Origin: a virus
Taxonomy: Duplodnaviria > Caudoviricetes
IMG/VR virus record: IMGVR_UViG_3300010354_000120
Location: 1 to 53,647 of that record
Length of the DNA: 53,647 nt
Reading direction: 5' to 3' (one strand)
How positions within the stretch are numbered: the first letter of the stretch is position 1; each line of letters opens with the position of its first letter. A program made the translations under genes and the position numbers. The notes under the pieces were generated by a model. That model had not been told where the DNA came from, searched no databases, and saw only the letters and a list, made by a program, of their open reading frames with translations. This document shows, one piece after another, positions 1-53,647 of the stretch.

Positions 1-1
1 A

Positions 2-160
2 TCTGTGAGAAATGGTGGGCTTTATGGCGGGGGTGGAGGAGGTATGGATAATGGTAATGGTGGCACTGGAGCATCCGGAGCAATAAAAATTATCTGGGCA
101 AGTGTAAATGCTGGGATTGCTAGGACATATCCAACCACAAATGCCAGAGATTTGCCGTAA
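2..160 (+). CDS. C-terminal end of a glycine-rich tail/virion protein (5' truncated by window edge)
   Basis: Frame 2 reads SVRNGGLYGGGGGGMDNGNGGTGASGAIKIIW...RTYPTTNARDLP*; Gly-rich run followed by GAIKIIW is typical of cyanophage Gly-rich tail protein C-termini. Confidence 0.7.
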   Translation, partial: SVRNGGLYGGGGGGMDNGNGGTGASGAIKIIWASVNAGIARTYPTTNARDLP

Positions 161-196
161 TTTTTACAATAAATAAAACATGCGCAACCCTCAAAT

Positions 197-225
197 TTGA
201 CAGCAGAACGTTCTCATGCTATACT
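197..225 (+). promoter_or_regulatory. sigma70-type promoter
   Basis: TTGACA(197-202)-17 nt-TATACT(220-225) with extended -10 TG. Confidence 0.85.
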
Positions 226-246
226 ACTGGTAGTCCCTTAGGTAAT

Positions 247-486
247 ATGAATAAGGAACTTTTAGAGAAAATTGAATACTTTGTGAATGAATTAAATTGG
301 TCCGAGAATGACGAAATAGACATTCAGATTGGTGGATGTGCTTCAAGTGGTTTATCCGCAAGCGATACTGCAAATTCAAAATGGCATCGATCATATGGAT
401 CCACAGTATATCAAAATGACGCATTTATTGTAATTAAGAATAAGAGTAGAAGTCCTGTCATTCGGACAAATTCACAACAACAATAA
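247..486 (+). CDS. hypothetical protein
   Basis: 79-aa ORF directly downstream of the promoter, co-oriented with the operon. Confidence 0.75.
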   Translation: MNKELLEKIEYFVNELNWSENDEIDIQIGGCASSGLSASDTANSKWHRSYGSTVYQNDAFIVIKNKSRSPVIRTNSQQQ

Positions 487-490
487 ACAT

Positions 491-862
491 ATGCCACTCT
501 ATAACTCTTCCGGGGATTATTTGTTCAATCTCCAAGCATGTTCTTCAGCAGAAGCTAAAAGAATGTGGAGGAATGAGATAAAAGAAAAATGGAATCATGA
601 ATGTGCGTATTGTGGATCTAATGATGAATTAACACTTGACCATATCATTCCTCTTGCCAAAGGAGGTGTTGATTATACACATAATGTTCTTTGTAGTTGC
701 AGAAAATGCAATTCTGATAAGGGACATACCCCCTGGAGAGAGTGGTATGGAAGTCAAGAATTTTTCTCATATGAGAGAATGGAAAAAATAGAAGAGTGGA
801 CCAGACCACCAAGACCATCAAATTTATATACTTACCGACAAAGGAGAAATAATGCATCATGA
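491..862 (+). CDS. HNH endonuclease
   Basis: CAYCG...LTLDHIIPLAKGG...NVLCSCRKCNSDKG, HNH/zinc-binding signature. Confidence 0.92.
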   Translation: MPLYNSSGDYLFNLQACSSAEAKRMWRNEIKEKWNHECAYCGSNDELTLDHIIPLAKGGVDYTHNVLCSCRKCNSDKGHTPWREWYGSQEFFSYERMEKIEEWTRPPRPSNLYTYRQRRNNAS

Positions 863-1101
863 GGTTCACAGTTTATGCTAAGGATGGTTGTGTATATTGT
901 GACAAGATTAAAACAATCTTTAATCTTGCTGAAATAGACTACGTTGCATATACATTGGAGAGTGGAGCGTTCACTTATAATCAATTTGTTGAAGTTTTTG
1001 GTGAAGATGCTACATTCCCTCAGGTTGTTTTGAACGATACTCAATCTTTAGGTGGATGTCACCAAACAATTAAATACCTACGCGAAAATAATGTACTTTA
1101 A
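859..1101 (+). CDS. nrdC: glutaredoxin (T4 NrdC-like)
   Basis: YAKDGCVYCDK (CxxC), TFPQV cis-Pro motif, LGGC. Confidence 0.9.
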   Translation: MRFTVYAKDGCVYCDKIKTIFNLAEIDYVAYTLESGAFTYNQFVEVFGEDATFPQVVLNDTQSLGGCHQTIKYLRENNVL

Positions 1102-1316
1102 TGTCTATTGAAAAACACAATAAATCTGGAATAAATAAAAGAGAACAAAATCATGATATTGATCGTGGTTTTGAGTTCATGCTAAGAAAAAAGAAAGGGA
1201 GGGACCAGCAAGATCAACCAAAAACTTTTCACATAAAGTTTGGCAAAATGGTCTCTCTCTTTTACCGGGAGTTCCATTTCCATTTTGAATTTTCATTTGA
1301 CACTAGAAAACGATAA
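1101..1316 (+). CDS. conserved cyanophage hypothetical protein
   Basis: Coupled to nrdC stop; PKTFHIKFGKMVSLFYREFHF-type C-terminus. Confidence 0.7.
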   Translation: MSIEKHNKSGINKREQNHDIDRGFEFMLRKKKGRDQQDQPKTFHIKFGKMVSLFYREFHFHFEFSFDTRKR

Positions 1317-1332
1317 CTCTCTGGGGGAAGTC

Positions 1333-1575
1333 ATGTTAGCACTAACTCTGACCATTACAACTTTAATTTCAATAATGTTCTTTTTCGTTGGAGGTGTAGT
1401 AGGATGGTTGACAAAGCAACATTTCTACGAAAAGGCGTACTTATCATCTTTGCCAGTAACTCATCCAGAAATGTTTGATAGTGATGGAAATTTAATCCCA
1501 GATGAAATTATAGCAATCCGATTTGAAAATACAGACGATTATGACTACAACTACGACGAAGAAGAGAACGACTAG
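1333..1575 (+). CDS. membrane-anchored cyanophage protein (DUF2973-like)
   Basis: ATG at 1333 after GGGGAAG; N-terminal TM helix, HPEMFDSDGN motif, acidic tail. Confidence 0.75.
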   Translation: MLALTLTITTLISIMFFFVGGVVGWLTKQHFYEKAYLSSLPVTHPEMFDSDGNLIPDEIIAIRFENTDDYDYNYDEEEND

Positions 1576-2110
1576 AAAACCAGTATCGCTAGACCTGCCG
1601 ATAAATCCATTTGTATTTGAGGTTCTGGAACTGGCGTCAAAGCAAAGAAGTAAAGCTTTAAAGGTGGAAGTTCTGCGCAAGTATGAGCATCCATCTTTAA
1701 AGTCTCTTTTTATTTGGAATTTTGATCCAAGTGTGGTTTCCATGCTTCCAGATGGACCGGTTCCTTATTCTGACATTACTAAACAAACAGTTAATTCTGG
1801 AACGCTTAGTGAGAATGTGTCCAGGGGATTGGACATAAGAGATGCTCAGTCACAGGATTTGAAGGGTGATGGGAGAACTTCATTGCGCAATGAATATGTC
1901 CATCTCTACAATTTTGTGAGGGGTGGAAACAATACACTCTCTCAGATTCGCAGAGAGACTATGTTCATCAGTATTGTTGAGGCACTTCATCCTAGGGAAG
2001 CAGAGGTTGTTTGTTTGGTAAAGGATAAGAAACTCACCGACAAATATAATATTCCATTTGAGGTTGTGAAGGAAGCATATTTGGATATTCAATGGGGAAA
2101 TCGCTCTTGA
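1541..2110 (+). CDS. conserved T4-like cyanophage hypothetical protein
   Basis: LPINPFVFEVLELASKQRSK...RRETMFISIVEALHPREAEV; long ORF in conserved gene block. Confidence 0.8.
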   Translation: MTTTTTKKRTTRKPVSLDLPINPFVFEVLELASKQRSKALKVEVLRKYEHPSLKSLFIWNFDPSVVSMLPDGPVPYSDITKQTVNSGTLSENVSRGLDIRDAQSQDLKGDGRTSLRNEYVHLYNFVRGGNNTLSQIRRETMFISIVEALHPREAEVVCLVKDKKLTDKYNIPFEVVKEAYLDIQWGNRS

Positions 2111-2126
2111 TCTAATTTAAATTATT

Positions 2127-2414
2127 ATGAATGAATTAAATCCAAAGGATTATAGTTGTCAGGTTCTCCTAGAGAAAACTACGTTAGAACGGGCAAAGGA
2201 TACGTCATATCCAAATGATGCATATTTAATTTGGTATGTAGTTGATGGTGTGGAGTATATTGATTTAACTCGCGCACATAAAAGAGTGAACTTGTTTGAT
2301 TATTATTACGATAAATATGGACCCGGAGCAGTTCGAAAAATTGATTTTGGGTATGGAAGATCCAATCCAAAGACCTGGGGATGTGCTCCTAAGATTAAAG
2401 GTAAGAAAAAATGA
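2127..2414 (+). CDS. conserved cyanophage hypothetical protein
   Basis: 95-aa ORF, PNDAYLIWY...FDYYYDKYG...GYGRSNPKTW. Confidence 0.8.
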   Translation: MNELNPKDYSCQVLLEKTTLERAKDTSYPNDAYLIWYVVDGVEYIDLTRAHKRVNLFDYYYDKYGPGAVRKIDFGYGRSNPKTWGCAPKIKGKKK

Positions 2415-2608
2415 CTGAAGGAAGTGGTGGGTTTGGTGCAAAAGACCCAAATGTTATTATTCATACGGATGAAGTTGGAAAACTTCTTCGAAGTTATAAA
2501 AAGGTCAAGAGATATATGCGATCTAGCATATATGATGTAAAGAAGATGGATGGAACTGAAACTATGGTATCAGATCTATTAGATAAGTATTATGATCCGG
2601 ATGTCTGA
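2411..2608 (+). CDS. hypothetical protein
   Basis: ATGA overlap with previous ORF. Confidence 0.75.
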   Translation: MTEGSGGFGAKDPNVIIHTDEVGKLLRSYKKVKRYMRSSIYDVKKMDGTETMVSDLLDKYYDPDV

Positions 2609-2610
2609 CA

Positions 2611-2940
2611 ATGTTGGGAAAACATTACCTATTAAATCTCTATGATTGCCCCTTTCATCTTTTAAACGATGAAAGGTTTCTTATTGATTTACTGGAGAAC
2701 GCAGCATCTGCGAGTGGGGCAACGGTAGTCCAGACAATCTTCAAAAAATTTGATCCACAGGGTGTAACTGTATTAACTCTTTTGGAAGAAAGTCACATTT
2801 CAATTCACACTTGGCCGGAAACTGGTGAAGCAGCTGTTGACATTTTTACATGCGGAGATGCGAATCCTAAGGTCGGATGTGATATAATTTGTATTCAGTT
2901 GAAATCTGAAAATCACAATATGAGTTACATCGAAAGATAA
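2611..2940 (+). CDS. speD: S-adenosylmethionine decarboxylase proenzyme (pyruvoyl-dependent)
   Basis: GKH, FDPQGVT, LEESHISIHTWPE (E|S autocleavage site), DIFTCG. Confidence 0.93.
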   Translation: MLGKHYLLNLYDCPFHLLNDERFLIDLLENAASASGATVVQTIFKKFDPQGVTVLTLLEESHISIHTWPETGEAAVDIFTCGDANPKVGCDIICIQLKSENHNMSYIER

Positions 2941-2975
2941 CTTAATGGGATTTGGTATAAGATTGATACTATTTT

Positions 2976-2989
2976 GTATAAATTGCTAC
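2976..2989. promoter_or_regulatory. putative NtcA-binding box
   Basis: GTA-TAAATTGC-TAC = GTA-N8-TAC; imperfect second copy GTA-N9-TAC at 2955-2969; lies just upstream of glutamine aptamers. Confidence 0.6.
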
Positions 2990-3007
2990 TAAAAATCAGG
3001 ATTTCGA

Positions 3008-3015
3008 CATAAATA
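3008..3015 (+). promoter_or_regulatory. T4-type late promoter variant
   Basis: CATAAATA (consensus TATAAATA) about 10 nt before the aptamer start. Confidence 0.55.
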
Positions 3016-3025
3016 TATTTGCAAT

Positions 3026-3295
3026 CGTTCATTTACTCTACGGAGTAAACGGAAGTAAGGAGACAGAAGGAACGTAGACGTTCATTACTATCATGTTCGA
3101 AATAGCTCTTCCACTAGTGCTCTCATGTTCCCAGGCAAATATTCTAATGATTAGAATATATGGCAAGGATTATCCGCCAAGAATTGAAAGGGAATTGTTT
3201 AGAGAGATTAAAGATCTCTCACCAAAATGGTGCGAGTGGAGACTCTGGAATGATGCTTAAATGATAGTAACGGAAGTATGCCGCCTGAAGGAACG
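3026..3295 (+). ncRNA. tandem/interlocked glutamine riboswitch (glnA RNA motif-like), two aptamer units
   Basis: Two copies of CGTTCA-[P2 stem]-CGGAAGTA-N8-GAAGGAACG (3026-3074 and 3079-3295); P2a TTTACTC-TACG-GAGTAAA; P2b TTACTATCAT(3085-3094)/ATGATAGTAA(3261-3270); upstream of a DUF4278-type gene. Confidence 0.85.
3093..3260 (+). CDS. 55-aa small protein nested in the P2 loop of the second glutamine aptamer
   Basis: MFEIALPLVLSCSQANILMIRIYGKDYPPRIERELFREIKDLSPKWCEWRLWNDA*; resembles 44080..44271 (LSCSxA...RExI...C). Confidence 0.75.
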   Translation: MFEIALPLVLSCSQANILMIRIYGKDYPPRIERELFREIKDLSPKWCEWRLWNDA

Positions 3296-3326
3296 CTCTT
3301 TTGTTTAGAGCATAGGAGTAACCAAA

Positions 3327-3503
3327 ATGGCAAGAGCTTGTTATCGTGGTGTTTGGTATGACACTGAAACACCCAAGAAGGAATTTGTGGAATGGCATCG
3401 GAATGTTGATGCAAAAGATCATTCATATCGTGGACAGCATTATTATCCCATTCAAACTATGACTGAGGATACTAAAAAGAAAATTTACAAAGGTATGTTC
3501 TAA
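3327..3503 (+). CDS. DUF4278-type small protein (IF17/GifB N-terminal-like)
   Basis: MARACYRGVWYDT...HSYRGQHY, two YRG motifs; SD AGGAG at 3314-3318; downstream of glutamine aptamers. Confidence 0.8.
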   Translation: MARACYRGVWYDTETPKKEFVEWHRNVDAKDHSYRGQHYYPIQTMTEDTKKKIYKGMF

Positions 3504-3616
3504 TGGCAAACGCACTACAGGTAATCGGTGGTATTACACTATTGCAGGTTGTGTTTATATGCTCAATCTCATTCTTTGTATGCAAAATTTGTCCCAACGT
3601 AAGAGGTAAAAAATGA
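3503..3616 (+). CDS. 37-aa hydrophobic micro-protein
   Basis: MANALQVIGGITLLQVVFICSISFFVCKICPNVRGKK*, TAATG coupling to the DUF4278 ORF. Confidence 0.55.
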   Translation: MANALQVIGGITLLQVVFICSISFFVCKICPNVRGKK

Positions 3617-3717
3617 TTACAAATTCTCTAGTTCCACTTCTTATTATCCGCAACAAAATTAATAAAGATAAGAAACTGAAGGATGCTCAACTAATCAGAG
3701 CAATGCAAACCAAATAA
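3613..3717 (+). CDS. 34-aa basic micro-protein
   Basis: MITNSLVPLLIIRNKINKDKKLKDAQLIRAMQTK*, SD GAGG and ATGA overlap; ends just before the terminator. Confidence 0.55.
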   Translation: MITNSLVPLLIIRNKINKDKKLKDAQLIRAMQTK

Positions 3718-3724
3718 ATTTTCT

Positions 3725-3751
3725 GGGGGTCTTGACACCCCCTATTTTTTT
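3725..3751 (+). terminator. intrinsic terminator
   Basis: GGGGGT-CTTGAC-ACCCCC followed by TATTTTTTT. Confidence 0.8.
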
Positions 3752-3760
3752 GTGTATACT
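3732..3760 (+). promoter_or_regulatory. sigma70-type promoter embedded in the terminator
   Basis: TTGACA(3732-3737)-17-TATACT(3755-3760). Confidence 0.85.
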
Positions 3761-3781
3761 GATAGTAGTTTCTGGAGGACC

Positions 3782-3976
3782 ATGAACGCTGATAAATTAG
3801 AAAGGATACGTCTCATATGCAAGAATATGAACGTTCTGATTTCTTGTTTGGAAAAGGAACTTGGTGGTATTGAAGATGACTCCGAACCTGAAGAGGGTCT
3901 AACTTTTGCCTCACTATATCAGAACGAATCTTGCGTATATTATCCAGATGACTATGATGAAGTATTTAACGACTGA
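3782..3976 (+). CDS. hypothetical protein
   Basis: SD GGAGG before ATG 3782; acidic DDYDEVF C-terminus. Confidence 0.75.
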   Translation: MNADKLERIRLICKNMNVLISCLEKELGGIEDDSEPEEGLTFASLYQNESCVYYPDDYDEVFND

Positions 3977-3985
3977 GGGAGTAGA

Positions 3986-4738
3986 ATGAAGCCAGTAAAA
4001 GCAAAGGACCTTGTTGAACTTGATGGACATATGGGCGTTGTTGCCCTTCAGAAAACGCCTCTTCCGCAAACAGTAATTTGGCAGGCAGGTAAGAATGATT
4101 ACAGTGAGGACCCCATTCATACCAAGAAACCTCCAAATGAAACTAAATCGGGTGAGTGGGTCATTGAGCAACTTCTAGCAAATGATCGCGGTCACTGGGG
4201 ACCTCTGGAGCACCCAGCAATTACTTTTGATTGCTATGGGTTCGTTCACAATGTTCCAATGCAAGCACGAACTCACCGAGTTGGTGTATCCTTTGATGTT
4301 CAATCTCAAAGATATACTGGTCGTCGTGTTATGAAAGTTGCTAAAGGAGAACTCAAACCAGAAGAGGTATTTTATGTTCGCCCTCCTGGTCTCTATTTGG
4401 ACCGTAAGGGGCACAAATACGAGTGGACACACAAGGACTACCAATGTGAGTTATGTCGCTGTGTAGAAGCATCTGCGCACTACTCAGACGGTTATGAGAG
4501 GGGTATGGCAGAGGAGCACCTGAGGGATTATCTACCACAGAACATTCGCCAGAACTTTGTAGTCTCATTCTCTCTGAGAGCAGCACTTCACTTCCTGGAT
4601 CTTCGTGCTAAACTGGATGCACAATTGGAAATTCAGGCATTATGTGAGTGCATGGTTCCTGTGATTAAGGATTGGGTTCCGGAAGTGTTTAGTTACTATG
4701 AAACAAAACGTTTACATAAAGCAAGACTGTCTCCATGA
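3986..4738 (+). CDS. thyX: FAD-dependent thymidylate synthase
   Basis: GHWGPLEH, RTHRVGVSFDVQSQRY ThyX motif, LHFLDLRAKLDAQLEIQ. Confidence 0.93.
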   Translation: MKPVKAKDLVELDGHMGVVALQKTPLPQTVIWQAGKNDYSEDPIHTKKPPNETKSGEWVIEQLLANDRGHWGPLEHPAITFDCYGFVHNVPMQARTHRVGVSFDVQSQRYTGRRVMKVAKGELKPEEVFYVRPPGLYLDRKGHKYEWTHKDYQCELCRCVEASAHYSDGYERGMAEEHLRDYLPQNIRQNFVVSFSLRAALHFLDLRAKLDAQLEIQALCECMVPVIKDWVPEVFSYYETKRLHKARLSP

Positions 4739-4938
4739 TCAAATCAATTACTGATGAAATTACTGGTATGAAATCATACTTCTTCAAAGACAATCTAACT
4801 GGTCATACATTTAAAATTCTTGCAACGGAAGAAGAGGTTCAAAAGTTATTTCGCTCAAATCCGGATTTAGAACCTGCTGATATCTCAGATTATTTGGCAG
4901 AAGAATCTACATCCATATATCTTGATACATTTGAATAA
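4735..4938 (+). CDS. hypothetical protein
   Basis: ATGA overlap with thyX. Confidence 0.65.
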   Translation: MIKSITDEITGMKSYFFKDNLTGHTFKILATEEEVQKLFRSNPDLEPADISDYLAEESTSIYLDTFE

Positions 4939-4964
4939 ATAAACGTAACATATAATTCTTAATT

Positions 4965-5207
4965 ATGCCGATATATCCTGTAAAGAATTTGAAGACAGGT
5001 GAGACGCAAGAACTTACTATGTCTTTAAGTGACTATGAAAATTGGCGAAAGGAAAATCCGGATTGGGATAAGGATTGGTCCGCTGGGGTTGCTGGCGTCG
5101 GGGAGGTAGGCGACTGGCAAAATAAACTAATCCAAAAACATCCGGGTTGGAATGATGTGCTTCACCGGGCATCAAAAATGCCAGGATCCAGAGTAAAACC
5201 CTTCTAA
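4965..5207 (+). CDS. conserved cyanophage hypothetical (FmdB-like N-terminus) upstream of phoH
   Basis: MPIYPVKNLKTGE...YENWRKENPDW...PGWNDVL. Confidence 0.85.
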   Translation: MPIYPVKNLKTGETQELTMSLSDYENWRKENPDWDKDWSAGVAGVGEVGDWQNKLIQKHPGWNDVLHRASKMPGSRVKPF

Positions 5208-5216
5208 GTTAAAATA

Positions 5217-5975
5217 ATGGCAAGAAAAAGAAAGTCTACATCACAGCAACCAATTGGTGTTGGTATGACAGCAAAACAATTGAAGAGAAAGAAACCAATC
5301 AACTTAGATCTACTTTTAGAAATTGAACCTCTAACAGACAATCAGGAAAAATTGTTTGATGCTTATGATGCAGGAAAGCATGTAGTTGCATACGGAGTAG
5401 CGGGCACGGGTAAAACTTTTATCACTCTCTATAATGCAATTCAGGATGTCTTAGATGAAAAGACACCATATGAAAAAATCTACCTAGTAAGATCTCTTGT
5501 CGCAACAAGAGAGATTGGATTCCTTCCGGGTGATCATGAAGACAAATCTTCTCTCTATCAAATTCCATATAAGAACATGGTAAAATACATGTTCCAAATG
5601 CCCAGCGATGCTGACTTCGAAATGCTGTATGGAAATCTGAAGACGCAGGGAACGATTAGTTTTTGGAGCACTTCTTTTATTCGTGGAACTACTCTGGATA
5701 ATTCCATCATCATCGTGGATGAGTTTCAGAATTTGAACTTTCATGAACTGGATTCTATTATTACTCGCGTTGGCGAAAATAGTAAAATCATGTTCTGTGG
5801 AGATGCTTCACAATCAGATCTCATCAAGACCAATGAGAAGAATGGCATCATTGATTTCATGAGAATTCTTCGCACTATGCCTTCTATGGCATTGGTTGAA
5901 TTTGGCATTGATGATATTGTAAGATCTGGCATCTGTAAAGAGTATATTATTGCAAAAACTGAATTGGGACTTTGA
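5217..5975 (+). CDS. phoH: PhoH-family ATPase
   Basis: Walker A GVAGTGKT, IGFLPGD, RGTTLDNSIIIVDEFQN, CGDASQSDL. Confidence 0.97.
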   Translation: MARKRKSTSQQPIGVGMTAKQLKRKKPINLDLLLEIEPLTDNQEKLFDAYDAGKHVVAYGVAGTGKTFITLYNAIQDVLDEKTPYEKIYLVRSLVATREIGFLPGDHEDKSSLYQIPYKNMVKYMFQMPSDADFEMLYGNLKTQGTISFWSTSFIRGTTLDNSIIIVDEFQNLNFHELDSIITRVGENSKIMFCGDASQSDLIKTNEKNGIIDFMRILRTMPSMALVEFGIDDIVRSGICKEYIIAKTELGL

Positions 5976-6658
5976 TGACTTTTAATCATGTTGAGTTGAA
6001 TCTCCCTTCGATTGAAAGGGAGACTATAGATGGCATTCGTTATTATAAAGTCTCCGACACAGAAAATGTGCTTCGGAGACTAGTCTCCATCACATCAGTA
6101 ATCAGTCATTTCAATCGCGAAACATTTGCTTCGTGGAGAAGGCGGGTTGGTGATGCAGAGGCAGATAAAATCACAAGACTGGCGACAAGTCGGGGAACTG
6201 ATATGCATACTCTGGTAGAGATGTATTTGAAGAACCTCGACTGCCCTTCTAATATTCTTCCAATCTCAGAAATGCTGTTTCAGATGTCTGTGCCCACACT
6301 GAAACGTATAAATAATATACGTGCTCTTGAGGGAGCACTCTATAGCACATATCTTGGTGTAGCTGGAACCGTCGATTGTATTGCTGAATTTGATGGCGAA
6401 CTAGCGATTATAGATTTCAAAACGTCCAAAAAACCAAAACCACGTGAGTGGATCGAGCATTATTTTGTCCAGTGTTGCGCATATGCATGTATGTTGCATG
6501 AAATGACTGGCATTTCCGTCAAAAAGTTTGTGATCATCATGGCATGTGAAAACGGCGAAGTCGCTGTTTACGAAGAATATGACAAGAAAAAATATTTGAA
6601 AATGTTAGTTCAATACATTAAGAATTTTGTCGAAACAGCATCTGAACAATACGCTTGA
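5972..6658 (+). CDS. PD-(D/E)XK exonuclease (cyanophage exonuclease)
   Basis: SITSVI, RGTDMH, AGTVDCIAE...IIDFKTS, QCCAYA. Confidence 0.9.
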   Translation: MMTFNHVELNLPSIERETIDGIRYYKVSDTENVLRRLVSITSVISHFNRETFASWRRRVGDAEADKITRLATSRGTDMHTLVEMYLKNLDCPSNILPISEMLFQMSVPTLKRINNIRALEGALYSTYLGVAGTVDCIAEFDGELAIIDFKTSKKPKPREWIEHYFVQCCAYACMLHEMTGISVKKFVIIMACENGEVAVYEEYDKKKYLKMLVQYIKNFVETASEQYA

Positions 6659-6683
6659 CGGACGCGGCATTATATGTTAAACT
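6655..6683 (+). promoter_or_regulatory. sigma70-type promoter for gp33
   Basis: TTGACG-17-TAAACT with extended -10 TG. Confidence 0.55.
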
Positions 6684-6731
6684 TGAGTGAGTCATATAGG
6701 TATCAAATTGCACGTAACAGTCCTAGGGTAC

Positions 6732-6989
6732 ATGGAAGAAGATCTAAAAGAAGCACTTGAAAAGAAGTTTTTCTGCTCATCAAAATTTGCTCAAGAAATT
6801 GAGATTTTGGTCAGGGATAATATTGATATGAGTTATATCGATGCGATCATATATTTTTGTGAGGTAAACTCTCTTGACTTAGAATCAATCCCTAAGTTGA
6901 TTTCAAAACCCCTGAAAGAAAAGATTAAATATGAGGCGATGGAATTGAATTTCCTGAAGAGAACTTCTCATGCCAAACTTCCGATATGA
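6732..6989 (+). CDS. gp33: late promoter transcription coactivator
   Basis: KFAQEIE...SYIDAIIYFCE...PKLISKPLKEKIKYEAMELNFLK; synteny before gp59. Confidence 0.9.
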   Translation: MEEDLKEALEKKFFCSSKFAQEIEILVRDNIDMSYIDAIIYFCEVNSLDLESIPKLISKPLKEKIKYEAMELNFLKRTSHAKLPI

Positions 6990-6997
6990 TGTTGTGA

Positions 6998-7591
6998 ATG
7001 ACACCCTTTGATTGTTATAAAACTTATCTTGCACTAAAAAATCACTTCACAAAAGAAAAGTATGACTACCACAAATATTGTGGTAAAAGTCGAGCATCAT
7101 TACAATCCTTCTACAATCGCAAGGATAGATTTTGGTTCGAAAAATTATCCAGAAACAAAACAGATAAAGAAATTGTAGACTTTTTCGTATCTAATTTTGT
7201 ATCTAAGGATAATCCAGACACTCTATGGATCGGTGAGATTATTCGTAGCGGTGACAAAACATATTCCGAATGGAAAAAAAGAACTCAATCTTTGACATAT
7301 TTGTTTAAAGAAGAGACTGAAAAATTATTTAAAGACCACACTCTTGATGATGCGTTTGATTGCTCTAAAGGGCACCCAATTGTTCTTAAGTCATTTCTTA
7401 ATGGAGAGATTAGTATTGAAACTTTGGTGATTTATAATCGAATATTTGAGATTGGAAAGCAATTTGATAAAAAGTTAAATGATCCAGTGTGGACATTAGT
7501 ATCCCTAAAACTTAGAAAATATAATGACTTTCTAAATATTAACATCTTCCCTTACAGAAAAAATTTAAAAAGTATATTACTTGGAGATTGA
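6998..7591 (+). CDS. gp59: helicase loader
   Basis: YKTYLALKNHFT...YDYHKY...F.RKDRFWFEKL; synteny gp33-gp59-gp32. Confidence 0.92.
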   Translation: MTPFDCYKTYLALKNHFTKEKYDYHKYCGKSRASLQSFYNRKDRFWFEKLSRNKTDKEIVDFFVSNFVSKDNPDTLWIGEIIRSGDKTYSEWKKRTQSLTYLFKEETEKLFKDHTLDDAFDCSKGHPIVLKSFLNGEISIETLVIYNRIFEIGKQFDKKLNDPVWTLVSLKLRKYNDFLNINIFPYRKNLKSILLGD

Positions 7592-7592
7592 T

Positions 7593-7940
7593 ATGGGTTT
7601 CTTTGACTCTGATATTGTGAGGTCGGAACTTGCGGAGATCTCCGACTTACAGGAAAGGATTTATTCCAATGTGTTCAAGTTTTCTTCTATGACTAGGGAG
7701 GAAAAACTTGAGCACGTTGATTTATTAGATCTTCTGCTACAAAAGCAACAGGTTCTTTATACGCGATTGAAATTGTCAGATGATCCAAAAGCAAAGGAAA
7801 TGAAAAATCGCATTACGGAATCTGCAAAAATGATGGGTCTTCCCATAAATTCTGATGTTGGGATTGTATTAAAGAATATAGCAGCAGTTCTGCAGTCAAT
7901 GCGCGAAAGAATTGACAGGACCGGTTCGGACCTGCCATAA
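7593..7940 (+). CDS. DUF1825-family protein
   Basis: MGFFDSDIVRSE...LLQKQQVLYTRLKLSDDPKA. Confidence 0.8.
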   Translation: MGFFDSDIVRSELAEISDLQERIYSNVFKFSSMTREEKLEHVDLLDLLLQKQQVLYTRLKLSDDPKAKEMKNRITESAKMMGLPINSDVGIVLKNIAAVLQSMRERIDRTGSDLP

Positions 7941-7987
7941 TAGAATCATAAAGGTCGGATGGCAGACGACTAAATATTAAAATGGGC

Positions 7988-8016
7988 TTGACATCCCTTC
8001 CGCTCAATACTAGGAT
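7988..8016 (+). promoter_or_regulatory. sigma70-type promoter of gp32
   Basis: TTGACA-17-TAGGAT; additional TTGACA at 7912 and CTAAATA at 7970. Confidence 0.7.
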
Positions 8017-8060
8017 AAAGTTGTCACAAGTGCCAAATACAAAACATACGGAGCATACAC

Positions 8061-8990
8061 ATGTCTTTTGCTGATCTCAAAAAGCAATCTACACTGGGTT
8101 CTTTGACTGATAAACTAGTCAAACAAGTAGAAAAACTGAATAGTGGTGGTGGATCTGGAGTTGATGACCGCTTCTGGAAACCCGAAATGGATAAGAGTGG
8201 CGTCGGATCTGCCGTAATTCGCTTTCTTCCCGCGCCCAAAGGAGAAGATCTTCCTTGGGTTCAAATGTTCTCTCATGCCTTCCAAGGTCCTGGTGGATGG
8301 TATATTGAGAATTCTCTGACAACTCTTGGTCAGAAAGATCCCGTCTCAGAGTATAATCGCACTCTGTGGAATAGTGGTAATGAAAAGGACAAGGAAACTG
8401 TGCGCAGGCAAAAGCGCAAACTGTCCTACTACGCAAACATCTATGTTGTTCGCGATCCTGCACATCCTGAAAATGAGGGTCGTGTATTCCTGTTCAAGTT
8501 TGGTAAGAAAATCTTTGACAAGATTCTGAATGCTATGCAACCAGAATTTGAAGATGAGACTCCTATCAATCCATTTGACTTTTGGACCGGTGCCAATTTC
8601 AAACTGAAGTTGGTCAAGAAGGATGGTTACTGGAACTATGATAAGTCCGAATTCGCTGCTTCTAAACCTCTTATGGAGGATGATGATGCGCTGGAAGCAA
8701 TCTGGGAGAAGCAGCACCTTCTGCAACCCCTTGTTGCTGCAGATCAATTCAAGTCATATCAAGATCTTGAAAAGCGTCTGAAGTATGTGATCGGACAAAA
8801 ACAGTCTGCTCGCAGAGAAGATCCTGAGGTTATGGATGAGGAGACTCTTGAAGAGCGTTCTCCTGAACTTCCAGACAATCTGCGTGATCAACTTAACAGT
8901 CTGTCATCCAGTCGCGTAGAAAGTTCCTCTGGGGGTGATGAGGACGACGATGATGCAATGTCTTACTTTCAACGACTAGTTGATATGTGA
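8061..8990 (+). CDS. gp32: single-stranded DNA-binding protein
   Basis: DDRFWKP, AVIRFLPAP, HAFQGPGGWYIENSLTT, FKFGKKIFDKI, acidic tail. Confidence 0.97.
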   Translation: MSFADLKKQSTLGSLTDKLVKQVEKLNSGGGSGVDDRFWKPEMDKSGVGSAVIRFLPAPKGEDLPWVQMFSHAFQGPGGWYIENSLTTLGQKDPVSEYNRTLWNSGNEKDKETVRRQKRKLSYYANIYVVRDPAHPENEGRVFLFKFGKKIFDKILNAMQPEFEDETPINPFDFWTGANFKLKLVKKDGYWNYDKSEFAASKPLMEDDDALEAIWEKQHLLQPLVAADQFKSYQDLEKRLKYVIGQKQSARREDPEVMDEETLEERSPELPDNLRDQLNSLSSSRVESSSGGDEDDDDAMSYFQRLVDM

Positions 8991-9668
8991 TCACTCAAAT
9001 AGTCTAATATTATCGCCTCTCTTAAGGGTTCTACTTACATATTGAGTAGAACCTTTTTTATATGGCATCAATCTCTCAATATCATCTAATACAAGACCCA
9101 GATACTTTGGTTTGAGGAGATTAATGCTTCTTTTTTCATTTTCTTTTTTTGATTCCCACTCATAGTATGTTACTGGTCTAGCAACACCATCGGAAATCAT
9201 TTCTTCACCGCGCCCTGGATCAAAATAAGTAATAGAGAAATCTTCAGGAACTTTAAGTCCCGCATTCATGATCACAACTCCTGCGGTATTACGAATCTCT
9301 GTCGTTTCATAATGATGAATTCCATTATAGAGATTCTCATACGATCCATATTTTTCAAGCATGATACGGTCAAATACGGTCTGCTTAACTGGCCATTCTG
9401 AGTGGACATTCACAATATTATTGGAAAGAAGAACTACCCAATCAAGATTCGAATCTTTATATGTTTTATAAGCAACATTATCTGGGCGTTCGTCACCAAC
9501 AATCTGATACTTTGTGAAAAACGCTAGGTTGTCAAGAATGTCTTCACGTATTTTTCCGCGCTTAAATATATTCTTTACTTCTGTAAAGTCAGAAATATTT
9601 TTGCGCTCGTTATCCCTACTAACGTATTCAAAATTGGGAAGATATTTAAAATATGAATATGATGACAT
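8991..9668 (-). CDS. gp53: baseplate wedge subunit
   Basis: YFKYLPNFEY, ERPDNVAY...DWVVLLSNNI..EWP, HHYET. Confidence 0.9.
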   Translation of the reverse strand: MSSYSYFKYLPNFEYVSRDNERKNISDFTEVKNIFKRGKIREDILDNLAFFTKYQIVGDERPDNVAYKTYKDSNLDWVVLLSNNIVNVHSEWPVKQTVFDRIMLEKYGSYENLYNGIHHYETTEIRNTAGVVIMNAGLKVPEDFSITYFDPGRGEEMISDGVARPVTYYEWESKKENEKRSINLLKPKYLGLVLDDIERLMPYKKGSTQYVSRTLKRGDNIRLFE

Positions 9669-9670
9669 GA

Positions 9671-10579
9671 TTAGTAACCGATTGGATGATCTGATTCTCT
9701 TTGATAATCTACATCGTAGATTGGTTCAATCTCTGTGAATTGTAGTTGCATAGAATACTGCGCCATGGTTGCGTCAGCATCATCATATGTCATGTATGAA
9801 CCTAGGGGAGTGTAATCAACTGCACAATTCTTTAGGGCACAGCACTTCTTAATCAGGTTAATTGATGGGTGTGTTTGAGAAGTTCCCTTTAGGTACTTAA
9901 TTTCAAAGACATATGGCGCTTTAAGAAATAATCTACCTGGAGTAAGTCTTACTGCCATATTTTCTTTGAAGAATCGAATGATTCTTTTTACTGATTTACC
10001 CTCTCTTTCATTCCTTGCGGTCATTTTGAAAGTGAACTGGAAGTCCCTAAGTGTTGGTCCTTGGAAAAGCAACTCAAGGTTTGGGTTGATGATCTGTCCA
10101 GTTGCCCTAGAAAGAAGACCTTCTCCGACACCAGCAGCTTGCTCTGCCATGTAGAGGTTTGCGAGTTTTGGATCCTGAAGAACGTCTTTGGCAAGTCCAC
10201 CAAGATTCTGACCAAGATTATCAAAACTCTTAGTGTCCATGAAGTCCAGAGATGAATTGACAAGTCTTCTCTGAAGTTCGTTTAATGACTTTGCTTCCCA
10301 CTGAACCGAGTTACTATCTGTAATTGGTGCTTGAACGGGAAGATACGCAGTGGGACCAATTCTTCTATATTTCACATCACCAACTTGCAGACCACCAGAC
10401 GCTGCTGTGCCAAGAGCCTTGGCCAACTCCCAAACGGTAAAAGAAACCCGATCCTGTTCGGGATCCATGTTGATAGGATAGGTTAGGAATGCACCGCCAA
10501 AAGAATCGCTAGTATCAGGTGATGCAATAGGAGCTGATGATACAGATCCTGCTTGTTCTGGAGACGTTGCTTCTGGCAT
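9671..10579 (-). CDS. gp48: baseplate tail-tube cap
   Basis: INPNLELLFQGPTLRDFQFTFKM, F.EIEPI; synteny. Confidence 0.88.
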   Translation of the reverse strand: MPEATSPEQAGSVSSAPIASPDTSDSFGGAFLTYPINMDPEQDRVSFTVWELAKALGTAASGGLQVGDVKYRRIGPTAYLPVQAPITDSNSVQWEAKSLNELQRRLVNSSLDFMDTKSFDNLGQNLGGLAKDVLQDPKLANLYMAEQAAGVGEGLLSRATGQIINPNLELLFQGPTLRDFQFTFKMTARNEREGKSVKRIIRFFKENMAVRLTPGRLFLKAPYVFEIKYLKGTSQTHPSINLIKKCCALKNCAVDYTPLGSYMTYDDADATMAQYSMQLQFTEIEPIYDVDYQRESDHPIGY

Positions 10580-10599
10580 TATGAGATAATGGTTTGTAT

Positions 10600-10944
10600 T
10601 TATTTATGAGAGAATTTAGCGAACGGTATTTTTCGTAATTCTGAGATTTCCTCCGGATATACTATGTGAAGTTTTCCAATCACTTCAATCCAGGTATATT
10701 GTCTTGCCATTCCCCAGTGAAAGTTAATCGCCCGGAATCCCCATTTTTCAATTGAGGTGACAGCAACGAGTGGATGAGCATCGTATTCAAAGTTACTTGT
10801 TTTTGGATAATAAACAAATGTATAGTATCCACCAACTTCAGGTATTAATACAGATTCTGTAAAAACTTCCAGAATACTCATCATAAGAGAGTCTGGATCC
10901 ATTTGCCCCGATATTTTTTTATTGAGTTCTTGTATTCTACTCAT
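10600..10944 (-). CDS. gp2: DNA end protector-like protein
   Basis: YTFVYYPKT...YDAHPLV...GFRAINFHW; between gp48 and gp4. Confidence 0.75.
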   Translation of the reverse strand: MSRIQELNKKISGQMDPDSLMMSILEVFTESVLIPEVGGYYTFVYYPKTSNFEYDAHPLVAVTSIEKWGFRAINFHWGMARQYTWIEVIGKLHIVYPEEISELRKIPFAKFSHK

Positions 10945-11396
10945 CCCTTCAGTCCCAATTCTTCTTCGGTTATGATCTTAAATTCAATCCTATTATCCTT
11001 ACAAAATTCTTTTGCTGCTTGCCACTTCGATTGATTTACTGCATAAGTCTGAACTTCTGTAATGTATGATTTTGTTGTCCTAGATCTTTGTTTCGGCGGC
11101 AGTGTTGACTTTTTGGGTTTAACTTCAATCAGATACTTGTGTTTTTTTCCATCATTTTCTAGCACTTCAATTAGAAAGTCTGGATAATATCTACATACTT
11201 TTTCTTTCACTGGATTCCAATATGGAATTGAGAACTCTTCAGATCCATACCTAAGAACCGCAGATGTTCTATCACACCACTTCATGAATTTTAGTTCCCA
11301 ACTGCTCCTATAAATTATGTTTGAAGGATCTCCAATATATTTCTCTGGGTTTTGGGGGTGAAATCTTCCCTGATAATACTTGGAATCTTTGGGCAT
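10941..11396 (-). CDS. gp4: head completion nuclease (TnsA-like fold)
   Basis: YQGRFHPQNPEKYIGD..IIYRSSWE, RYYPDF, IEVKP, NQSKWQAA; likely start ATG 11396. Confidence 0.93.
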   Translation of the reverse strand: MPKDSKYYQGRFHPQNPEKYIGDPSNIIYRSSWELKFMKWCDRTSAVLRYGSEEFSIPYWNPVKEKVCRYYPDFLIEVLENDGKKHKYLIEVKPKKSTLPPKQRSRTTKSYITEVQTYAVNQSKWQAAKEFCKDNRIEFKIITEEELGLKG

Positions 11397-11428
11397 ACAT
11401 AATATATAAGAGTAAGCTTTATTTATAA

Positions 11429-12259
11429 ATGCCCGCACCAAAACCGGTAATTAAGACTAACTCTCAGATTAAGTCTCTCCTGCTTCAACCATCCCTAACG
11501 TCACACTTTCAGGCATGGTTGGAACCGCCACCGGATCTACGTCAGTTCTATGATGCCGAGCATCTTTCTTTGTCATGCCATGAGGCGGCTCTTCCTGGTT
11601 CTGCAATCATGACTGCAGAATTGAATGATGATTATACCGGTGTCACAGAAAGACTTGGTTATCGCAGGCAGCATGATGAAAGAGCAACCTTTACATTCTA
11701 TGTTGATCTTGGTGGGTCTACACAGGGATCATATAGTGTAATTTGGTTTTTTGAGAAGTGGATTCAATATGCTATGAATGATGACGATCAAAGAAAAGAT
11801 AAGAATCGTTTCTATCGAGTAAGATATTCTGATCGATACAGATCTCCGGAAATTTATATCAATAAGTTTGAACGTGAAATGCAAGGAACATATCTTGCAT
11901 ATACATTTCTGCAAGCATATCCAGTTGAAATGATTACCATGCCTGTCAAGTATACTACATCGGAATTGATGATGTGTACAGTATCATTTACATATAACAG
12001 ATTTATTGTTGAAAGATTGGGATATGGAAGTGGAAATAATAACCCACGATTTGCTGGAAATCCAGCACAAACTCCAGTAAATCAGAATGCCAATTCGCCA
12101 AGTCCCCAAAATCCAAATAATAGACCCGTTAATGGTGCAGTATATAATGATTTCTTGAATGGTGATACTCAAAGAAATGGTAGAGCAATTGGCAATCCAG
12201 CACTTGATCAATATGGAACAAGAGATCAACTTGGCAGATCACAGGGTCTATTGGGGTGA
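11429..12259 (+). CDS. tail-tube-like baseplate protein (gp54/gp19-like)
   Basis: LSCHEAALPG, TFTFYVD, AYP...VSFTY; divergent from gp4, upstream of gp26. Confidence 0.7.
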   Translation: MPAPKPVIKTNSQIKSLLLQPSLTSHFQAWLEPPPDLRQFYDAEHLSLSCHEAALPGSAIMTAELNDDYTGVTERLGYRRQHDERATFTFYVDLGGSTQGSYSVIWFFEKWIQYAMNDDDQRKDKNRFYRVRYSDRYRSPEIYINKFEREMQGTYLAYTFLQAYPVEMITMPVKYTTSELMMCTVSFTYNRFIVERLGYGSGNNNPRFAGNPAQTPVNQNANSPSPQNPNNRPVNGAVYNDFLNGDTQRNGRAIGNPALDQYGTRDQLGRSQGLLG

Positions 12260-12290
12260 TAAATAAAGCATCTGAACTTTTTGAGAGATT

Positions 12291-13010
12291 ATGCCGTTAC
12301 CAAAGATTTCTACTCCGACTTATGAATTGGAACTGCCATCAACAGGAAAAAAGATAGAGTATAGACCCTTTTTGGTTAGGGAAGAAAAACTTCTTGTTTT
12401 GGCACTAGAAAGTCAGGACACCAAACAAATTTCCACAGCAATTAAGAACGTAATTAAAAATTGTATTGAAACAAAAGGCGTTAAAGTGGAAACTCTTCCC
12501 ACATTTGACATTGAATACATCTTCCTAAACATTAGGGGAAAGTCTGTTGGGGAAGAGATTGAAGTCAATATTATCTGTCCCGATGATGACAGCACCACTG
12601 TTCTCACTAAGATTAGTGTTGATGATATTCATGTCCAGAAGAATCCCGAGCACAATAACAAAATTAAGCTTGATGATTCTTTAATGATGGAGATGAAGTA
12701 TCCATCATTAGATCAATTCGTGAAGAGTAATTTTGATCTCGAATCCGACAATAACATGGAGCAATCGTTTGATTTGATTGCATCATGTATTGATAAGATC
12801 TATAATGAAGATGAAGTTTGGGTTGCTGCCGATGTAACCAAAAAGGAACTTAGTGATTTCCTTGATCAAATGAATACAACTCAATTCAAGCAGATTGAAA
12901 AATTCTTTGAAACGATGCCCAAACTATCACACACTGTGACAGTTAAGAATCCAAGCACTGGGGTTGAGAGTGAGGTTGTTCTAGAGGGACTATCAAGTTT
13001 TTTCGCCTAG
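12291..13010 (+). CDS. gp26: baseplate hub subunit
   Basis: MPLPKISTPTYELELPS, YRPFLVREEK, DIEYIFLNIRGKSVGE, LEGLSSFF. Confidence 0.93.
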   Translation: MPLPKISTPTYELELPSTGKKIEYRPFLVREEKLLVLALESQDTKQISTAIKNVIKNCIETKGVKVETLPTFDIEYIFLNIRGKSVGEEIEVNIICPDDDSTTVLTKISVDDIHVQKNPEHNNKIKLDDSLMMEMKYPSLDQFVKSNFDLESDNNMEQSFDLIASCIDKIYNEDEVWVAADVTKKELSDFLDQMNTTQFKQIEKFFETMPKLSHTVTVKNPSTGVESEVVLEGLSSFFA

Positions 13011-13012
13011 CC

Positions 13013-13195
13013 ATGTCCCACATGGATCTTGAAAACTATTTCGTATTAAATTTCTCCTTAATGCAGTATCATAAATATTCATTAACAGAGATAGAAAATA
13101 TGATTCCTTGGGAGAGAGATGTCTATGTGGGTATGTTGAAGAATCATCTTGAAGAAGAACGATTAAAAGCAGAGGCTCAGAAAAATGCCCGTTGA
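13013..13195 (+). CDS. gp51: baseplate hub assembly catalyst
   Basis: LMQYHKYSLTEIENMIPWERDVY. Confidence 0.9.
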   Translation: MSHMDLENYFVLNFSLMQYHKYSLTEIENMIPWERDVYVGMLKNHLEEERLKAEAQKNAR

Positions 13196-16100
13196 TTCTT
13201 TGGGAAAACTTTCCCTTTATACTGGCACTAAACAGACTGATTCAATATCAGAAGAAGATATTAACGATATTATCCTCCGACTCCTTGGGTTGGAGGATAC
13301 TTTTGATATTGACTATGATACATACAAGACTCTGCTAAAGCAAAAATTAATTGAGAACCAGATTCTCACCAGTAAAGGAAAGGCGATGCCTTCTGAAGAG
13401 GCTGAACTTCTTACTGAAGAATTGAAGAGAATTAAAGGAAAGGTTGGTAGATTTACAATTAAAAAGAAGAAGATTGGTGCAGATGCGTTTAAGAAATCTG
13501 CTGCTTCTGGGGCAACTGGTTCTGGAGTAAATAAGACTGCTAAACTATTATTTGGTCAACCTGGCGCAGGTCCACGCGGAACAGGATCTGCAGCGTCGGG
13601 TGTTAGACCAGTGGACGATAAAGAAGGAAAGAAGAGTGCCGATAGGAGCACCCAATTCGTAGACTCTTTAAAAAATATTGGGGAATCTCTACAAAATATC
13701 CTCAACACTCTAAAGAATCAATCAAAATCGGAAAAGAAGGAAGAAGAAAAGAATAGACGGGAAAAGGTAAGATCAAAAAGATCAAAGGAAGAAGAAAAAT
13801 TAGAGAAGAAAAGAGCAAAGGAATTAAAGAAATTACAGGAACAATTAATTGCTCCCATTAAAGGGCCCCTGGAAAGAATTTGGAATTTTATTAAATACAC
13901 TTTCCTTGGTGCTGCATTCAATTCACTAATGAAGTGGATAAGTGATCCAAAGAATGCCAAGAAAGTTGAGGTTCTTGGGCGTTTGCTTAAGACATTCTGG
14001 CCAGCTTTATTGGCAGCATTCTTGCTATTCATGACTCCCTTTGGGGGATTTGTCCGCAACACCATTAGATTAGTAGGTTTCTTTGCCAAGGGTATGGCGA
14101 AGATCATGCCTATGCTACTATCGGCACTAAGGAACTTAAAACTTACTGCTGGTGGTAGATTAACTGGTCGCGGAAAAGTTGCAGCAGCTGCTGGTCTTTT
14201 TATGGCTGGTGCTGCCATTCCTGCTCTAATGCCAGGAACAGTTGATGCTCAAGAAAGAAAAACTGAAAGTGCTCCAGGATCAAAAGAAGATAAGATAAAG
14301 CAACTACAAGCAGAAAGGTCAAAGGTTGGTTTATTTGATCCATGGGGCAAAAAAGCAGAGATTGATGAACAAATTCATCGTCTTAGAACCGGAGAAACTA
14401 AGAGATATGCTGGCGGCGGCCGCATCTTTAGTGGATTTGTTGGTGGTGATACAGGAACTCCTGTAACTGGGGCTGGAGAAGATACGCAATTACTACCAGT
14501 AGAGGGTGGCGGTAGTGCCGTATTGGCAAAAGGTGAATTGGTTCTTAATGAAGAGCAGCAACAAAAACTTGCTAATGAGACTGGGGTAGATCCTGCAAAG
14601 TTTGTAGTTGGTGGTGGAGGAACAGATGTTGCCGGTCAACTTAGACCAGTTTCTGCTCAAGATCCTCTTGGTGGAATTAGGTCTCAGACTCAGAGGTTCT
14701 CTCAGGGTGGTATAATTGGTTCAGGAAAAATTGGATCAACTGGTTCACAACCTTCGGGATCAGCAAATCCAATTAATCTTTGGAAGTATTATGGTGAACT
14801 TATAAAGGCTGGTAGATTTAAGGACATCTTTACACAAAAACCTCAGCAAAAAGCAGAAAATAAGGTAGGTGACTATAATAATGTATGGAATGACTTTGTA
14901 AAGAACTCTTTTACGAAACATGGTTTAGGAGGAAAATCTTCGGCACCAAAACCAACATCTAAGGGATCCACTGCTAAACCCAAAGCGCGAGGATATGCTG
15001 GCGGAGGAAGAGTTGCGCCTGCTCAATTGGGTGCTGTTGTTGGCGGGGCGGATGCGAAAAATATTAACCCAATATATAAGCAATCACTACCGATTCTTTT
15101 CCAGGCATTACAAAGCGGAAGATGGAAGGAACGAGGATGGGGAACTAAAGAGTTTATGCAAATGCTCACTGCACGAATGATGCAGGAAAGCCACAATTTT
15201 ACCAAAACTAGAGAAATTGCTGATGTATCCCCATCAGATCCAAAAGGTAAGCCAGGTTGGAACTATTTCAATAAAATTCGCGGTTATGGAAGCAATCCTG
15301 TATTAGGAAATAAGGGCGATGCCGATGGATATAATTTTATCGGAAGGGGTCCGGTTCAACTCACTGGAAGAGCAAATTATGAGATGTTTAATAAGTGGTT
15401 ACAGAGAAATGGATACAAGGGATATGATGTTGTAAAAAATCCTGGATTGATTGAAAAGGATCCCAAGGTTCAAGCACTTTCAGTTCTCTCATATCTGGAG
15501 AATCGTCAACAATTGTTCCCAGGTGCGAATCTGGCACAGATGGCATCTAGTGGAAATCTCAAAGATTTTGTTTATTCCATTAATGGTGGGCATCATGGAT
15601 TAGATGTGACACAAAAAAATCTTCAGGGAATCAAAACTCATAATGTAGATTTCAATAAACCCCCAAGTATTGTGCCAACACAACCACAAGCACCAAAGAG
15701 AAATTGGGTCCAAAGGTTATTGAATAGACCTGCCACTCCTGCTGCCAGACCTGCTGCCAAACCTGCTGCAGCTGCTCCCAAACCAGCAGCTGCACCACAA
15801 AGATCCTGGTATGATCCACGTGGATGGGTAGGAAAGCAGCACGGTGGTTCTATGATCACCGAAAATACAGGTATGAATATTCCTGGAGCAACCGCAGATA
15901 GGCAATTGGTTGCCCTTCAACCAGGAGAAAATCATTATATCTTTACTAAGAGATTTGTTGAGCATGGTGGTCTTGATGCTGTTGATAATTTGGTCGCTCA
16001 GTTTGATCCACATTCTGCTCCGGCAAAAGATGGTCGCCGTTCAAATTTGGCACAAATTAGTAATCAGGTAAATAGAAATGTGCCCGGACCACCGGTAAAG

Positions 16101-16277
16101 AATTCAGAAAACAACATGTCACTTCCAGCGATTAGACAATCCGCTATGTCTGGACCACTTGGACAAATGGAAGCGATGGATACTACTGGTTCTGAGGTGC
16201 CCATATTCTCTGCAGCTGCTGGTTCTGGAATACCAGAAAGAAGTAGACTTTGTGAAATCTACGGAATTGTGGGGTAA
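13185..16277 (+). CDS. large tail/tape-measure-like protein with GH19 (chitinase/lysozyme-like) domain
   Basis: Coiled-coil and hydrophobic N-half; QESHNF...LGN..DGYNFIGRGPVQLTGRANY...INGG GH19 motifs at about 15170-15600. Confidence 0.8.
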   Translation: MPVDSLGKLSLYTGTKQTDSISEEDINDIILRLLGLEDTFDIDYDTYKTLLKQKLIENQILTSKGKAMPSEEAELLTEELKRIKGKVGRFTIKKKKIGADAFKKSAASGATGSGVNKTAKLLFGQPGAGPRGTGSAASGVRPVDDKEGKKSADRSTQFVDSLKNIGESLQNILNTLKNQSKSEKKEEEKNRREKVRSKRSKEEEKLEKKRAKELKKLQEQLIAPIKGPLERIWNFIKYTFLGAAFNSLMKWISDPKNAKKVEVLGRLLKTFWPALLAAFLLFMTPFGGFVRNTIRLVGFFAKGMAKIMPMLLSALRNLKLTAGGRLTGRGKVAAAAGLFMAGAAIPALMPGTVDAQERKTESAPGSKEDKIKQLQAERSKVGLFDPWGKKAEIDEQIHRLRTGETKRYAGGGRIFSGFVGGDTGTPVTGAGEDTQLLPVEGGGSAVLAKGELVLNEEQQQKLANETGVDPAKFVVGGGGTDVAGQLRPVSAQDPLGGIRSQTQRFSQGGIIGSGKIGSTGSQPSGSANPINLWKYYGELIKAGRFKDIFTQKPQQKAENKVGDYNNVWNDFVKNSFTKHGLGGKSSAPKPTSKGSTAKPKARGYAGGGRVAPAQLGAVVGGADAKNINPIYKQSLPILFQALQSGRWKERGWGTKEFMQMLTARMMQESHNFTKTREIADVSPSDPKGKPGWNYFNKIRGYGSNPVLGNKGDADGYNFIGRGPVQLTGRANYEMFNKWLQRNGYKGYDVVKNPGLIEKDPKVQALSVLSYLENRQQLFPGANLAQMASSGNLKDFVYSINGGHHGLDVTQKNLQGIKTHNVDFNKPPSIVPTQPQAPKRNWVQRLLNRPATPAARPAAKPAAAAPKPAAAPQRSWYDPRGWVGKQHGGSMITENTGMNIPGATADRQLVALQPGENHYIFTKRFVEHGGLDAVDNLVAQFDPHSAPAKDGRRSNLAQISNQVNRNVPGPPVKNSENNMSLPAIRQSAMSGPLGQMEAMDTTGSEVPIFSAAAGSGIPERSRLCEIYGIVG

Positions 16278-16283
16278 TAACAA

Positions 16284-19200
16284 ATGGCAAAAATAGATGT
16301 ATCAAAGCTATTACCTCAAGCAAACAAAACTGCTGGAATTGTAAAGAGGACTACAACTTTTGATCCGAAGAAATATACTCCAATTACAAAATCTCTATCT
16401 CCAACGCAAAGAGATAATTCTGATACTGATAAAGATGATATTGATGAAGTTCATGTAAAAGAAGTAAACAGAGTAGAAGGTCTTGTAGGAAATATTTCCA
16501 ATTTATTAATGTCTTCTGAGACCTTTAAAGCGAGACGTGCGGAGCGAGAGAGAAAACTTCTGGTGTCTGCAGACCGGCAGAATAAAGAAGCAGAATTAGA
16601 AGCAGATAAGGCTGAGAGTAAATTCAACGGGCCCAAACTTCTTAGAAAGGTTGTGGGTGGTAATATTATTGATGCCATTTACAGATTTTTCCTATACACA
16701 TTTCTTGGAGCGATCTTCAATAGCACTAAGGATATTATTCCTCCTCTCATTAAAACATTTGGAAAGGTATTAGATCCAATCGCAAAGATTTTCACATCAC
16801 TTGTTGGATTCTTATTTGAGGGATTTGTATTTTTTGTAGACCTTGGATTTAAGGTTCATGATACAATTAGAGGAACTGCGAAGTTTCTTGGTGGGGACTT
16901 TGGAGTAAAGATCTTTGATTCCTTCACAGGAGGTCTGACCACATTCTTAAATACTGCACTCATCGTCGGAATGTTGCTTGCTTCGGCAGGTATGATGCCC
17001 GACTTTGGATTAGGTGGAGGTGGAAAAGGAAAGAGAGGCGCAGCTCCTGGAAGTAGACCTGGCACAAGACCCCCAGCTCCTGGCGCAAGACCTGGAGCAA
17101 GACCCCCAGCACCCGGTGCAAGACCCAGCAGACCGGGTGGACCTGCCGCAAGACCGGGCGCACCACAAGTTAGACCGCCTGCACCAGGAATGCCCAGAGG
17201 GGGTGTTGCAAGGGGAATTGGAGGAGGTGTTGCAACGGCTGCTGAGAGCGGCGCAAGAAGGACAGTCGCTAAGGGTGCAAGTAGAGTTGGTTCAAAATTT
17301 GTACCGTTTATCGGTCCAATTATTGACTTTGCTATTCGTACATTAATCTTCGGTGATTCTCCTGGAAGAGCAGCTGCGGGTGCTGCTGGTGTTGCTGCTG
17401 GACAGGCACTGGGTGGTATTCTGGGTGGCGCAATTGGCACTATTGCTGGATCTGTTGTTCCAATTATCGGAAACTTACTTGCTGGAGGCGCTGGAGCACT
17501 TATCGGTTCTGTGATTGGTGGTTTCGTTGGTGATGCCATCGGAACAACTCTTTATGATATGATTTTTGAAAAGGCGTCACAGAATAAGCCACAGAAAAAG
17601 GCAACTGGTGGAAATATTTCTGCAAAACCCGCACGTTCAACTACAAAAACAGTAACAAGAAGAAGACGCTTAAAGGTCAATTCAAAAACTCAGCAGAAGC
17701 AGAGAACTGAACCCGGAAAGGATATTGGTGGAAAGAATATCATTCAAAGACTCTTCCCAGATACGGATTCTCCTGATGGTAGTGGCGAAGCAGGTGCTGG
17801 TGGAGTTCTTGGATGGGCCAAGAGAATTCTTGGTATGGATGAGCAATCTAAAGAGAAAGGAAAAAGAGGAAATCCATATAAAGCACTTACAGACACTTCA
17901 GACATTCTGAAGAAGATTCCTGTGGTTGGTGGAATCATGGGAGCATCGATTGACATCGCCCTCGGTCAAAAACCACATGACATGGTTTATAACCAGCTGG
18001 GTGAATCGATTGCTGCTATTATTCAGTCTGCTGGAGAAAGGTCTACGACTGAGGCTTTGAGGCAGATTGTTTCGGCATATGCATCTGGAGGAGTTGTAAC
18101 TGAATCCACAAGATTTTCGGATAATAATTCTCTTGGAGAATCCTTAGGTAAAGCATTTAAACATGCTATCGGTATTGAATCTGCAATTGCAATTCGAAAT
18201 ATTCAAACCGAGTCTAGCAAAAAAGGTGTTAGAAGTGGAGCAGAAAGAACTGGTGAATGGGAAGGTAGTCGTGGTGCTCCCGGTTCAGGTGAAGGTGATG
18301 TAGGAAAACCAAAACCGGGGAGTGGAGGATCATCTCCCGGAAGTATACAACCGACACAACCAAAAGCTCCCGGTGTGCCAGGTGCTGCACCAGCATCTGG
18401 TGGAGGTGGTGGAGGAAATGTTAATGTTACGATGTCGCAAAATCAGAAAAAGGCCCTTGATATTCTTTCAAAATATGAATCGGCCAGCTCTGGTGGATAT
18501 AATGCAGTGAATCAGATTGGCGTTGCTGGTGGAAGAGGGGTTAAGGGCTTTGCTGGAGACTTCCGCAAAATGGATCAGCACGGTGGAAGAGCACTCACCG
18601 ATATGACAATTGCCGAAATTATGGCGCTGCAAGCACCAAGTAGCATGTCTGACGCAGAATGGATTAAGAGAGGAAGGTTACATGCTGTGGGTAGATATCA
18701 GTTTATTGGTGGAACTCTTCCTGGAGTAGTTCAGAGAGCAGGTATACCTAAAGACGCCAAGTTCACTAAAGAAGTTCAAGATTTACTTGCACTTCAGTAT
18801 ATGAAGGAAGCTGGAATTGGTGCATGGATTGGTCCAGCAGATCATGCAACAGCAGAAGAAAGAAGAATTATTGAGGCAGCAAGAAAGGATCCTATTAAAT
18901 TCTCTAGAGCACAAGGCAAAGCAGGAGCTCCTGTAACAGCATCTAGACCGCCAGGAAAACCATTAGGGGGTATATCCCAACACCTTCACGGGGATCCAAA
19001 TAGACCCGGATATGATTATAGTGGCCACGGCACTCAAGGCAATGCTCATGATCACTTCTCATTCACCAATAGAGAAACTGCGATTGCCGCATACAAAGCA
19101 CTCAAAGCAGCTGGATATGATGTGACTGAATTTGAGGGTTATGGTAGAGTTGGTGATCACAGTGCAAGAGGTGGACACTTCGGAAGACATGGACATGATC

Positions 19201-19952
19201 CAACTTATGAAGATGCTTCCGATGGTGTAGCATTTGACGTTCCTTGGTACCAATTTGGTAGTGGTGCAATAGGAAAGAATGATTATGAAAAATCCAGAGC
19301 GGTAGAGAGAATTGTCAAGCAAGCAATCTCCGGACAAATAACAAGTGCGGATGGATCTACTAAAGTTTGGGACTCAAAGACTAAAACTTGGGTTGCAGGA
19401 ACTCCTGGCACAAGTCCAGCATCTACAGCACAAAGAAAAGTAGGTCAATCAGCGGTACTTAACGGGAAACCGGTAGTTTGGGATGGAGCAAAGTGGTCTC
19501 CAAAGAGAGATTCCTCTGGAAACATACTTTCAAAAATATCTGAATTTTTTGCACCAAAAGCTGCTGCGGCTCCCGCAGTAAAACCAGCGGCAAAGCCAGC
19601 GGCAGGTGCAGCGACAAAACCAGCAGCAAAACCAGCGACAAAACCAGCAGCAAAACCAGCAGCAAAACCAGCACCAAAACGGGCTTGGTATGATCCACGC
19701 GGTTGGGTTGGTAAGGAAGAAGGTGGAAGAATTGCCCCAACTCCTTCCAGAAATGATTTTGATTCACTAAAATCTAAAGCATCATATGAGAAAGCAGATC
19801 CTCAAGTAATGATACAACCAATCATTATTGACAACTTTATTCCTATGCAGATGCCATCAGGAACTACAAGTTTTGGTCATGGTGCCGCACGTGGCGCGGG
19901 TGGTGCTGGATTAAATAAAACATATAAACGTAATAGTTTGAGTAGACATTAA
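16284..19952 (+). CDS. large tail/tape-measure-like protein with lysozyme-like and putative M15-like peptidase domains
   Basis: Gly/Ala-rich membrane-like segments; KYES..GGYNAVN...AVGRYQFI...FTKEVQD (lysozyme/transglycosylase-like); His-rich TEFEGY..VGDHS..GGH...AFDV. Confidence 0.75.
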   Translation: MAKIDVSKLLPQANKTAGIVKRTTTFDPKKYTPITKSLSPTQRDNSDTDKDDIDEVHVKEVNRVEGLVGNISNLLMSSETFKARRAERERKLLVSADRQNKEAELEADKAESKFNGPKLLRKVVGGNIIDAIYRFFLYTFLGAIFNSTKDIIPPLIKTFGKVLDPIAKIFTSLVGFLFEGFVFFVDLGFKVHDTIRGTAKFLGGDFGVKIFDSFTGGLTTFLNTALIVGMLLASAGMMPDFGLGGGGKGKRGAAPGSRPGTRPPAPGARPGARPPAPGARPSRPGGPAARPGAPQVRPPAPGMPRGGVARGIGGGVATAAESGARRTVAKGASRVGSKFVPFIGPIIDFAIRTLIFGDSPGRAAAGAAGVAAGQALGGILGGAIGTIAGSVVPIIGNLLAGGAGALIGSVIGGFVGDAIGTTLYDMIFEKASQNKPQKKATGGNISAKPARSTTKTVTRRRRLKVNSKTQQKQRTEPGKDIGGKNIIQRLFPDTDSPDGSGEAGAGGVLGWAKRILGMDEQSKEKGKRGNPYKALTDTSDILKKIPVVGGIMGASIDIALGQKPHDMVYNQLGESIAAIIQSAGERSTTEALRQIVSAYASGGVVTESTRFSDNNSLGESLGKAFKHAIGIESAIAIRNIQTESSKKGVRSGAERTGEWEGSRGAPGSGEGDVGKPKPGSGGSSPGSIQPTQPKAPGVPGAAPASGGGGGGNVNVTMSQNQKKALDILSKYESASSGGYNAVNQIGVAGGRGVKGFAGDFRKMDQHGGRALTDMTIAEIMALQAPSSMSDAEWIKRGRLHAVGRYQFIGGTLPGVVQRAGIPKDAKFTKEVQDLLALQYMKEAGIGAWIGPADHATAEERRIIEAARKDPIKFSRAQGKAGAPVTASRPPGKPLGGISQHLHGDPNRPGYDYSGHGTQGNAHDHFSFTNRETAIAAYKALKAAGYDVTEFEGYGRVGDHSARGGHFGRHGHDPTYEDASDGVAFDVPWYQFGSGAIGKNDYEKSRAVERIVKQAISGQITSADGSTKVWDSKTKTWVAGTPGTSPASTAQRKVGQSAVLNGKPVVWDGAKWSPKRDSSGNILSKISEFFAPKAAAAPAVKPAAKPAAGAATKPAAKPATKPAAKPAAKPAPKRAWYDPRGWVGKEEGGRIAPTPSRNDFDSLKSKASYEKADPQVMIQPIIIDNFIPMQMPSGTTSFGHGAARGAGGAGLNKTYKRNSLSRH

Positions 19953-19954
19953 AA

Positions 19955-21295
19955 ATGCCGAATAACATCCATGCTCAAGGTGGGGAAGCTAATATAACCC
20001 AGTTTGAAATCACATCAAATTATACAGGGAAGACTACAGAAGTTTCTGGTGGTATTGCTGAGTTGGGCATATATGAAAGTCTATTGGACACCTCAGTAAG
20101 AACATCTGCAACTATTGCCGATACTGGGTATTCTTCGAGTGAGGGTAATGCTGCCATGACACAGGATCATGGCAACACCTTTACATTGAACTTAACTTCT
20201 GGAGAAAAAACAGAACTTGCCGTTGAGGATTCTTATGGAAACAAATTGATGTTCCAAGGAGATTATGCGCTGGCCGTAAAAGAAATGAGGGCAATTTCTG
20301 AACATGCAAGAAAGAGTGTTTATACGATTGATTTCTTTTCCCCAGAATCCATTCAAAACGAATTGCAAAAAACAAGAGTCACTAAACGTTATGATGGGAA
20401 AATTCCAGATAATGTGAATAAAATTTTGAGGGAGGTTTTAAAGACTCCGAAGAATGTTACAGTAGATCCAGGATTAAATGATTTTAACTTTCTGGGATAT
20501 AGTCAGAAACCGTTTTATATTATTCCGTGGCTGGCAAAAAGAACTGTTCCCGATATGCCAAATGCTTTGAACAATCTTGCTGGATATTTCTTCTATGAGG
20601 TTGCTCAAGATGGAAATGGCGTTGGTGGATATCAATTCAGATCGATTGATAAGTTATTCACAGTTGGTCCAAAGAGAAGACTTATCAGTACATCATCAAC
20701 GGAACTTCCTCCTGGATACAATGCAAAAATTTTAAACTATCATTTTGATAGTGGAATTGATATTGAAAGGTCTCTTAAGATTGGTTCACTTATGAAGCAA
20801 GAATTAAAGGGATTTGAGCCATTTAGCAATGCTTATAGAGAAACTGAATTTGATACAAAAAATCAGTTTCAAGAGCAGAATATTGGTGGAATTTATAGAC
20901 CAAATATCGGTGAGGAGATTCATCAAGAAATAACAAAGGTATATACAAAATTTGATGACACTGGAGTTCTTCCAGTTGGACAAACTTTAAAGGAACAACT
21001 CAAACACTCAAAAGGAGAAGTTAATTTTGATGTGAATGAGATCTTACGTCAGTCTTCCGCAAGATATAATAATCTCTTTAACACCAAGATGACTATTACG
21101 ATTCCTGCAGATTTTGGATTACATGCTGGAGATTTGGTTTTTGCAGATTTTCCAGAAGTGTCAAATAAAGAGAATCAAGATGTAAGTAAGAACAAAGGTG
21201 GTATATATATGATAGTAGATATCGGACACCGAATCAGCAAAAACAGCTCTTACACATCATTACATCTTGTAAGAGAATCACTTGGTCGAAAATGA
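19955..21295 (+). CDS. baseplate hub protein (gp27-like)
   Basis: IYESLL, GYFFYE, FRSIDKLF, TIPADFGLHAGD, GIYMIVDIGH, LHLVRES; position before gp5. Confidence 0.7.
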   Translation: MPNNIHAQGGEANITQFEITSNYTGKTTEVSGGIAELGIYESLLDTSVRTSATIADTGYSSSEGNAAMTQDHGNTFTLNLTSGEKTELAVEDSYGNKLMFQGDYALAVKEMRAISEHARKSVYTIDFFSPESIQNELQKTRVTKRYDGKIPDNVNKILREVLKTPKNVTVDPGLNDFNFLGYSQKPFYIIPWLAKRTVPDMPNALNNLAGYFFYEVAQDGNGVGGYQFRSIDKLFTVGPKRRLISTSSTELPPGYNAKILNYHFDSGIDIERSLKIGSLMKQELKGFEPFSNAYRETEFDTKNQFQEQNIGGIYRPNIGEEIHQEITKVYTKFDDTGVLPVGQTLKEQLKHSKGEVNFDVNEILRQSSARYNNLFNTKMTITIPADFGLHAGDLVFADFPEVSNKENQDVSKNKGGIYMIVDIGHRISKNSSYTSLHLVRESLGRK

Positions 21296-21306
21296 GGAAT
21301 GAAATC

Positions 21307-21525
21307 ATGACAGAAAGATCTTTACAGCAACATATTAATGATGATCGCGATGAATTGGATGATCCAAGGATTAGTGCTCAACGTCGTCGTCACATTGAAG
21401 ATGAACTTGATTGTTTAGAAAGATATCAAGTAAATCATCCAGATGATGATCATGATCCAACAAATTTGGAATTGTTCTGCGACTCCCATCCAGATGCTCT
21501 AGAGTGTCGTATTTACGAAGACTGA
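21307..21525 (+). CDS. cp12: CP12 Calvin-cycle inhibitor (phage type)
   Basis: HINDDRDELDDPRISAQRRRHIEDEL...DPTNLELFCDSHPDALECRIYED (C-terminal Cys pair). Confidence 0.92.
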   Translation: MTERSLQQHINDDRDELDDPRISAQRRRHIEDELDCLERYQVNHPDDDHDPTNLELFCDSHPDALECRIYED

Positions 21526-21535
21526 TGTAATCTAA

Positions 21536-24199
21536 ATGACAGCAAATCTTTTTAATGGAGAATTCTCCGGAACATCTGAATTCCATTGGTGGATGGGGCA
21601 GATTGTTGACGAAAAAAATTGGGTAGACAATCACTCACACAAAATTCACAAACGTGATGATGAGGCTGGATGGGGATATCGATACAAGGTGCGAATTTTT
21701 GGTAGAGACACCAAAGAGAAGTATCAAGACACCGAAGACGATCAACTTCCGATGGCGGAAGTTATGTTCCCAACTACGGGGGGGAGCGGGCATACTGGTT
21801 CTACTCAAACTCCTAATTTGCGTCAGGGAAATTATGTAATTGGTTTTTATAAGGATGGAATTGATGCCACAGAGCCTATTATTATGGGAGTTCTTGGAAA
21901 TCAATCCCAAACAAGACTGTTTGGAGGAGATCCCGATGAAGGATATATTCCCAGAACCGGTTACATTGGATTGAAGGAAACAAAAACAGCATCAACCAAA
22001 AATCTACTTTTAGAGGGTCCATCAAAAGGAACACCTCCATTAGAAGAAAGTCCACATCCTTTTGTTAGTAGAGTTGCTCACGTTGATCAACTTAAAGATG
22101 GGGCATATTCTCACTATGTTCCAAAAACAAGAGAATGTGACGGACCAAATGGAGAAATGGCGGGCATTCAAAGAGCACTTAGAAATCTGTTAAAGCTAGT
22201 AAATCAGATTAGATCCGAAGCAAGTAGTTTCTTTGGTGCAGCATCCGATTTGCAGAGTTCAATACCATCTTTAATTGGAACCGCTACTGCATTCATTGCA
22301 GAGTTGATCAAAACCATGATCGATAAAATCCGTGGTTATACAAACAATATCGTTGATGAGGGAATTAAACAAATTGTAAACTTTGTAATTCCAAATCAAA
22401 GAGCCAAATTCAATCGAGTTGTAGAGCAGCAGCAAGATGGGTTGCAATGCTTGTTTAATAAATTAATTGCAGGATTATTGGATCTTGTCAAAGGAATACT
22501 TCAAAAAGCAGTTGATAAATTAATTGATGCTCCGATGTGTGCCGCTGAAGAAATGGCAGGAGGTGTTTTTGGCAACATTATTGGTCCAATTGCAAATAAA
22601 ATAAAATCAGTAATTAAAAAGATTGAAGCAGCATCTGGACAGAAAATTAGTGTAAAGGGTGGTCCTATGGACATCCTCAGCATTCTTTGGGGACTTCTCA
22701 ATTTTCTTTCGTGTGATGAGAAGCTTGATTGTACCATGAACGACCAGTGGAGTTTCTGGTACGGTCCAAAGGAAAAGGCAGATGAGGTTAGAGCAAACCT
22801 TGGAGATCTTGCAAATAGTCTCTCTTCCGGTGGCGGCGGTGGAGGAGGCGGCGGTGGCGGCGGAGGTGGTTGCGATAGCAATGCTAAACCATGTGGACCT
22901 CCAGCGGTAAACTTCACAGGCAACGGTAAAGGCGCTAAAGGAAATGCAGTAATCAGTCCATCAGGATCTTTACTTGCTGTTGATATGGTATCTGGTGGTG
23001 AGGGATATACTCAACCGCCATCCGCAACTCTTATGGATCACTGTGGTAAAGGAAATGGGGCTAATACAGTAGTATTGATTACTCCAACTGGATCCCAACC
23101 AAAACCGACCGATAGAAGAGTTGATGATCCTGGATACAGAGAGGGACAAATTTTCCCACCAGATCCAGCTGGAACAACTGACACGTCTGATACACCGGCA
23201 GATGCACCATCTTCTGCGCCACCCGATGGTGAATATCCAGTAACACCCGGAACAAATACTGGTCTAGGTGGACTTCCTGGATATGCCGATCAGAATATAC
23301 AACAGTCTCCAAATGGGGAGATTGGTAGTTTCGTTGATAGTGGAATTATTTCCGACCTGAATGTATTCACAACTAATGATTCCGAGTCTGAACAAGAGTA
23401 TTCTGTTAGTGGGGTTCTAATTCTTGATCCCGGTATTGCATATTTACCTGCCCCAGATGGAGATGTTGGTGCAAATGGAGCGGTTTATGCAACGTCGGTA
23501 GATACGATTGTTGGAAATGATATTGATGGATATAATGTCCTTCCACCACTTAGTGTGGTTCCCGTTCGCCCCGGAGATACAATTGCAGCTCCACCAAATA
23601 CTCAGGTGGAAATTTATGATAATGATGGAAATGTCGCTGGCATAATTACTGGACAGGGACCATTATTCCCAATCCCCGTAGATGTTGGTGGTTCAATTAC
23701 AACCCCAACTCCACCTATTATTGGCATTGGCACAACAGTAATACCTCCTAGCATTCCTGGTATTGGCACTGGCGTAACAGTAATACCTCCTGGAGGAACA
23801 TTTGTCCCCGGACCATCTTCTTCAGGAACTTATCCAGTAGTCCTTACAATAGGTCAAGTCATTGTAACAAATCCAGGTGTAAATTATCAACCCGGAGATA
23901 CAATTACCATCGTTCCTGATAATGGAGCTGTTCTTGAGCCAGTATTTGATAGTGTTGGAAGAGTTGAATCTGTAAACGTAGTAAATCCAGGAATAGGATT
24001 TACAGAGTGGCCGAATATTTCTGTGAGATCATCTCAGGGAGTGAACGCAATATTAACTCCACTTTTTGATATAATTAGAGTTGGAGATATTGCAGAAGAT
24101 GATGATAGATTGCCAGAGGATGTTCAACTACTTCACGTTGTTGATTGTGTTGGCAAGGTGATCACAAATAGTACAGGTAAAATAATACCAAATAACTAG
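21536..24199 (+). CDS. gp5: baseplate hub / cell-puncturing protein (gp5 N-terminal OB fold)
   Basis: FHWWMGQI, RYKVRIFG, LPMAEV, GNYVIGFYKDG...PIIMG; ends VVDCVG. Confidence 0.85.
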   Translation: MTANLFNGEFSGTSEFHWWMGQIVDEKNWVDNHSHKIHKRDDEAGWGYRYKVRIFGRDTKEKYQDTEDDQLPMAEVMFPTTGGSGHTGSTQTPNLRQGNYVIGFYKDGIDATEPIIMGVLGNQSQTRLFGGDPDEGYIPRTGYIGLKETKTASTKNLLLEGPSKGTPPLEESPHPFVSRVAHVDQLKDGAYSHYVPKTRECDGPNGEMAGIQRALRNLLKLVNQIRSEASSFFGAASDLQSSIPSLIGTATAFIAELIKTMIDKIRGYTNNIVDEGIKQIVNFVIPNQRAKFNRVVEQQQDGLQCLFNKLIAGLLDLVKGILQKAVDKLIDAPMCAAEEMAGGVFGNIIGPIANKIKSVIKKIEAASGQKISVKGGPMDILSILWGLLNFLSCDEKLDCTMNDQWSFWYGPKEKADEVRANLGDLANSLSSGGGGGGGGGGGGGGCDSNAKPCGPPAVNFTGNGKGAKGNAVISPSGSLLAVDMVSGGEGYTQPPSATLMDHCGKGNGANTVVLITPTGSQPKPTDRRVDDPGYREGQIFPPDPAGTTDTSDTPADAPSSAPPDGEYPVTPGTNTGLGGLPGYADQNIQQSPNGEIGSFVDSGIISDLNVFTTNDSESEQEYSVSGVLILDPGIAYLPAPDGDVGANGAVYATSVDTIVGNDIDGYNVLPPLSVVPVRPGDTIAAPPNTQVEIYDNDGNVAGIITGQGPLFPIPVDVGGSITTPTPPIIGIGTTVIPPSIPGIGTGVTVIPPGGTFVPGPSSSGTYPVVLTIGQVIVTNPGVNYQPGDTITIVPDNGAVLEPVFDSVGRVESVNVVNPGIGFTEWPNISVRSSQGVNAILTPLFDIIRVGDIAEDDDRLPEDVQLLHVVDCVGKVITNSTGKIIPNN

Positions 24200-24218
24200 T
24201 AATGAACGCAGGTAATTC

Positions 24219-24875
24219 ATGGCAGGACAACTAATCAATAGAAACCGCCACGGTGGCGGGGCTAAAGAAAATGAAGAGGGGTTGAAGTACGGAAATCGTC
24301 ATGGTCAAATTGAATTTGGTCATCTTCATCTTGGCGATCCATCTCGAAAACTTAAAGCAGATGTTACATCTGGAGTAATGCTCCAAGCATTTGACTCAAG
24401 GCACTATGTGTCCCTTGACAATGATGGCCCACGACAAGGGTGGACATTAAGTAGATGTCCAAGTGTTTATGGCATTCAATGCGCCACAGATAATGCTGGA
24501 ACAGTTAATTCTGAGAAGGGAATTGGATACTTTCTGATGTGCGAAACTGGTGATGTTGTAATCAGAGCACCAAAGGGAAGAATTCGTCTGAGTGCCTTGG
24601 ATGTAGATATTAGAGCAGATGGTCCAAACAACAAGAAGGGATCCATTAATCTGGATTCGAATCAATCTATAAATATGAAGACTGGAACGTTTGATGTTCA
24701 AGCAAACGTTGGTGCTCGTATTTTTACTCCAAAGACCATGAATTTGGTCGCAAATACTTCCCTACACTTGGTAAGTAATTTTATGAATGGGTTGACTGCG
24801 GCATCTGCAACCAAAAATAACAAAGAATTCAATCCTTCAACAAGAGAATTCGATAAGAAGTCACTTTATACTTAA
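24219..24875 (+). CDS. putative beta-helical spike/baseplate protein
   Basis: GDVVIRAPKGRIRLSALDVDIRA repetitive beta pattern, directly after gp5. Confidence 0.65.
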   Translation: MAGQLINRNRHGGGAKENEEGLKYGNRHGQIEFGHLHLGDPSRKLKADVTSGVMLQAFDSRHYVSLDNDGPRQGWTLSRCPSVYGIQCATDNAGTVNSEKGIGYFLMCETGDVVIRAPKGRIRLSALDVDIRADGPNNKKGSINLDSNQSINMKTGTFDVQANVGARIFTPKTMNLVANTSLHLVSNFMNGLTAASATKNNKEFNPSTREFDKKSLYT

Positions 24876-24880
24876 TAATA

Positions 24881-25696
24881 ATGGCATTTCAATTAGATGA
24901 TTTATGTGTTTCTCACCAATTTGTTGTTGGTGAAGGATATCATTTGCCACTTGGATTGGGACCAACCAAAATTCGTGGAAGTGCTTACATAGAATCTCCA
25001 ATGACAGTTGGATCTGATAAGGCATTCCCCGGTATTTGGGCATCATGTATGATTGGGCCCATGAAAAATGGCGACTCTCCTCCTGCTGTGATTCCTGGAT
25101 TTATTAATGCATGTGGGCCCGTAAATAATTCTCCATATTCCTTGGCGGTAATTGGAGATGCGTGCATTTTTCAGAATCTTGATGTGAATCGCAATATTGT
25201 TGCCGGAAAGAACATTAGAGCTGGTGGAAATATTATTGCTCAGGGGCATGTAATGTCCCATTGTGGGGGGCATGTTCTTGCTGCAAAGAAAAACTTTGAT
25301 ATTCCACACCCAACCAAGGAAGGTTGGAGACTTGCTCATAGTTGTGTAGAAGGTCCAGAGGCTGCTGTATATGTAAGAGGAAAGGTTGTTAATAAAACTG
25401 AGATTGATCTACCGGAATATTGGACAAATCTTGTTGATCCACAATCAATTACGGTTTCTTTAACTCCAATTGGAGCACATCAGGATGTAATTGTAAAGAG
25501 AATTGGTGATAATAAAGTATATCTTCAAGCAAAAGGTGGTATTCCAATAAACTGTTTCTACCACATCTTTGGTGAAAGAATAGATACTGAGAAGTTAATT
25601 CCAGAATACGAAGGAACTATTGAAGATTATCCAGGAGATAATTCACAACGTTCAATCGTTGGATATCACTATGACGTTCGTAATGAAAAGGAGTGA
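24881..25696 (+). CDS. tail-associated protein with conserved C-terminal domain
   Basis: KNFDIPHPTKEGWRLAHSCVEGPEAAVYVRG...LPEYW..LV...ITVSLTPIG...FYHIFGER. Confidence 0.75.
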   Translation: MAFQLDDLCVSHQFVVGEGYHLPLGLGPTKIRGSAYIESPMTVGSDKAFPGIWASCMIGPMKNGDSPPAVIPGFINACGPVNNSPYSLAVIGDACIFQNLDVNRNIVAGKNIRAGGNIIAQGHVMSHCGGHVLAAKKNFDIPHPTKEGWRLAHSCVEGPEAAVYVRGKVVNKTEIDLPEYWTNLVDPQSITVSLTPIGAHQDVIVKRIGDNKVYLQAKGGIPINCFYHIFGERIDTEKLIPEYEGTIEDYPGDNSQRSIVGYHYDVRNEKE

Positions 25697-25701
25697 AATA
25701 A

Positions 25702-27522
25702 ATGGAAGAACAATATATTAGGCCAATACCAGTTGGCGAAGTATACCCGGATATTGAGGATGATATTAGTTCATCATACTTTACTGCAGAACCACCACCA
25801 GAATTTCCACCCGATCCAAATGTTCAGATCATTATTACGGGAGTTGGAACTTATCAGGGATTAGAAGTATCTGGTGATTATACTCATCGTTCAATCGTCA
25901 ATATCACTCATACTGGCGTTGGAACTGCGTTGAGATCAGAAGGAACATCTGCCATTGTTGGTGTAGGAGGCACTTCCGGTGTTTGGGCAAGTGGAACTAC
26001 TGCTATTACTGCAAACGGAACCACTGCCATTAAGGCAACTGGAACATCATCCGCAATCGTTGCAGTAGGAGGCACTTCCGGTGTTTGGGCAAGTGGAACT
26101 ACTGCTATTACTGCAAACGGAACTACTGCTATAAATGCAACCGGGAACGTGAGTCTTGGTGGAGGAACTGTTACTGTTGGAAGAGTGGATACAGATAATG
26201 TAGAAGTTCTGGGAGAATTTACATCCAATCTAATTCCAAACGCAACAAGCACATATGACATTGGATCATCAAGTAGAAGATGGGATCAAATTTATTCTGA
26301 TTATCTGATTGCCACAACTCAGGTTGGAATTGGAACCAATACTTCTGTTGCAACTCTAACAATTGGAGATGTGTCAACTTCACCATCGAATAAAGGTGCA
26401 TTGGCAGTTAAAACCCTACCAAATAATGGAACTACAACACAAGCAGCTTTATATTTGGAAGAGCAAGTTGGAACAGAAGGATGGTATGTCATCGTAAATG
26501 CTGACGGAGATTTAAATTTCAACAATTCTGGATCAACTACTGATGCGGTAAGATTTTTAGACGATGATAATGTTTTAATTGCAAAAGGATATCTTGGAGT
26601 TAATACCGATGTTACTCCAACCAAAGCTCTAATGGTGCGCGGACAAGGAGAATTTACTAGCACAGTCACTGCACCAGATTTTGTTGGCAATTTAACTGGA
26701 ATTGCCGACAAAACAAGAACGATTTCAACTGATGTTGCTGGAGTATATTATCCAACATGGGTTGATACAAATAACGTTGGTAATTCTGGAGAACAATTCT
26801 ATACAAATTCCAATTTTAAATATAATCCATCAACTGATGTTTTAACCGTTGGGACCATTGCAGCATCTCTTCAGGGAGGAGCAGATCAGGTTAAAACACA
26901 ATCCAACGCAACTAACGGCGCATTTTATCCAACATTTGTAGACACCAATAACGGATCTGCCACCGCAGAAAGTCTTTGGACAGATGCTGGATTGGCTTAT
27001 AATCCATCAACTAATACACTAACTGCAGGATTTTTCTCAGGGAATGGTAGTGCATTGACTGGAGTATCCGCAGGAGATGCATCTACAGTATACGTTGATG
27101 AATCAGAAGATGATAATGTGGCATACAACGTTGTCTTTCTTGATGTTAGTGGAGGTGGAAATGCGAATAAAGCACTTCAAGTTGATGATGGGGGATTGAC
27201 ATTTAATCCCAGCACAAATACTTTAGTTGCAAATAACGTTACTGGAGCAGCATCTCAGGTATTAACACAATCCCAATCAACCAATGGAACATATTATCTA
27301 GCCTTTGTAGATACTAACAATACAAATGCCACCGCAGAAAGTATTTGGACCGATGCCGGCATTCTATACAACCCATCAAGCAATATTCTTTCTACTGGAG
27401 AGGTAATTGCATCGGGTGGATTTAGAAGTGATAGTGGAAGTCCTGTTCTAATCACAGTTTCTGGAACAACACTCACATTTACTGTGACTGGAACTGGAAG
27501 TGCGACTCTGACACTAGCATAA
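25702..27522 (+). CDS. tail fibre protein
   Basis: Thr/Gly/Ala-rich; LIPN.TSTYDIGSSSRRW motif; repeated YPTFVD...YNPSTN modules. Confidence 0.8.
   Translation: MEEQYIRPIPVGEVYPDIEDDISSSYFTAEPPPEFPPDPNVQIIITGVGTYQGLEVSGDYTHRSIVNITHTGVGTALRSEGTSAIVGVGGTSGVWASGTTAITANGTTAIKATGTSSAIVAVGGTSGVWASGTTAITANGTTAINATGNVSLGGGTVTVGRVDTDNVEVLGEFTSNLIPNATSTYDIGSSSRRWDQIYSDYLIATTQVGIGTNTSVATLTIGDVSTSPSNKGALAVKTLPNNGTTTQAALYLEEQVGTEGWYVIVNADGDLNFNNSGSTTDAVRFLDDDNVLIAKGYLGVNTDVTPTKALMVRGQGEFTSTVTAPDFVGNLTGIADKTRTISTDVAGVYYPTWVDTNNVGNSGEQFYTNSNFKYNPSTDVLTVGTIAASLQGGADQVKTQSNATNGAFYPTFVDTNNGSATAESLWTDAGLAYNPSTNTLTAGFFSGNGSALTGVSAGDASTVYVDESEDDNVAYNVVFLDVSGGGNANKALQVDDGGLTFNPSTNTLVANNVTGAASQVLTQSQSTNGTYYLAFVDTNNTNATAESIWTDAGILYNPSSNILSTGEVIASGGFRSDSGSPVLITVSGTTLTFTVTGTGSATLTLA
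25963..26123 (+). repeat. 59-nt perfect direct repeat (period 102 nt) in tail fibre gene
   Basis: GTAGGAGGCACTTCCGGTGTTTGGGCAAGTGGAACTACTGCTATTACTGCAAACGGAAC at 25963 and 26065. Confidence 0.9.
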
Positions 27523-27580
27523 TGTGCCGGTTGAAAAACTGTCCACTCACCTTGACTTCCTCCCCCAAGCACCCTATACT
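27523..27580 (+). promoter_or_regulatory. palindromic upstream motif + sigma70 promoter (copy 1)
   Basis: TGTGCCGGTT-GAAA-AACTGTCCAC, then TTGACT-17-TATACT. Confidence 0.75.
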
Positions 27581-27609
27581 ATTAGGGTAGTCAGGAAATC
27601 CAACTCCCC

Positions 27610-27825
27610 ATGAGCGAAAAATTTCAAGAGCATGATGAAGAGTATCTTACACGATGCGTCGTAGATACTGCAAGTAGGACTATTAGGATTTATTCCAATC
27701 GGGGAAGTGAAAAGACTGTTGTTTGTGAAACAGTTGATGAGTTTCTAAATGTTCTATATACTATTCGCAATTCTGTTCAGGAAGATGATATTATCTTCGC
27801 TGAACCTCCGGTTCTCCAACAATAA
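27610..27825 (+). CDS. conserved cyanophage hypothetical protein
   Basis: EEYLTRCVVD...IYSNRG..K.V.C.TVDEFLNVL. Confidence 0.8.
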   Translation: MSEKFQEHDEEYLTRCVVDTASRTIRIYSNRGSEKTVVCETVDEFLNVLYTIRNSVQEDDIIFAEPPVLQQ

Positions 27826-27827
27826 TT

Positions 27828-28031
27828 ATGGCAAACAAGACAACTCCCCAAAATGTCAACGAGGCAAATCGAGCATTATTTGCAGCAAAATGGAATTTGC
27901 CAAAAGCAGCAGAACATTGTGGAATGACAATCAAAGAAATGAAAATGACGTTTAGGGAGTTCTTGAAGTATCATCCAGTTACATATAAAGAGCATGGAAC
28001 TCAACTTGAATTGATATATAGAGATGAGTAA
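27828..28031 (+). CDS. putative HTH DNA-binding small protein
   Basis: WNLPKAAEHCGMTIKEMK, HTH-like. Confidence 0.7.
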   Translation: MANKTTPQNVNEANRALFAAKWNLPKAAEHCGMTIKEMKMTFREFLKYHPVTYKEHGTQLELIYRDE

Positions 28032-28112
28032 GCGAGAGTGGTGTAACGGTAGCCACGCTGCGCTTAGAACGCAGTGTCGAAAGACGTAGGGGTTCGATTC
28101 CCCTCTCTCGCA
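28032..28112 (+). tRNA. tRNA-Leu (anticodon TAG)
   Basis: Acceptor GCGAGAG/CTCTCGC, anticodon arm CTGCG-CTTAGAA-CGCAG, long variable arm, T-arm AGGGG-TTCGATT-CCCCT, discriminator A, no encoded CCA. Confidence 0.95.
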
Positions 28113-28135
28113 CTTAAGATCATCCGGTATGAATT

Positions 28136-28414
28136 ATGGAAATGGAATACTACATAGAGCAAAAATTTTGTTGGTATAACAACAAAACTCAACTTGTTCT
28201 GATGTATTTTTTAAATACGGTTCCATTTACATTTGATGATCTTGATGAGGAGTATTGGAATGATCCCGAAGTAATTAAAATAGCAAATCAAGAGCGATCT
28301 TTCGAAGCAGAGGATTTATTTCGTGGGTCAAATTATCTAATTCAAGAAGAATGTCATCCATGTTTTTATGAGGTGAATGTAATTAATCCAGAATGTCTTC
28401 CAGACTCATATTAA
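28136..28414 (+). CDS. conserved hypothetical protein
   Basis: LVLMYFLNTVPFTFDD...YLIQEECHP. Confidence 0.8.
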   Translation: MEMEYYIEQKFCWYNNKTQLVLMYFLNTVPFTFDDLDEEYWNDPEVIKIANQERSFEAEDLFRGSNYLIQEECHPCFYEVNVINPECLPDSY

Positions 28415-28433
28415 TTTTTATTGGAGGTGTAAA

Positions 28434-28577
28434 ATGTCTTTGATTTCTCAACGCGATCGTGAACTTACAATTAGAGCACTTGAATACTATTCTTCTTGGG
28501 TTAAAGATCCACAAGAAAAGACAGAGTATCAAAATCTTCTGAATTGGGTTAAGTTACAACACGCAAAAGCATCATGA
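28434..28577 (+). CDS. 47-aa hypothetical protein
   Basis: SD GGAGGT; MSLISQRDRELTIRALEYY...LLNWVKLQHAKAS*; ATGA overlap with next ORF. Confidence 0.75.
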   Translation: MSLISQRDRELTIRALEYYSSWVKDPQEKTEYQNLLNWVKLQHAKAS

Positions 28578-28759
28578 ACGTTAAAATCAATATGTGGTGG
28601 AGTGAAAATATAAAGAGATGGAGATGGACTTTAGTATATGATGTTGGGGCGGCGCGGGAAATGAATAGTGGAAGTCATGAACATCTCACTGATGCCACTG
28701 CGGCGATATATAATATCGTGAATGAACTGCACGAAAAAAACACTTCGATTATTCTTTAA
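28574..28759 (+). CDS. hypothetical protein
   Basis: INMWWS...WRWTL...MNSG. Confidence 0.75.
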   Translation: MNVKINMWWSENIKRWRWTLVYDVGAAREMNSGSHEHLTDATAAIYNIVNELHEKNTSIIL

Positions 28760-28764
28760 ATTTA

Positions 28765-29388
28765 ATGAAAAAATATAATTTAACATGTGCCCAAGATTGG
28801 GTGCAATATTTTGACCGCCTCTTCAAAACGGTTGAGATTGACAATTTTCTGGAATTTGGTCTTGGGGTGGGAACAGAATTTCTTTGCGATCATGCTGGTC
28901 ACGTAACCTCAGTTGAACTTTCCACCGGAGATTATAATCTGCAGTGGACGAATCAAACCAAGGAACATCTAAAGGATTACGAAAACTGGACGCTTCATTA
29001 TGTCAACATTCCTGATGAAATTCAAAAAGCAAATCAGGACGCTATTGATCGCCAATATCCATTAGAAGATCTTTCATATCTTCCAGTTCTTGAGAATCTA
29101 GTCGTTCCTTTTATGACAGAAAGAGAATATGATGTGATTTTTGTCGATCCGGGAATTCATAATCGTGGAGATATTGTGAATTTAGCATTTGGACATGCTG
29201 GAATTGTTGCTTGTCATGATAGTGACAGGACCGGAAGAGTTATTAAAAATATTTACGGTTATAATATCGTAAACGTTCCTGAAAATTACACTGAAATTCA
29301 CCGCGACGACACCTATTGTGGCACTACTTTCTGGGTAGACCACACAATGGAAGGTGCAGATGTATTGATTCGCGTTCTTAAAACATGA
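28765..29388 (+). CDS. class I SAM-dependent methyltransferase-like protein
   Basis: FLEFGLGVGT (motif I), VTSVE, YDVIFVD, VACHD. Confidence 0.75.
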   Translation: MKKYNLTCAQDWVQYFDRLFKTVEIDNFLEFGLGVGTEFLCDHAGHVTSVELSTGDYNLQWTNQTKEHLKDYENWTLHYVNIPDEIQKANQDAIDRQYPLEDLSYLPVLENLVVPFMTEREYDVIFVDPGIHNRGDIVNLAFGHAGIVACHDSDRTGRVIKNIYGYNIVNVPENYTEIHRDDTYCGTTFWVDHTMEGADVLIRVLKT

Positions 29389-29440
29389 TAAATAGGTAAA
29401 TGCGATACTAATTCGCTAGTGACCCAAAAAGTGTGACTTC

Positions 29441-29462
29441 AAAACCTCCTACGGGAGGTTTT
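29441..29462 (+). terminator. intrinsic terminator
   Basis: AAAACCTCC-TACG-GGAGGTTTT. Confidence 0.85.
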
Positions 29463-29508
29463 GTTGTATGATAAATAATCCATAACGGAAACTATAAGAT
29501 TTAATAAA

Positions 29509-32500
29509 ATGGGTCTCTCCAGATTAGATAATTTTCTGAAATCAACTACTGGCACAATCCTATACGTTGATCCTAGCAGCTTGGATTCTAGCGATAGTGT
29601 TGACAATCAGGGTAATTCCCTAACCAGACCTTTTAAGACAATTCAAAGGGCTCTAATTGAAGCCGCAAGATTTTCTTATCAGAGAGGTGTAAATAACGAT
29701 AGATTTTCAAAAACCACCGTTCTGGTGTTTCCGGGTGTTCATACGATTGACAATCGCCCAGGTTATTTTCCAGATGGTTCCACATTCAAAACCAGAATAG
29801 GAACTACCGTAACTGATCTTTATGAATGGGATCTAGTTACTTCATTTGCTATTAATAGTAGCAATAATGCTCTCTATAAAATGAATAGTTTTTATGGGGG
29901 CGTTATTGTTCCACGTGGAACATCTATTATTGGTTTAGATGAGAAGAAGACTATAATTAGACCAAAATATGTTCCAAATCCAGAAAATGCTAATGTTGAA
30001 AGATCCGCAATTTTCCGTTTAACCGGATCATCTCACATTTCGAATATAACTATTCTTGATGCAGACCCACAAGGAAGTGCTTATCTTGATTATACATCAA
30101 ATTCCGCAATTCCTAATTTTTCTCATCACAAACTATGTGCATTTGAATATGTTGATGGCGTTAATACTATTAACATTTCAGATAATTTCTTAACATATAA
30201 AACAAGTAGAACCGATCTTGATGGATATTATCAAAAACTATCCATCGTTTATGGAAACAGTAGTCAGAGGTCTATTAGCCCAGATTATCCATCCACGGTT
30301 GACATTGAAGCAATTGTTGATGAATACAAAATTATTGGTTCTCTTGGATCTACATATAGTATCGATGACATTTATGCTGGAGATGGTGTAACGCCAACGA
30401 CTGAGATTACAGTCGTTACTAAAGCATCATTTGATGATATCGCAATTGATACTTTAATTGAAATTAGTGGAATTAATGTTTCTGGATATGATGGACAATA
30501 TGTTGTCACTGCGGTTGTAAACTCAACAACATTTAAATATACCGCAAGTAATGCTCCCATCAATGCGGCACCATCTGTAGCAGAAATTGGAAGCGCAACA
30601 GCAAATGTTTCGGTAGATTCCACAGTTACAACATCTCCGGAAATTCATAATTGCGCGTTCCGATCATCCTATGGGATGAGTGCCATCTGTGCTGATGGAG
30701 AAGTTATAAACGGATTTAAGTCAATTGAAGTTCATAATTGTAATGCAATCTCTCTTCAAAATGATGATAATGCATTCATCATTTATAATGCAACAAATGG
30801 AACATATAATGACATAACAGGATCAATCAAAAATCTACATTCAAATATTAATTCAAAATACAAACCGGATTATGTCAATTTCTTTGCTAACGCAAAGAAT
30901 GATGCAGAAATTTCCATAACAAATAGTAGAGTTATTGGATATGCACAACAATTTTTATCAGAATCTGGATCCGACATTTCTCTCATTAATGTTGCGTCAA
31001 AATTTGGAGCTAGGTCATTAGTTTCCAAAGGATATAGAAGTGAAGCGTATTCAAGAAATGATCTTGGATATGTATCACACGTGATCGCCCCCAAAGAGGA
31101 AACTGCTTCTCCTGTATCAATTAAATTTGATAGTCTAGATAAATCCAAGATTGTTTCCATCGGGATTACTAGTAGATTATATCTTGCTCAACAAACATCA
31201 CAATCATATCCACCAGCACACATAGTTGATGGATATAGATTGGGTGCAAAAGAAAATGATACTTTGTATGTAAATCTATCAGATCCTAGTGGGATTACCA
31301 CAACATATTCGGCAAGAATCGTGATGCCGAATACTCAAGGATCTGGTGCGGAAATTTCATCCAAAAAGTCGTTTATTGTATCCAGAACTGGAACTGGTAA
31401 TGTAATCTCAAGCAATACCATTACTCTTACAACCAATCACACATTACTTGATGGCGAAAAAATTAGACTTATTGGGGTGACTGGAGAAATTCCCGATGGA
31501 TTGGAGAGTGATAGAATTTATTATGCAATTGTTTCTGGAGTATCCGCAAATCAACTTAAAGTTGCAAAAACTTTAGACGATGCTCTTACCGGAACCGATA
31601 TTGTAATTAATAATAAAGGTGGACTATTATTAGTTGAAAGTAGAGTATCAGATAAACAAAGTGGTGATATTGGACATCCAATTCAATGGGACAGTACAAA
31701 TAATCAATGGTATGTAAATGTTTCCGCAGCATCCACAGAAAATAGAATTTATTCTGCTATCGGAAACTTTGGATCAAATCAAACATCATATAGTTATGTA
31801 ACTAGAGATCCGGATCAAAGATCTGAAGTTGACACAATATATCAAATTCGTTATATAATTCCCAAGGAATCTTTGAACGCATCTCCTCCATCTCGCGATT
31901 TTGTTGTTCAGGAATCAAACACTTCAATTGGATCAACTTCGGAAATGAGCGTTCAGTGGAACGCATCAAATTCATCAGCACTTACAAATTCCACCGACCT
32001 AAGAAATACCCGCGTCATTTCTAATGCATCCTGGTCCACTAATGTTGCAACTATCGTCACTGAACTTCCACATAACCTAACATTGGGATCAAAGGTTCAG
32101 ATAATAAATGTAACAAGTACCAATAATACAGTTGGATCAGCAACCTCTGGATTTAATGGAAATTATACCGTAGCAAGCATTGGCAATGCCAAGCAATTTA
32201 GCTATGCTCTGGCAGAAAATCCTGGAGTATATACAAATAATAATTCCGTCAGAAACGCACAATTACCATATTATAAGAGAACTGATTTTAGCTTAACGCA
32301 TAAAATTTATGAGATTGAAACAATTCAAGAGTATGAAAGTGGAGTTAAGGATGGAATTTATCACATAACTATTGTAAATTCTAGCGTATCTCCAACTGAT
32401 AATTATTTTTCCGCAGAAAAATTCTCTCAGGATACAACTTACCTATATCCACTAATTGATCGTGATAATAGGAATTCCGATCCAACATCAACTGTGTCAT

Positions 32501-35500
32501 TTGCAGAATCTAATAATATCGGTCGAGTTGTTGTAAATGATTCAAAATACAGTTTAACTAAAGAATCAGTATCTAAATCCCTATATGATACCAATTTGGG
32601 AGTAGGAATTACTGAATTCAAATCATCTCCAACTGGATTGGCACATACTGTATATACAACAATTGATCATAGATTAAATGGTGTTTCAAATCTGAGTATT
32701 GTTTCTCCCGGAGCAAATTATACTGATGGTGAATATTATAATGTTCCACTATCTGCGATTGGATCGTCTATAACAGGAAATCATGCTACGGCCAGACTGA
32801 CAGTGGCTTCCGGATCCATAAGTTCAATTAGAATTATGGATAATGGCAGTGCCTATGGCATTGGAAATACTCTTAGAATTACTTCTGGAATTACTACTGC
32901 TGTTGGATGGACATCGGCAAATTATCCAGTAGTTCGTGTTGAGGGAATTGAGAATGCTGTTGGAGAAACTTTAATCATTTCCGGGATCTCAAGCATCACA
33001 ACAAATCATCTCAATAATCTATATAAAATCACTGGCATTAGTGCTGGAAATACGAAGCAAATTGAGGTTCAAGCATCTACTGCTTTAATATCACCACTCT
33101 CAACCGGAATTGGAAACGTAGTAACTGCCACTGCACAGGCATTTGTTGCAGGAAAGGTGGTTGGCATTTCAACAATAAATTATGATTATACAACCGGCAT
33201 TGCAACTGTTGGATTTAATACAGCACATGGATATAAAGTTGGAACCAAAATTAGATTTGGTGGCGCAAGTTCTAGTTTCTACAATAAAGATGTAATCGTA
33301 ACAGATGTTGTAGGATTAACCACAGCAAAAGTATCTCTTGGAATTGGAACAAATTATCCGATTGTTGGTGGAACCATTGAATCATATGCACACTTATTAT
33401 CATCATATGGTGGAGGAATTAAGTATGATGTAGAAGCTACTAGTGGTAGATTAGTTGTTTCTTATGCTGGATTAACAACTTGTATATTAGCACCAATACT
33501 CTCAACGGATAATACGGAAAGCGGTGGTATTACAGTATCGGGAGCTGTTAATTGTGGACTGAGAATTGGTGATTACTTCTTAATTGATTCTGAAATATTC
33601 AGAGTAAAGCAGGTTGTAACAAGCAATACTGTGATGGCATTTAGAGGACTGTTGGGCACTAGTGCGGCTAGTCATTCGGCAAGTTCTGTTCTGAGAAGAA
33701 TTACCCCAATTCCAATTGAATTGCGCAAGAGTTCTTTAATCCGGGCAGCTGGACATTACTTTGAACACGTTGGTTTCGGTCCAGGAAACTATTCCACAGG
33801 TAAATTTGATTATCAATCAAGACAATTGAATGGTGAAGAATTGCTAAATGCATATAGCATTGATGGTAATGGAGGAACCACACTATTCTCAGGAACAAAT
33901 CAAGATGGTGATGTATTTGTTGGTGGATCAAAAATTGATGCATCAACAGGTGAAGTTCAAAAAGTAAGAGTTCCTGTTCAAATTACCAGTGCGTCTCAAC
34001 TCAAAAAGAATTCTAAAGATATTGGATATTCTGTAGACAACTTTGATAGAATTTCAATTGATGAGGGACTATCAGTAAGTGGAGGTGTAGACAAAGACTC
34101 GCTCTCTAAATTTGATGGTCCAGTTATTTTCAATAGCAGAGTTGCATCAAAATCTCCACTTGGACTTGAAGTAAAATCACTTTATATTCAAGGAGAGGCA
34201 TCTACCCCAAGAAAACTCACTGTTGGAATTGCAACTCCAACTACTCCAGGAAGCATTGGTGATATTGTTTGGACTCAAAACCCAACAGTTGACCAATATC
34301 TTGGATGGATTTATACAACTGGACATGTTTGGGAGAAGTATGGTTATATTGGGGTAAACCCGGCAGATGTTAAGGGTGTTGGTGTCTCAAGTAACGGAAC
34401 ATATATTGGATTTACAACCAATCTCAATATTGTTGGAAATGGCGTGTCAATTACTGCACGCGGAAGCGTTTCTGGAGTAACGACACTTTCTATTGATGCA
34501 ACTTCAAGAGTCGCAATTTCAACTGCGAATAATGTCTTCGCCGGTATTGCCACTCAGATCAACTTTGTTGGTGCTGGTGTTACAATTTCTGCTACTGTTT
34601 CCGCAGGTATTGCAACAATTAACTTTAGAGCAACTGAGGCTGGAGGAGCACCAGTTGCGCCTTCAGGAACTCCAAATGCTATTGCTGCATATGATGTTGC
34701 TGGAAATCTTTCCCAAGTTACAGCATTTACATATTTTAGCAATATTCTAGATCTAACTGGCAGTACAGCAACTTCATTGTTCAAAATAAATCAAGGTGCT
34801 AATGGAAACACTCTTGATCTGGTTAATTCCGGTAGTGGAAAGATTCTTCAAGCAGGATCTTCTGCAAGTGATGTTGCACCAATTGTATTCACGACTTCTA
34901 AGCATATTGGTATTGGAACAAATACCCCAGATTCTGGTTTAGACTTGAGATATAGAACTGGAAGTGGAAATGCTATAACAGTTCGCACAACGCATACTGG
35001 TGCCACCAATGACATCAAGATGCAGATGGATAATAATGGTAGATTGGGAATACTTACCTCTGCCACATATGCAGCGACTCATACTCTTGGGTTGGATGTA
35101 AACGGACTTGTTGGAGTGACAAGTGCGATAAGATTCTCAACTGTTGATAGAACACAGAGAATCACTCTACAAGCTCCAAGCACGGTTGTTGGAACGGCAT
35201 ACACATTATCTCTTCCAACTCAGGTTGGCGGCGCAAATAGTATACTCTATACATCATCTTCCGGAATTCTTGGTTGGATTACGCCGAATAACATTTTGGC
35301 AAACTCCAGCACATCTTCACTTCCAGAAGGATCTAACCTATATTACACAGATGAAAGAGCGCAAGATGCGACAGGATCTGCAATCAATACTGGTATTCAA
35401 ACCGGTATTACTGTGGTTTATGATGATGCAAATAATCGCATCAACTTCAACGTCATTAGTGGAACATTCCCATATTCAACCAGAGGATTTATGATTCAAA

Positions 35501-35508
35501 TTGGGTGA
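29509..35508 (+). CDS. large virion structural / tail fibre-associated protein (1999 aa)
   Basis: MGLSRLDNFLKS..GTILYVDP...PFKTIQRALIEAARFSY N-terminus typical of cyanophage virion proteins; preceded by ATAAATA at 29471. Confidence 0.85.
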   Translation: MGLSRLDNFLKSTTGTILYVDPSSLDSSDSVDNQGNSLTRPFKTIQRALIEAARFSYQRGVNNDRFSKTTVLVFPGVHTIDNRPGYFPDGSTFKTRIGTTVTDLYEWDLVTSFAINSSNNALYKMNSFYGGVIVPRGTSIIGLDEKKTIIRPKYVPNPENANVERSAIFRLTGSSHISNITILDADPQGSAYLDYTSNSAIPNFSHHKLCAFEYVDGVNTINISDNFLTYKTSRTDLDGYYQKLSIVYGNSSQRSISPDYPSTVDIEAIVDEYKIIGSLGSTYSIDDIYAGDGVTPTTEITVVTKASFDDIAIDTLIEISGINVSGYDGQYVVTAVVNSTTFKYTASNAPINAAPSVAEIGSATANVSVDSTVTTSPEIHNCAFRSSYGMSAICADGEVINGFKSIEVHNCNAISLQNDDNAFIIYNATNGTYNDITGSIKNLHSNINSKYKPDYVNFFANAKNDAEISITNSRVIGYAQQFLSESGSDISLINVASKFGARSLVSKGYRSEAYSRNDLGYVSHVIAPKEETASPVSIKFDSLDKSKIVSIGITSRLYLAQQTSQSYPPAHIVDGYRLGAKENDTLYVNLSDPSGITTTYSARIVMPNTQGSGAEISSKKSFIVSRTGTGNVISSNTITLTTNHTLLDGEKIRLIGVTGEIPDGLESDRIYYAIVSGVSANQLKVAKTLDDALTGTDIVINNKGGLLLVESRVSDKQSGDIGHPIQWDSTNNQWYVNVSAASTENRIYSAIGNFGSNQTSYSYVTRDPDQRSEVDTIYQIRYIIPKESLNASPPSRDFVVQESNTSIGSTSEMSVQWNASNSSALTNSTDLRNTRVISNASWSTNVATIVTELPHNLTLGSKVQIINVTSTNNTVGSATSGFNGNYTVASIGNAKQFSYALAENPGVYTNNNSVRNAQLPYYKRTDFSLTHKIYEIETIQEYESGVKDGIYHITIVNSSVSPTDNYFSAEKFSQDTTYLYPLIDRDNRNSDPTSTVSFAESNNIGRVVVNDSKYSLTKESVSKSLYDTNLGVGITEFKSSPTGLAHTVYTTIDHRLNGVSNLSIVSPGANYTDGEYYNVPLSAIGSSITGNHATARLTVASGSISSIRIMDNGSAYGIGNTLRITSGITTAVGWTSANYPVVRVEGIENAVGETLIISGISSITTNHLNNLYKITGISAGNTKQIEVQASTALISPLSTGIGNVVTATAQAFVAGKVVGISTINYDYTTGIATVGFNTAHGYKVGTKIRFGGASSSFYNKDVIVTDVVGLTTAKVSLGIGTNYPIVGGTIESYAHLLSSYGGGIKYDVEATSGRLVVSYAGLTTCILAPILSTDNTESGGITVSGAVNCGLRIGDYFLIDSEIFRVKQVVTSNTVMAFRGLLGTSAASHSASSVLRRITPIPIELRKSSLIRAAGHYFEHVGFGPGNYSTGKFDYQSRQLNGEELLNAYSIDGNGGTTLFSGTNQDGDVFVGGSKIDASTGEVQKVRVPVQITSASQLKKNSKDIGYSVDNFDRISIDEGLSVSGGVDKDSLSKFDGPVIFNSRVASKSPLGLEVKSLYIQGEASTPRKLTVGIATPTTPGSIGDIVWTQNPTVDQYLGWIYTTGHVWEKYGYIGVNPADVKGVGVSSNGTYIGFTTNLNIVGNGVSITARGSVSGVTTLSIDATSRVAISTANNVFAGIATQINFVGAGVTISATVSAGIATINFRATEAGGAPVAPSGTPNAIAAYDVAGNLSQVTAFTYFSNILDLTGSTATSLFKINQGANGNTLDLVNSGSGKILQAGSSASDVAPIVFTTSKHIGIGTNTPDSGLDLRYRTGSGNAITVRTTHTGATNDIKMQMDNNGRLGILTSATYAATHTLGLDVNGLVGVTSAIRFSTVDRTQRITLQAPSTVVGTAYTLSLPTQVGGANSILYTSSSGILGWITPNNILANSSTSSLPEGSNLYYTDERAQDATGSAINTGIQTGITVVYDDANNRINFNVISGTFPYSTRGFMIQIG

Positions 35509-35511
35509 TAC

Positions 35512-35533
35512 ATAGACCCCTTCGGGGGTCTAT
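35512..35533. terminator. hairpin between convergent genes (possible bidirectional terminator)
   Basis: ATAGACCCC-TTCG-GGGGTCTAT. Confidence 0.7.
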
Positions 35534-35934
35534 TCCGTAATAGCCATCACCGAATAAATTCCACAGGTCATATCAAAAATTTCACCAGATTTCAAATAAA
35601 TTTCTAATGGATATGCCATTGTTGTAGATAGTCCTGCATAACTATCTGCTCCATGAAATCCTCTGGTGACTCTATAACTTTCATAATTTCCGCCCAAAAA
35701 CACTTGATTGGAATCATCATTTGTTATATAAACTCTTGATAGACCTCTTCCTATTCCGCTCATATCAACACTTGACACCTGATTATAATTTACTGAGTTT
35801 CCCCAGCGAAGGGTCAAAGTTCCAGAGCTTGCTTTTGCAAAATCTATTAATAATCTAGTATTTGTTGTTGCAGTAAAAAGAGCAGATCCACCTACAGTAG
35901 AAGATTGACCATTTAAAATAGTAACGTTTGCCAT
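35530..35934 (-). CDS. small tail-associated protein, duplicate copy A
   Basis: 134 aa, near-identical to 35945..36340; C-terminal PLEIYLKSGE. Confidence 0.85.
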   Translation of the reverse strand: MANVTILNGQSSTVGGSALFTATTNTRLLIDFAKASSGTLTLRWGNSVNYNQVSSVDMSGIGRGLSRVYITNDDSNQVFLGGNYESYRVTRGFHGADSYAGLSTTMAYPLEIYLKSGEIFDMTCGIYSVMAITE

Positions 35935-36350
35935 AATTAGATAATTACTCCGAAACTGCCATCACCGAATAAATTCCACAGGTCATATCAAAAATTTCAC
36001 CAGATTTCAAATAAATTTCTAATGGATATGCCATTGTTGTAGATAGTCCTGCATAGCTATCTGCTCCATGAAATCCTTTAGTGACTCTATAACTTTCATA
36101 TGCCCCGCTTCCGGCGGTGTCAGCATCAGAAATATAGACTCTGGCCAAATTTCTTCCGATGGAATTCATATCAACACTTGACACCTGATTATAATTTACT
36201 GAGTTTCCCCAGCGAAGGGTCAAAGTTCCAGAGCTTGCTTTTGCAAAACTAATCAATAATCTTGTATTTGAAGAGGCGGTAAAAAGAGCAGATCCACCTA
36301 CAGTAGAAGATTGACCATTTAAAATAGTAACGTTTGCCATAATTAGATAA
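35543..36350. repeat. tandem gene duplication (about 400-nt unit) with identical and divergent blocks
   Basis: Long identical stretches, e.g. GCCATCACCGAATAAATTCC...GTCCTGCATA and CATATCAACACTTG...GCTTTTGCAAAA, occur in both copies. Confidence 0.92.
35945..36340 (-). CDS. small tail-associated protein, duplicate copy B
   Basis: 131 aa, near-identical to 35530..35934. Confidence 0.85.
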   Translation of the reverse strand: MANVTILNGQSSTVGGSALFTASSNTRLLISFAKASSGTLTLRWGNSVNYNQVSSVDMNSIGRNLARVYISDADTAGSGAYESYRVTKGFHGADSYAGLSTTMAYPLEIYLKSGEIFDMTCGIYSVMAVSE

Positions 36351-36764
36351 TCATCCTTGTTCTGGGAGTGCTATACAGTTATATGGGCCACATAAAGCAT
36401 AGAATTGATGCCCAGTATCTAACAATAATTCCACCGGAAGAGGTTCGATATAAGTATCTTCTGCAGTAGATTCTTGGTTATTTGTAGGGACAAAGTTTTC
36501 CAGCCAAACATTATGAGATGAAGTTCCAATATCATCAACATCATAATGAACTTGGTATGCAATATTACTGCCAAATGCTCTACATAGAGTTGTTGATTGA
36601 CTGAGAAGAGATGCTGACGGTCCCCAGAATAGACTAACTTGACCCGCCTGGGCCCCAGTTCTAACCCCCTCCATATAAAGAATGACTATCCTAGTAGGAG
36701 AAGGAGCAGTATATAAAAGTGTTGAACCGTTTGATGATTGACCGGATATGATAGTCGTAGCCAT
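36351..36764 (-). CDS. small tail-associated protein, diverged paralog
   Basis: MATTIISGQSS...TRIVI...LFWG...PVELLLDTG...CG.Y aligns with the two duplicates. Confidence 0.85.
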   Translation of the reverse strand: MATTIISGQSSNGSTLLYTAPSPTRIVILYMEGVRTGAQAGQVSLFWGPSASLLSQSTTLCRAFGSNIAYQVHYDVDDIGTSSHNVWLENFVPTNNQESTAEDTYIEPLPVELLLDTGHQFYALCGPYNCIALPEQG

Positions 36765-36794
36765 GGATTAAATATCAATTACCACATGTCTAGA

Positions 36795-36815
36795 TATTTA
36801 TATCATTTATAAATA
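36795..36815. promoter_or_regulatory. back-to-back T4-type late promoters
   Basis: TATTTATA (36795-36802, TATAAATA on minus strand) and TATAAATA (36808-36815) between divergent genes. Confidence 0.85.
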
Positions 36816-36845
36816 ACTAAAACCGTAGGGTGGATAGGGAAACCC

Positions 36846-39800
36846 ATGACCGCAATCAACAAGAACTTCATTGTAAAGAATGGTCTACAAGTCGGAAACG
36901 ATTTGATTGTGGCCAATGCAGATAATAATAGGGTTGGAATTGCATCAACAATACCAACAAGCACATTCTCTGTGGGTGGGCAAATTGCAGCAGATCAAGT
37001 AGTTGTTAGTGGAGTTTCCACACTCACTCAACTAAAAGGAACTCAAGCAAGTTATACACAGGTTGATGCAGCAACGTTGTATGCAGCATCCGGAATCGTA
37101 ACTGCTTTGACTGGATCAAATATCAACATTTCCGGAGAAGTCAAATCCAATAGATTTGCAGTTGGAACCGGCGGATCGATTTTTAGCGTTACTAGTGCTG
37201 GTGTTGGCGTAGGAACAACCGTACCAACACAGGAGTTTGAAGTTGTTGGAGATGCAAACGTTACAGGTGCACTCTCAGCACTCGTTGTCAATAGTAACGT
37301 AAAATCAACAGGTGTTAGTACATTTGCAAGAGCAGATGTCACCAATCTTCAGGCAACTGATGTCAACATCATTGGCATAAGCACCCTAGGTTTCGCCAAT
37401 GCAACGAAATTAACAGTATCTTCCAACACAACGTTGGGTATTACCACAGTTACTGGATCTTTAGACGCATCTCAAATTAACGTTACAGGTATTACTACTA
37501 TTGGTAATGTTAATGTAAATCAGATTAATGCAACCGGTTTCTCAACATTTTCATATATTGGAGTTGCCAATTCAGTTGCAATCGGAACAGATAGATATAC
37601 TTCTGCACTTTCGATTGGAAACATAAGTGAAATAGTTAGTTTGAGAGGTGGACTATCCGTTAAGACCCTTCCAAACAGCAGTACAGTTGGCGAAGCGGCG
37701 ATTTACATTGAAGAGCAAAGTGGCAATGAAGGTTGGTACATGCTTGTTGACGTTGATGGGGATCTAAACTTCAACAACTCATCATCCGCCACTCACTCCG
37801 TTGAATTTCAAGATAATGACGATGTTGTAATTAGAAAAGGTCATCTTGGAATTTTAACCACAACGGCTCAAGATGCGTTGACTGTTATTGGAAATGCAAG
37901 AATTACTGGTGTTACTACCTTAACAACAACTACAACATCGGCATTAAATGCATCACAACTTAATGTTTCCGGTGTTTCTACATTTGCTGGAATCACTACA
38001 GTTACTGGATCTACATTATTCTCCAAGCAACTTAATGTATCTGGAGTTTCGACCTTTGTTGATGCGACCACACATCAAAAAGGAATTAGCGTAACTGGTG
38101 TTGCTAATGTAACCGGCGTAAATGCCACTGGTGTTATTACAGCAACATCATTTAGTGGAAATGCTACTAGTGCGACTTATGCCTCTAATGCTGGAGTAGC
38201 AACCTATGCATCCACAGCAGGAGTCTCTACTAGTGTTAGTGGTGGTCCAGGAAGTCTGACTCAACTTAATGTCACCGGGGTTTCCACTTTAGGAGTCACT
38301 GAAGCATCTCAACTTAACGTATCCGGAGTCTCAACCTTTGCTGGCATCACTACGGTCACTGGATCCACATTATTTTCTAAGCAACTATGGGTTTCTGGTG
38401 TAACCACAGTAACAGACTTAAAGGCAACTCAGACCACTATTACTGGAGTCTCAACTTTAGGTGTTACTGGAGTATCACAACTTAATGTTTCTGGTGTAAC
38501 CACAGTAACTGACCTTAAAGCGACTCAAACAACCATTACCGGATTCTCAACTTTAGGTGTAACAACAGCAACCGTATTATCCACAAATACCCTGAGAGTT
38601 GCTGGCATTTCAACATATGTAACTGGACCAATTTTAGTGGGATCAGCAACTTCCACTGGCACTGCAGATCAGAAGTTGCAAGTAACTGGAAAGGCATATG
38701 TATCAAGTTCCGTTGGAATCGGATCAACAAATCCAACAGAGGCATTGGATGTTGTTGGAAATATCAAGGTTCGTGGAACCGTAATCGGAGATGGATTTAG
38801 TGGACCCGGTATTATTACAAGTATTATTGATGGTGCCGGAAGTGATGCCGTATTAGTTTCTCCTGGTGTTTATAAAATCGACCTTTATGGATCTGCAATC
38901 GGTGAAGCATGGGGAACGGTTCAAAATGGTTCAGGGGAAATTGGTGTTAGAACTGACGTTCTTGTTGGCATGGGAACAACTGTTCCTCCCGAATACACAC
39001 TTGACGTTTATGCAAAGTATGCAGAAGAGGCGGCAAGATTCCTTGTTCAAGGTAGCAACGTTTATGCTCCATTCATTGTCAACTCAAACGTTCAGGTCAA
39101 TAACCTAAACGCACAATATCATGGAGGAAAGTCGGCGCCGGGTGGATCAATTGTTGGTACGACGGACGAGCAAACACTTACCAATAAAACACTTACGGTT
39201 CCAGTGATTACTGGATTGGGTGCAACTTTCAATGGTGCAACTAGCGGAAGTGTAACTCTTAAGGCAACGGCAACTGCCGGCACTAATACAATCACTCTTC
39301 CAGCAACAACTGGAAACGTTGTTACTACTGGAGATAGTGGAACAGTCACCAGCACAATGATTGCTAATGACACAATTACAAATACCGATGTTAATTCTGC
39401 TGCAGGAATAGTTTACAGTAAACTGAATTTGTCTGGTGGCATTGTCAATGCTGACATTAACGCATCTGCAGCAATTGCCATTTCCAAACTTGCATCATCA
39501 ACAATTTCTGGTATATCACTAGGAAGCAACTTAAACAACCTGACAATTGGAGCATATCTCACTCAAAACGGTCAAACATATAATGGATCCACAGCAAGAA
39601 CGGTAGAAGTTGATGCAGCCTCAGTCAATACTGCATCAAAAGTTGTGGTTAGAGATGGTTCCGGAAACTTTGCTGCTGGTATTGTAACAGTAACCACACT
39701 ATCAGCAACCAATGAAAACGTTTCTGGTATTTCAACTCTTGGTAATCTCAAAACCCTACCACTATTAGAAAAGGTAAATGTTGTTGCAGGAACTGCAAAT

Positions 39801-40148
39801 GGAACCTCAAACATCGACGTTCTTACATCTAATGTTTGGATGTTTACAACTGCAGCAACTGCCAACTGGACACACAATATTCGCGGAAATGCTTCAATAT
39901 CTCTGAATACTTTGATGGCAACCGGTGATTCAATCGTTGTCACTATTTTGGCCAAATGTGGAGTTGGTAAGTCATATTCAACAGACATTACCATAGATGG
40001 AGGTGCGCAAACAGAAATGTGGGCAGGTGGAACGGCACCAACAGCAGGTTTATCAACTGCAAATTATGACATGTATACTTGGACGATTGTAAAAACCGCA
40101 TCTGCAACATTCAGTGTTTTCCCGGCACAATCTCAGTTCGGAGCGTGA
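36846..40148 (+). CDS. long tail fibre protein
   Basis: NKNFIVKNGL N-terminus; many LNVSGVST/GITT shaft repeats; C-terminal WAGGTAP...DMYTWTIVKT domain. Confidence 0.85.
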   Translation: MTAINKNFIVKNGLQVGNDLIVANADNNRVGIASTIPTSTFSVGGQIAADQVVVSGVSTLTQLKGTQASYTQVDAATLYAASGIVTALTGSNINISGEVKSNRFAVGTGGSIFSVTSAGVGVGTTVPTQEFEVVGDANVTGALSALVVNSNVKSTGVSTFARADVTNLQATDVNIIGISTLGFANATKLTVSSNTTLGITTVTGSLDASQINVTGITTIGNVNVNQINATGFSTFSYIGVANSVAIGTDRYTSALSIGNISEIVSLRGGLSVKTLPNSSTVGEAAIYIEEQSGNEGWYMLVDVDGDLNFNNSSSATHSVEFQDNDDVVIRKGHLGILTTTAQDALTVIGNARITGVTTLTTTTTSALNASQLNVSGVSTFAGITTVTGSTLFSKQLNVSGVSTFVDATTHQKGISVTGVANVTGVNATGVITATSFSGNATSATYASNAGVATYASTAGVSTSVSGGPGSLTQLNVTGVSTLGVTEASQLNVSGVSTFAGITTVTGSTLFSKQLWVSGVTTVTDLKATQTTITGVSTLGVTGVSQLNVSGVTTVTDLKATQTTITGFSTLGVTTATVLSTNTLRVAGISTYVTGPILVGSATSTGTADQKLQVTGKAYVSSSVGIGSTNPTEALDVVGNIKVRGTVIGDGFSGPGIITSIIDGAGSDAVLVSPGVYKIDLYGSAIGEAWGTVQNGSGEIGVRTDVLVGMGTTVPPEYTLDVYAKYAEEAARFLVQGSNVYAPFIVNSNVQVNNLNAQYHGGKSAPGGSIVGTTDEQTLTNKTLTVPVITGLGATFNGATSGSVTLKATATAGTNTITLPATTGNVVTTGDSGTVTSTMIANDTITNTDVNSAAGIVYSKLNLSGGIVNADINASAAIAISKLASSTISGISLGSNLNNLTIGAYLTQNGQTYNGSTARTVEVDAASVNTASKVVVRDGSGNFAAGIVTVTTLSATNENVSGISTLGNLKTLPLLEKVNVVAGTANGTSNIDVLTSNVWMFTTAATANWTHNIRGNASISLNTLMATGDSIVVTILAKCGVGKSYSTDITIDGGAQTEMWAGGTAPTAGLSTANYDMYTWTIVKTASATFSVFPAQSQFGA

Positions 40149-40154
40149 TGAATT

Positions 40155-40835
40155 ATGAGCCCAATATTATCCACATTTAGTCTTGGCAGAAGGCAAACAA
40201 GATCTTCAGTAATTACTGTTTCATATGTCGCTAATGCATTTTCATCAACTCATCAAATAACAATTCCAGCAACTGCTCAAGCAAATGACATCGTTGTAAT
40301 CTGTTGGACCGGTAGAGCAACTTGGAGTAATGGACCCGCTGATGCAGACCCATCGGGATGGACTTTAATAGGTGGTGATTTTGATTCTGATGTCGTCCAA
40401 TCAAACGACGTAAATACAAGATTTTGGTATAAGAAGATAATATCTGGTGATGTAAACTCAACTGTTACAGTTGCAAATAGTGGATGGAACACTGATGTGA
40501 ATAGTTTAATTGTATTGAGACCCTCAGTGAGCGCAACTCCAACTGTTGCATCATTCTCCGTACAATCTACATCTGGAGATCCTACACAACAAACCAGAGA
40601 TGGAACTGCTGTTGTTACTCCACACGCAACACTTGCTTTCTATAAATCCGGAGCTGCAATCGATCCAAGAACAGAATCTTCTGGAACCTTTAGCGAATTG
40701 AATAGCGGAACAACTAACTATATCAAATATAGAATATTTAATACTAATGCTGATAGAATAAGCACCAACATTGATATGGCTGATGAAGGTTGGAACGGTT
40801 TAGCATCATGTATTATTAGTTTCGCAAAGACCTGA
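40155..40835 (+). CDS. tail fibre-associated protein
   Basis: MSPILSTF; TIPATAQANDIVVI...PSGWTLI...FWYK beta-sandwich pattern. Confidence 0.7.
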   Translation: MSPILSTFSLGRRQTRSSVITVSYVANAFSSTHQITIPATAQANDIVVICWTGRATWSNGPADADPSGWTLIGGDFDSDVVQSNDVNTRFWYKKIISGDVNSTVTVANSGWNTDVNSLIVLRPSVSATPTVASFSVQSTSGDPTQQTRDGTAVVTPHATLAFYKSGAAIDPRTESSGTFSELNSGTTNYIKYRIFNTNADRISTNIDMADEGWNGLASCIISFAKT

Positions 40836-40840
40836 TCAAA

Positions 40841-40895
40841 CCACTTCAGAAAGTGGCACAGAAGACCCTCTGGACCCCCCGGAGGGTCTTATTGT
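40841..40895 (+). promoter_or_regulatory. palindromic upstream motif + hairpin + -10 box (copy 2)
   Basis: CCACTT-CAGA-AAGTGGCACA; AAGACCCTC..GAGGGTCTT hairpin; TATTGT at 40890. Confidence 0.65.
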
Positions 40896-40919
40896 ATGGA
40901 TGTGACCAGGGACCACCCT

Positions 40920-41027
40920 ATGCAACGTACAACGCTTGACAGACTGATCTTCGTATCATCCTTCTGTGTCTTCATGAACTGGGGTGTGCGTGTTGTTCAT
41001 TCGGTATTGAACTATGCTCTATCTTGA
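40920..41027 (+). CDS. 35-aa hydrophobic micro-protein
   Basis: MQRTTLDRLIFVSSFCVFMNWGVRVVHSVLNYALS*. Confidence 0.55.
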   Translation: MQRTTLDRLIFVSSFCVFMNWGVRVVHSVLNYALS

Positions 41028-41433
41028 TCTGAATGGGTACAACTACAGCAAAAAACTATGCGAAAGCGTGGTGACTTGGTTCGTCAAAAAATATCTTCCA
41101 AGGCACAAACTGGAGATTGAAGTATCTCATCGTGGCATGATGAGGGAAGGTTTCTATGGACTTTGCACTGTTCAAGATTGTGATCATCGTCCTAGGTCTT
41201 TTCTGATTGAACTTCACAATAAGATGGAGCGTGAGTTTTACATTCAAACTCTGCTTCATGAGTTAGTTCATGTGCGTCAACATGTTCGTGGTGAGTTAAA
41301 AGATCGGGGTTCAAAAAGACTCTGGAAAGGTGTGGACCATAGTCAGACTGATTATGAGGATCAACCTTGGGAGAGGGATGCTTATGAGCAAGAAGTGATA
41401 TTACTTAAAGAGTATTTGCATGAAGTTCTGTAA
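41014..41433 (+). CDS. HExxH zinc metallopeptidase-like protein
   Basis: TLLHELVHVRQ...Y.DQPWERDAY. Confidence 0.85.
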   Translation: MLYLDLNGYNYSKKLCESVVTWFVKKYLPRHKLEIEVSHRGMMREGFYGLCTVQDCDHRPRSFLIELHNKMEREFYIQTLLHELVHVRQHVRGELKDRGSKRLWKGVDHSQTDYEDQPWERDAYEQEVILLKEYLHEVL

Positions 41434-41449
41434 AGAATACTTGAAAGAC

Positions 41450-41478
41450 TTGACATGACCTCCAAAACCCTATACAAT
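41450..41478 (+). promoter_or_regulatory. sigma70-type promoter
   Basis: TTGACA-17-TACAAT upstream of LOG gene. Confidence 0.8.
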
Positions 41479-41553
41479 AACCTTTGTCAGGGTTGATAAG
41501 GAATTAAGCTTTAAGAATCTATTATAACTAAAGAGGTATATTAGGAACTTCTT

Positions 41554-42105
41554 ATGAAGAAGAAAGTTGCTATTTTTGGATCCGCAAGAACTTCACCAGA
41601 CTCTGGACTCTATCAGTCGGTGGAGAGAATGGCAAAGAATCTATCTGAAAAGGGATGGATTATTGTGACTGGCGGTGGACCAGGAACGATGGAAGCAGCA
41701 AATAAAGGTGCGATGAGTGTATGTGGAGATACAGAAGTCTGTTCTCTTGCACATGCAATCTATCTTCCTTTTGAGGAAGCAATTAATGAATATGTTCAAG
41801 AGCACACAAAGCATGACGATTTCTTTACACGTCTGAAGACATTTTCTGAGTGTGATGCCTTTATCGTAACGCCAGGAGGAATTGGAACTCTTCTGGAGAT
41901 GGCATTAGTCTATCAGTTAATTCAGGTTTCTCACTTAGAAAGAAAGCCTGTCATTTGTGTAGGAAGAATGTGGAGATCATTCAGACATTGGTTGGAAGAT
42001 TATATGCTGGATAATCACTTTTTGAATGAGAATGAGATGAAGATGATTCACTATGTGGATCGATTTAGTGAAGCAGTTCATATCCTAGAGGGATACGACA
42101 TTTGA
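41554..42105 (+). CDS. LOG-family (Lonely Guy/SLOG superfamily) nucleotide phosphoribohydrolase
   Basis: VAIFGSAR, TGGGPGTMEAANKGA, FFTR, PGGIGTLLE. Confidence 0.9.
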   Translation: MKKKVAIFGSARTSPDSGLYQSVERMAKNLSEKGWIIVTGGGPGTMEAANKGAMSVCGDTEVCSLAHAIYLPFEEAINEYVQEHTKHDDFFTRLKTFSECDAFIVTPGGIGTLLEMALVYQLIQVSHLERKPVICVGRMWRSFRHWLEDYMLDNHFLNENEMKMIHYVDRFSEAVHILEGYDI

Positions 42106-42153
42106 TAAACTGGCACATGGGGAACTTCGGTTCCCCTTTTCTGTCTATATACT
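42097..42153 (+). promoter_or_regulatory. upstream motif + terminator hairpin + -10 box (copy 3)
   Basis: GACATTTGATAAACTGGCACA; GGGGAAC-TTCG-GTTCCCC-TTTT; TATACT at 42148. Confidence 0.7.
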
Positions 42154-42171
42154 GTTCGTAGTTGCAATAAG

Positions 42172-42318
42172 ATGATGCCGATTCCTCTGGATTTTTTGTT
42201 TTCGGATCGAACTCTTGATTTTGTGCTTCCTGAGCGATTGCGTCAGAAAACACCCGACCAGGAGACTGCTGCAGAACGCAACGCTGAGAACCCTGATCGG
42301 GACAGGACTGAAAACTGA
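42172..42318 (+). CDS. possible 48-aa micro-protein
   Basis: MMPIPLDFLFSDRTLDFVLPERLRQKTPDQETAAERNAENPDRDRTEN*; downstream of motif-bearing promoter, no clear SD. Confidence 0.4.
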   Translation: MMPIPLDFLFSDRTLDFVLPERLRQKTPDQETAAERNAENPDRDRTEN

Positions 42319-42322
42319 TTTT

Positions 42323-42351
42323 TTGTTCAATTTTGCGTTTCATGGTAGAAT
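42323..42351 (+). promoter_or_regulatory. extended -10 promoter for prs
   Basis: TTGTTC-17-TAGAAT with TG at the extended position. Confidence 0.55.
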
Positions 42352-42405
42352 GTCCACGGTGTGCGATCCCATGATGCGTTTTTGTCAAACTACAACGGAG
42401 TGACT

Positions 42406-43362
42406 ATGAAGTATGATAAGTTTCGCCTCATTGCTGGCACAGCAAATGAACAACTTTCGCATGAAATTGCTGAGTATCTGAATGTTGAACTGACCGATAG
42501 AACAATCAAATCATTTGCAGATGGCGAAACTTATGGGCAAGTAAATGCAGCAGTAAGAGGTTGCAACGTGTTCATTGTGCAACCAACATGTGCTCCAACA
42601 AATGACCATTTGATGGAGATTTTGATCTTGATTGATGCTTGTCGCCGTGCATCAGCAAAGGAAATTACCGCAGTCATTCCCTACTTTGGATATGCGCGAT
42701 CGGATAGAAAGGCGGCAGGAAGAGAGAGTATTACTGCAAAGTTGGTGGCAAATCTTCTTACTTCCGCAGGAGCAGATCGGGTTCTTTCAATGGATCTTCA
42801 CTCCGCACAAATTCAAGGATATTTTGATATTCCATGCGACAATACTTACGGTGCTCCGAGCATGGCAAAGTATCTTCGAACAAAGTATGCAGATGAATTG
42901 GACGATGTAGTGGTAGTTTCTCCTGATGTTGGGGGAGTTGCAAGAGCAAGATCTTTTGGTAAGTTGTTAAACAATGCACCACTTGCAATTGTAGATAAGA
43001 GGCGAACTGCGCATAATGTTGCAGAAAGTCTGACAGTAATTGGTGATGTAGAGAATAAGATTGCCATTCTTGTGGATGACATGATTGACACTGGTGGGAC
43101 TATTTCCGGAGCAGCAAAATTACTCAAGCAGAAAGGTGCAAGAAAAGTATTGGCATGTGCTACACACGGAGTATTATCCTATCCAGCAGTTGAAAGAATC
43201 TCTGAACCAGGAGTATTCGAAGAGGTTGTGATTACAAATACCATTCCAGTTCCTCCAGAGAAGAACTTTTCGCATCTACAAGTTCTGTCCATTTCAAATG
43301 TAATGGGAGAGGCAATCTCCCGAATTCATGAAGAAGTTTCTATGAGCAGTATGTTCCAATGA
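42406..43362 (+). CDS. prs: ribose-phosphate pyrophosphokinase (PRPP synthetase)
   Basis: FADGE, IPYFGYARSDRK, MDLHSAQIQGYFD, VVVSPDVGGVARAR, LVDDMIDTGGT; SD GGAG before ATG 42406. Confidence 0.97.
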   Translation: MKYDKFRLIAGTANEQLSHEIAEYLNVELTDRTIKSFADGETYGQVNAAVRGCNVFIVQPTCAPTNDHLMEILILIDACRRASAKEITAVIPYFGYARSDRKAAGRESITAKLVANLLTSAGADRVLSMDLHSAQIQGYFDIPCDNTYGAPSMAKYLRTKYADELDDVVVVSPDVGGVARARSFGKLLNNAPLAIVDKRRTAHNVAESLTVIGDVENKIAILVDDMIDTGGTISGAAKLLKQKGARKVLACATHGVLSYPAVERISEPGVFEEVVITNTIPVPPEKNFSHLQVLSISNVMGEAISRIHEEVSMSSMFQ

Positions 43363-43538
43363 AAGAAGGTTTTATTACAAAAGATGGATACGCAGCAGTT
43401 CCATTTGGAAAGAAGCAGTTGATGATTATTTTTGATGGGCATCAGTTGGAGGTTGTGAATACAGAACTTCAGGCAAAAAGATTTATTGCAAAGCACCGAA
43501 CTAATCCAAAGGTGGGAACTGTTTTTGTGCCGGAATAG
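43359..43538 (+). CDS. 59-aa hypothetical protein
   Basis: MKEGFITKDGYAAVPFGKKQLMIIFDGHQL...AKRFIAKH; ATGA overlap with prs. Confidence 0.7.
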   Translation: MKEGFITKDGYAAVPFGKKQLMIIFDGHQLEVVNTELQAKRFIAKHRTNPKVGTVFVPE

Positions 43539-43583
43539 AAAGTGGCACACCAATCCCATTCGGAGGAGAAATTGCAGTATAAT
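43526..43583 (+). promoter_or_regulatory. palindromic upstream motif + -10 box (copy 4)
   Basis: TGTGCCGGAATAGAAAGTGGCACA; TATAAT at 43578. Confidence 0.7.
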
Positions 43584-43604
43584 AAAAATGTAGGAAAGGA
43601 CCCC

Positions 43605-43799
43605 ATGAAGAAACGCTTTATTCATGTTTCTCCAAAAACTCAAAAGGCTAAGATTATTTTCAATCAATTCATGCACGGACTTCACTCATGTATAATAGAT
43701 AAAGAGGATGGAAACAAAATGTTTCTGATCTCCATCAGTCAAAGGCATTCCTTTTGGATTGAACGTGGTGGTAATTTGGATTGGGAGATTATTAAATGA
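43605..43799 (+). CDS. hypothetical protein (paralog of 51983..52219)
   Basis: VSPKTQKAK...C.IDK....MFL.S......FWI.....DWEII. Confidence 0.75.
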   Translation: MKKRFIHVSPKTQKAKIIFNQFMHGLHSCIIDKEDGNKMFLISISQRHSFWIERGGNLDWEIIK

Positions 43800-44050
43800 A
43801 ACTATTAGCCTTGGCTTCTACACTTCCCCTGCTCATGGGAAGTGGCAGTGAGGTGATTAGTCAAGCAGCATCAAAAACTGAGTATGTGGATCCGACTGCA
43901 GAGCAGCGAGTTGTGCAGTTTAATGCCAATCGTGCATGTGCCATTCTTTCAGATATTCCGTATCAAAAGGCACATGTAAAAACTGAAAAGTGGGAAGAAT
44001 TTGTGTCTTGTATGCAATTCATGCGAGACATCAATGGTATAACGTATTAA
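43796..44050 (+). CDS. hypothetical protein with signal-like N-terminus
   Basis: ATGA overlap; RAC...WEEFVSCM. Confidence 0.7.
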   Translation: MKLLALASTLPLLMGSGSEVISQAASKTEYVDPTAEQRVVQFNANRACAILSDIPYQKAHVKTEKWEEFVSCMQFMRDINGITY

Positions 44051-44079
44051 CATAAATACTACCAGTGAATATCTAAATC

Positions 44080-44271
44080 ATGATTCACGTCTTTCTATTT
44101 GTTCCAATTTTTATGTCATCAGTTACACTTAGTTGTTCGGATGCACAAAAAATTGCCTCATCTGTAATGTTGGCAAAGGGTCTTACAATGACTCAGAGAG
44201 AAGAAATTATATCCAATCTACAGGAAACTGTTTCTGAATGTCCTCTCACAACAAAGGAATCTAAAAAATGA
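44080..44271 (+). CDS. hypothetical protein related to the riboswitch-nested ORF
   Basis: TLSCSDAQKI...QREEIISNLQETVSEC; preceded by CATAAATA at 44051. Confidence 0.7.
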   Translation: MIHVFLFVPIFMSSVTLSCSDAQKIASSVMLAKGLTMTQREEIISNLQETVSECPLTTKESKK

Positions 44272-44432
44272 TTAGTCAACAATACGCAAACGCTTGCGAT
44301 CTTATGGTAGAAGATCTCTGGGAAGTTCATTCCAGAATCCGAGTAATGGCTAAAGAACTTGGGTGTGAAACTGAATTGGAAGAAGTGAAGAATGAACTGC
44401 TGGTGTATCTTAAGGGAAAAAGGAACTCATGA
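44268..44432 (+). CDS. 54-aa hypothetical protein
   Basis: MISQQYANACDLMVEDLWEV...; ATGA overlaps on both sides. Confidence 0.65.
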   Translation: MISQQYANACDLMVEDLWEVHSRIRVMAKELGCETELEEVKNELLVYLKGKRNS

Positions 44433-44680
44433 TTCAATTCTATGTTTGGTTGGCAATTTTCGCTGTAGTCGGATATTTTATCGTCACAGATCGATCGATT
44501 GCAGAGTATTTTTTGCTAATCATTGGATGGATTAAACTCCATTTCCAAAGATGGGTGTTTATGGTGTCCTGGCATATTCGTCATAATCCAAGAAATCCAT
44601 TTGTGAAGTGGCATCTTGATCGAAAGTATCATGCTATGGCGAAAGAACTGCTACAAGCACAGCAAGTTTGTGAAGATTGA
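44429..44680 (+). CDS. hypothetical membrane protein
   Basis: Hydrophobic N-terminus, HNPRNPFVKW. Confidence 0.75.
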   Translation: MIQFYVWLAIFAVVGYFIVTDRSIAEYFLLIIGWIKLHFQRWVFMVSWHIRHNPRNPFVKWHLDRKYHAMAKELLQAQQVCED

Positions 44681-44693
44681 GGAACACTTTATT

Positions 44694-44903
44694 ATGAAAT
44701 GTTATAAGCCATACTCACCAGAGTGGCATCGAAGACGTTTTCTAAAAGAAGCGTTGGACAAATATTTGGATGATTATGTTGCCAACGCTGTGATTTTGGG
44801 TGATATTCTTGATATTCTTTCTGAGAGATCGGAAAGTGCATATGCAGAGTTCTCTAAACTTAATGAGTTAGAAGCGATGCTGCATGAAACAGATGTAAAA
44901 TAA
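44694..44903 (+). CDS. hypothetical protein
   Basis: YKPYSPEWHRRRFLKEALDKYLDD; SD GAGG. Confidence 0.75.
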   Translation: MKCYKPYSPEWHRRRFLKEALDKYLDDYVANAVILGDILDILSERSESAYAEFSKLNELEAMLHETDVK

Positions 44904-44923
44904 ATTAAGGGGTTGCATTACAA

Positions 44924-45241
44924 ATGCTTTCTACACAATATCGCTTGAGACTAGAAGAGATTTGCAATAGAATTTCTCACGGTGAACCAGTTGGACTGGA
45001 GGATATGATCTGGGCAGAGAAACTTGCAAAAGCAAATAGATCTGCAGCAACAATGCTTCGTCAGGCAAGAAGAAGAGCGGCTAATCCAGATATGGTTGAG
45101 GGCAGTCTGGACGATTTTATGAACATTATGGATCTTGGGGATCCTGATCCCAGAAATCATAGATCACGATTTGATGGTGCAGATGATATAATTGATTGGT
45201 TTAAGCAAGATAAACCAGATGACTGGAGGCAGAGAGACTGA
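44924..45241 (+). CDS. conserved cyanophage/cyanobacterial hypothetical protein
   Basis: MLSTQYRLRLEEIC...DMIWAEKLAKAN...LDDF...GDPDP...DDWRQRD. Confidence 0.85.
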   Translation: MLSTQYRLRLEEICNRISHGEPVGLEDMIWAEKLAKANRSAATMLRQARRRAANPDMVEGSLDDFMNIMDLGDPDPRNHRSRFDGADDIIDWFKQDKPDDWRQRD

Positions 45242-45375
45242 TGCAAAGTGAATTTGAATTTCTGTTCACGGAGACTGTCAAGGTTCTTGTGAATGTCTGT
45301 TATGTCTTGGTATTTTTTACTGGTGGACTCTATCTTGGTTACTTAATTGGGCGAATTCACGGTCGGGATGATTAA
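45241..45375 (+). CDS. 44-aa membrane micro-protein
   Basis: TGATG coupling; MQSEFEFLFTETVKVLVNVCYVLVFFTGGLYLGYLIGRIHGRDD*. Confidence 0.55.
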   Translation: MQSEFEFLFTETVKVLVNVCYVLVFFTGGLYLGYLIGRIHGRDD

Positions 45376-45389
45376 TCCTGGAGTTTTAT

Positions 45390-45617
45390 ATGGCTTACTC
45401 AGAAGCACATGATTTTAGTCGATTGTTTTTTAAAAATGTCGATGTGAGAATAGAAAAGCTTGGGTCACAACACTATTGGATTGGGGTAGAAAGACCCGGT
45501 AGTGGAACTCAAGCATCTGTAAATTTTTGGATAGAAACGGATTTGCAGATTAGGTCAAGATTCACAGAAGTTCGACATGATGATGATGACAATCCACGAT
45601 ATGGAATTCTACCATAA
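45390..45617 (+). CDS. hypothetical protein
   Basis: SD GGAG; 75 aa. Confidence 0.7.
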   Translation: MAYSEAHDFSRLFFKNVDVRIEKLGSQHYWIGVERPGSGTQASVNFWIETDLQIRSRFTEVRHDDDDNPRYGILP

Positions 45618-45646
45618 ATAGATTTTGTTATTATAGGAGAATTGAA

Positions 45647-45997
45647 ATGCCAAATCCAAATCACCCAGTAAAACCTGGGGATGATCTTGTTTCTCAATGG
45701 AGTTCTAAGCCTGGTTCAGATGCAAAATCGCTTGCTGAGGATGCGGCTTCCTGGGGATCTGATCAGGAATTAAATGCCGTCATTCAATTTCTTAAGTTGA
45801 AAAGATTGAATGCATACGCACATGAGCTGCAAGAAGTTCGTAGGCCATCAGACACCCCAATAAATGAGCGGGCATTGAATATAATCAATACAAATCCAAC
45901 CAATGCTTATACAGCGGAACAGATTGATCTGATTCGTAGAGCTTTGATTGAATCAATTACTCCACCACCCCAAAATCCAAACGTGATTATTCCTTGA
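45647..45997 (+). CDS. hypothetical protein
   Basis: CATAAATA and SD AGGAG upstream; AASWGSDQELNA motif. Confidence 0.75.
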   Translation: MPNPNHPVKPGDDLVSQWSSKPGSDAKSLAEDAASWGSDQELNAVIQFLKLKRLNAYAHELQEVRRPSDTPINERALNIINTNPTNAYTAEQIDLIRRALIESITPPPQNPNVIIP

Positions 45998-46056
45998 TGT
46001 GGCAGATTGATAAGTGTCACAGCACCTCTTGCTGAAATGCCTTTTAGTGCTATAGT
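45998..46056 (+). promoter_or_regulatory. palindromic upstream motif + -10 box (copy 5)
   Basis: TGTGGCAGATTGATAAGTGTCACA; TG-C-TATAGT at 46051. Confidence 0.7.
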
Positions 46057-46081
46057 ATTATTATGAATGAGGAGAAGGACT

Positions 46082-46654
46082 ATGTTGACCAGTGGGCACG
46101 TGAAGTTTCTGTATCACACAGAAGGTTCCGAATATAACTCTTTGTATAAAGATCTGGTTGATAATCAAACAGTTGAAATTCAATCTCCTGTAACAGATCT
46201 GAATATTCATCAATATTTCAATCTGTTCAATAGTTTTCTTCGTGCAGTTGGATTTGCGGATGAAACTATCATGAACGGAGCAGCGCAATGTGCATTTAAT
46301 GAGATGCGCAGAGTAGAAGATATGCGTAAGGTTGCTGAAAACAATGATCTTATTCTTGATGAGGACTTGGGTGAGCGTATTGTGGATGCTGTTGCTCCTG
46401 TAGAAGAACGTGCTGTGGCAGCAGAGATTCGTGCTAAAGAGTTGAGTGAAGTTGTACTTGATCTGAAGGCACAACTTTCCCGTGCTCTAAATCCAGATAA
46501 TCCAAATTATACGGATGAAGAGGTTGAAGCAATGACGGAAGAACTTATTCGTGAAGTTTCTGAAGAACTTGAAGTTGCCAGGACTTTTGTAAGACTTGAT
46601 CCACTGAATCACATTGATTATCCTGGTAGTCACAATTTTGGAGAAGAAGCATGA
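46082..46654 (+). CDS. hypothetical coiled-coil protein
   Basis: SD GAGGAGAAGG; DLNIHQYFNLFNSFLRAVGF; LKAQLSRALNPDNPNYTDEE. Confidence 0.8.
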   Translation: MLTSGHVKFLYHTEGSEYNSLYKDLVDNQTVEIQSPVTDLNIHQYFNLFNSFLRAVGFADETIMNGAAQCAFNEMRRVEDMRKVAENNDLILDEDLGERIVDAVAPVEERAVAAEIRAKELSEVVLDLKAQLSRALNPDNPNYTDEEVEAMTEELIREVSEELEVARTFVRLDPLNHIDYPGSHNFGEEA

Positions 46655-46740
46655 TTACATACATTCTCACCTTTTTGATTTGGTTTGGGATTGGATATTA
46701 CGTTGCTGACGCTATTTTGAAACTCATTGGAAGGTGACAA

Positions 46741-47160
46741 ATGAACAAACAAAATGGATTTATTGACCCTGCAGTTGTTGCTATTGCTGTAGGTGTGGTA
46801 GTGATTGGTGGTCTCATCTTTATTGGTGGTCCTCAATACAATGTGTGGCAACAATCTCTTGCTGGTAAAGCAGAACTGCAAAAGGCAGAATATACCCGAC
46901 AAGTAGCAGTTTTGGAAGCACAAGCAAAGAAAGATTCTGCACAACAACTTGCTGATGCTGAGATCATCCGTGCTCAAGGTGTTGCTAAAGCAAACTCCAT
47001 TATTGGCGAGAGTCTGAAGGATAATCCTGCTTATCTTCAGTATCTGTGGATTACTGAGGGTGAGAAAGATTCCAATCGCACAGTGTATATGGTTCCCAGT
47101 AATGGTGGAGCACCAATCCCCACTTTTGATATTCAGCAACAACCACAACCCAAGAAGTGA
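46741..47160 (+). CDS. SPFH/band-7-like membrane-anchored coiled-coil protein
   Basis: TM helix, PQYNVWQQSLAGKAEL, AEIIRAQGVAKANSIIGESL..NPAYLQYLW. Confidence 0.8.
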   Translation: MNKQNGFIDPAVVAIAVGVVVIGGLIFIGGPQYNVWQQSLAGKAELQKAEYTRQVAVLEAQAKKDSAQQLADAEIIRAQGVAKANSIIGESLKDNPAYLQYLWITEGEKDSNRTVYMVPSNGGAPIPTFDIQQQPQPKK

Positions 47161-47161
47161 T

Positions 47162-47344
47162 ATGATTATTTTTCCAGTGGCATGTATTTTGTTTGGATGT
47201 CTTCAGGACGTTCCTATTGATCGTATTAATAGCGCGATTGATAATCCTGTCCGTGCCGTTCAAACTGCCATGCCACGGAAGACGACGAAACAAAAAATGG
47301 CATGTTATGTTGAGGGAGTTTTTTATGTGGAGTGTCCAAAATGA
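47162..47344 (+). CDS. hypothetical protein
   Basis: MIIFPVACILFGC...ACYVEGVFYVECP. Confidence 0.65.
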   Translation: MIIFPVACILFGCLQDVPIDRINSAIDNPVRAVQTAMPRKTTKQKMACYVEGVFYVECPK

Positions 47345-47580
47345 TTGAACAAGTTGTATTGTATTCCAACGGAAGTCAAGAGTGCGAACGCATCAAAATG
47401 CTTCTTCAAAGCATTGGTGGGGAATATCATGAATATCATCTTGGCGTTGATTTTAGTGATCGTCAGTTCCGACAGGAGTTTGGAAGTGAGGCAGAGTATC
47501 CGCAGGTTGCAATTGGATTAAATCATATCGGAAGCTTAAAAGAAACTCTACAGTATCTTAACACCAGGGGTGTTGTATGA
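47341..47580 (+). CDS. glutaredoxin-like protein (SxxC)
   Basis: YSNGSQECER, FRQEFG.EAEYPQV, HIGSLKETL. Confidence 0.85.
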   Translation: MIEQVVLYSNGSQECERIKMLLQSIGGEYHEYHLGVDFSDRQFRQEFGSEAEYPQVAIGLNHIGSLKETLQYLNTRGVV

Positions 47581-48194
47581 AGGAAGAAGCATATAATAAA
47601 GCGTGGGAAGCAGTAGAAAAACTCTATGCTGAGAACGGTGATGCACTTCAACAACTTGCTGATATTGAAAAGGAGGAACGAATGGATGCTGTGAGAACTG
47701 CTATTGCTGGTATTGATAAGTATTCCGATGCTCTCAAAGAACTTCGTAAGATTGAACATGAAGAACTAATTGAAGAACTACAAGCAAAGAAAAAAGAAAA
47801 CTTTCAACTGGTTGCTGATGCTTGTATGAAAGAATACGAGCAGAAGTATCATCGTGATGTATTCCCAGTAGATGAATACTGGGTGTATATGGTTTCCGAA
47901 TACTTCGGCACGGGTGAAGGTCAAACCGTCTGTATTATGATGACACAGGCATCGCCATATGGTGCTGATTTTACTGAAGACAATCGCTATGTGCCTATCA
48001 ACTCTCAGCAATATCGTGCTGTGAGAGCATTTCATGAGCAGTTTGGCACTTGGTATCTTCATGGACTCAGATTTCTCAGTAAAGAAGATTTCTTCAGTGA
48101 ATATTCATACTACATTCCTCCTGCGATGATGAAACTCTCCAACAAAAGTTGCTTCAAAGAGTTCCACACACGAGTTCATTATAATTTCTCATGA
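47577..48194 (+). CDS. hypothetical protein
   Basis: 205 aa, coiled-coil N-half, YFGTGEGQT. Confidence 0.8.
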   Translation: MKEEAYNKAWEAVEKLYAENGDALQQLADIEKEERMDAVRTAIAGIDKYSDALKELRKIEHEELIEELQAKKKENFQLVADACMKEYEQKYHRDVFPVDEYWVYMVSEYFGTGEGQTVCIMMTQASPYGADFTEDNRYVPINSQQYRAVRAFHEQFGTWYLHGLRFLSKEDFFSEYSYYIPPAMMKLSNKSCFKEFHTRVHYNFS

Positions 48195-48391
48195 CTGACA
48201 AAGAACTTTACAACCCTGATGAGTTTCTGCTTGATGGCATCAAAAAGTATCACTATGAAGTGATGGATGAAGGGCATCATGTGTGGATGGCATTCTATTT
48301 TGAGAATGGCAACACGGGGCACTTGAATATCTTTCTGAACGATGGTAAGATACAGACACGCTATGAGGAGTGGGATGAAGATGCCATCTAA
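48191..48391 (+). CDS. hypothetical protein
   Basis: NPDEFLL...YHYEVMD..HVW...HLNI. Confidence 0.75.
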   Translation: MTDKELYNPDEFLLDGIKKYHYEVMDEGHHVWMAFYFENGNTGHLNIFLNDGKIQTRYEEWDEDAI

Positions 48392-48713
48392 AATGAAGCA
48401 ATGGGTTGAGAATGCTCTGTGGTCATGTAGAAATTGTATTACCTTTAGATTTGATAATTACAATGACAATATTGATCGCTGCGCATTTTTCGAAGAGTTG
48501 AATAGTGGGTGGTATCAAATGTATATCTACCCATATGATGACATGTATATTCCTATCATTAGCAAAGAACGTAGGTTGCGGTTAGATCAACAACCCTATA
48601 CATTCTATGTGTCTGAGGAGGATTATGATGCCCTAATGGAGAGTTTGGAAAATCCACCAGAACCGTCAGAGGCATTACTTGAACTCTTTAAACGTAAATT
48701 GCCGTGGGACTAA
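48381..48713 (+). CDS. hypothetical protein with DUF1778-like C-terminus
   Basis: VSEEDYDALMESLENPPEPSEALLELF. Confidence 0.7.
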   Translation: MPSKMKQWVENALWSCRNCITFRFDNYNDNIDRCAFFEELNSGWYQMYIYPYDDMYIPIISKERRLRLDQQPYTFYVSEEDYDALMESLENPPEPSEALLELFKRKLPWD

Positions 48714-48750
48714 TTTTGCATTCAATAAATAGATAAAAACCAATTGAAAC

Positions 48751-49740
48751 ATGAATGCGGACGAACTTCGTAATATTCACGAAGCTTATCTGAAGGTTGT
48801 ATCTAATGCACCATCAGAAAGTAAAGCGAAAAATAAGAAAAAATCAACCAAACCAAGAACTCGGGTTGATGAATGTTTTGATGCATATAAATCTGTTGTT
48901 GAATCTAAAGAATTAAATTCACATAAAGATTCGGGTCAATTTAATATTGACGATTATTTTAGTAAATATAAATCAGTTGTTGATGTTAAAAATGACCCTA
49001 AAAGAGATTCAATTGAGTATAATACAGTAATACCACAGCATACCGTATATGAAGATGTAGTTGATTTCTCACTACCTCAAGATGAATATCTAGTTGAGAT
49101 TATTAGTGATATTGTTAGCAATACTGAATATAAATCGGATAGTGAAGTAGATCCACTTGACCCAGAATTGTGCGAATCTGTCTTTAATCATCCCATTAAT
49201 ACTATTAAAACCTCTGATCCATTAACGCCTGTATCAAAGAAATTCGAAGACATTGATCACTTATCTGCTGATTATGTCTTATTTAAAACTCGCGTTCAAG
49301 CTCAATTAAGCACATTAGGTGGTGGGGGTTCAGTTCTCCTTAGAGAGTTGGATGATGTCAATCTGAATACTAGCGTTCCTAACGATGGAGATACGCTGGT
49401 CTACGATGACACTCAAAAGAAATGGATACCATCCGCTGCAGCTGATCTTGGCGCTGTTGATATCATTAATTCTGAAATAACAACGGCCGGCACTCATATC
49501 GTTTCCATTAGTGAGAATATTGTTTATATTGACAATGCAACAACAGTTGTAATGCCAGCAAATCCGGTGTCTGATGAAAGTCATTGGATATCAAACATTC
49601 ATACTTCAGATACTGTGATTAATGGCAATGGAAAAAATATCATCATCGATGGTATAACATATGCAACATTTCCTTTGCCTCCCAATTCTACATTACATCT
49701 ACACTACAATTCTACCAAGGGCAATTGGTATTTAATCTAA
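48751..49740 (+). CDS. putative virion/structural protein
   Basis: ATAAATA upstream; QLSTLGGGGSVLLRELDDV..DGDTLVYD...KW motif; C-terminal beta domain. Confidence 0.75.
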   Translation: MNADELRNIHEAYLKVVSNAPSESKAKNKKKSTKPRTRVDECFDAYKSVVESKELNSHKDSGQFNIDDYFSKYKSVVDVKNDPKRDSIEYNTVIPQHTVYEDVVDFSLPQDEYLVEIISDIVSNTEYKSDSEVDPLDPELCESVFNHPINTIKTSDPLTPVSKKFEDIDHLSADYVLFKTRVQAQLSTLGGGGSVLLRELDDVNLNTSVPNDGDTLVYDDTQKKWIPSAAADLGAVDIINSEITTAGTHIVSISENIVYIDNATTVVMPANPVSDESHWISNIHTSDTVINGNGKNIIIDGITYATFPLPPNSTLHLHYNSTKGNWYLI

Positions 49741-49756
49741 GGAGAGTATTAATCAA

Positions 49757-51697
49757 ATGACATATTTTAGCTCCAGAAATAAGGTATCAACAACCAATAG
49801 TTCAACTACACCTTTGGCAGAATCTGCTACGTTTACGGGAACTGGTGAAGAAGTTTATATTTACAATTCTGCGGTTATAAACTGCAATTCAGATACTGCG
49901 TGTACATTACATATTGACTTGAGTTCAAATAATACCAATTGGGATAAAACCGTCACGTTTACTCTAGCAGCAAACGTAGAAGAATGTCATCGGGTAAGTA
50001 TTACTGGTAAATATTTGCGTGTTAGGTTGATTAATAATGGTGGCAATCAATCATTCTTGAGATTGCAAACTTTATATGGCGATTATTCGGAAATTTCTAG
50101 ATCTTCCAATAGTTTATCGACTGTAGACAATGAATCGGTCTTGACAAGAGCAGTTGTCACTGGAACAACAAGAGGATCTTACTTCACAAATGTTCCAGTA
50201 ACTACAGAGGGGCATTTGGAAGTAGCTGTTCATACTCCAAGACTTCCTTTTGGAAGTGTTCACGTGGAGTCCCTTTATCCAGTGTTTCAGAGAGATGCTG
50301 TATACGGATTGAACGATCAAAAAGTTGCTTATGGCAAAACTTTAAGTGGAATAGTCAGCACTACCAATTCCATGTTTAAAGTTTCAACTGGAATATCTAC
50401 ATATGGTTCTGCTCAATTACAAAGTAGAGAACGTCTGAGATATAGACCTGGCCAGGGAATTGTCGGTAGATTTGCCGGATTTTTTGATGTCGGCGTTACA
50501 AGTTGCTATTTACTTGCCGGGTTGGGACATGCAGAAGATGGAGTATTTTTTGGATATAAAGATACTGAATTTGGAATTCTTCACTCTAAACGTGGTGTTA
50601 GAGAAATTCAGACCTTGGGAATTACAACGGCATCTTCAACGAATGAGAATGTGACAGTCACTCTTGCTGGAATTGCATTTACTGCCGCAGTTACTAATTC
50701 TGGCATTGCATCCAGAACCGCATATGAAATTTCTCAAGCAACATATGCTGGATGGTCTGCACAACAGAATGGAACTTCTGTTGTGTTTCTTTCTAATTCT
50801 GCCGGAAATAAAACCGGAACATTTTCTCTTTCGGGAACAACGGCTTGGGGAACATTTGTAGAAACAAAGGCTGGTGCTGCGGCATCAGATACATGGATTC
50901 CAAAAACGCAGTGGAATGGTGATAGACTTGATGGAAGTGATAATTTCAATCCATCTGGATTTGTTCTTGATCCAACGAAGGGTAATGTATATCAAATAGG
51001 TATTCAGTATCTTGGATATGGGGCTCTTACATTTGACGTTGAAGTTGCCTCACCTGGAAATAATCCAGAATTTGTGACCGCGCATGTAATTGATATTCCA
51101 AACAAGAATACACTTCCAACATTCTCAAATCCGTCGTTTCCATTTACGATGACTGCAACTTCAGCAGGAAGCACCAGTGATTTAAGTGTGAATATTAGTT
51201 CGTTTGCGGGATTTATTGAGGGGCGGAGAGTATTGCAGGGAAACAGGTATACCTATAACAATAGCAGTGTGGCGGTAGGTGACGCTGCATTTCATTGTAT
51301 TTTTACACTCATGAATAAATTTGTGTTTAATGGTAGGGCAAATCAGTCAACTATTAATCTTGTTGATGTGTCTGTTGCATATAAGCACACACAACCAGGA
51401 GTGTTTTATCTGATTAAAAATGCAACTCTTGTAGGAACGCCAAATTTTGTGGATTGGGCCTCTACATCATGCTCTGCGATTGACATTTCAGCAACAACAG
51501 CTACTGTTGCATCCAATGACCAATTTCTTGGTGCCGTAGCTATGGGAGAGAGTGGGCAACTGGAACTTAAATTATCAGATGAAACTACTGGATCACTTAT
51601 TTTACAACCTGGGGAAACTTTGACCATAGCTGCTAAGACGCGAAATGGAACAGCTGCTTTTGCATCTGCAGTTTTGAATACTAGAGAGGACCAGTGA
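49757..51697 (+). CDS. putative virion structural protein (646 aa)
   Basis: SD AAGGAG; RYRPGQG...G.FFGY...WNGDRLDG...IQYLGYG; Ser/Thr/Gly-rich beta protein. Confidence 0.8.
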   Translation: MTYFSSRNKVSTTNSSTTPLAESATFTGTGEEVYIYNSAVINCNSDTACTLHIDLSSNNTNWDKTVTFTLAANVEECHRVSITGKYLRVRLINNGGNQSFLRLQTLYGDYSEISRSSNSLSTVDNESVLTRAVVTGTTRGSYFTNVPVTTEGHLEVAVHTPRLPFGSVHVESLYPVFQRDAVYGLNDQKVAYGKTLSGIVSTTNSMFKVSTGISTYGSAQLQSRERLRYRPGQGIVGRFAGFFDVGVTSCYLLAGLGHAEDGVFFGYKDTEFGILHSKRGVREIQTLGITTASSTNENVTVTLAGIAFTAAVTNSGIASRTAYEISQATYAGWSAQQNGTSVVFLSNSAGNKTGTFSLSGTTAWGTFVETKAGAAASDTWIPKTQWNGDRLDGSDNFNPSGFVLDPTKGNVYQIGIQYLGYGALTFDVEVASPGNNPEFVTAHVIDIPNKNTLPTFSNPSFPFTMTATSAGSTSDLSVNISSFAGFIEGRRVLQGNRYTYNNSSVAVGDAAFHCIFTLMNKFVFNGRANQSTINLVDVSVAYKHTQPGVFYLIKNATLVGTPNFVDWASTSCSAIDISATTATVASNDQFLGAVAMGESGQLELKLSDETTGSLILQPGETLTIAAKTRNGTAAFASAVLNTREDQ

Positions 51698-51702
51698 TCA
51701 TT

Positions 51703-51761
51703 TGTGCCACCTGATGAACTGTCACAGTTCCCCCACATTTGAGTGGGATCACCCTTAATAT
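51703..51761 (+). promoter_or_regulatory. palindromic upstream motif + -10 box (copy 6)
   Basis: TGTGCCACCTGATGAACTGTCACA; TAATAT at 51756. Confidence 0.7.
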
Positions 51762-51785
51762 GAGTATATGAAAAGGGAAAGGTCA

Positions 51786-51983
51786 ATGAGCAACAACAAC
51801 GCGAGCGCAAGTGGAGGAATGGGATTGACTGGATGGCTGACCGTCCTGTTTGTTGGACTTAAACTCACTGGACACATTACATGGCCTTGGATTTGGGTTC
51901 TTTCGCCCCTATGGATTGGTTTTTCGATTGGAGTTGTAATTTTTCTAATTGTCTTTTTGGTTCTGTTTTTGAGTGGTAGGTGA
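51786..51983 (+). CDS. small phage membrane protein
   Basis: GMGLTGWLTVLFVGLKLTGHITWPWIWVLSPLW, two TM segments. Confidence 0.85.
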   Translation: MSNNNASASGGMGLTGWLTVLFVGLKLTGHITWPWIWVLSPLWIGFSIGVVIFLIVFLVLFLSGR

Positions 51984-52219
51984 TGCGTAAAGTCGTTGTA
52001 AAACCAAAGACAAGCAAAGCAAAAAATCGTCTTGCAAATACAATGGGGGGAAATCCTGTCTGTATCGTAGAGCAGGATACTGGTGGTGAGATGTTTCTTG
52101 CGTCAGAAAATCGCAAATACTTTTTCTGGATCAGCACTCGCACAGGAACCTCCAGATTTGGAGACAAAATGGATGCTAATTGGGAAATTATAAGTGAGAT
52201 TAAAGAGGTGATCGAATGA
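51983..52219 (+). CDS. hypothetical protein (paralog of 43605..43799)
   Basis: VKPKTSKAKNR...C.VEQ....MFLAS....FFWI...DANWEII. Confidence 0.8.
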   Translation: MRKVVVKPKTSKAKNRLANTMGGNPVCIVEQDTGGEMFLASENRKYFFWISTRTGTSRFGDKMDANWEIISEIKEVIE

Positions 52220-52392
52220 AACCAAATTTCCGAAAAGTGTTAGAGATGGCTCTTGAAGAAGGTGTTAGATTTGGATACAATCGTGCTCATAAACACGTGG
52301 AGAACCCACATGAAGATGCTGTGGTTGATTTAGTTGTTGAAGGTGCGATGAATTCTCTTTATGAATGGTTTGATTTTGGCGATGACACTTGA
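52216..52392 (+). CDS. 58-aa hypothetical protein
   Basis: SD GAGGTG; MKPNFRKVLEMALEEGVRFGYNRAHKHVENP...LYEWFDF. Confidence 0.75.
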   Translation: MKPNFRKVLEMALEEGVRFGYNRAHKHVENPHEDAVVDLVVEGAMNSLYEWFDFGDDT

Positions 52393-52438
52393 TTAACTGG
52401 CACACCGACCCACTCCAGGTCGGTTTTTGCCTTATAAT
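52383..52438 (+). promoter_or_regulatory. palindromic upstream motif + hairpin + -10 box (copy 7)
   Basis: TGACACTTGATTAACTGGCACA; ACCGACC..GGTCGGT hairpin; TATAAT at 52433. Confidence 0.7.
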
Positions 52439-52459
52439 GTTCATATACGAAAGAGAGCG

Positions 52460-52618
52460 ATGACCCCCATCAATAAACAGCATTGGGATGATCTCTATGC
52501 CCGTCTGCATGATGCTTATGTGGAGTGCTTAAAGCATCACAATCCAACCTATGAACAGAAACTAGCACAGGTTCTGGATCATATGATCATGAACAAAAAG
52601 TATCTTTATATCCGATGA
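52460..52618 (+). CDS. hypothetical protein
   Basis: MTPINKQHWDDLYARLHDAY; first ORF after promoter. Confidence 0.7.
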   Translation: MTPINKQHWDDLYARLHDAYVECLKHHNPTYEQKLAQVLDHMIMNKKYLYIR

Positions 52619-52812
52619 ACTACGTTTGCATTATTGACGAAGTTGTTCAATTTTCCAGCACTAGTCCAAATGACTTCGCACATTATCTTATGATGTATGA
52701 AGATGAAATCTTTGAGGCAGAAGAGCGGGGTGAGTTTGTTCAGATGCTCTCTTTGAATGATGAAGAGTTTGATGCTATGTTCCCTGCGGAGGATGAAGAT
52801 GAGCTTACTTGA
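52615..52812 (+). CDS. hypothetical protein
   Basis: ATGA overlap, acidic. Confidence 0.7.
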   Translation: MNYVCIIDEVVQFSSTSPNDFAHYLMMYEDEIFEAEERGEFVQMLSLNDEEFDAMFPAEDEDELT

Positions 52813-52993
52813 TACTTTGAACTATCTCATACAGGAACAGGAGGGTCATCTTCAATGCTGTGAATGGGATATTCGCGAAGAAACTAATCAAGAAAATCCT
52901 GACCTTGATTGGTATTGTGAGCAATGGGATCTGTGCTATGAACGGATAAACGATCTTCATAAAATTAAATCTATCGTTGAGGAACAATTATGA
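52799..52993 (+). CDS. hypothetical protein
   Basis: SD GGAGG; MSLLDTLNYLIQEQEG. Confidence 0.7.
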   Translation: MSLLDTLNYLIQEQEGHLQCCEWDIREETNQENPDLDWYCEQWDLCYERINDLHKIKSIVEEQL

Positions 52994-53337
52994 GCGGTGG
53001 ACACTTTGGTGATTGTGGTTACGACTATTATAAGGTAGCACAGTTTGCTGATGAGTTGGAAGTAGAAATCCAAAACAACAACAAACCAGATGAGTATGAG
53101 TATGCTCCCAATCTTTCACCAGAAACTATCAAGTATTTGAGGAAACAACTTCGTCTGATGCGTAAGGTATCAGAAATCATGAGGCACATTGATTATCTGT
53201 ATTCTGGTGATCATGGTGAAGATAGTTTTATGGTGCGCGTGAAAGAAGTGGAGAAACACTGGGAGGAGATTGAAGAAATAGTTACACGTATGGATAATCA
53301 TCCAGATGGATGGCAAGAAACTGGAGACGGAGTATGA
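52990..53337 (+). CDS. conserved phage hypothetical protein
   Basis: MSGGHF..., IDYLYSGDHGEDSF motif. Confidence 0.8.
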   Translation: MSGGHFGDCGYDYYKVAQFADELEVEIQNNNKPDEYEYAPNLSPETIKYLRKQLRLMRKVSEIMRHIDYLYSGDHGEDSFMVRVKEVEKHWEEIEEIVTRMDNHPDGWQETGDGV

Positions 53338-53525
53338 CTACCAGAGCACTACAAATCTTGGAATGCACGATGGAACTCTCTATGAGACCCAAAAGTAAAG
53401 ATAGGCAGAAGTTGATTGCCCGTGTAATCAACAAAGTTGCTGATAGATTATGCACCGATTGTGGAGAACTTGAAGACCCTGTATCTGTGTTGCGTGAAAT
53501 TGCTGATGAAGTCGAGGCACTCTAA
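53334..53525 (+). CDS. hypothetical protein
   Basis: SD GGAG; MTTRALQIL...LREIADEVEAL. Confidence 0.7.
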   Translation: MTTRALQILECTMELSMRPKSKDRQKLIARVINKVADRLCTDCGELEDPVSVLREIADEVEAL

Positions 53526-53647
53526 TGGTTGAAAAAGTAAAGTTTGTAAGTATCACTCGTGTGATTGATGACCGCAAAGGTATTCATTATCTTGATGCTA
53601 TTGATGAGAATGGAATGCACTGGACAGCAGAGATGGATAATAAACAA
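53525..53647 (+). CDS. hypothetical protein (3' truncated)
   Basis: TAATG coupling; MVEKVKFVSITRVIDDRKGIHYLDAIDENGMHW... Confidence 0.65.
   Translation, partial: MVEKVKFVSITRVIDDRKGIHYLDAIDENGMHWTAEMDNKQ

What the first reader, a model, noticed from the sequence alone, without database searches (positions are those of the whole stretch)
3026..3295. Interlocked double glutamine aptamer: two glnA-motif units that share one P3 helix
Seen: two units of CGTTCA-P2-CGGAAGTA-N8-GAAGGAACG. Neither N8 segment can form its own P3 hairpin, but they are complementary to each other: AGGAGACA (3058-3065) pairs with TGCCGCCT (3279-3286) at 6 of 8 positions. The junction between units, GAACG-TAGA-CGTTC (3070-3083), is a perfect hairpin. 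This gives a pseudoknot-free fold: outer P1 = 3026-3030/3291-3295, a shared P3 flanked by two AGUA/GAA E-loops, and an inner, circularly permuted aptamer closed by the 3070-3083 hairpin. Known: glnA-motif glutamine riboswitches (P1, P2, E-loop/P3) occur in cyanobacteria, often as tandems. Inference: this is an obligately coupled, possibly cooperative, two-site glutamine sensor in a phage. I am not aware of this architecture being described.
Basis: partly seen in the sequence, partly recalled or inferred. Interest (0 to 1): 0.9.

Follow-up and report, generated by a model that had tools for sequence, protein, structure and literature searches.

The report
Strand-swapped double glutamine riboswitch holding a gene
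A cyanophage leader RNA appears to fold two glutamine-sensing units into one nested structure that shares a helix and encloses a small protein gene, a layout common in cyanophages and not found described in the papers searched.

Summary
Window 3026-3295 holds two glutamine-aptamer units 4 nt apart. Their 8-nt P3 segments pair with each other at 6 of 8 positions, not with themselves.

These support the swapped fold:
- The "linchpin" base of unit 1 pairs with the base after unit 2's last strand in 118 of 118 (C-G 91, G-C 27).
- The unswapped partner fails in 23 of 118.
- The cross-unit P3 end pair is U-A, A-U, G-C or U-G in 56 of 56. The within-unit pair fails in 18 of 56.
- Most relatives keep only the complementary halves of one E-loop, so neither unit is a complete aptamer alone.
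- Ordinary tandems have 6-11-nt linkers and their own P3 stems.

The outer aptamer abuts the ribosome site of a DUF4278 (IF17-like) gene. Glutamine binding, cooperativity and the role of the enclosed gene are untested. The window's own units are each complete, so independent folding is not excluded. I rate it a new variant of a known kind.

The parts
3026..3030 (+). Outer P1, 5' strand (CGTTC). Proposed to pair with 3291-3295.
   Evidence: Sequence. Part of the RF01739 hit. The partner is assigned from the linchpin covariation in relatives.
3032..3049 (+). P2 of unit 1: a 7-bp hairpin with a UACG loop.
   Evidence: Rfam alignment. Present in the MFE and centroid folds.
3050..3057 (+). Junction plus E-loop 5' strand of the outer aptamer (CGGAAGTA). 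G3052 is the proposed linchpin base, pairing with C3296.
   Evidence: Sequence. In relatives this base pairs with the base after the last GGAACG in 118 of 118 distinct records.
3058..3065 (+). P3 strand a (AGGAGACA). Pairs with 3279-3286 at 6 of 8 positions.
   Evidence: Cross-pair covariation in relatives.
3066..3074 (+). E-loop 3' strand of the inner aptamer (GAA), then G, then the inner P1 strand GAACG (3070-3074).
   Evidence: The hairpin 3070-3083 appears in the unconstrained MFE and centroid folds.
3075..3078 (+). 4-nt linker (TAGA), the loop of the inner P1 hairpin. U3075 lies opposite G3273 as a G.U inner linchpin.
   Evidence: The pattern allowed linkers of 2-5 nt and the swapped family shows 3-5. 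Ordinary tandems have 6-11 nt.
3079..3084 (+). Inner P1 strand CGTTC plus the conserved A.
3085..3094 (+). P2 of unit 2, 5' arm. It overlaps the first two bases of the ORF start codon (3093-3095).
   Evidence: A perfect 10-bp complement of 3261-3270. The arms covary in relatives: the helix is 98.6% paired and 4 of 5 pairs show changes on both sides.
3093..3260 (+). Embedded 55-aa gene of the PHROG 504 kind, function unknown. Predicted as a two-helix hairpin with invariant Cys12 and Cys47.
   Evidence: ORF list. Window against L164: 27 differing codons, 22 of them synonymous, and nucleotide differences by codon position of 8/2/23. PHROG 504 matches 53 of 66 family ORFs; the window's own match is weak at E 0.0077. 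AlphaFold2 pLDDT 81.7.
3261..3270 (+). P2 of unit 2, 3' arm. It starts right after the ORF stop codon (3258-3260).
3271..3278 (+). Junction plus E-loop 5' strand of the inner aptamer (CGGAAGTA). G3273 is the inner linchpin base.
3279..3286 (+). P3 strand b (TGCCGCCT).
3287..3296 (+). E-loop 3' strand of the outer aptamer (GAA), then G, then the outer P1 3' strand GAACG (3291-3295), then linchpin C3296.
   Evidence: Covariation.
3296..3326 (+). Expression platform: a CUCU stretch just after the linchpin C that can pair with the Shine-Dalgarno AGGAG at 3314-3318.
   Evidence: Sequence. The same layout is described for Synechocystis gifB in Klahn 2018 (PMC6212724, passages). That the pairing occurs is my inference.
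3327..3503 (+). Regulated gene: a 58-aa DUF4278 / IF17-like small protein.
   Evidence: Pfam DUF4278 at 19.8 bits, below the cut-off of 25.3, E 0.0011. PHROG 5049 at E 3.1e-16. 70.5% DNA identity to S-PM2 p190.
3725..3750 (+). Terminator-like hairpin plus a T run, at the end of the small-gene cluster.

Best explanation
Window 3026-3295 is a nested, strand-swapped double glutamine aptamer in the leader of a cyanomyophage operon.

Outer aptamer. The 5' half of unit 1 supplies P1 strand 3026-3030, P2, the junction and the AGUA strand. The 3' half of unit 2 supplies the GAA strand, P1 strand 3291-3295 and linchpin C3296. Together they form one canonical type-1 glutamine aptamer. Its P3 is not a hairpin. 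It is the 8-position duplex 3058-3065 with 3279-3286.

Inner aptamer. The sequence enclosed by that P3 forms a second, circularly permuted aptamer. Its P1 is 3070-3074 with 3079-3083, closed by the 4-nt linker. Its P2 is a 10-bp long-range helix that encloses a translated 55-aa gene. Its E-loop sits on the other end of the shared P3.

What is shown:
- the motifs are present;
- the swapped partners covary in relatives;
- the enclosed ORF is under coding selection;
- the locus is syntenic with other cyanophages.

What is inferred by analogy with Synechocystis gifB:
- Glutamine binding fixes the outer linchpin G3052-C3296.
- This pulls the adjacent CUCU anti-Shine-Dalgarno stretch away from AGGAG 3314-3318.
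- Translation of the DUF4278/IF17-like gene then turns on.

Further inference:
- The folded sensor hides the embedded gene's start codon in P2.
- A ribosome translating that gene must unfold the sensor.
- The two genes would therefore be controlled in opposite senses.
For: 1. Motifs and Rfam hit.

2. Linchpin covariation. I examined 118 distinct short-linker relatives: 125 parsed of 129 pattern matches, 119 distinct, 1 unparsed.
- The unit-1 junction base pairs with the base after the last GGAACG as C-G 91 and G-C 27, so 118 of 118.
- The unswapped partner, the first linker base, gives C-G 91, G.U 4 and no pair 23.

3. P3 end pairs, counted on alignment A2. A2 holds 60 of the 118, namely the class with 8-nt P3 strands; 56 rows are distinct.
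- Swapped structure: the P3 end pair a8-b1 is UA 37, AU 11, GC 6, UG 2, so 56 of 56. Pair a1-b8 holds in 55 of 56. The covariation score is 0.351 against 0.104 in shuffles, and 0 of 500 shuffles reach it.
- Within-unit pairs a1-a8 and b1-b8 each hold in only 38 of 56.

4. E-loop halves. In 114 of 119 relatives unit 1 has a C where GAA should be. In nearly all, unit 2 has AAA (or a similar three bases) where AGUA should be (98 of 119 have AAA; only the window type has AAGTA). Only the swapped combination gives a full E-loop.

5. Rfam's own alignment. On a compact relative (L272) Infernal aligns RF01739 across both units, with a 38-nt insert in the P3 loop, at 32.9 bits.

6. Relatives with two E-loops, like the window, come with other P3 letters that still pair across units.
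- GGCCGACG with CGGCGACC: the within-unit pairs would be G.G and C.C.
- GGTTGACG with CGCCACC: here only the swapped topology satisfies both linchpins (G-C and C-G).
- GGTGAC with GTCTCC pairs at 5 of 6.

7. Control. All 13 distinct ordinary tandems have linkers of 6-11 nt and their own P3 stems of 3-5 bp. The first linker base is C in 12 of 13.

8. Natural deletion. L237 (L238 not inspected) lacks both the 5' half of unit 1 and the 3' half of unit 2, yet keeps both genes.

9. Folding energy of the listed pairs only: swapped -23.1, independent -15.6 or -17.1 kcal/mol.

10. Synteny. The order speD, element, DUF4278 gene, thymidylate synthase gene is shared with S-PM2 and S-SRM01.
Against: - P1 strands are invariant, so no covariation can directly show which CGTTC pairs with which GAACG. 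The swap is deduced from the linchpin and from strand connectivity.
- For the window type itself the linchpin test does not discriminate. The outer pair is G-C and the inner is G.U under the swapped model, and the same two values occur under the unswapped model.
- The window type has only 3 distinct P3 letter combinations. Its position a4.b5 is never a standard pair (A.G, A.A, C.A).
- The a4 change A to C also fits the free position of a GNRA loop (GAGA to GCGA). That loop would belong to a small independent P3 hairpin in unit 1.
- Unit 1 alone scores 45 bits on RF01739. It is transcribed about 220 nt before its swapped partner, so it could fold alone first.
- Constrained whole-region folding does not separate the models: swapped -69.8 against independent -70.3 kcal/mol when the P3 regions are left free.
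- Two P3 positions are mismatched in most relatives: C.A in 50 of 60 and A.C in 47 of 60.
- Relatives share ancestry, so cell counts overstate the number of independent events.
- Nothing here tests ligand binding or regulation.
- The literature passage reports no cooperativity for close tandems.
Confidence: 0.68

Rival explanations
1. Two independent type-1 glutamine aptamers in ordinary tandem. Unit 1 (3026-3074) and unit 2 (3079-3295, with a long P2) each fold alone. Each has a minimal P3 of one G-C pair plus a tetraloop. They act as a 'pseudo-cooperative' pair.
For: - Both units carry every conserved motif.
- Unit 1 scores 45 bits on RF01739.
- Unit 1's loop reads GAGA or GCGA, which fits GNRA.
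- Reviews treat tandem glutamine riboswitches as independent units (PMC9481103 passages).
- Constrained folding with the P3 regions left free gives about the same energy (-70.3 against -69.8).
Against: - The outer P3 pair is A.A in unit 1 and U.U in unit 2. Across units these positions form two A-U pairs.
- The same holds in the other two-E-loop types: G.G and C.C within units, G-C and G-C across.
- The linker is 3-4 nt and starts with U. In 13 of 13 ordinary tandems it is 6-11 nt, and it starts with C in 12 of 13.
- Type C relatives fail both linchpins if unswapped.
- In the large homologous family neither unit is complete alone.
- With the 1-bp P3 hairpins enforced, the independent fold is worse (-64.1).
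Confidence: 0.15
2. An unswapped, pseudoknotted fold. Each CGTTC pairs with the GAACG of its own unit. The two P3 segments still pair across units as a long-range pseudoknot. This makes unit 1 resemble the topology of the glutamine-II riboswitch.
For: - It uses the same helices as the swapped model apart from the P1 partners.
- In glutamine-II the GGAACG strand lies inside the loop of a downstream helix (Rfam alignments).
- For the 91 of 118 relatives with C at the junction, both topologies satisfy the linchpins.
Against: - In all 27 relatives with G at the unit-1 junction, the unswapped linchpin is G.G (21), G.A (2) or G.U (4). The swapped one is G-C in 27 of 27.
- Type C two-E-loop relatives give the same result.
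- The AGUA strand is covalently joined to unit 1's junction, and the GAA strand to unit 2's last GGAACG. A canonical three-way junction is therefore obtained only with swapped P1 partners. This last point is reasoning from connectivity, not a test.
Confidence: 0.08
3. A relic. A former tandem was split when a small gene landed in P2 of unit 2. Only unit 1 works, regulating the embedded gene, and the 3' half of unit 2 is decaying.
For: - Rfam detects only unit 1.
- The ORF start lies 19 nt after unit 1.
- L237 (L238 is its 96%-identical sibling, not inspected) shows that the locus can lose aptamer parts and keep the genes.
Against: - The 3' half keeps all conserved letters in every window-type locus.
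- The P2 arms around the ORF covary, for example TTACTATCAT/ATGATAGTAA in the window against TTACAGTCAAC/GTTGACTGTAA in L164.
- Small ORFs sit in P2 of unit 2 in 77 of 118 relatives and in P2 of unit 1 in 21 of 106, with the core intact.
- The expression platform for the DUF4278 gene directly follows the 3' half.
Confidence: 0.06

Closest known systems
Glutamine-I riboswitch (glnA RNA motif, Rfam RF01739)
   Same: - The conserved letters match: CGTTCA, CGGAAGTA and GAAGGAACG.
- The P1, P2 and E-loop/P3 three-way junction is present.
- The long-range linchpin pair next to P1 is present.
- It lies upstream of a DUF4278/IF17-like gene, with the anti-Shine-Dalgarno stretch right after the linchpin (PMC6212724 passages).
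   Different: - P3 is not a hairpin. It is a duplex between two units.
- A second, circularly permuted aptamer and a protein gene sit inside what would be the P3 loop.
- Most family members fall below Rfam's gathering score. For example S-PM2 scores 33.3 and 24.4 bits against a threshold of 35.
Ordinary tandem glutamine riboswitches (Ames and Breaker 2011, as cited; 157 doublets in Sherlock 2022, PMC9481103)
   Same: - Two aptamer-like units in a row ahead of one gene.
[quoted passage not shown]
   Different: - Ordinary tandems seen here (13 distinct) have their own P3 stems, 6-11-nt linkers and their own G-C linchpins.
- The window's class has 3-5-nt linkers and cross-paired P3 strands. In most members each unit has only half an E-loop.
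- I could not read Ames and Breaker 2011, so I cannot say whether they noted the swap.
Glutamine-II riboswitch (Downstream-peptide motif, RF01704)
   Same: - The ligand-site letters are shared.
- A C-G rather than G-C long-range pair occurs in glutamine-II, as in 91 of 118 relatives here.
- Glutamine-II crystallised as a domain-swapped dimer and works as a two-piece RNA (PMC6698751 and PMC7357161 passages). This shows that strand exchange between such units is physically possible.
   Different: - RF01704 gives no hit in the window and only sub-threshold hits in relatives (24.6-25.9 bits against 33).
- The window has E-loops and no glutamine-II P2 helix.
- The crystal dimer was regarded as an artefact of crystallisation, not as a natural architecture.
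Tandem glycine riboswitch
   Same: Two homologous aptamers, one expression platform, and structural contacts between the aptamers.
   Different: - Glycine aptamers are each complete and touch through tertiary contacts.
- Here the two units exchange strands and share a helix.
- Cooperativity is not shown here.
Leader-peptide attenuators and upstream-ORF control
   Same: A short translated ORF lies inside a regulatory RNA structure, so the ribosome and the RNA fold compete.
   Different: - Here the ORF is a conserved 49-66-aa protein family (PHROG 504), not a codon-sensing leader peptide.
- It lies inside the loop of an aptamer helix.
- In 65 of 75 relatives it ends at a UGA or UAA built from the last P3 base and the E-loop.

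Membership tests
Glutamine-I riboswitch (RF01739) | A score at or above Rfam's gathering threshold. | tested here: met
   Unit 1 (3024-3078) scores 45.0 bits against 35. Unit 2 and the outer aptamer are not reported.
Glutamine-I riboswitch (RF01739) | P1 CGUUC/GAACG, the conserved A, and a P2 hairpin. | tested here: met
   Both units. P2 of unit 1 is 7 bp. P2 of unit 2 is a 10-bp long-range helix with covariation in relatives.
Glutamine-I riboswitch (RF01739) | E-loop strands AGUA and GAA flanking P3. | tested here: met
   Both strands are present in both units. The motif letters are read from the Rfam consensus; the name 'loop E' comes from a PMC6698751 passage.
Glutamine-I riboswitch (RF01739) | A self-contained P3 hairpin. 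| tested here: not met
   Within a unit only one G-C pair forms, and the outer position is A.A or U.U. Singlets with an 8-nt P3 have 2 bp plus a tetraloop, and ordinary tandems have 3-5 bp.
Glutamine-I riboswitch (RF01739) | The long-range linchpin G-C pair next to P1 (G23-C60 in the solved structure, as cited by PMC6212724). | tested here: met
   Outer: G3052 with C3296. Inner: G3273 with U3075, a wobble only. In relatives 118 of 118 are Watson-Crick for the swapped outer pair.
Glutamine-I riboswitch (RF01739) | Selective binding of L-glutamine. | not testable with these tools
   This needs in-line probing or calorimetry.
Ordinary (independent) tandem glutamine riboswitch | Each unit is complete, with its own P3, and the linker carries the unit's own linchpin C. 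| tested here: not met
   The window linker is 4 nt and starts with U, and the P3 segments pair across units. Comparators: 13 of 13 have their own stems and 12 of 13 have linkers starting with C.
Strand-swapped nested double aptamer (family defined here) | A 3-5-nt linker, cross-complementary P3 strands and a swapped outer linchpin. | tested here: met
   The window has a 4-nt linker, 6 of 8 cross pairs and a G-C outer linchpin.
Strand-swapped nested double aptamer (family defined here) | Only one E-loop, with unit 1 lacking GAA and unit 2 lacking AGUA. | tested here: not met
   The window has both E-loops. It belongs to a minority subtype: 4 of 119 distinct records, plus types B, C and D.
Glutamine-II riboswitch (RF01704) | A match to the Rfam model. 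| tested here: not met
   No RF01704 match in 2900-3500 at E up to 10.
DUF4278 / IF17-like proteins (the downstream gene) | Pfam PF14105 at its gathering score. | tested here: inconclusive
   19.8 bits against a cut-off of 25.3, E 0.0011. PHROG 5049 at E 3.1e-16.
PHROG 504 (the embedded gene) | A profile match. | tested here: inconclusive
   The window protein scores E 0.0077 and does not pass at 0.001. Of the aligned family ORFs, 53 of 66 match, the best at 9.2e-31.

The most novel reading that the evidence does not exclude
The element is one two-site glutamine sensor that contains a translated gene and gives opposite outputs for two genes.
- When folded and glutamine-bound, it hides the start of the embedded PHROG-504 gene in P2 and in the inner P1 hairpin. 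At the same time it frees the ribosome site of the IF17-like gene.
- When the embedded gene is translated, the ribosome melts P2 and the junction. In most relatives it also melts the shared P3 as far as a stop codon built into the E-loop, which resets the sensor.

This strand-swapped design, rather than two independent aptamers, would be the normal form of closely spaced 'tandem' glutamine riboswitches. It would be widespread in cyanophages, including S-PM2.
Probability: 0.3. Interest if true: 0.9.

Novelty: new variant of a known kind. Interest (0 to 1): 0.8.

Why it matters
1. It offers a structural answer to an open point. [quoted passage not shown] If the units exchange strands, most of them are not two riboswitches at all. 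They are one nested device.

2. It would be a natural example of a circularly permuted aptamer nested inside the P3 of another. It would also be an example of protein genes sitting inside aptamer helices, so that translation and ligand sensing exclude each other.

3. It changes the picture of riboswitch use by phages. McCown 2017 (PMC5473149 passage) found only two glutamine aptamers in cyanophage genomes. Here a capped scan alone gave 118 distinct copies. Most score below Rfam's threshold, among them the model phage S-PM2.

4. The regulated gene resembles IF17, the inactivator of host glutamine synthetase. The device may therefore let the phage tune host nitrogen assimilation to the glutamine level.

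Tried and rejected
- DNA similarity search of 2950-3500 against isolate phages found only the DUF4278 gene of S-PM2, at 70.5%. It was too insensitive for the RNA.
- Protein searches with the embedded ORF reached only close relatives: 6 loci and 2 clusters. tblastn gave weak hits with E from 0.005 to 9, but these led to the informative isolate loci.
- The first pattern, GAAGGAACG with a 0-12-nt linker then CGTTCA, was mostly chance. Only 15 of 117 loci had aptamer cores on both sides.
Only 2 of 120 were true members: L389, a 3.8-kb contig of a metagenome bin, and L437, a 7-kb contig of a Prochlorococcus single-cell assembly. It therefore says nothing about absence in cells.
- In 300 further genomes of the family of that Prochlorococcus assembly the pattern was not found; it was found in 1 of 301, the assembly itself. 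Read this as 'not found in those searched'.
- Three other AAGGAACG sites in the window are chance matches in coding sequence.
- Whole-region constrained folding does not discriminate between the models.
- Foldseek of the embedded protein's model against the PDB gave no match at E <= 0.001.
- The simple promoter scan found no consensus sigma-70 promoter just upstream of 3026, although many relatives have TTGACT and TATAAT there.
- No RNA holder was listed among the sequencing runs.
- I considered building a covariance model of the nested fold. I rejected it because the window would have been among the training rows.
- Papers. No description of a shared-P3, nested or strand-swapped glutamine riboswitch, or of an ORF inside the aptamer, turned up in the searches, or in the passages read. 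I read passages only, not whole texts. Ames and Breaker 2011 (PMC3127080) is not held. Ren 2015 was not read. Supplements, such as Weinberg 2010 Additional file 1 and the Klahn 2018 tables, were not seen and may bear on the novelty claim.
Full report
**What is in the window**

Every coordinate in the finding is correct. Two units carry the conserved letters of the type-1 glutamine aptamer. Unit 1 runs from 3026 to 3074, and Rfam RF01739 hits it at 45.0 bits against a gathering score of 35. Unit 2 starts 4 nt later, at 3079, but its second half lies at 3261-3295. Rfam does not report unit 2 even at E up to 10.

Between the two halves of unit 2, a perfect 10-bp helix (3085-3094 with 3261-3270) closes a 166-nt loop. 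It is in fact an ORF of 55 codons (3093-3260). Its start codon overlaps the 5' arm of the helix, and its stop codon abuts the 3' arm.

The two 8-nt P3 segments pair with each other at 6 of 8 positions. Within a unit, each could form only one G-C pair, with A.A (unit 1) or U.U (unit 2) at the outer position.

Neighbouring features:
- Upstream lies speD (Pfam AdoMet_dc, 122.7 bits).
- Downstream lie a 58-aa DUF4278-like gene at 3327-3503 (Pfam 19.8 bits, below its cut-off; PHROG 5049 at E 3.1e-16), two tiny ORFs, a terminator-like hairpin at 3725-3742, and thyX.
- ThyX is 81.7% identical to that of the cyanomyophage S-SRM01.

The window is therefore part of a T4-like cyanophage.

**The enclosed ORF is a real gene**

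- Close relatives (L020, L164/L190, L241, and metagenome loci L490 and L493) keep the ORF.
- Against L164, 27 codons differ and 22 of those changes are synonymous. Nucleotide differences fall 8/2/23 by codon position.
- In an alignment of 66 such ORFs only Cys12 and Cys47 are invariant.
- Of those 66, 53 match PHROG 504, a family of unknown function. The window's own match is weak, at E 0.0077.
- AlphaFold2 predicts a two-helix hairpin with pLDDT 81.7. It has no significant match in the PDB.

**A large family of relatives**

Weak tblastn hits with the ORF led to four isolate cyanophages: S-TIM54, DSL-LC02, S-SCSM2R and S-SRM01. All have the same layout, but each unit carries only half an E-loop.
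- Unit 1 keeps the AGUA strand and has a single C where GAA should be.
- Unit 2 keeps GAA and has AAA where AGUA should be.

Together with loci fetched earlier, this gave 125 parsed records, of which 119 are distinct and 118 were fully parsed. In the model phage S-PM2 a compact copy lies between speD and gene p190. A TTGACT/TATAAT promoter sits just upstream of it, and all its Rfam scores fall below threshold (33.3 and 24.4 against 35; 24.6 against 33).

**Tests between the swapped and unswapped folds**

1. The linchpin. In the solved type-1 aptamer a junction G pairs with the C that follows P1 (G23-C60, as cited in PMC6212724).
   - The junction base of unit 1 is C in 91 records and G in 27. 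The base after the last GGAACG of unit 2 is correspondingly G or C, so the pair is Watson-Crick in 118 of 118.
   - The unswapped partner, the first linker base, gives C-G 91, G.U 4, G.G 21 and G.A 2.
   - Unit 2's junction base with the first linker base gives C-G 111, G.U 4 and no pair 3.
   - Unit 2's junction base with the base after unit 2 gives 94 pairs and 24 non-pairs.

2. P3. This was counted on an alignment of the 60 records with 8-nt strands, 56 of them distinct.
   - The cross pair a8-b1 is UA 37, AU 11, GC 6 and UG 2, so 56 of 56. The cross pair a1-b8 holds in 55 of 56.
   - The overall covariation score is 0.351 against 0.104 in shuffles (0 of 500 reach it). It is 0.03-0.06 when partners are slid by 1-3 columns.
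   - The within-unit pairs a1-a8 and b1-b8 each hold in only 38 of 56.
   - In the class with 5-nt strands (45 records), AGTCG pairs with CGACT. There is one compensatory AGTCA/TGACT. No hairpin is possible in that class.

3. Connectivity. AGUA is joined to unit 1's junction, and GAA is joined to unit 2's last strand. Only the swapped combination gives a canonical three-way junction. On a compact relative, Infernal itself aligns RF01739 across both units, with a 38-nt insert in the P3 loop, at 32.9 bits.

4. Control. The 13 distinct ordinary tandems recovered by my first scan have 6-11-nt linkers and their own P3 stems of 3-5 bp. The first linker base is C in 12 of 13.

5. Natural deletion. 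L237 (L238 not inspected) has lost both the 5' half of unit 1 and the 3' half of unit 2. These are exactly the two pieces of the outer aptamer. Both genes are retained.

**The window's own subtype**

Two complete E-loops are rare, at 4 of 119 distinct records. A dedicated pattern found 4 viral and 11 metagenome loci, and a looser one found 2 more. The subtypes are:

| Type | P3 strands | Notes |
|---|---|---|
| Window type | AGGAGACA or AGGCGACA with TGCCGCCT or TGCCACCT | — |
| B | GGCCGACG with CGGCGACC | Compact. One locus lies on a cellular-looking contig with FMO-like, glyoxalase, DUF188 and GST genes. |
| C | GGTTGACG with CGCCACC | Has an embedded ORF and a DUF4278 gene. |
| D | GGTGAC with GTCTCC | — |

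In the window type and in types B and C the outer P3 positions mismatch within a unit (A.A and U.U, or G.G and C.C) and pair across units. Type C has G and C at the two junctions, with C and G as the swapped partners, so only the swapped topology satisfies both linchpins.

For the window type alone the linchpin test is uninformative: one G-C and one G.U occur under either model. The a4 position never pairs, and its A/C change also fits a GNRA loop in an independent unit 1.

Folding energies favour the swap only for the listed pairs (-23.1 against -15.6 or -17.1 kcal/mol). For the whole region they do not (-69.8 against -70.3). I therefore hold the swapped fold as the most likely functional state. 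I leave room for unit 1 folding alone first, since it is transcribed about 220 nt before its partner strands.

**ORFs inside aptamer helices are a family trait**

- P2 of unit 2 is long in 77 of 118 records, and 75 of those 77 hold an ATG ORF of 49-66 aa. In 69 of the 75 it starts 3-5 nt after CGTTCA.
- In 65 of the 75, the ORF reads through the 3' arm of P2, the junction and P3b. It stops at a UGA or UAA made of the last P3 base plus the first two E-loop bases.
- In the window the ORF stops before the 3' arm.
- P2 of unit 1 holds a 61-68-aa ORF in 21 of the 106 records where the 5' end could be found; 12 were unresolved.
- All four combinations of ORF presence and absence occur, and 41 of 118 have a short P2(2) with no ORF (31 lack an ORF in both P2 loops).
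- In the 5-nt-P3 class the linker is GAG-type in 36 of 37 ORF-bearing records and in 0 of 9 without an ORF. This linker makes GGAG about 10 nt before the ATG, which fits a Shine-Dalgarno role.

**Mechanism**

Shown: the motifs, the covarying swapped partners, the coding ORF, and the position of the expression platform.

Inferred by analogy with Synechocystis gifB, where the stretch after the linchpin C masks the ribosome site and glutamine turns translation on (PMC6212724 passages):
- Glutamine fixes G3052-C3296.
- That releases AGGAG at 3314-3318 from the CUCU stretch at 3296-3299.
- The IF17-like gene is then translated.

Further inference:
- The fold hides the embedded gene's start.
- Translation of the embedded gene unfolds the sensor.
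- Whether both sites bind glutamine, and whether they are coupled, is open.

The ligand-site parts named in PMC6698751 are the first P1 pair, the junction G and the long-range pair. All are present in both the outer and the inner units.

**Comparison with what is known, and novelty**

- Glutamine riboswitches and their frequent tandems are known (PMC2864571, PMC9481103). Close spacing and a lack of cooperativity have been noted, with no benefit identified (PMC5066625).
- Glutamine-II crystallised as a domain-swapped dimer that was regarded as non-physiological (PMC7357161).
- One survey found only two glutamine aptamers in cyanophage genomes (PMC5473149).
- In six literature searches and the passages I read, I found no description of a shared P3, a nested or permuted second aptamer, or genes inside the aptamer.
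- The primary paper, Ames and Breaker 2011, and all supplements were not available to me.

I rate the finding a new variant of a known kind, with high interest.

Noticed in passing
L499 585-680 (S-PM2, record AJ630128.1, about 142,317-142,412): The model cyanophage S-PM2 carries a compact nested double aptamer with no embedded ORF. It lies between speD and gene p190, behind a TTGACT/TATAAT promoter. All its Rfam scores are below the gathering thresholds. It looks like a good experimental system.
   Followed up: partly
L237 1440-1690 (L238, 96% identical ORF, was not inspected): A near-identical relative of the window locus in which the 5' half of unit 1 and the 3' half of unit 2 are both deleted. 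The embedded ORF and the DUF4278 gene remain, with the ribosome site directly after the ORF.
   Followed up: partly
21 loci, e.g. L243 955-1190, L038, L247, L322: P2 of unit 1 can also hold a conserved small ORF of 61-68 aa with a hydrophobic start. Its start and stop codons lie in or next to the P2 arms. All 21 of the 21 long P2(1) loops hold such an ORF.
   Followed up: partly
L492 2640-2790 (minus strand), also L487, L489, L494, L497: A compact two-E-loop nested double aptamer occurs on marine metagenome contigs that look cellular. The neighbouring genes are FMO-like monooxygenase, glyoxalase, DUF188 and GST. It lies upstream of a 56-69-aa ORF with no Pfam family, so the architecture is not confined to phages.
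   Followed up: partly
Family-wide, e.g. L243 1355-1375: In 65 of 75 relatives the embedded ORF ends in ...WDAND or ...DAKAD. These residues are encoded by the conserved aptamer core, and the stop codon is built from the last P3 base and the E-loop. Where the E-loop strand is AAA instead of GAA (29 of 119), the stop becomes UAA.
   Followed up: partly
Family-wide: P3 positions a3.b6 and a6.b3: The shared 8-position P3 keeps two mismatches in most members: C.A in 50 of 60 and A.C in 47 of 60. They flank a central C-G/G-C step. This conserved departure from pairing is unexplained.
   Followed up: no
window 28032-28113: A tRNA-Leu gene with anticodon tag (Rfam 56.3 bits; ARAGORN).
   Followed up: no
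window 3503-3717: Two tiny overlapping ORFs follow the DUF4278 gene and precede the terminator-like hairpin at 3725-3742. One is 37 aa and strongly hydrophobic; the other is 34 aa. Similar small ORFs follow the gene in S-PM2 and S-SRM01.
   Followed up: no
L389 and L437/L498 (genome contigs): The only two true family members among 120 genome-collection hits lie on short contigs. One is a 3.8-kb contig of a bin labelled Acetobacteraceae. The other is a 7-kb contig of a Prochlorococcus single-cell assembly. They may be phage DNA binned with cells.
   Followed up: no

Follow-up and report, generated by a model that had tools for sequence, protein, structure and literature searches.

The second of two tandem glutamine-I riboswitch aptamers in a cyanophage of the Caudoviricetes (IMG/VR record IMGVR_UViG_3300010354_000120) is split by a complete, conserved protein-coding gene, which occupies the loop of the aptamer's P2 stem. 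The stretch analysed, all 53,647 nucleotides of the record, is referred to here as the window. Comparisons across related phages lead us to favor, as a fairly probable reading, a tandem-aptamer leader in which the gene nested in P2 of aptamer 2 and the DUF4278-like gene downstream would be controlled by glutamine in reciprocal fashion. Features of the locus are given in Table 1.

Table 1. Features of the split-aptamer locus and of the nested gene's free-standing relative (positions in the window).
Feature	Position	Strand	Basis or remark
Aptamer 1, ordinary glutamine-I (glnA, RF01739), short P2 hairpin	3024..3078	+	45 bits against a gathering threshold of 35
Inter-aptamer hairpin, GAACG (aptamer 1 P1 3' strand) / CGUUC (aptamer 2 P1 5' strand)	3070..3083	+	Repeat search
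Aptamer 2 5' half, conserved CGUUCA, P1 5' strand 3079-3083	3079..3084	+	Sequence
Aptamer 2 P2 5' arm, UUACUAUCAU	3085..3094	+	Last two bases are A and U of the nested AUG
Nested gene, 55 aa, two invariant Cys (C12, C47)	3093..3260	+	ORF list, dN/dS
Aptamer 2 P2 3' arm, AUGAUAGUAA	3261..3270	+	Directly follows the TAA stop (3258-3260)
Aptamer 2 core and P1 3' strand (3291-3295), CGGAAGUA ... GAAGGAACG	3271..3295	+	Truncated RF01739 match
Linker to downstream gene	3296..3326	+	Small hairpin GCUCU...AGAGC in MFE fold
DUF4278-like (IF17-like) gene, 58 aa	3327..3503	+	PF14105 below cut-off; phrog_5049
Terminator-like hairpin with T-run	3725..3742	+	Consensus scan only
Free-standing probable paralogue of nested gene, 63 aa	44080..44271	+	phrog_504, E 2e-7

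Two tandem aptamers, the second split

Aptamer 1 matched RF01739 over model positions 1-53 (cmscan, E 1.1e-6), above the Rfam gathering threshold. The layout is that of a tandem, with the end of aptamer 1 (3078) directly adjoining the start of aptamer 2 (3079) and the DUF4278-like gene beginning at 3327. The initial annotation had described P2 of aptamer 2 as a perfect 10-bp inverted repeat, TTACTATCAT (3085-3094) / ATGATAGTAA (3261-3270), with its loop filled by a 55-codon ORF. Both statements agree with the sequence: A3093 and T3094 of the start codon lie in the 5' arm, the TAA abuts the 3' arm, and a repeat search recovered the stem within longer inverted-repeat arms (3078-3094 / 3261-3277) spaced 166 nt apart.

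The two halves flanking the gene contain the conserved core (CGUUCA ... ACGGAAGUA ... GAAGGAACG) together with P1 complementarity. CGTTCA (3079-3084) has a counterpart in aptamer 1 (repeat at 3026-3033) and finds its complement in GAACG (3291-3295); ACGGAAGTA...GAAGGAACG (3269-3295) shares 81% identity with aptamer 1 positions 3048-3074. When 3261-3300 was searched alone, cmscan returned a 5'-truncated RF01739 match at 3261-3299 (18.6 bits, E 0.017, model positions 11-53), and RF01739 was the best of 4227 families for this 3' half. The 5' half alone, at 21 nt too short a query, gave no cmscan match, and the whole split aptamer (3079-3295) gave none, whether the cut-off was the gathering threshold or E<=10, because the 166-nt P2 insert exceeds what the model allows; this result does not impugn the core. 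Judged by these comparisons, aptamer 2 of the window is a second, split glutamine-I aptamer with putative ligand binding. Marine and freshwater clades have a 3' half (CGCAAA..GACUGAAGGAACG) that deviates from the Rfam consensus, and glutamine binding by these versions is therefore less certain; the unsplit S-PM2 aptamer, which has the same off-consensus 3' half, scored 33.3 bits, below the gathering threshold of 35.

In the ligand-free fold, the inter-aptamer hairpin reached pair probabilities of ~0.8 and both P1 helices stood at ~0. The hairpin takes up one strand of each P1 helix, with which it competes, at a position just before the nested start codon; from the modeled fold we infer that it may have a functional role. 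Farther downstream, a CUCUU stretch in the linker is able to pair with the AGGAG Shine-Dalgarno (SD) sequence at 3314-3318, and by sequence the two are a putative SD and a candidate anti-SD element. The flanks of a clade whose nested proteins are 50 aa long show a comparable CUCUUU...AAGGAG layout. A consensus scan found no terminator-like site on the + strand between the aptamers and the DUF4278-like gene, and the hairpin at 3725..3742 probably ends the transcription unit. The downstream gene had at first been called DUF4278. Its match to PF14105 has an E-value of 0.0011, but at 19.8 bits it falls below the Pfam gathering threshold of 25.3, so we use the name DUF4278-like; it matched phrog_5049 at 3e-16, and its orthologues come after the split aptamer in related loci.

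A conserved gene within the P2 loop

The dN/dS of the nested ORF was 0.036 between the window and orthologous locus L026 and 0.061 between the window and L024, with dS between orthologues saturated (1.4-2.0). In the 50-aa clade (30 unique CDS), dN/dS had a median of 0.096 and a maximum of 0.376 across 426 pairs, variable columns fell on the three codon positions as 26/10/42, and the other two forward frames were closed in 30/30 sequences. Among the matches listed, 119 of 120 loci recovered by a DNA pattern had a frame open from the AUG to an in-aptamer stop; ATG-to-stop lengths in these 120 listed loci were 159, 162, 165, 168, or 171 nt with a single exception (161 nt), and the loci encode at least 105 distinct nested proteins. 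We take the nested ORF, on this comparative evidence, to be a real protein-coding gene, as the initial annotation had held, and the open frames also answer the objection foreseen there, that homologous loops might lack a conserved frame. That the loop is a non-coding structured RNA carrying an ORF by chance is hardly credible: the RNA is indeed predicted to be well folded, but the codon-position pattern, the dN/dS values, lengths in steps of three, and the open frames in the listed loci all indicate coding, as does membership in a protein family.

That family is one of small, cyanophage-specific proteins. The window ORF gave a weak match to the phrog_504 profile (E 0.0077, 16.9 bits, profile positions 1-49/53), and the S-TIM54 protein in the same nested position matched it at 8e-22; on these profile matches, the nested protein is probably a member of a phrog_504-like family. 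Cys12, Ala15, and Cys47 are invariant in the nested-protein alignment, and the AF2 model is a helical hairpin (pLDDT 84). A nested-family profile was matched by 97 representative clusters; four long multi-stretch matches (P0009, P0034, P0042, and P0066) were dropped since they look low-complexity or repeat. The nested proteins had no Pfam family match, and a Foldseek search of the PDB with the model returned nothing at E<=0.001 (top match E 2.5). BFVD returned only uncharacterised cyanophage proteins, the ESM Atlas only unnamed viral clusters, and a single-protein contig scan, by which only close relatives are detectable, found no relative in host genomes. Homologues were found in 306 GenBank phage records. 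Annotations of many phage genomes already list genes of the phrog_504 type as hypothetical proteins, with family labels such as 'T4-LIKE GC: 430' or 'similar to gp197', and the nested ORF of DSL-LC03 is without annotation; in the GenBank annotations seen, there was no mention of a location within a riboswitch aptamer. Across the loci compared, the nested AUG is not consistently preceded by a Shine-Dalgarno sequence. We do not claim that the nested aptamer-2 proteins are exported or are lipoproteins, because only 7-11 residues (counted by eye) precede the first Cys.

Free-standing homologues without aptamer halves occur in the window (44080-44271), in L030, and in L090/L091. The window copy has a hydrophobic, signal-peptide-like N-terminus and the same Cys...Cys pattern as the nested gene, and is not flanked by aptamer halves. 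The resemblance between the two, noted in the initial annotation, is real in that both match phrog_504 and that hhalign with a nested-ORF profile gave E 3.7e-4 (probability 36%), but it is weak, with a BLASTP E-value of 0.15. These free-standing genes bear on a reading that makes the nested ORF primarily a leader or uORF with a regulatory role, the act of translation, rather than the product, serving as a timer or gate for folding of aptamer 2. Placement of the AUG in P2 and of the stop in or beside the aptamer would suit such a role, and interplay between a riboswitch and a uORF is reported for mycobacterial B12 elements (Kipkorir et al., 2024). Set against this are the strong purifying selection across the protein with its three invariant residues, the confident helical-hairpin model, and the homologues that stand apart from any aptamer, and we consider the reading improbable.

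The arrangement is widespread. Aptamer halves bracketed the gene on both sides in 62 of the 71 IMG/VR loci found by the nested protein, and the split-aptamer arrangement was present in all 19 sampled GenBank cyanomyoviruses (19/19). Identity between nested proteins across these phages falls to ~30%. In most clades the last codons and stop of the ORF lie inside the conserved 3' half of the aptamer; in the window the ORF ends at the P2 3' arm, and the 3' half is outside the ORF yet canonical. Aptamer 1 also holds an ORF in 22 IMG/VR loci, in 36 of 112 assessable pattern loci among the matches listed, and in S-TIM54, S-TIM61, S-CAM1, and Syn10. P2 loops hold at least three ORF types, namely phrog_504, phrog_6471, and a 68-aa signal-peptide type. 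The 68-aa ORFs of aptamer 1 have signal-peptide-like N-termini by eye, and their homology to the nested family is unproven (hhalign E 0.095, no PHROG match). S-PM2 has plain tandem aptamers without an insert, and loci L002/L003 have lost half of each aptamer with both genes intact. Since both genes are kept there with half-aptamers, the riboswitch is dispensable for them in at least one lineage.

The P2 stem and proposed control of the two genes

With the register anchored on the conserved flanks (own script), P2 was paired in 83/85 cells, compared to 26-40/85 when the arms were slid; there were 17 unique arm pairs in the sample, and 3-4 types of pair were seen at positions 2-5. Between the window and L026, three P2 positions have changed on both sides, and compensatory changes are seen in the window versus L004/L026. 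This pattern argues that the P2 stem is under selection and is maintained through compensatory changes. Because orthologous loci and distant ones alike show the bracketing, and because changes in the stem compensate each other, the arrangement exceeds what chance would give. Synonymous diversity was reduced where ORF and aptamer overlap (pS 0.29 vs 0.55). By sequence criteria, the aptamer has not decayed around the nested gene: the P1 strands and core are conserved and P2 is kept. A selfish or neutral insertion into a hairpin loop, with halves and stem persisting only by recent common descent, is accordingly very improbable. Cyanophage genomes do shuffle small genes, and several ORF types have come to occupy P2 loops, but the arrangement spans very divergent phages (~30% identity; at least 105 distinct proteins in one clade), and stems are still paired through double changes where dS is saturated.

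The nested start codon was always in or atop the P2 5' arm across the loci compared. Predicted pair probabilities for P2 of the window were 0.67-0.98, and values of at least 0.5 were obtained in 16/19 natural loci. For 4-5-bp stems the predicted values were much higher than with codon-shuffled loops (e.g., 0.78 vs 0.01 and 0.95 vs 0.06). Predicted closure was weak in some natural loci (L033, 0.14; S-RIM2, 0.06), and in S-TIM54 no more than 3 P2 pairs are contiguous. P2 probably forms whether or not ligand is present, and the model that follows assumes that masking of the AUG depends on ligand.

A ribosome that starts at or traverses the nested ORF would have to open P2, and therefore aptamer 2 could not form; a folded, glutamine-stabilised aptamer 2 would in turn hide the nested AUG. 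Because the gene lies inside the sensor's stem-loop, translation of the gene and folding of the sensor should be mutually exclusive, as follows from the anatomy. Considering that glutamine riboswitches show ON behavior for DUF4278/gifB genes (Klahn, 2018; PMC6212724), we propose that high glutamine would favor the DUF4278-like protein and disfavor the nested protein, and that low glutamine would do the reverse. Such reciprocal control of the two genes is plausible from the arrangement and by analogy with these switches. A further layer of control, immediately 5' of the nested AUG, could come from aptamer 1 and the GAACG/CGUUC hairpin.

A stricter version of this model is possible, though we hold it to be doubtful. 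The leader would then be a two-state, translation-gated split riboswitch, in which the aptamer assembles only on untranslated mRNA and, with glutamine, blocks the nested AUG. If so, low glutamine would yield the nested two-Cys protein and high glutamine the IF17-like protein, the ligand-binding core in most clades would also encode a protein C-terminus, and some phages would stack two such units, one gene per aptamer. Cyanophages would thereby possess a compact switch between small host-manipulating proteins that responds to host nitrogen status.

Serial control with translational coupling would fit the anatomy about as well as reciprocal control does. Aptamer 2 would then be no sensor, its 5' half serving only to pair with the P1 3' strand of aptamer 1 as an expression platform; glutamine on aptamer 1 would turn the nested ORF on, the terminating ribosome would open the anti-SD hairpin and couple DUF4278 translation to it, and both proteins would rise together. 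Several observations are consistent with this logic. The inter-aptamer hairpin (~0.8 without ligand) stops a few bases short of the AUG region; nested stops fall within the 3' half or directly next to it, at a distance of ~40-70 nt from the DUF4278 start; the deletion in L002/L003 sets the nested stop on the DUF4278 Shine-Dalgarno sequence, such that a directly coupled arrangement survives; and the marine 3' half is off-consensus. However, serial control leaves unexplained the compensatory P2 complementarity kept across 140-190 nt and the fact that natural ORFs favor P2 closure over shuffled ones, and in the window the 3' half, although outside the ORF, is still canonical. We regard it as rather unlikely, and reciprocal control remains the reading that we favor.

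Relation to known systems

Tandem glnA RNAs have been described in print (Weinberg, 2010, PMC2864571; Klahn, 2018), and a later survey counted 157 doublets and 4 triplets (Sherlock et al., 2022; PMC9481103). As stated in the survey's account of its counting, aptamers were scored as tandem only if no ORF lay between them (Sherlock et al., 2022). A split aptamer would escape that count, because the model misses it and an ORF between aptamers is excluded. The present locus shares with the tandem glutamine-I riboswitches upstream of DUF4278/gifB the aptamer class, the tandem layout, and the kind of downstream gene; it differs in that aptamer 2, and in some phages aptamer 1 as well, is split by a P2-loop gene (166 nt in the window). 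The literature searched, including PMC9964418 and the RpfB preprint, yielded no account of an ORF within the aptamer of a glutamine riboswitch or of any other riboswitch, although the supplements of Weinberg (2010) and Klahn (2018) may list phage glnA RNAs or comment on them.

Further parallels lie outside the glutamine riboswitches, and each shares only part of the arrangement. Group I introns carry homing-endonuclease ORFs in peripheral loops, with helices that close around the gene. As here, a terminal loop of a structured RNA is taken up by a protein-coding gene, and folding has to be reconciled with translation; in contrast, the present element involves no ribozyme, splicing, or endonuclease (the nested proteins match no Pfam family), its start codon lies in the closing helix, and its ORF can run into the ligand-binding core. 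RNAIII/hld and SgrS/SgrT are dual-function, trans-acting base-pairing RNAs with a small ORF. They too combine structural-regulatory and coding roles in one RNA, whereas here a cis-acting aptamer is interrupted by the ORF. In the mycobacterial B12 elements, translation of a small leader ORF reportedly interacts with riboswitch control, a feature that the present leader would share. That uORF follows the aptamer, as part of the expression platform, and is not known to form a conserved protein family, whereas the ORF here lies inside an aptamer helix and belongs to one.

Search models and surveys alike presuppose that a riboswitch aptamer is a compact domain without coding function; the natural aptamer described here has a conserved gene within it and, in most clades, overlaps with that gene. 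Covariance models miss split aptamers, which are thereby hidden from current tools. The arrangement would also tie an abundant, uncharacterised cyanophage gene family to glutamine sensing and to control of host nitrogen in infection. In addition, it offers a natural test system in which translation and ligand-dependent RNA folding would compete on one molecule, with S-PM2, which lacks the insert, and the L002/L003 deletion variant as ready-made controls.

Anatomy of the locus and coding status of the nested ORF

The riboswitch locus lies in part of a T4-like cyanophage contig, the IMG/VR record of which has an estimated completeness of ~25%. The initial annotation had placed a 55-codon ORF in the P2 loop of a second aptamer, and sequence, ORF and repeat checks showed all of its coordinates to be correct (see table). 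Rfam called aptamer 1 as the sole glutamine aptamer at the locus; cmscan called neither the split aptamer 2 as a whole nor its 5' half alone (21 nt), and matched 3261-3300 alone to a 5'-truncated RF01739 (18.6 bits, E 0.017; best among all families). Over 27 nt, the 3' cores of aptamers 1 and 2 share 81% identity (direct repeat D1).

Features of the glutamine riboswitch locus and its neighbours
Feature	Position	Evidence	Remark
S-adenosylmethionine decarboxylase gene	2611-2940	Pfam AdoMet_dc, 1e-35	neighbour of riboswitch locus
Aptamer 1, Glutamine (glnA, RF01739)	3024-3078	Rfam, 45 bits	
Aptamer 2 5' end, CGTTCA	3079-3084		directly 3' of aptamer 1; repeats its 5' end
Aptamer 2 P2 5' arm, TTACTATCAT	3085-3094	sequence	
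Nested ORF, 55 codons	3093-3260	ORF call	
Aptamer 2 P2 3' arm, ATGATAGTAA	3261-3270	sequence	
Remainder of aptamer 2, ACGGAAGTA...GAAGGAACG	to 3295	sequence and repeat search	
DUF4278-like gene, 58 codons	3327-3503	PF14105 19.8 bits, below cut-off 25.3; phrog_5049 3e-16	
Small ORF, 37 aa, hydrophobic, Cys-rich	3503-3616		downstream of DUF4278-like gene
Small ORF, 34 aa	3613-3717		downstream of 37-aa ORF
250-codon ORF	3986-4738		other neighbour of riboswitch locus

The two small ORFs, for which family searches gave no significant match, have overlapping start and stop codons and lie upstream of a terminator-like hairpin (3725-3742). Within 3725-3760, this hairpin shares sequence with a sigma-70-like promoter of strong match (TTGACA, 17-nt spacer, TATACT; 11/12 positions). 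At 28032-28112 lies a tRNA gene whose variable arm is long (Rfam tRNA, 56.3 bits).

Orthologues of the nested ORF were found in 5 IMG/VR contigs (protein identity 91-96%), with most differences in their DNA alignment at third codon positions. By the Nei-Gojobori method, comparison of the window with locus L026 gave dS 1.99 and dN 0.071 (ratio 0.036), and with locus L024 a dN/dS of 0.061. Scanning IMG/VR with a profile of the nested protein gave 71 loci, 53 of which (30 unique CDS) form a 50-residue clade; here, variable columns numbered 26/10/42 by codon position, dN/dS had a median of 0.096 across 426 pairs (maximum 0.376), and the remaining two forward frames were closed in 30/30. A DNA pattern consisting only of the two marine-type aptamer halves matched at least 120 further contigs. 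The frame was open from AUG to a stop codon within the aptamer in 119 of the 120 matches listed, among which ORF lengths were 159, 162, 165, 168 or 171 nt (single exception, 161 nt) and at least 105 distinct proteins were encoded. The dN/dS values against orthologues and the frame kept in homologous loops bear out the proposal of a real gene and, judged by this pattern of codon evolution, ORF 3093-3260 is one.

The alignment showed Cys12, Ala15 and Cys47 of the nested protein to be invariant, and its predicted structure is a helical hairpin (pLDDT 84). The family profile matched 97 representative clusters at E<=0.001; Pfam, structure and cluster searches gave no assignment of function. Matches to phrog_504 (8e-22 for the S-TIM54 copy, likewise nested in aptamer 2; E 0.0077 for the window copy itself) suggest that the protein probably belongs with this family. 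Since the free-standing ORF at 44080-44271 also matches phrog_504 (2e-7), its suggested kinship with the nested ORF is probably real, but as a distant paralogue (BLASTP E 0.15; hhalign E 3.7e-4, probability 36%) rather than a close one.

Recurrence of the split aptamer and conservation of P2

Homologues of the nested gene proved to be recurrently bracketed by aptamer halves, on both sides in 62/71 protein-found IMG/VR loci. A GenBank tblastn search with the S-TIM54 copy gave 306 phage records and, in a sample rather than a census of these, the split aptamer was present in 19/19 different phages inspected (S-TIM54, DSL-LC02, DSL-LC03, S-SRM01, S-RIM2, S-CAM1, S-RIM44, S-SM2, Syn10, ACG-2014a, S-CAM4, ACG-2014d, Syn33, S-CAM8, S-P4, S-CAM22, P-RSM1, S-TIM61, and S-MS29). 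GenBank labels the nested genes 'hypothetical protein', 'T4-LIKE GC: 430', 'similar to gp197' etc.; that of DSL-LC03 is without annotation. The nine unbracketed loci comprise four free-standing genes (L030, L089, L090, L091), two copies truncated where the contig stops (L056, L074), one in which the 3' P1 strand has degenerated (L036), and two deletion variants (L024/L025, on the same contigs as L002/L003). At L036 (720-760) the decayed aptamer-2 strand reads GACTAAAGAAACA and the sequence beyond is unlike the DUF4278 leader of other loci, perhaps because the switch is being lost in this lineage.

Aligned to window 2941-3340, L002/L003 (about 1930-2230) are without the aptamer 1 5' half and the aptamer 2 3' half, the latter deletion being bounded by two AGTAAC repeats. 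In this natural knockout the nested and DUF4278-like genes are both intact (protein identity 96% and 84%), and the stop codon of the former falls on the Shine-Dalgarno sequence of the latter. The genes can therefore persist without the switch, which supports the nested ORF as a gene in its own right and means that some lineages can dispense with the riboswitch.

Insert-free arrangements also occur: S-PM2 has tandem aptamers with a normal P2 hairpin, and L018 and L020 have one plain aptamer each. Aptamer 2 of S-PM2 (L017, 1369-1470) has a P2 as in aptamer 1 of L015 (1240-1470) and an aptamer-2-type 3' half, an intact hybrid that could have arisen if a nested ORF was deleted together with the sequence separating the ACGCAA repeats of two aptamers. 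The marine-type 3' half is off the Rfam consensus, with the unsplit S-PM2 copy at 33.3 bits, below the gathering score of 35.

Covariation was counted in 88 split aptamers (window plus 73 loci), which gave 17 unique pairs of 8-nt arms, anchored on conserved flanks by our own script and with related sequences included. Standard pairs filled 83/85 cells at P2 positions 1-5, as opposed to only 26-40/85 with the 3' partner slid 1-3 bases, and positions 2-5 each showed 3 or 4 pair types. Between the orthologous stems of the window and L026, positions 5, 6, and 10 are altered on both sides (T-A to A-T, A-T to G-C, and T-A to A-T). In plain aptamers at the same loci, P2 ranges from 4 to 13 bp and its loop differs from case to case; the distal end therefore tolerates variation, which makes it a structurally reasonable place for an insert.

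In the split-aptamer set, the last pairs of the P2 5' arm always include the first base of the start codon (A) and mostly the second (U) too. The stop codon is directly next to the 3' arm in the window and lies within it in L012. In freshwater and marine clades the ORF continues through the P2 arm and conserved core to the UGA or UAA of ...GACUGAAGGAACG, and aptamer nucleotides therefore encode C-terminal residues (..IDAKAD, ..WDAND). Synonymous diversity is reduced in codons overlapping the aptamer (pS 0.29 vs 0.55). In S-SRM01 (L095, 640-670), the usual UGA of the aptamer 3' half is GGA, and the nested ORF therefore gains six codons, crossing the P1 3' strand before it ends at a TAA.

Genes within aptamer 1

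In 22/71 loci the halves of aptamer 1 are themselves ~250 nt apart (e.g., L045, 329-560), with a 68-codon ORF between them and a P2 stem of UCCUAU/AUAGGA. The 68-aa product has a signal-peptide-like N-terminus (MTKALLLLAWVPLL...) and Cys...Cys spacing as in the nested ORF; it gave neither a PHROG nor a Pfam match and, with hhalign at E 0.095, its homology to the nested aptamer-2 proteins is unproven. A 66-codon ORF occupies aptamer 1 of S-TIM54 (L022), S-TIM61 (L110), S-CAM1 (L098), and Syn10 (L101), and each of these leaders therefore has two genes in two aptamers. The S-TIM54 ORF (in the region 955-1190) is phrog_6471 (2.4e-37), and its P2 stem, UCUUAUG/CAUAAGA, includes both AUG and UAA. 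The small genes that fill P2 loops, always with the AUG within the stem, are therefore of at least two or three kinds. Among the marine pattern matches listed, 36/112 assessable had >60 nt between the aptamer-1 halves.

The nearest analogies are endonuclease ORFs in group I intron loops and dual-function small RNAs. Each component is known, namely the glutamine-I aptamer and its occurrence in tandem, DUF4278 as a target, and the phrog_504 genes; their combination, with a gene inside the aptamer, is not described in the article texts covered by our literature search. In a 2022 tandem-riboswitch survey (PMC9481103), aptamers were counted as tandem only if no ORF lay between them.

Folding and possible regulation

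When 3015-3335 was modelled as a thermodynamic ensemble without ligand, pair probabilities in the 10-bp P2 of aptamer 2 were 0.67-0.98. Mean P2 pair probability was >=0.5 in 16/19 natural split aptamers, with weak predicted closure in, e.g., L033 (0.14) and S-RIM2 (0.06). For short stems, natural loops closed far better than codon-shuffled ones (L045, 0.78 vs 0.01; L081, 0.95 vs 0.06; S-SRM01, 0.84 vs 0.03), and thus the coding sequences seem, in these models, to be arranged such that their ends meet. We are confident that the architecture is that of a real gene inside a conserved, still foldable aptamer.

The anatomy implies that P2, and in most clades part of the aptamer core as well, would have to open for a 30S subunit to occupy the nested AUG and for any ribosome to sit within the nested ORF or stop at its end, so aptamer 2 should be unfolded on a translated message. 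Conversely, folded aptamer 2 would hold the nested AUG in a helix. According to Klahn 2018 (PMC6212724), glutamine riboswitches turn on DUF4278/gifB translation, by a proposed release of sequence otherwise paired with the ribosome-binding site. High glutamine would then stabilize aptamer 2, with the nested gene off and the DUF4278-like gene on, and low glutamine would give the opposite state. We consider this full reciprocal logic, as put forward in the initial annotation, plausible but less likely than not. In the same ligand-free ensemble, a hairpin between GAACG of aptamer 1 and CGUUC of aptamer 2 (probability ~0.8) replaces both P1 helices, and a fold constrained to contain P1 and P2 of aptamer 2 is less stable by 4.6 kcal/mol (-78.4 vs -83.0). 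The main rival explanation invokes this hairpin: aptamer 1 would be the sole glutamine sensor and would break it, freeing the nested AUG, and DUF4278 translation would be coupled to ribosomes terminating at the end of the nested ORF.

In both aptamers the P2 3' arm (GGAGTAAAC, 3041-3049; GATAGTAAC, 3263-3270) is similar to the Shine-Dalgarno region ahead of the DUF4278-like gene (3314-3321, AGGAGTAAC). That region could therefore be an alternative partner for the P2 5' arms, a pairing that may constitute an anti-Shine-Dalgarno mechanism.
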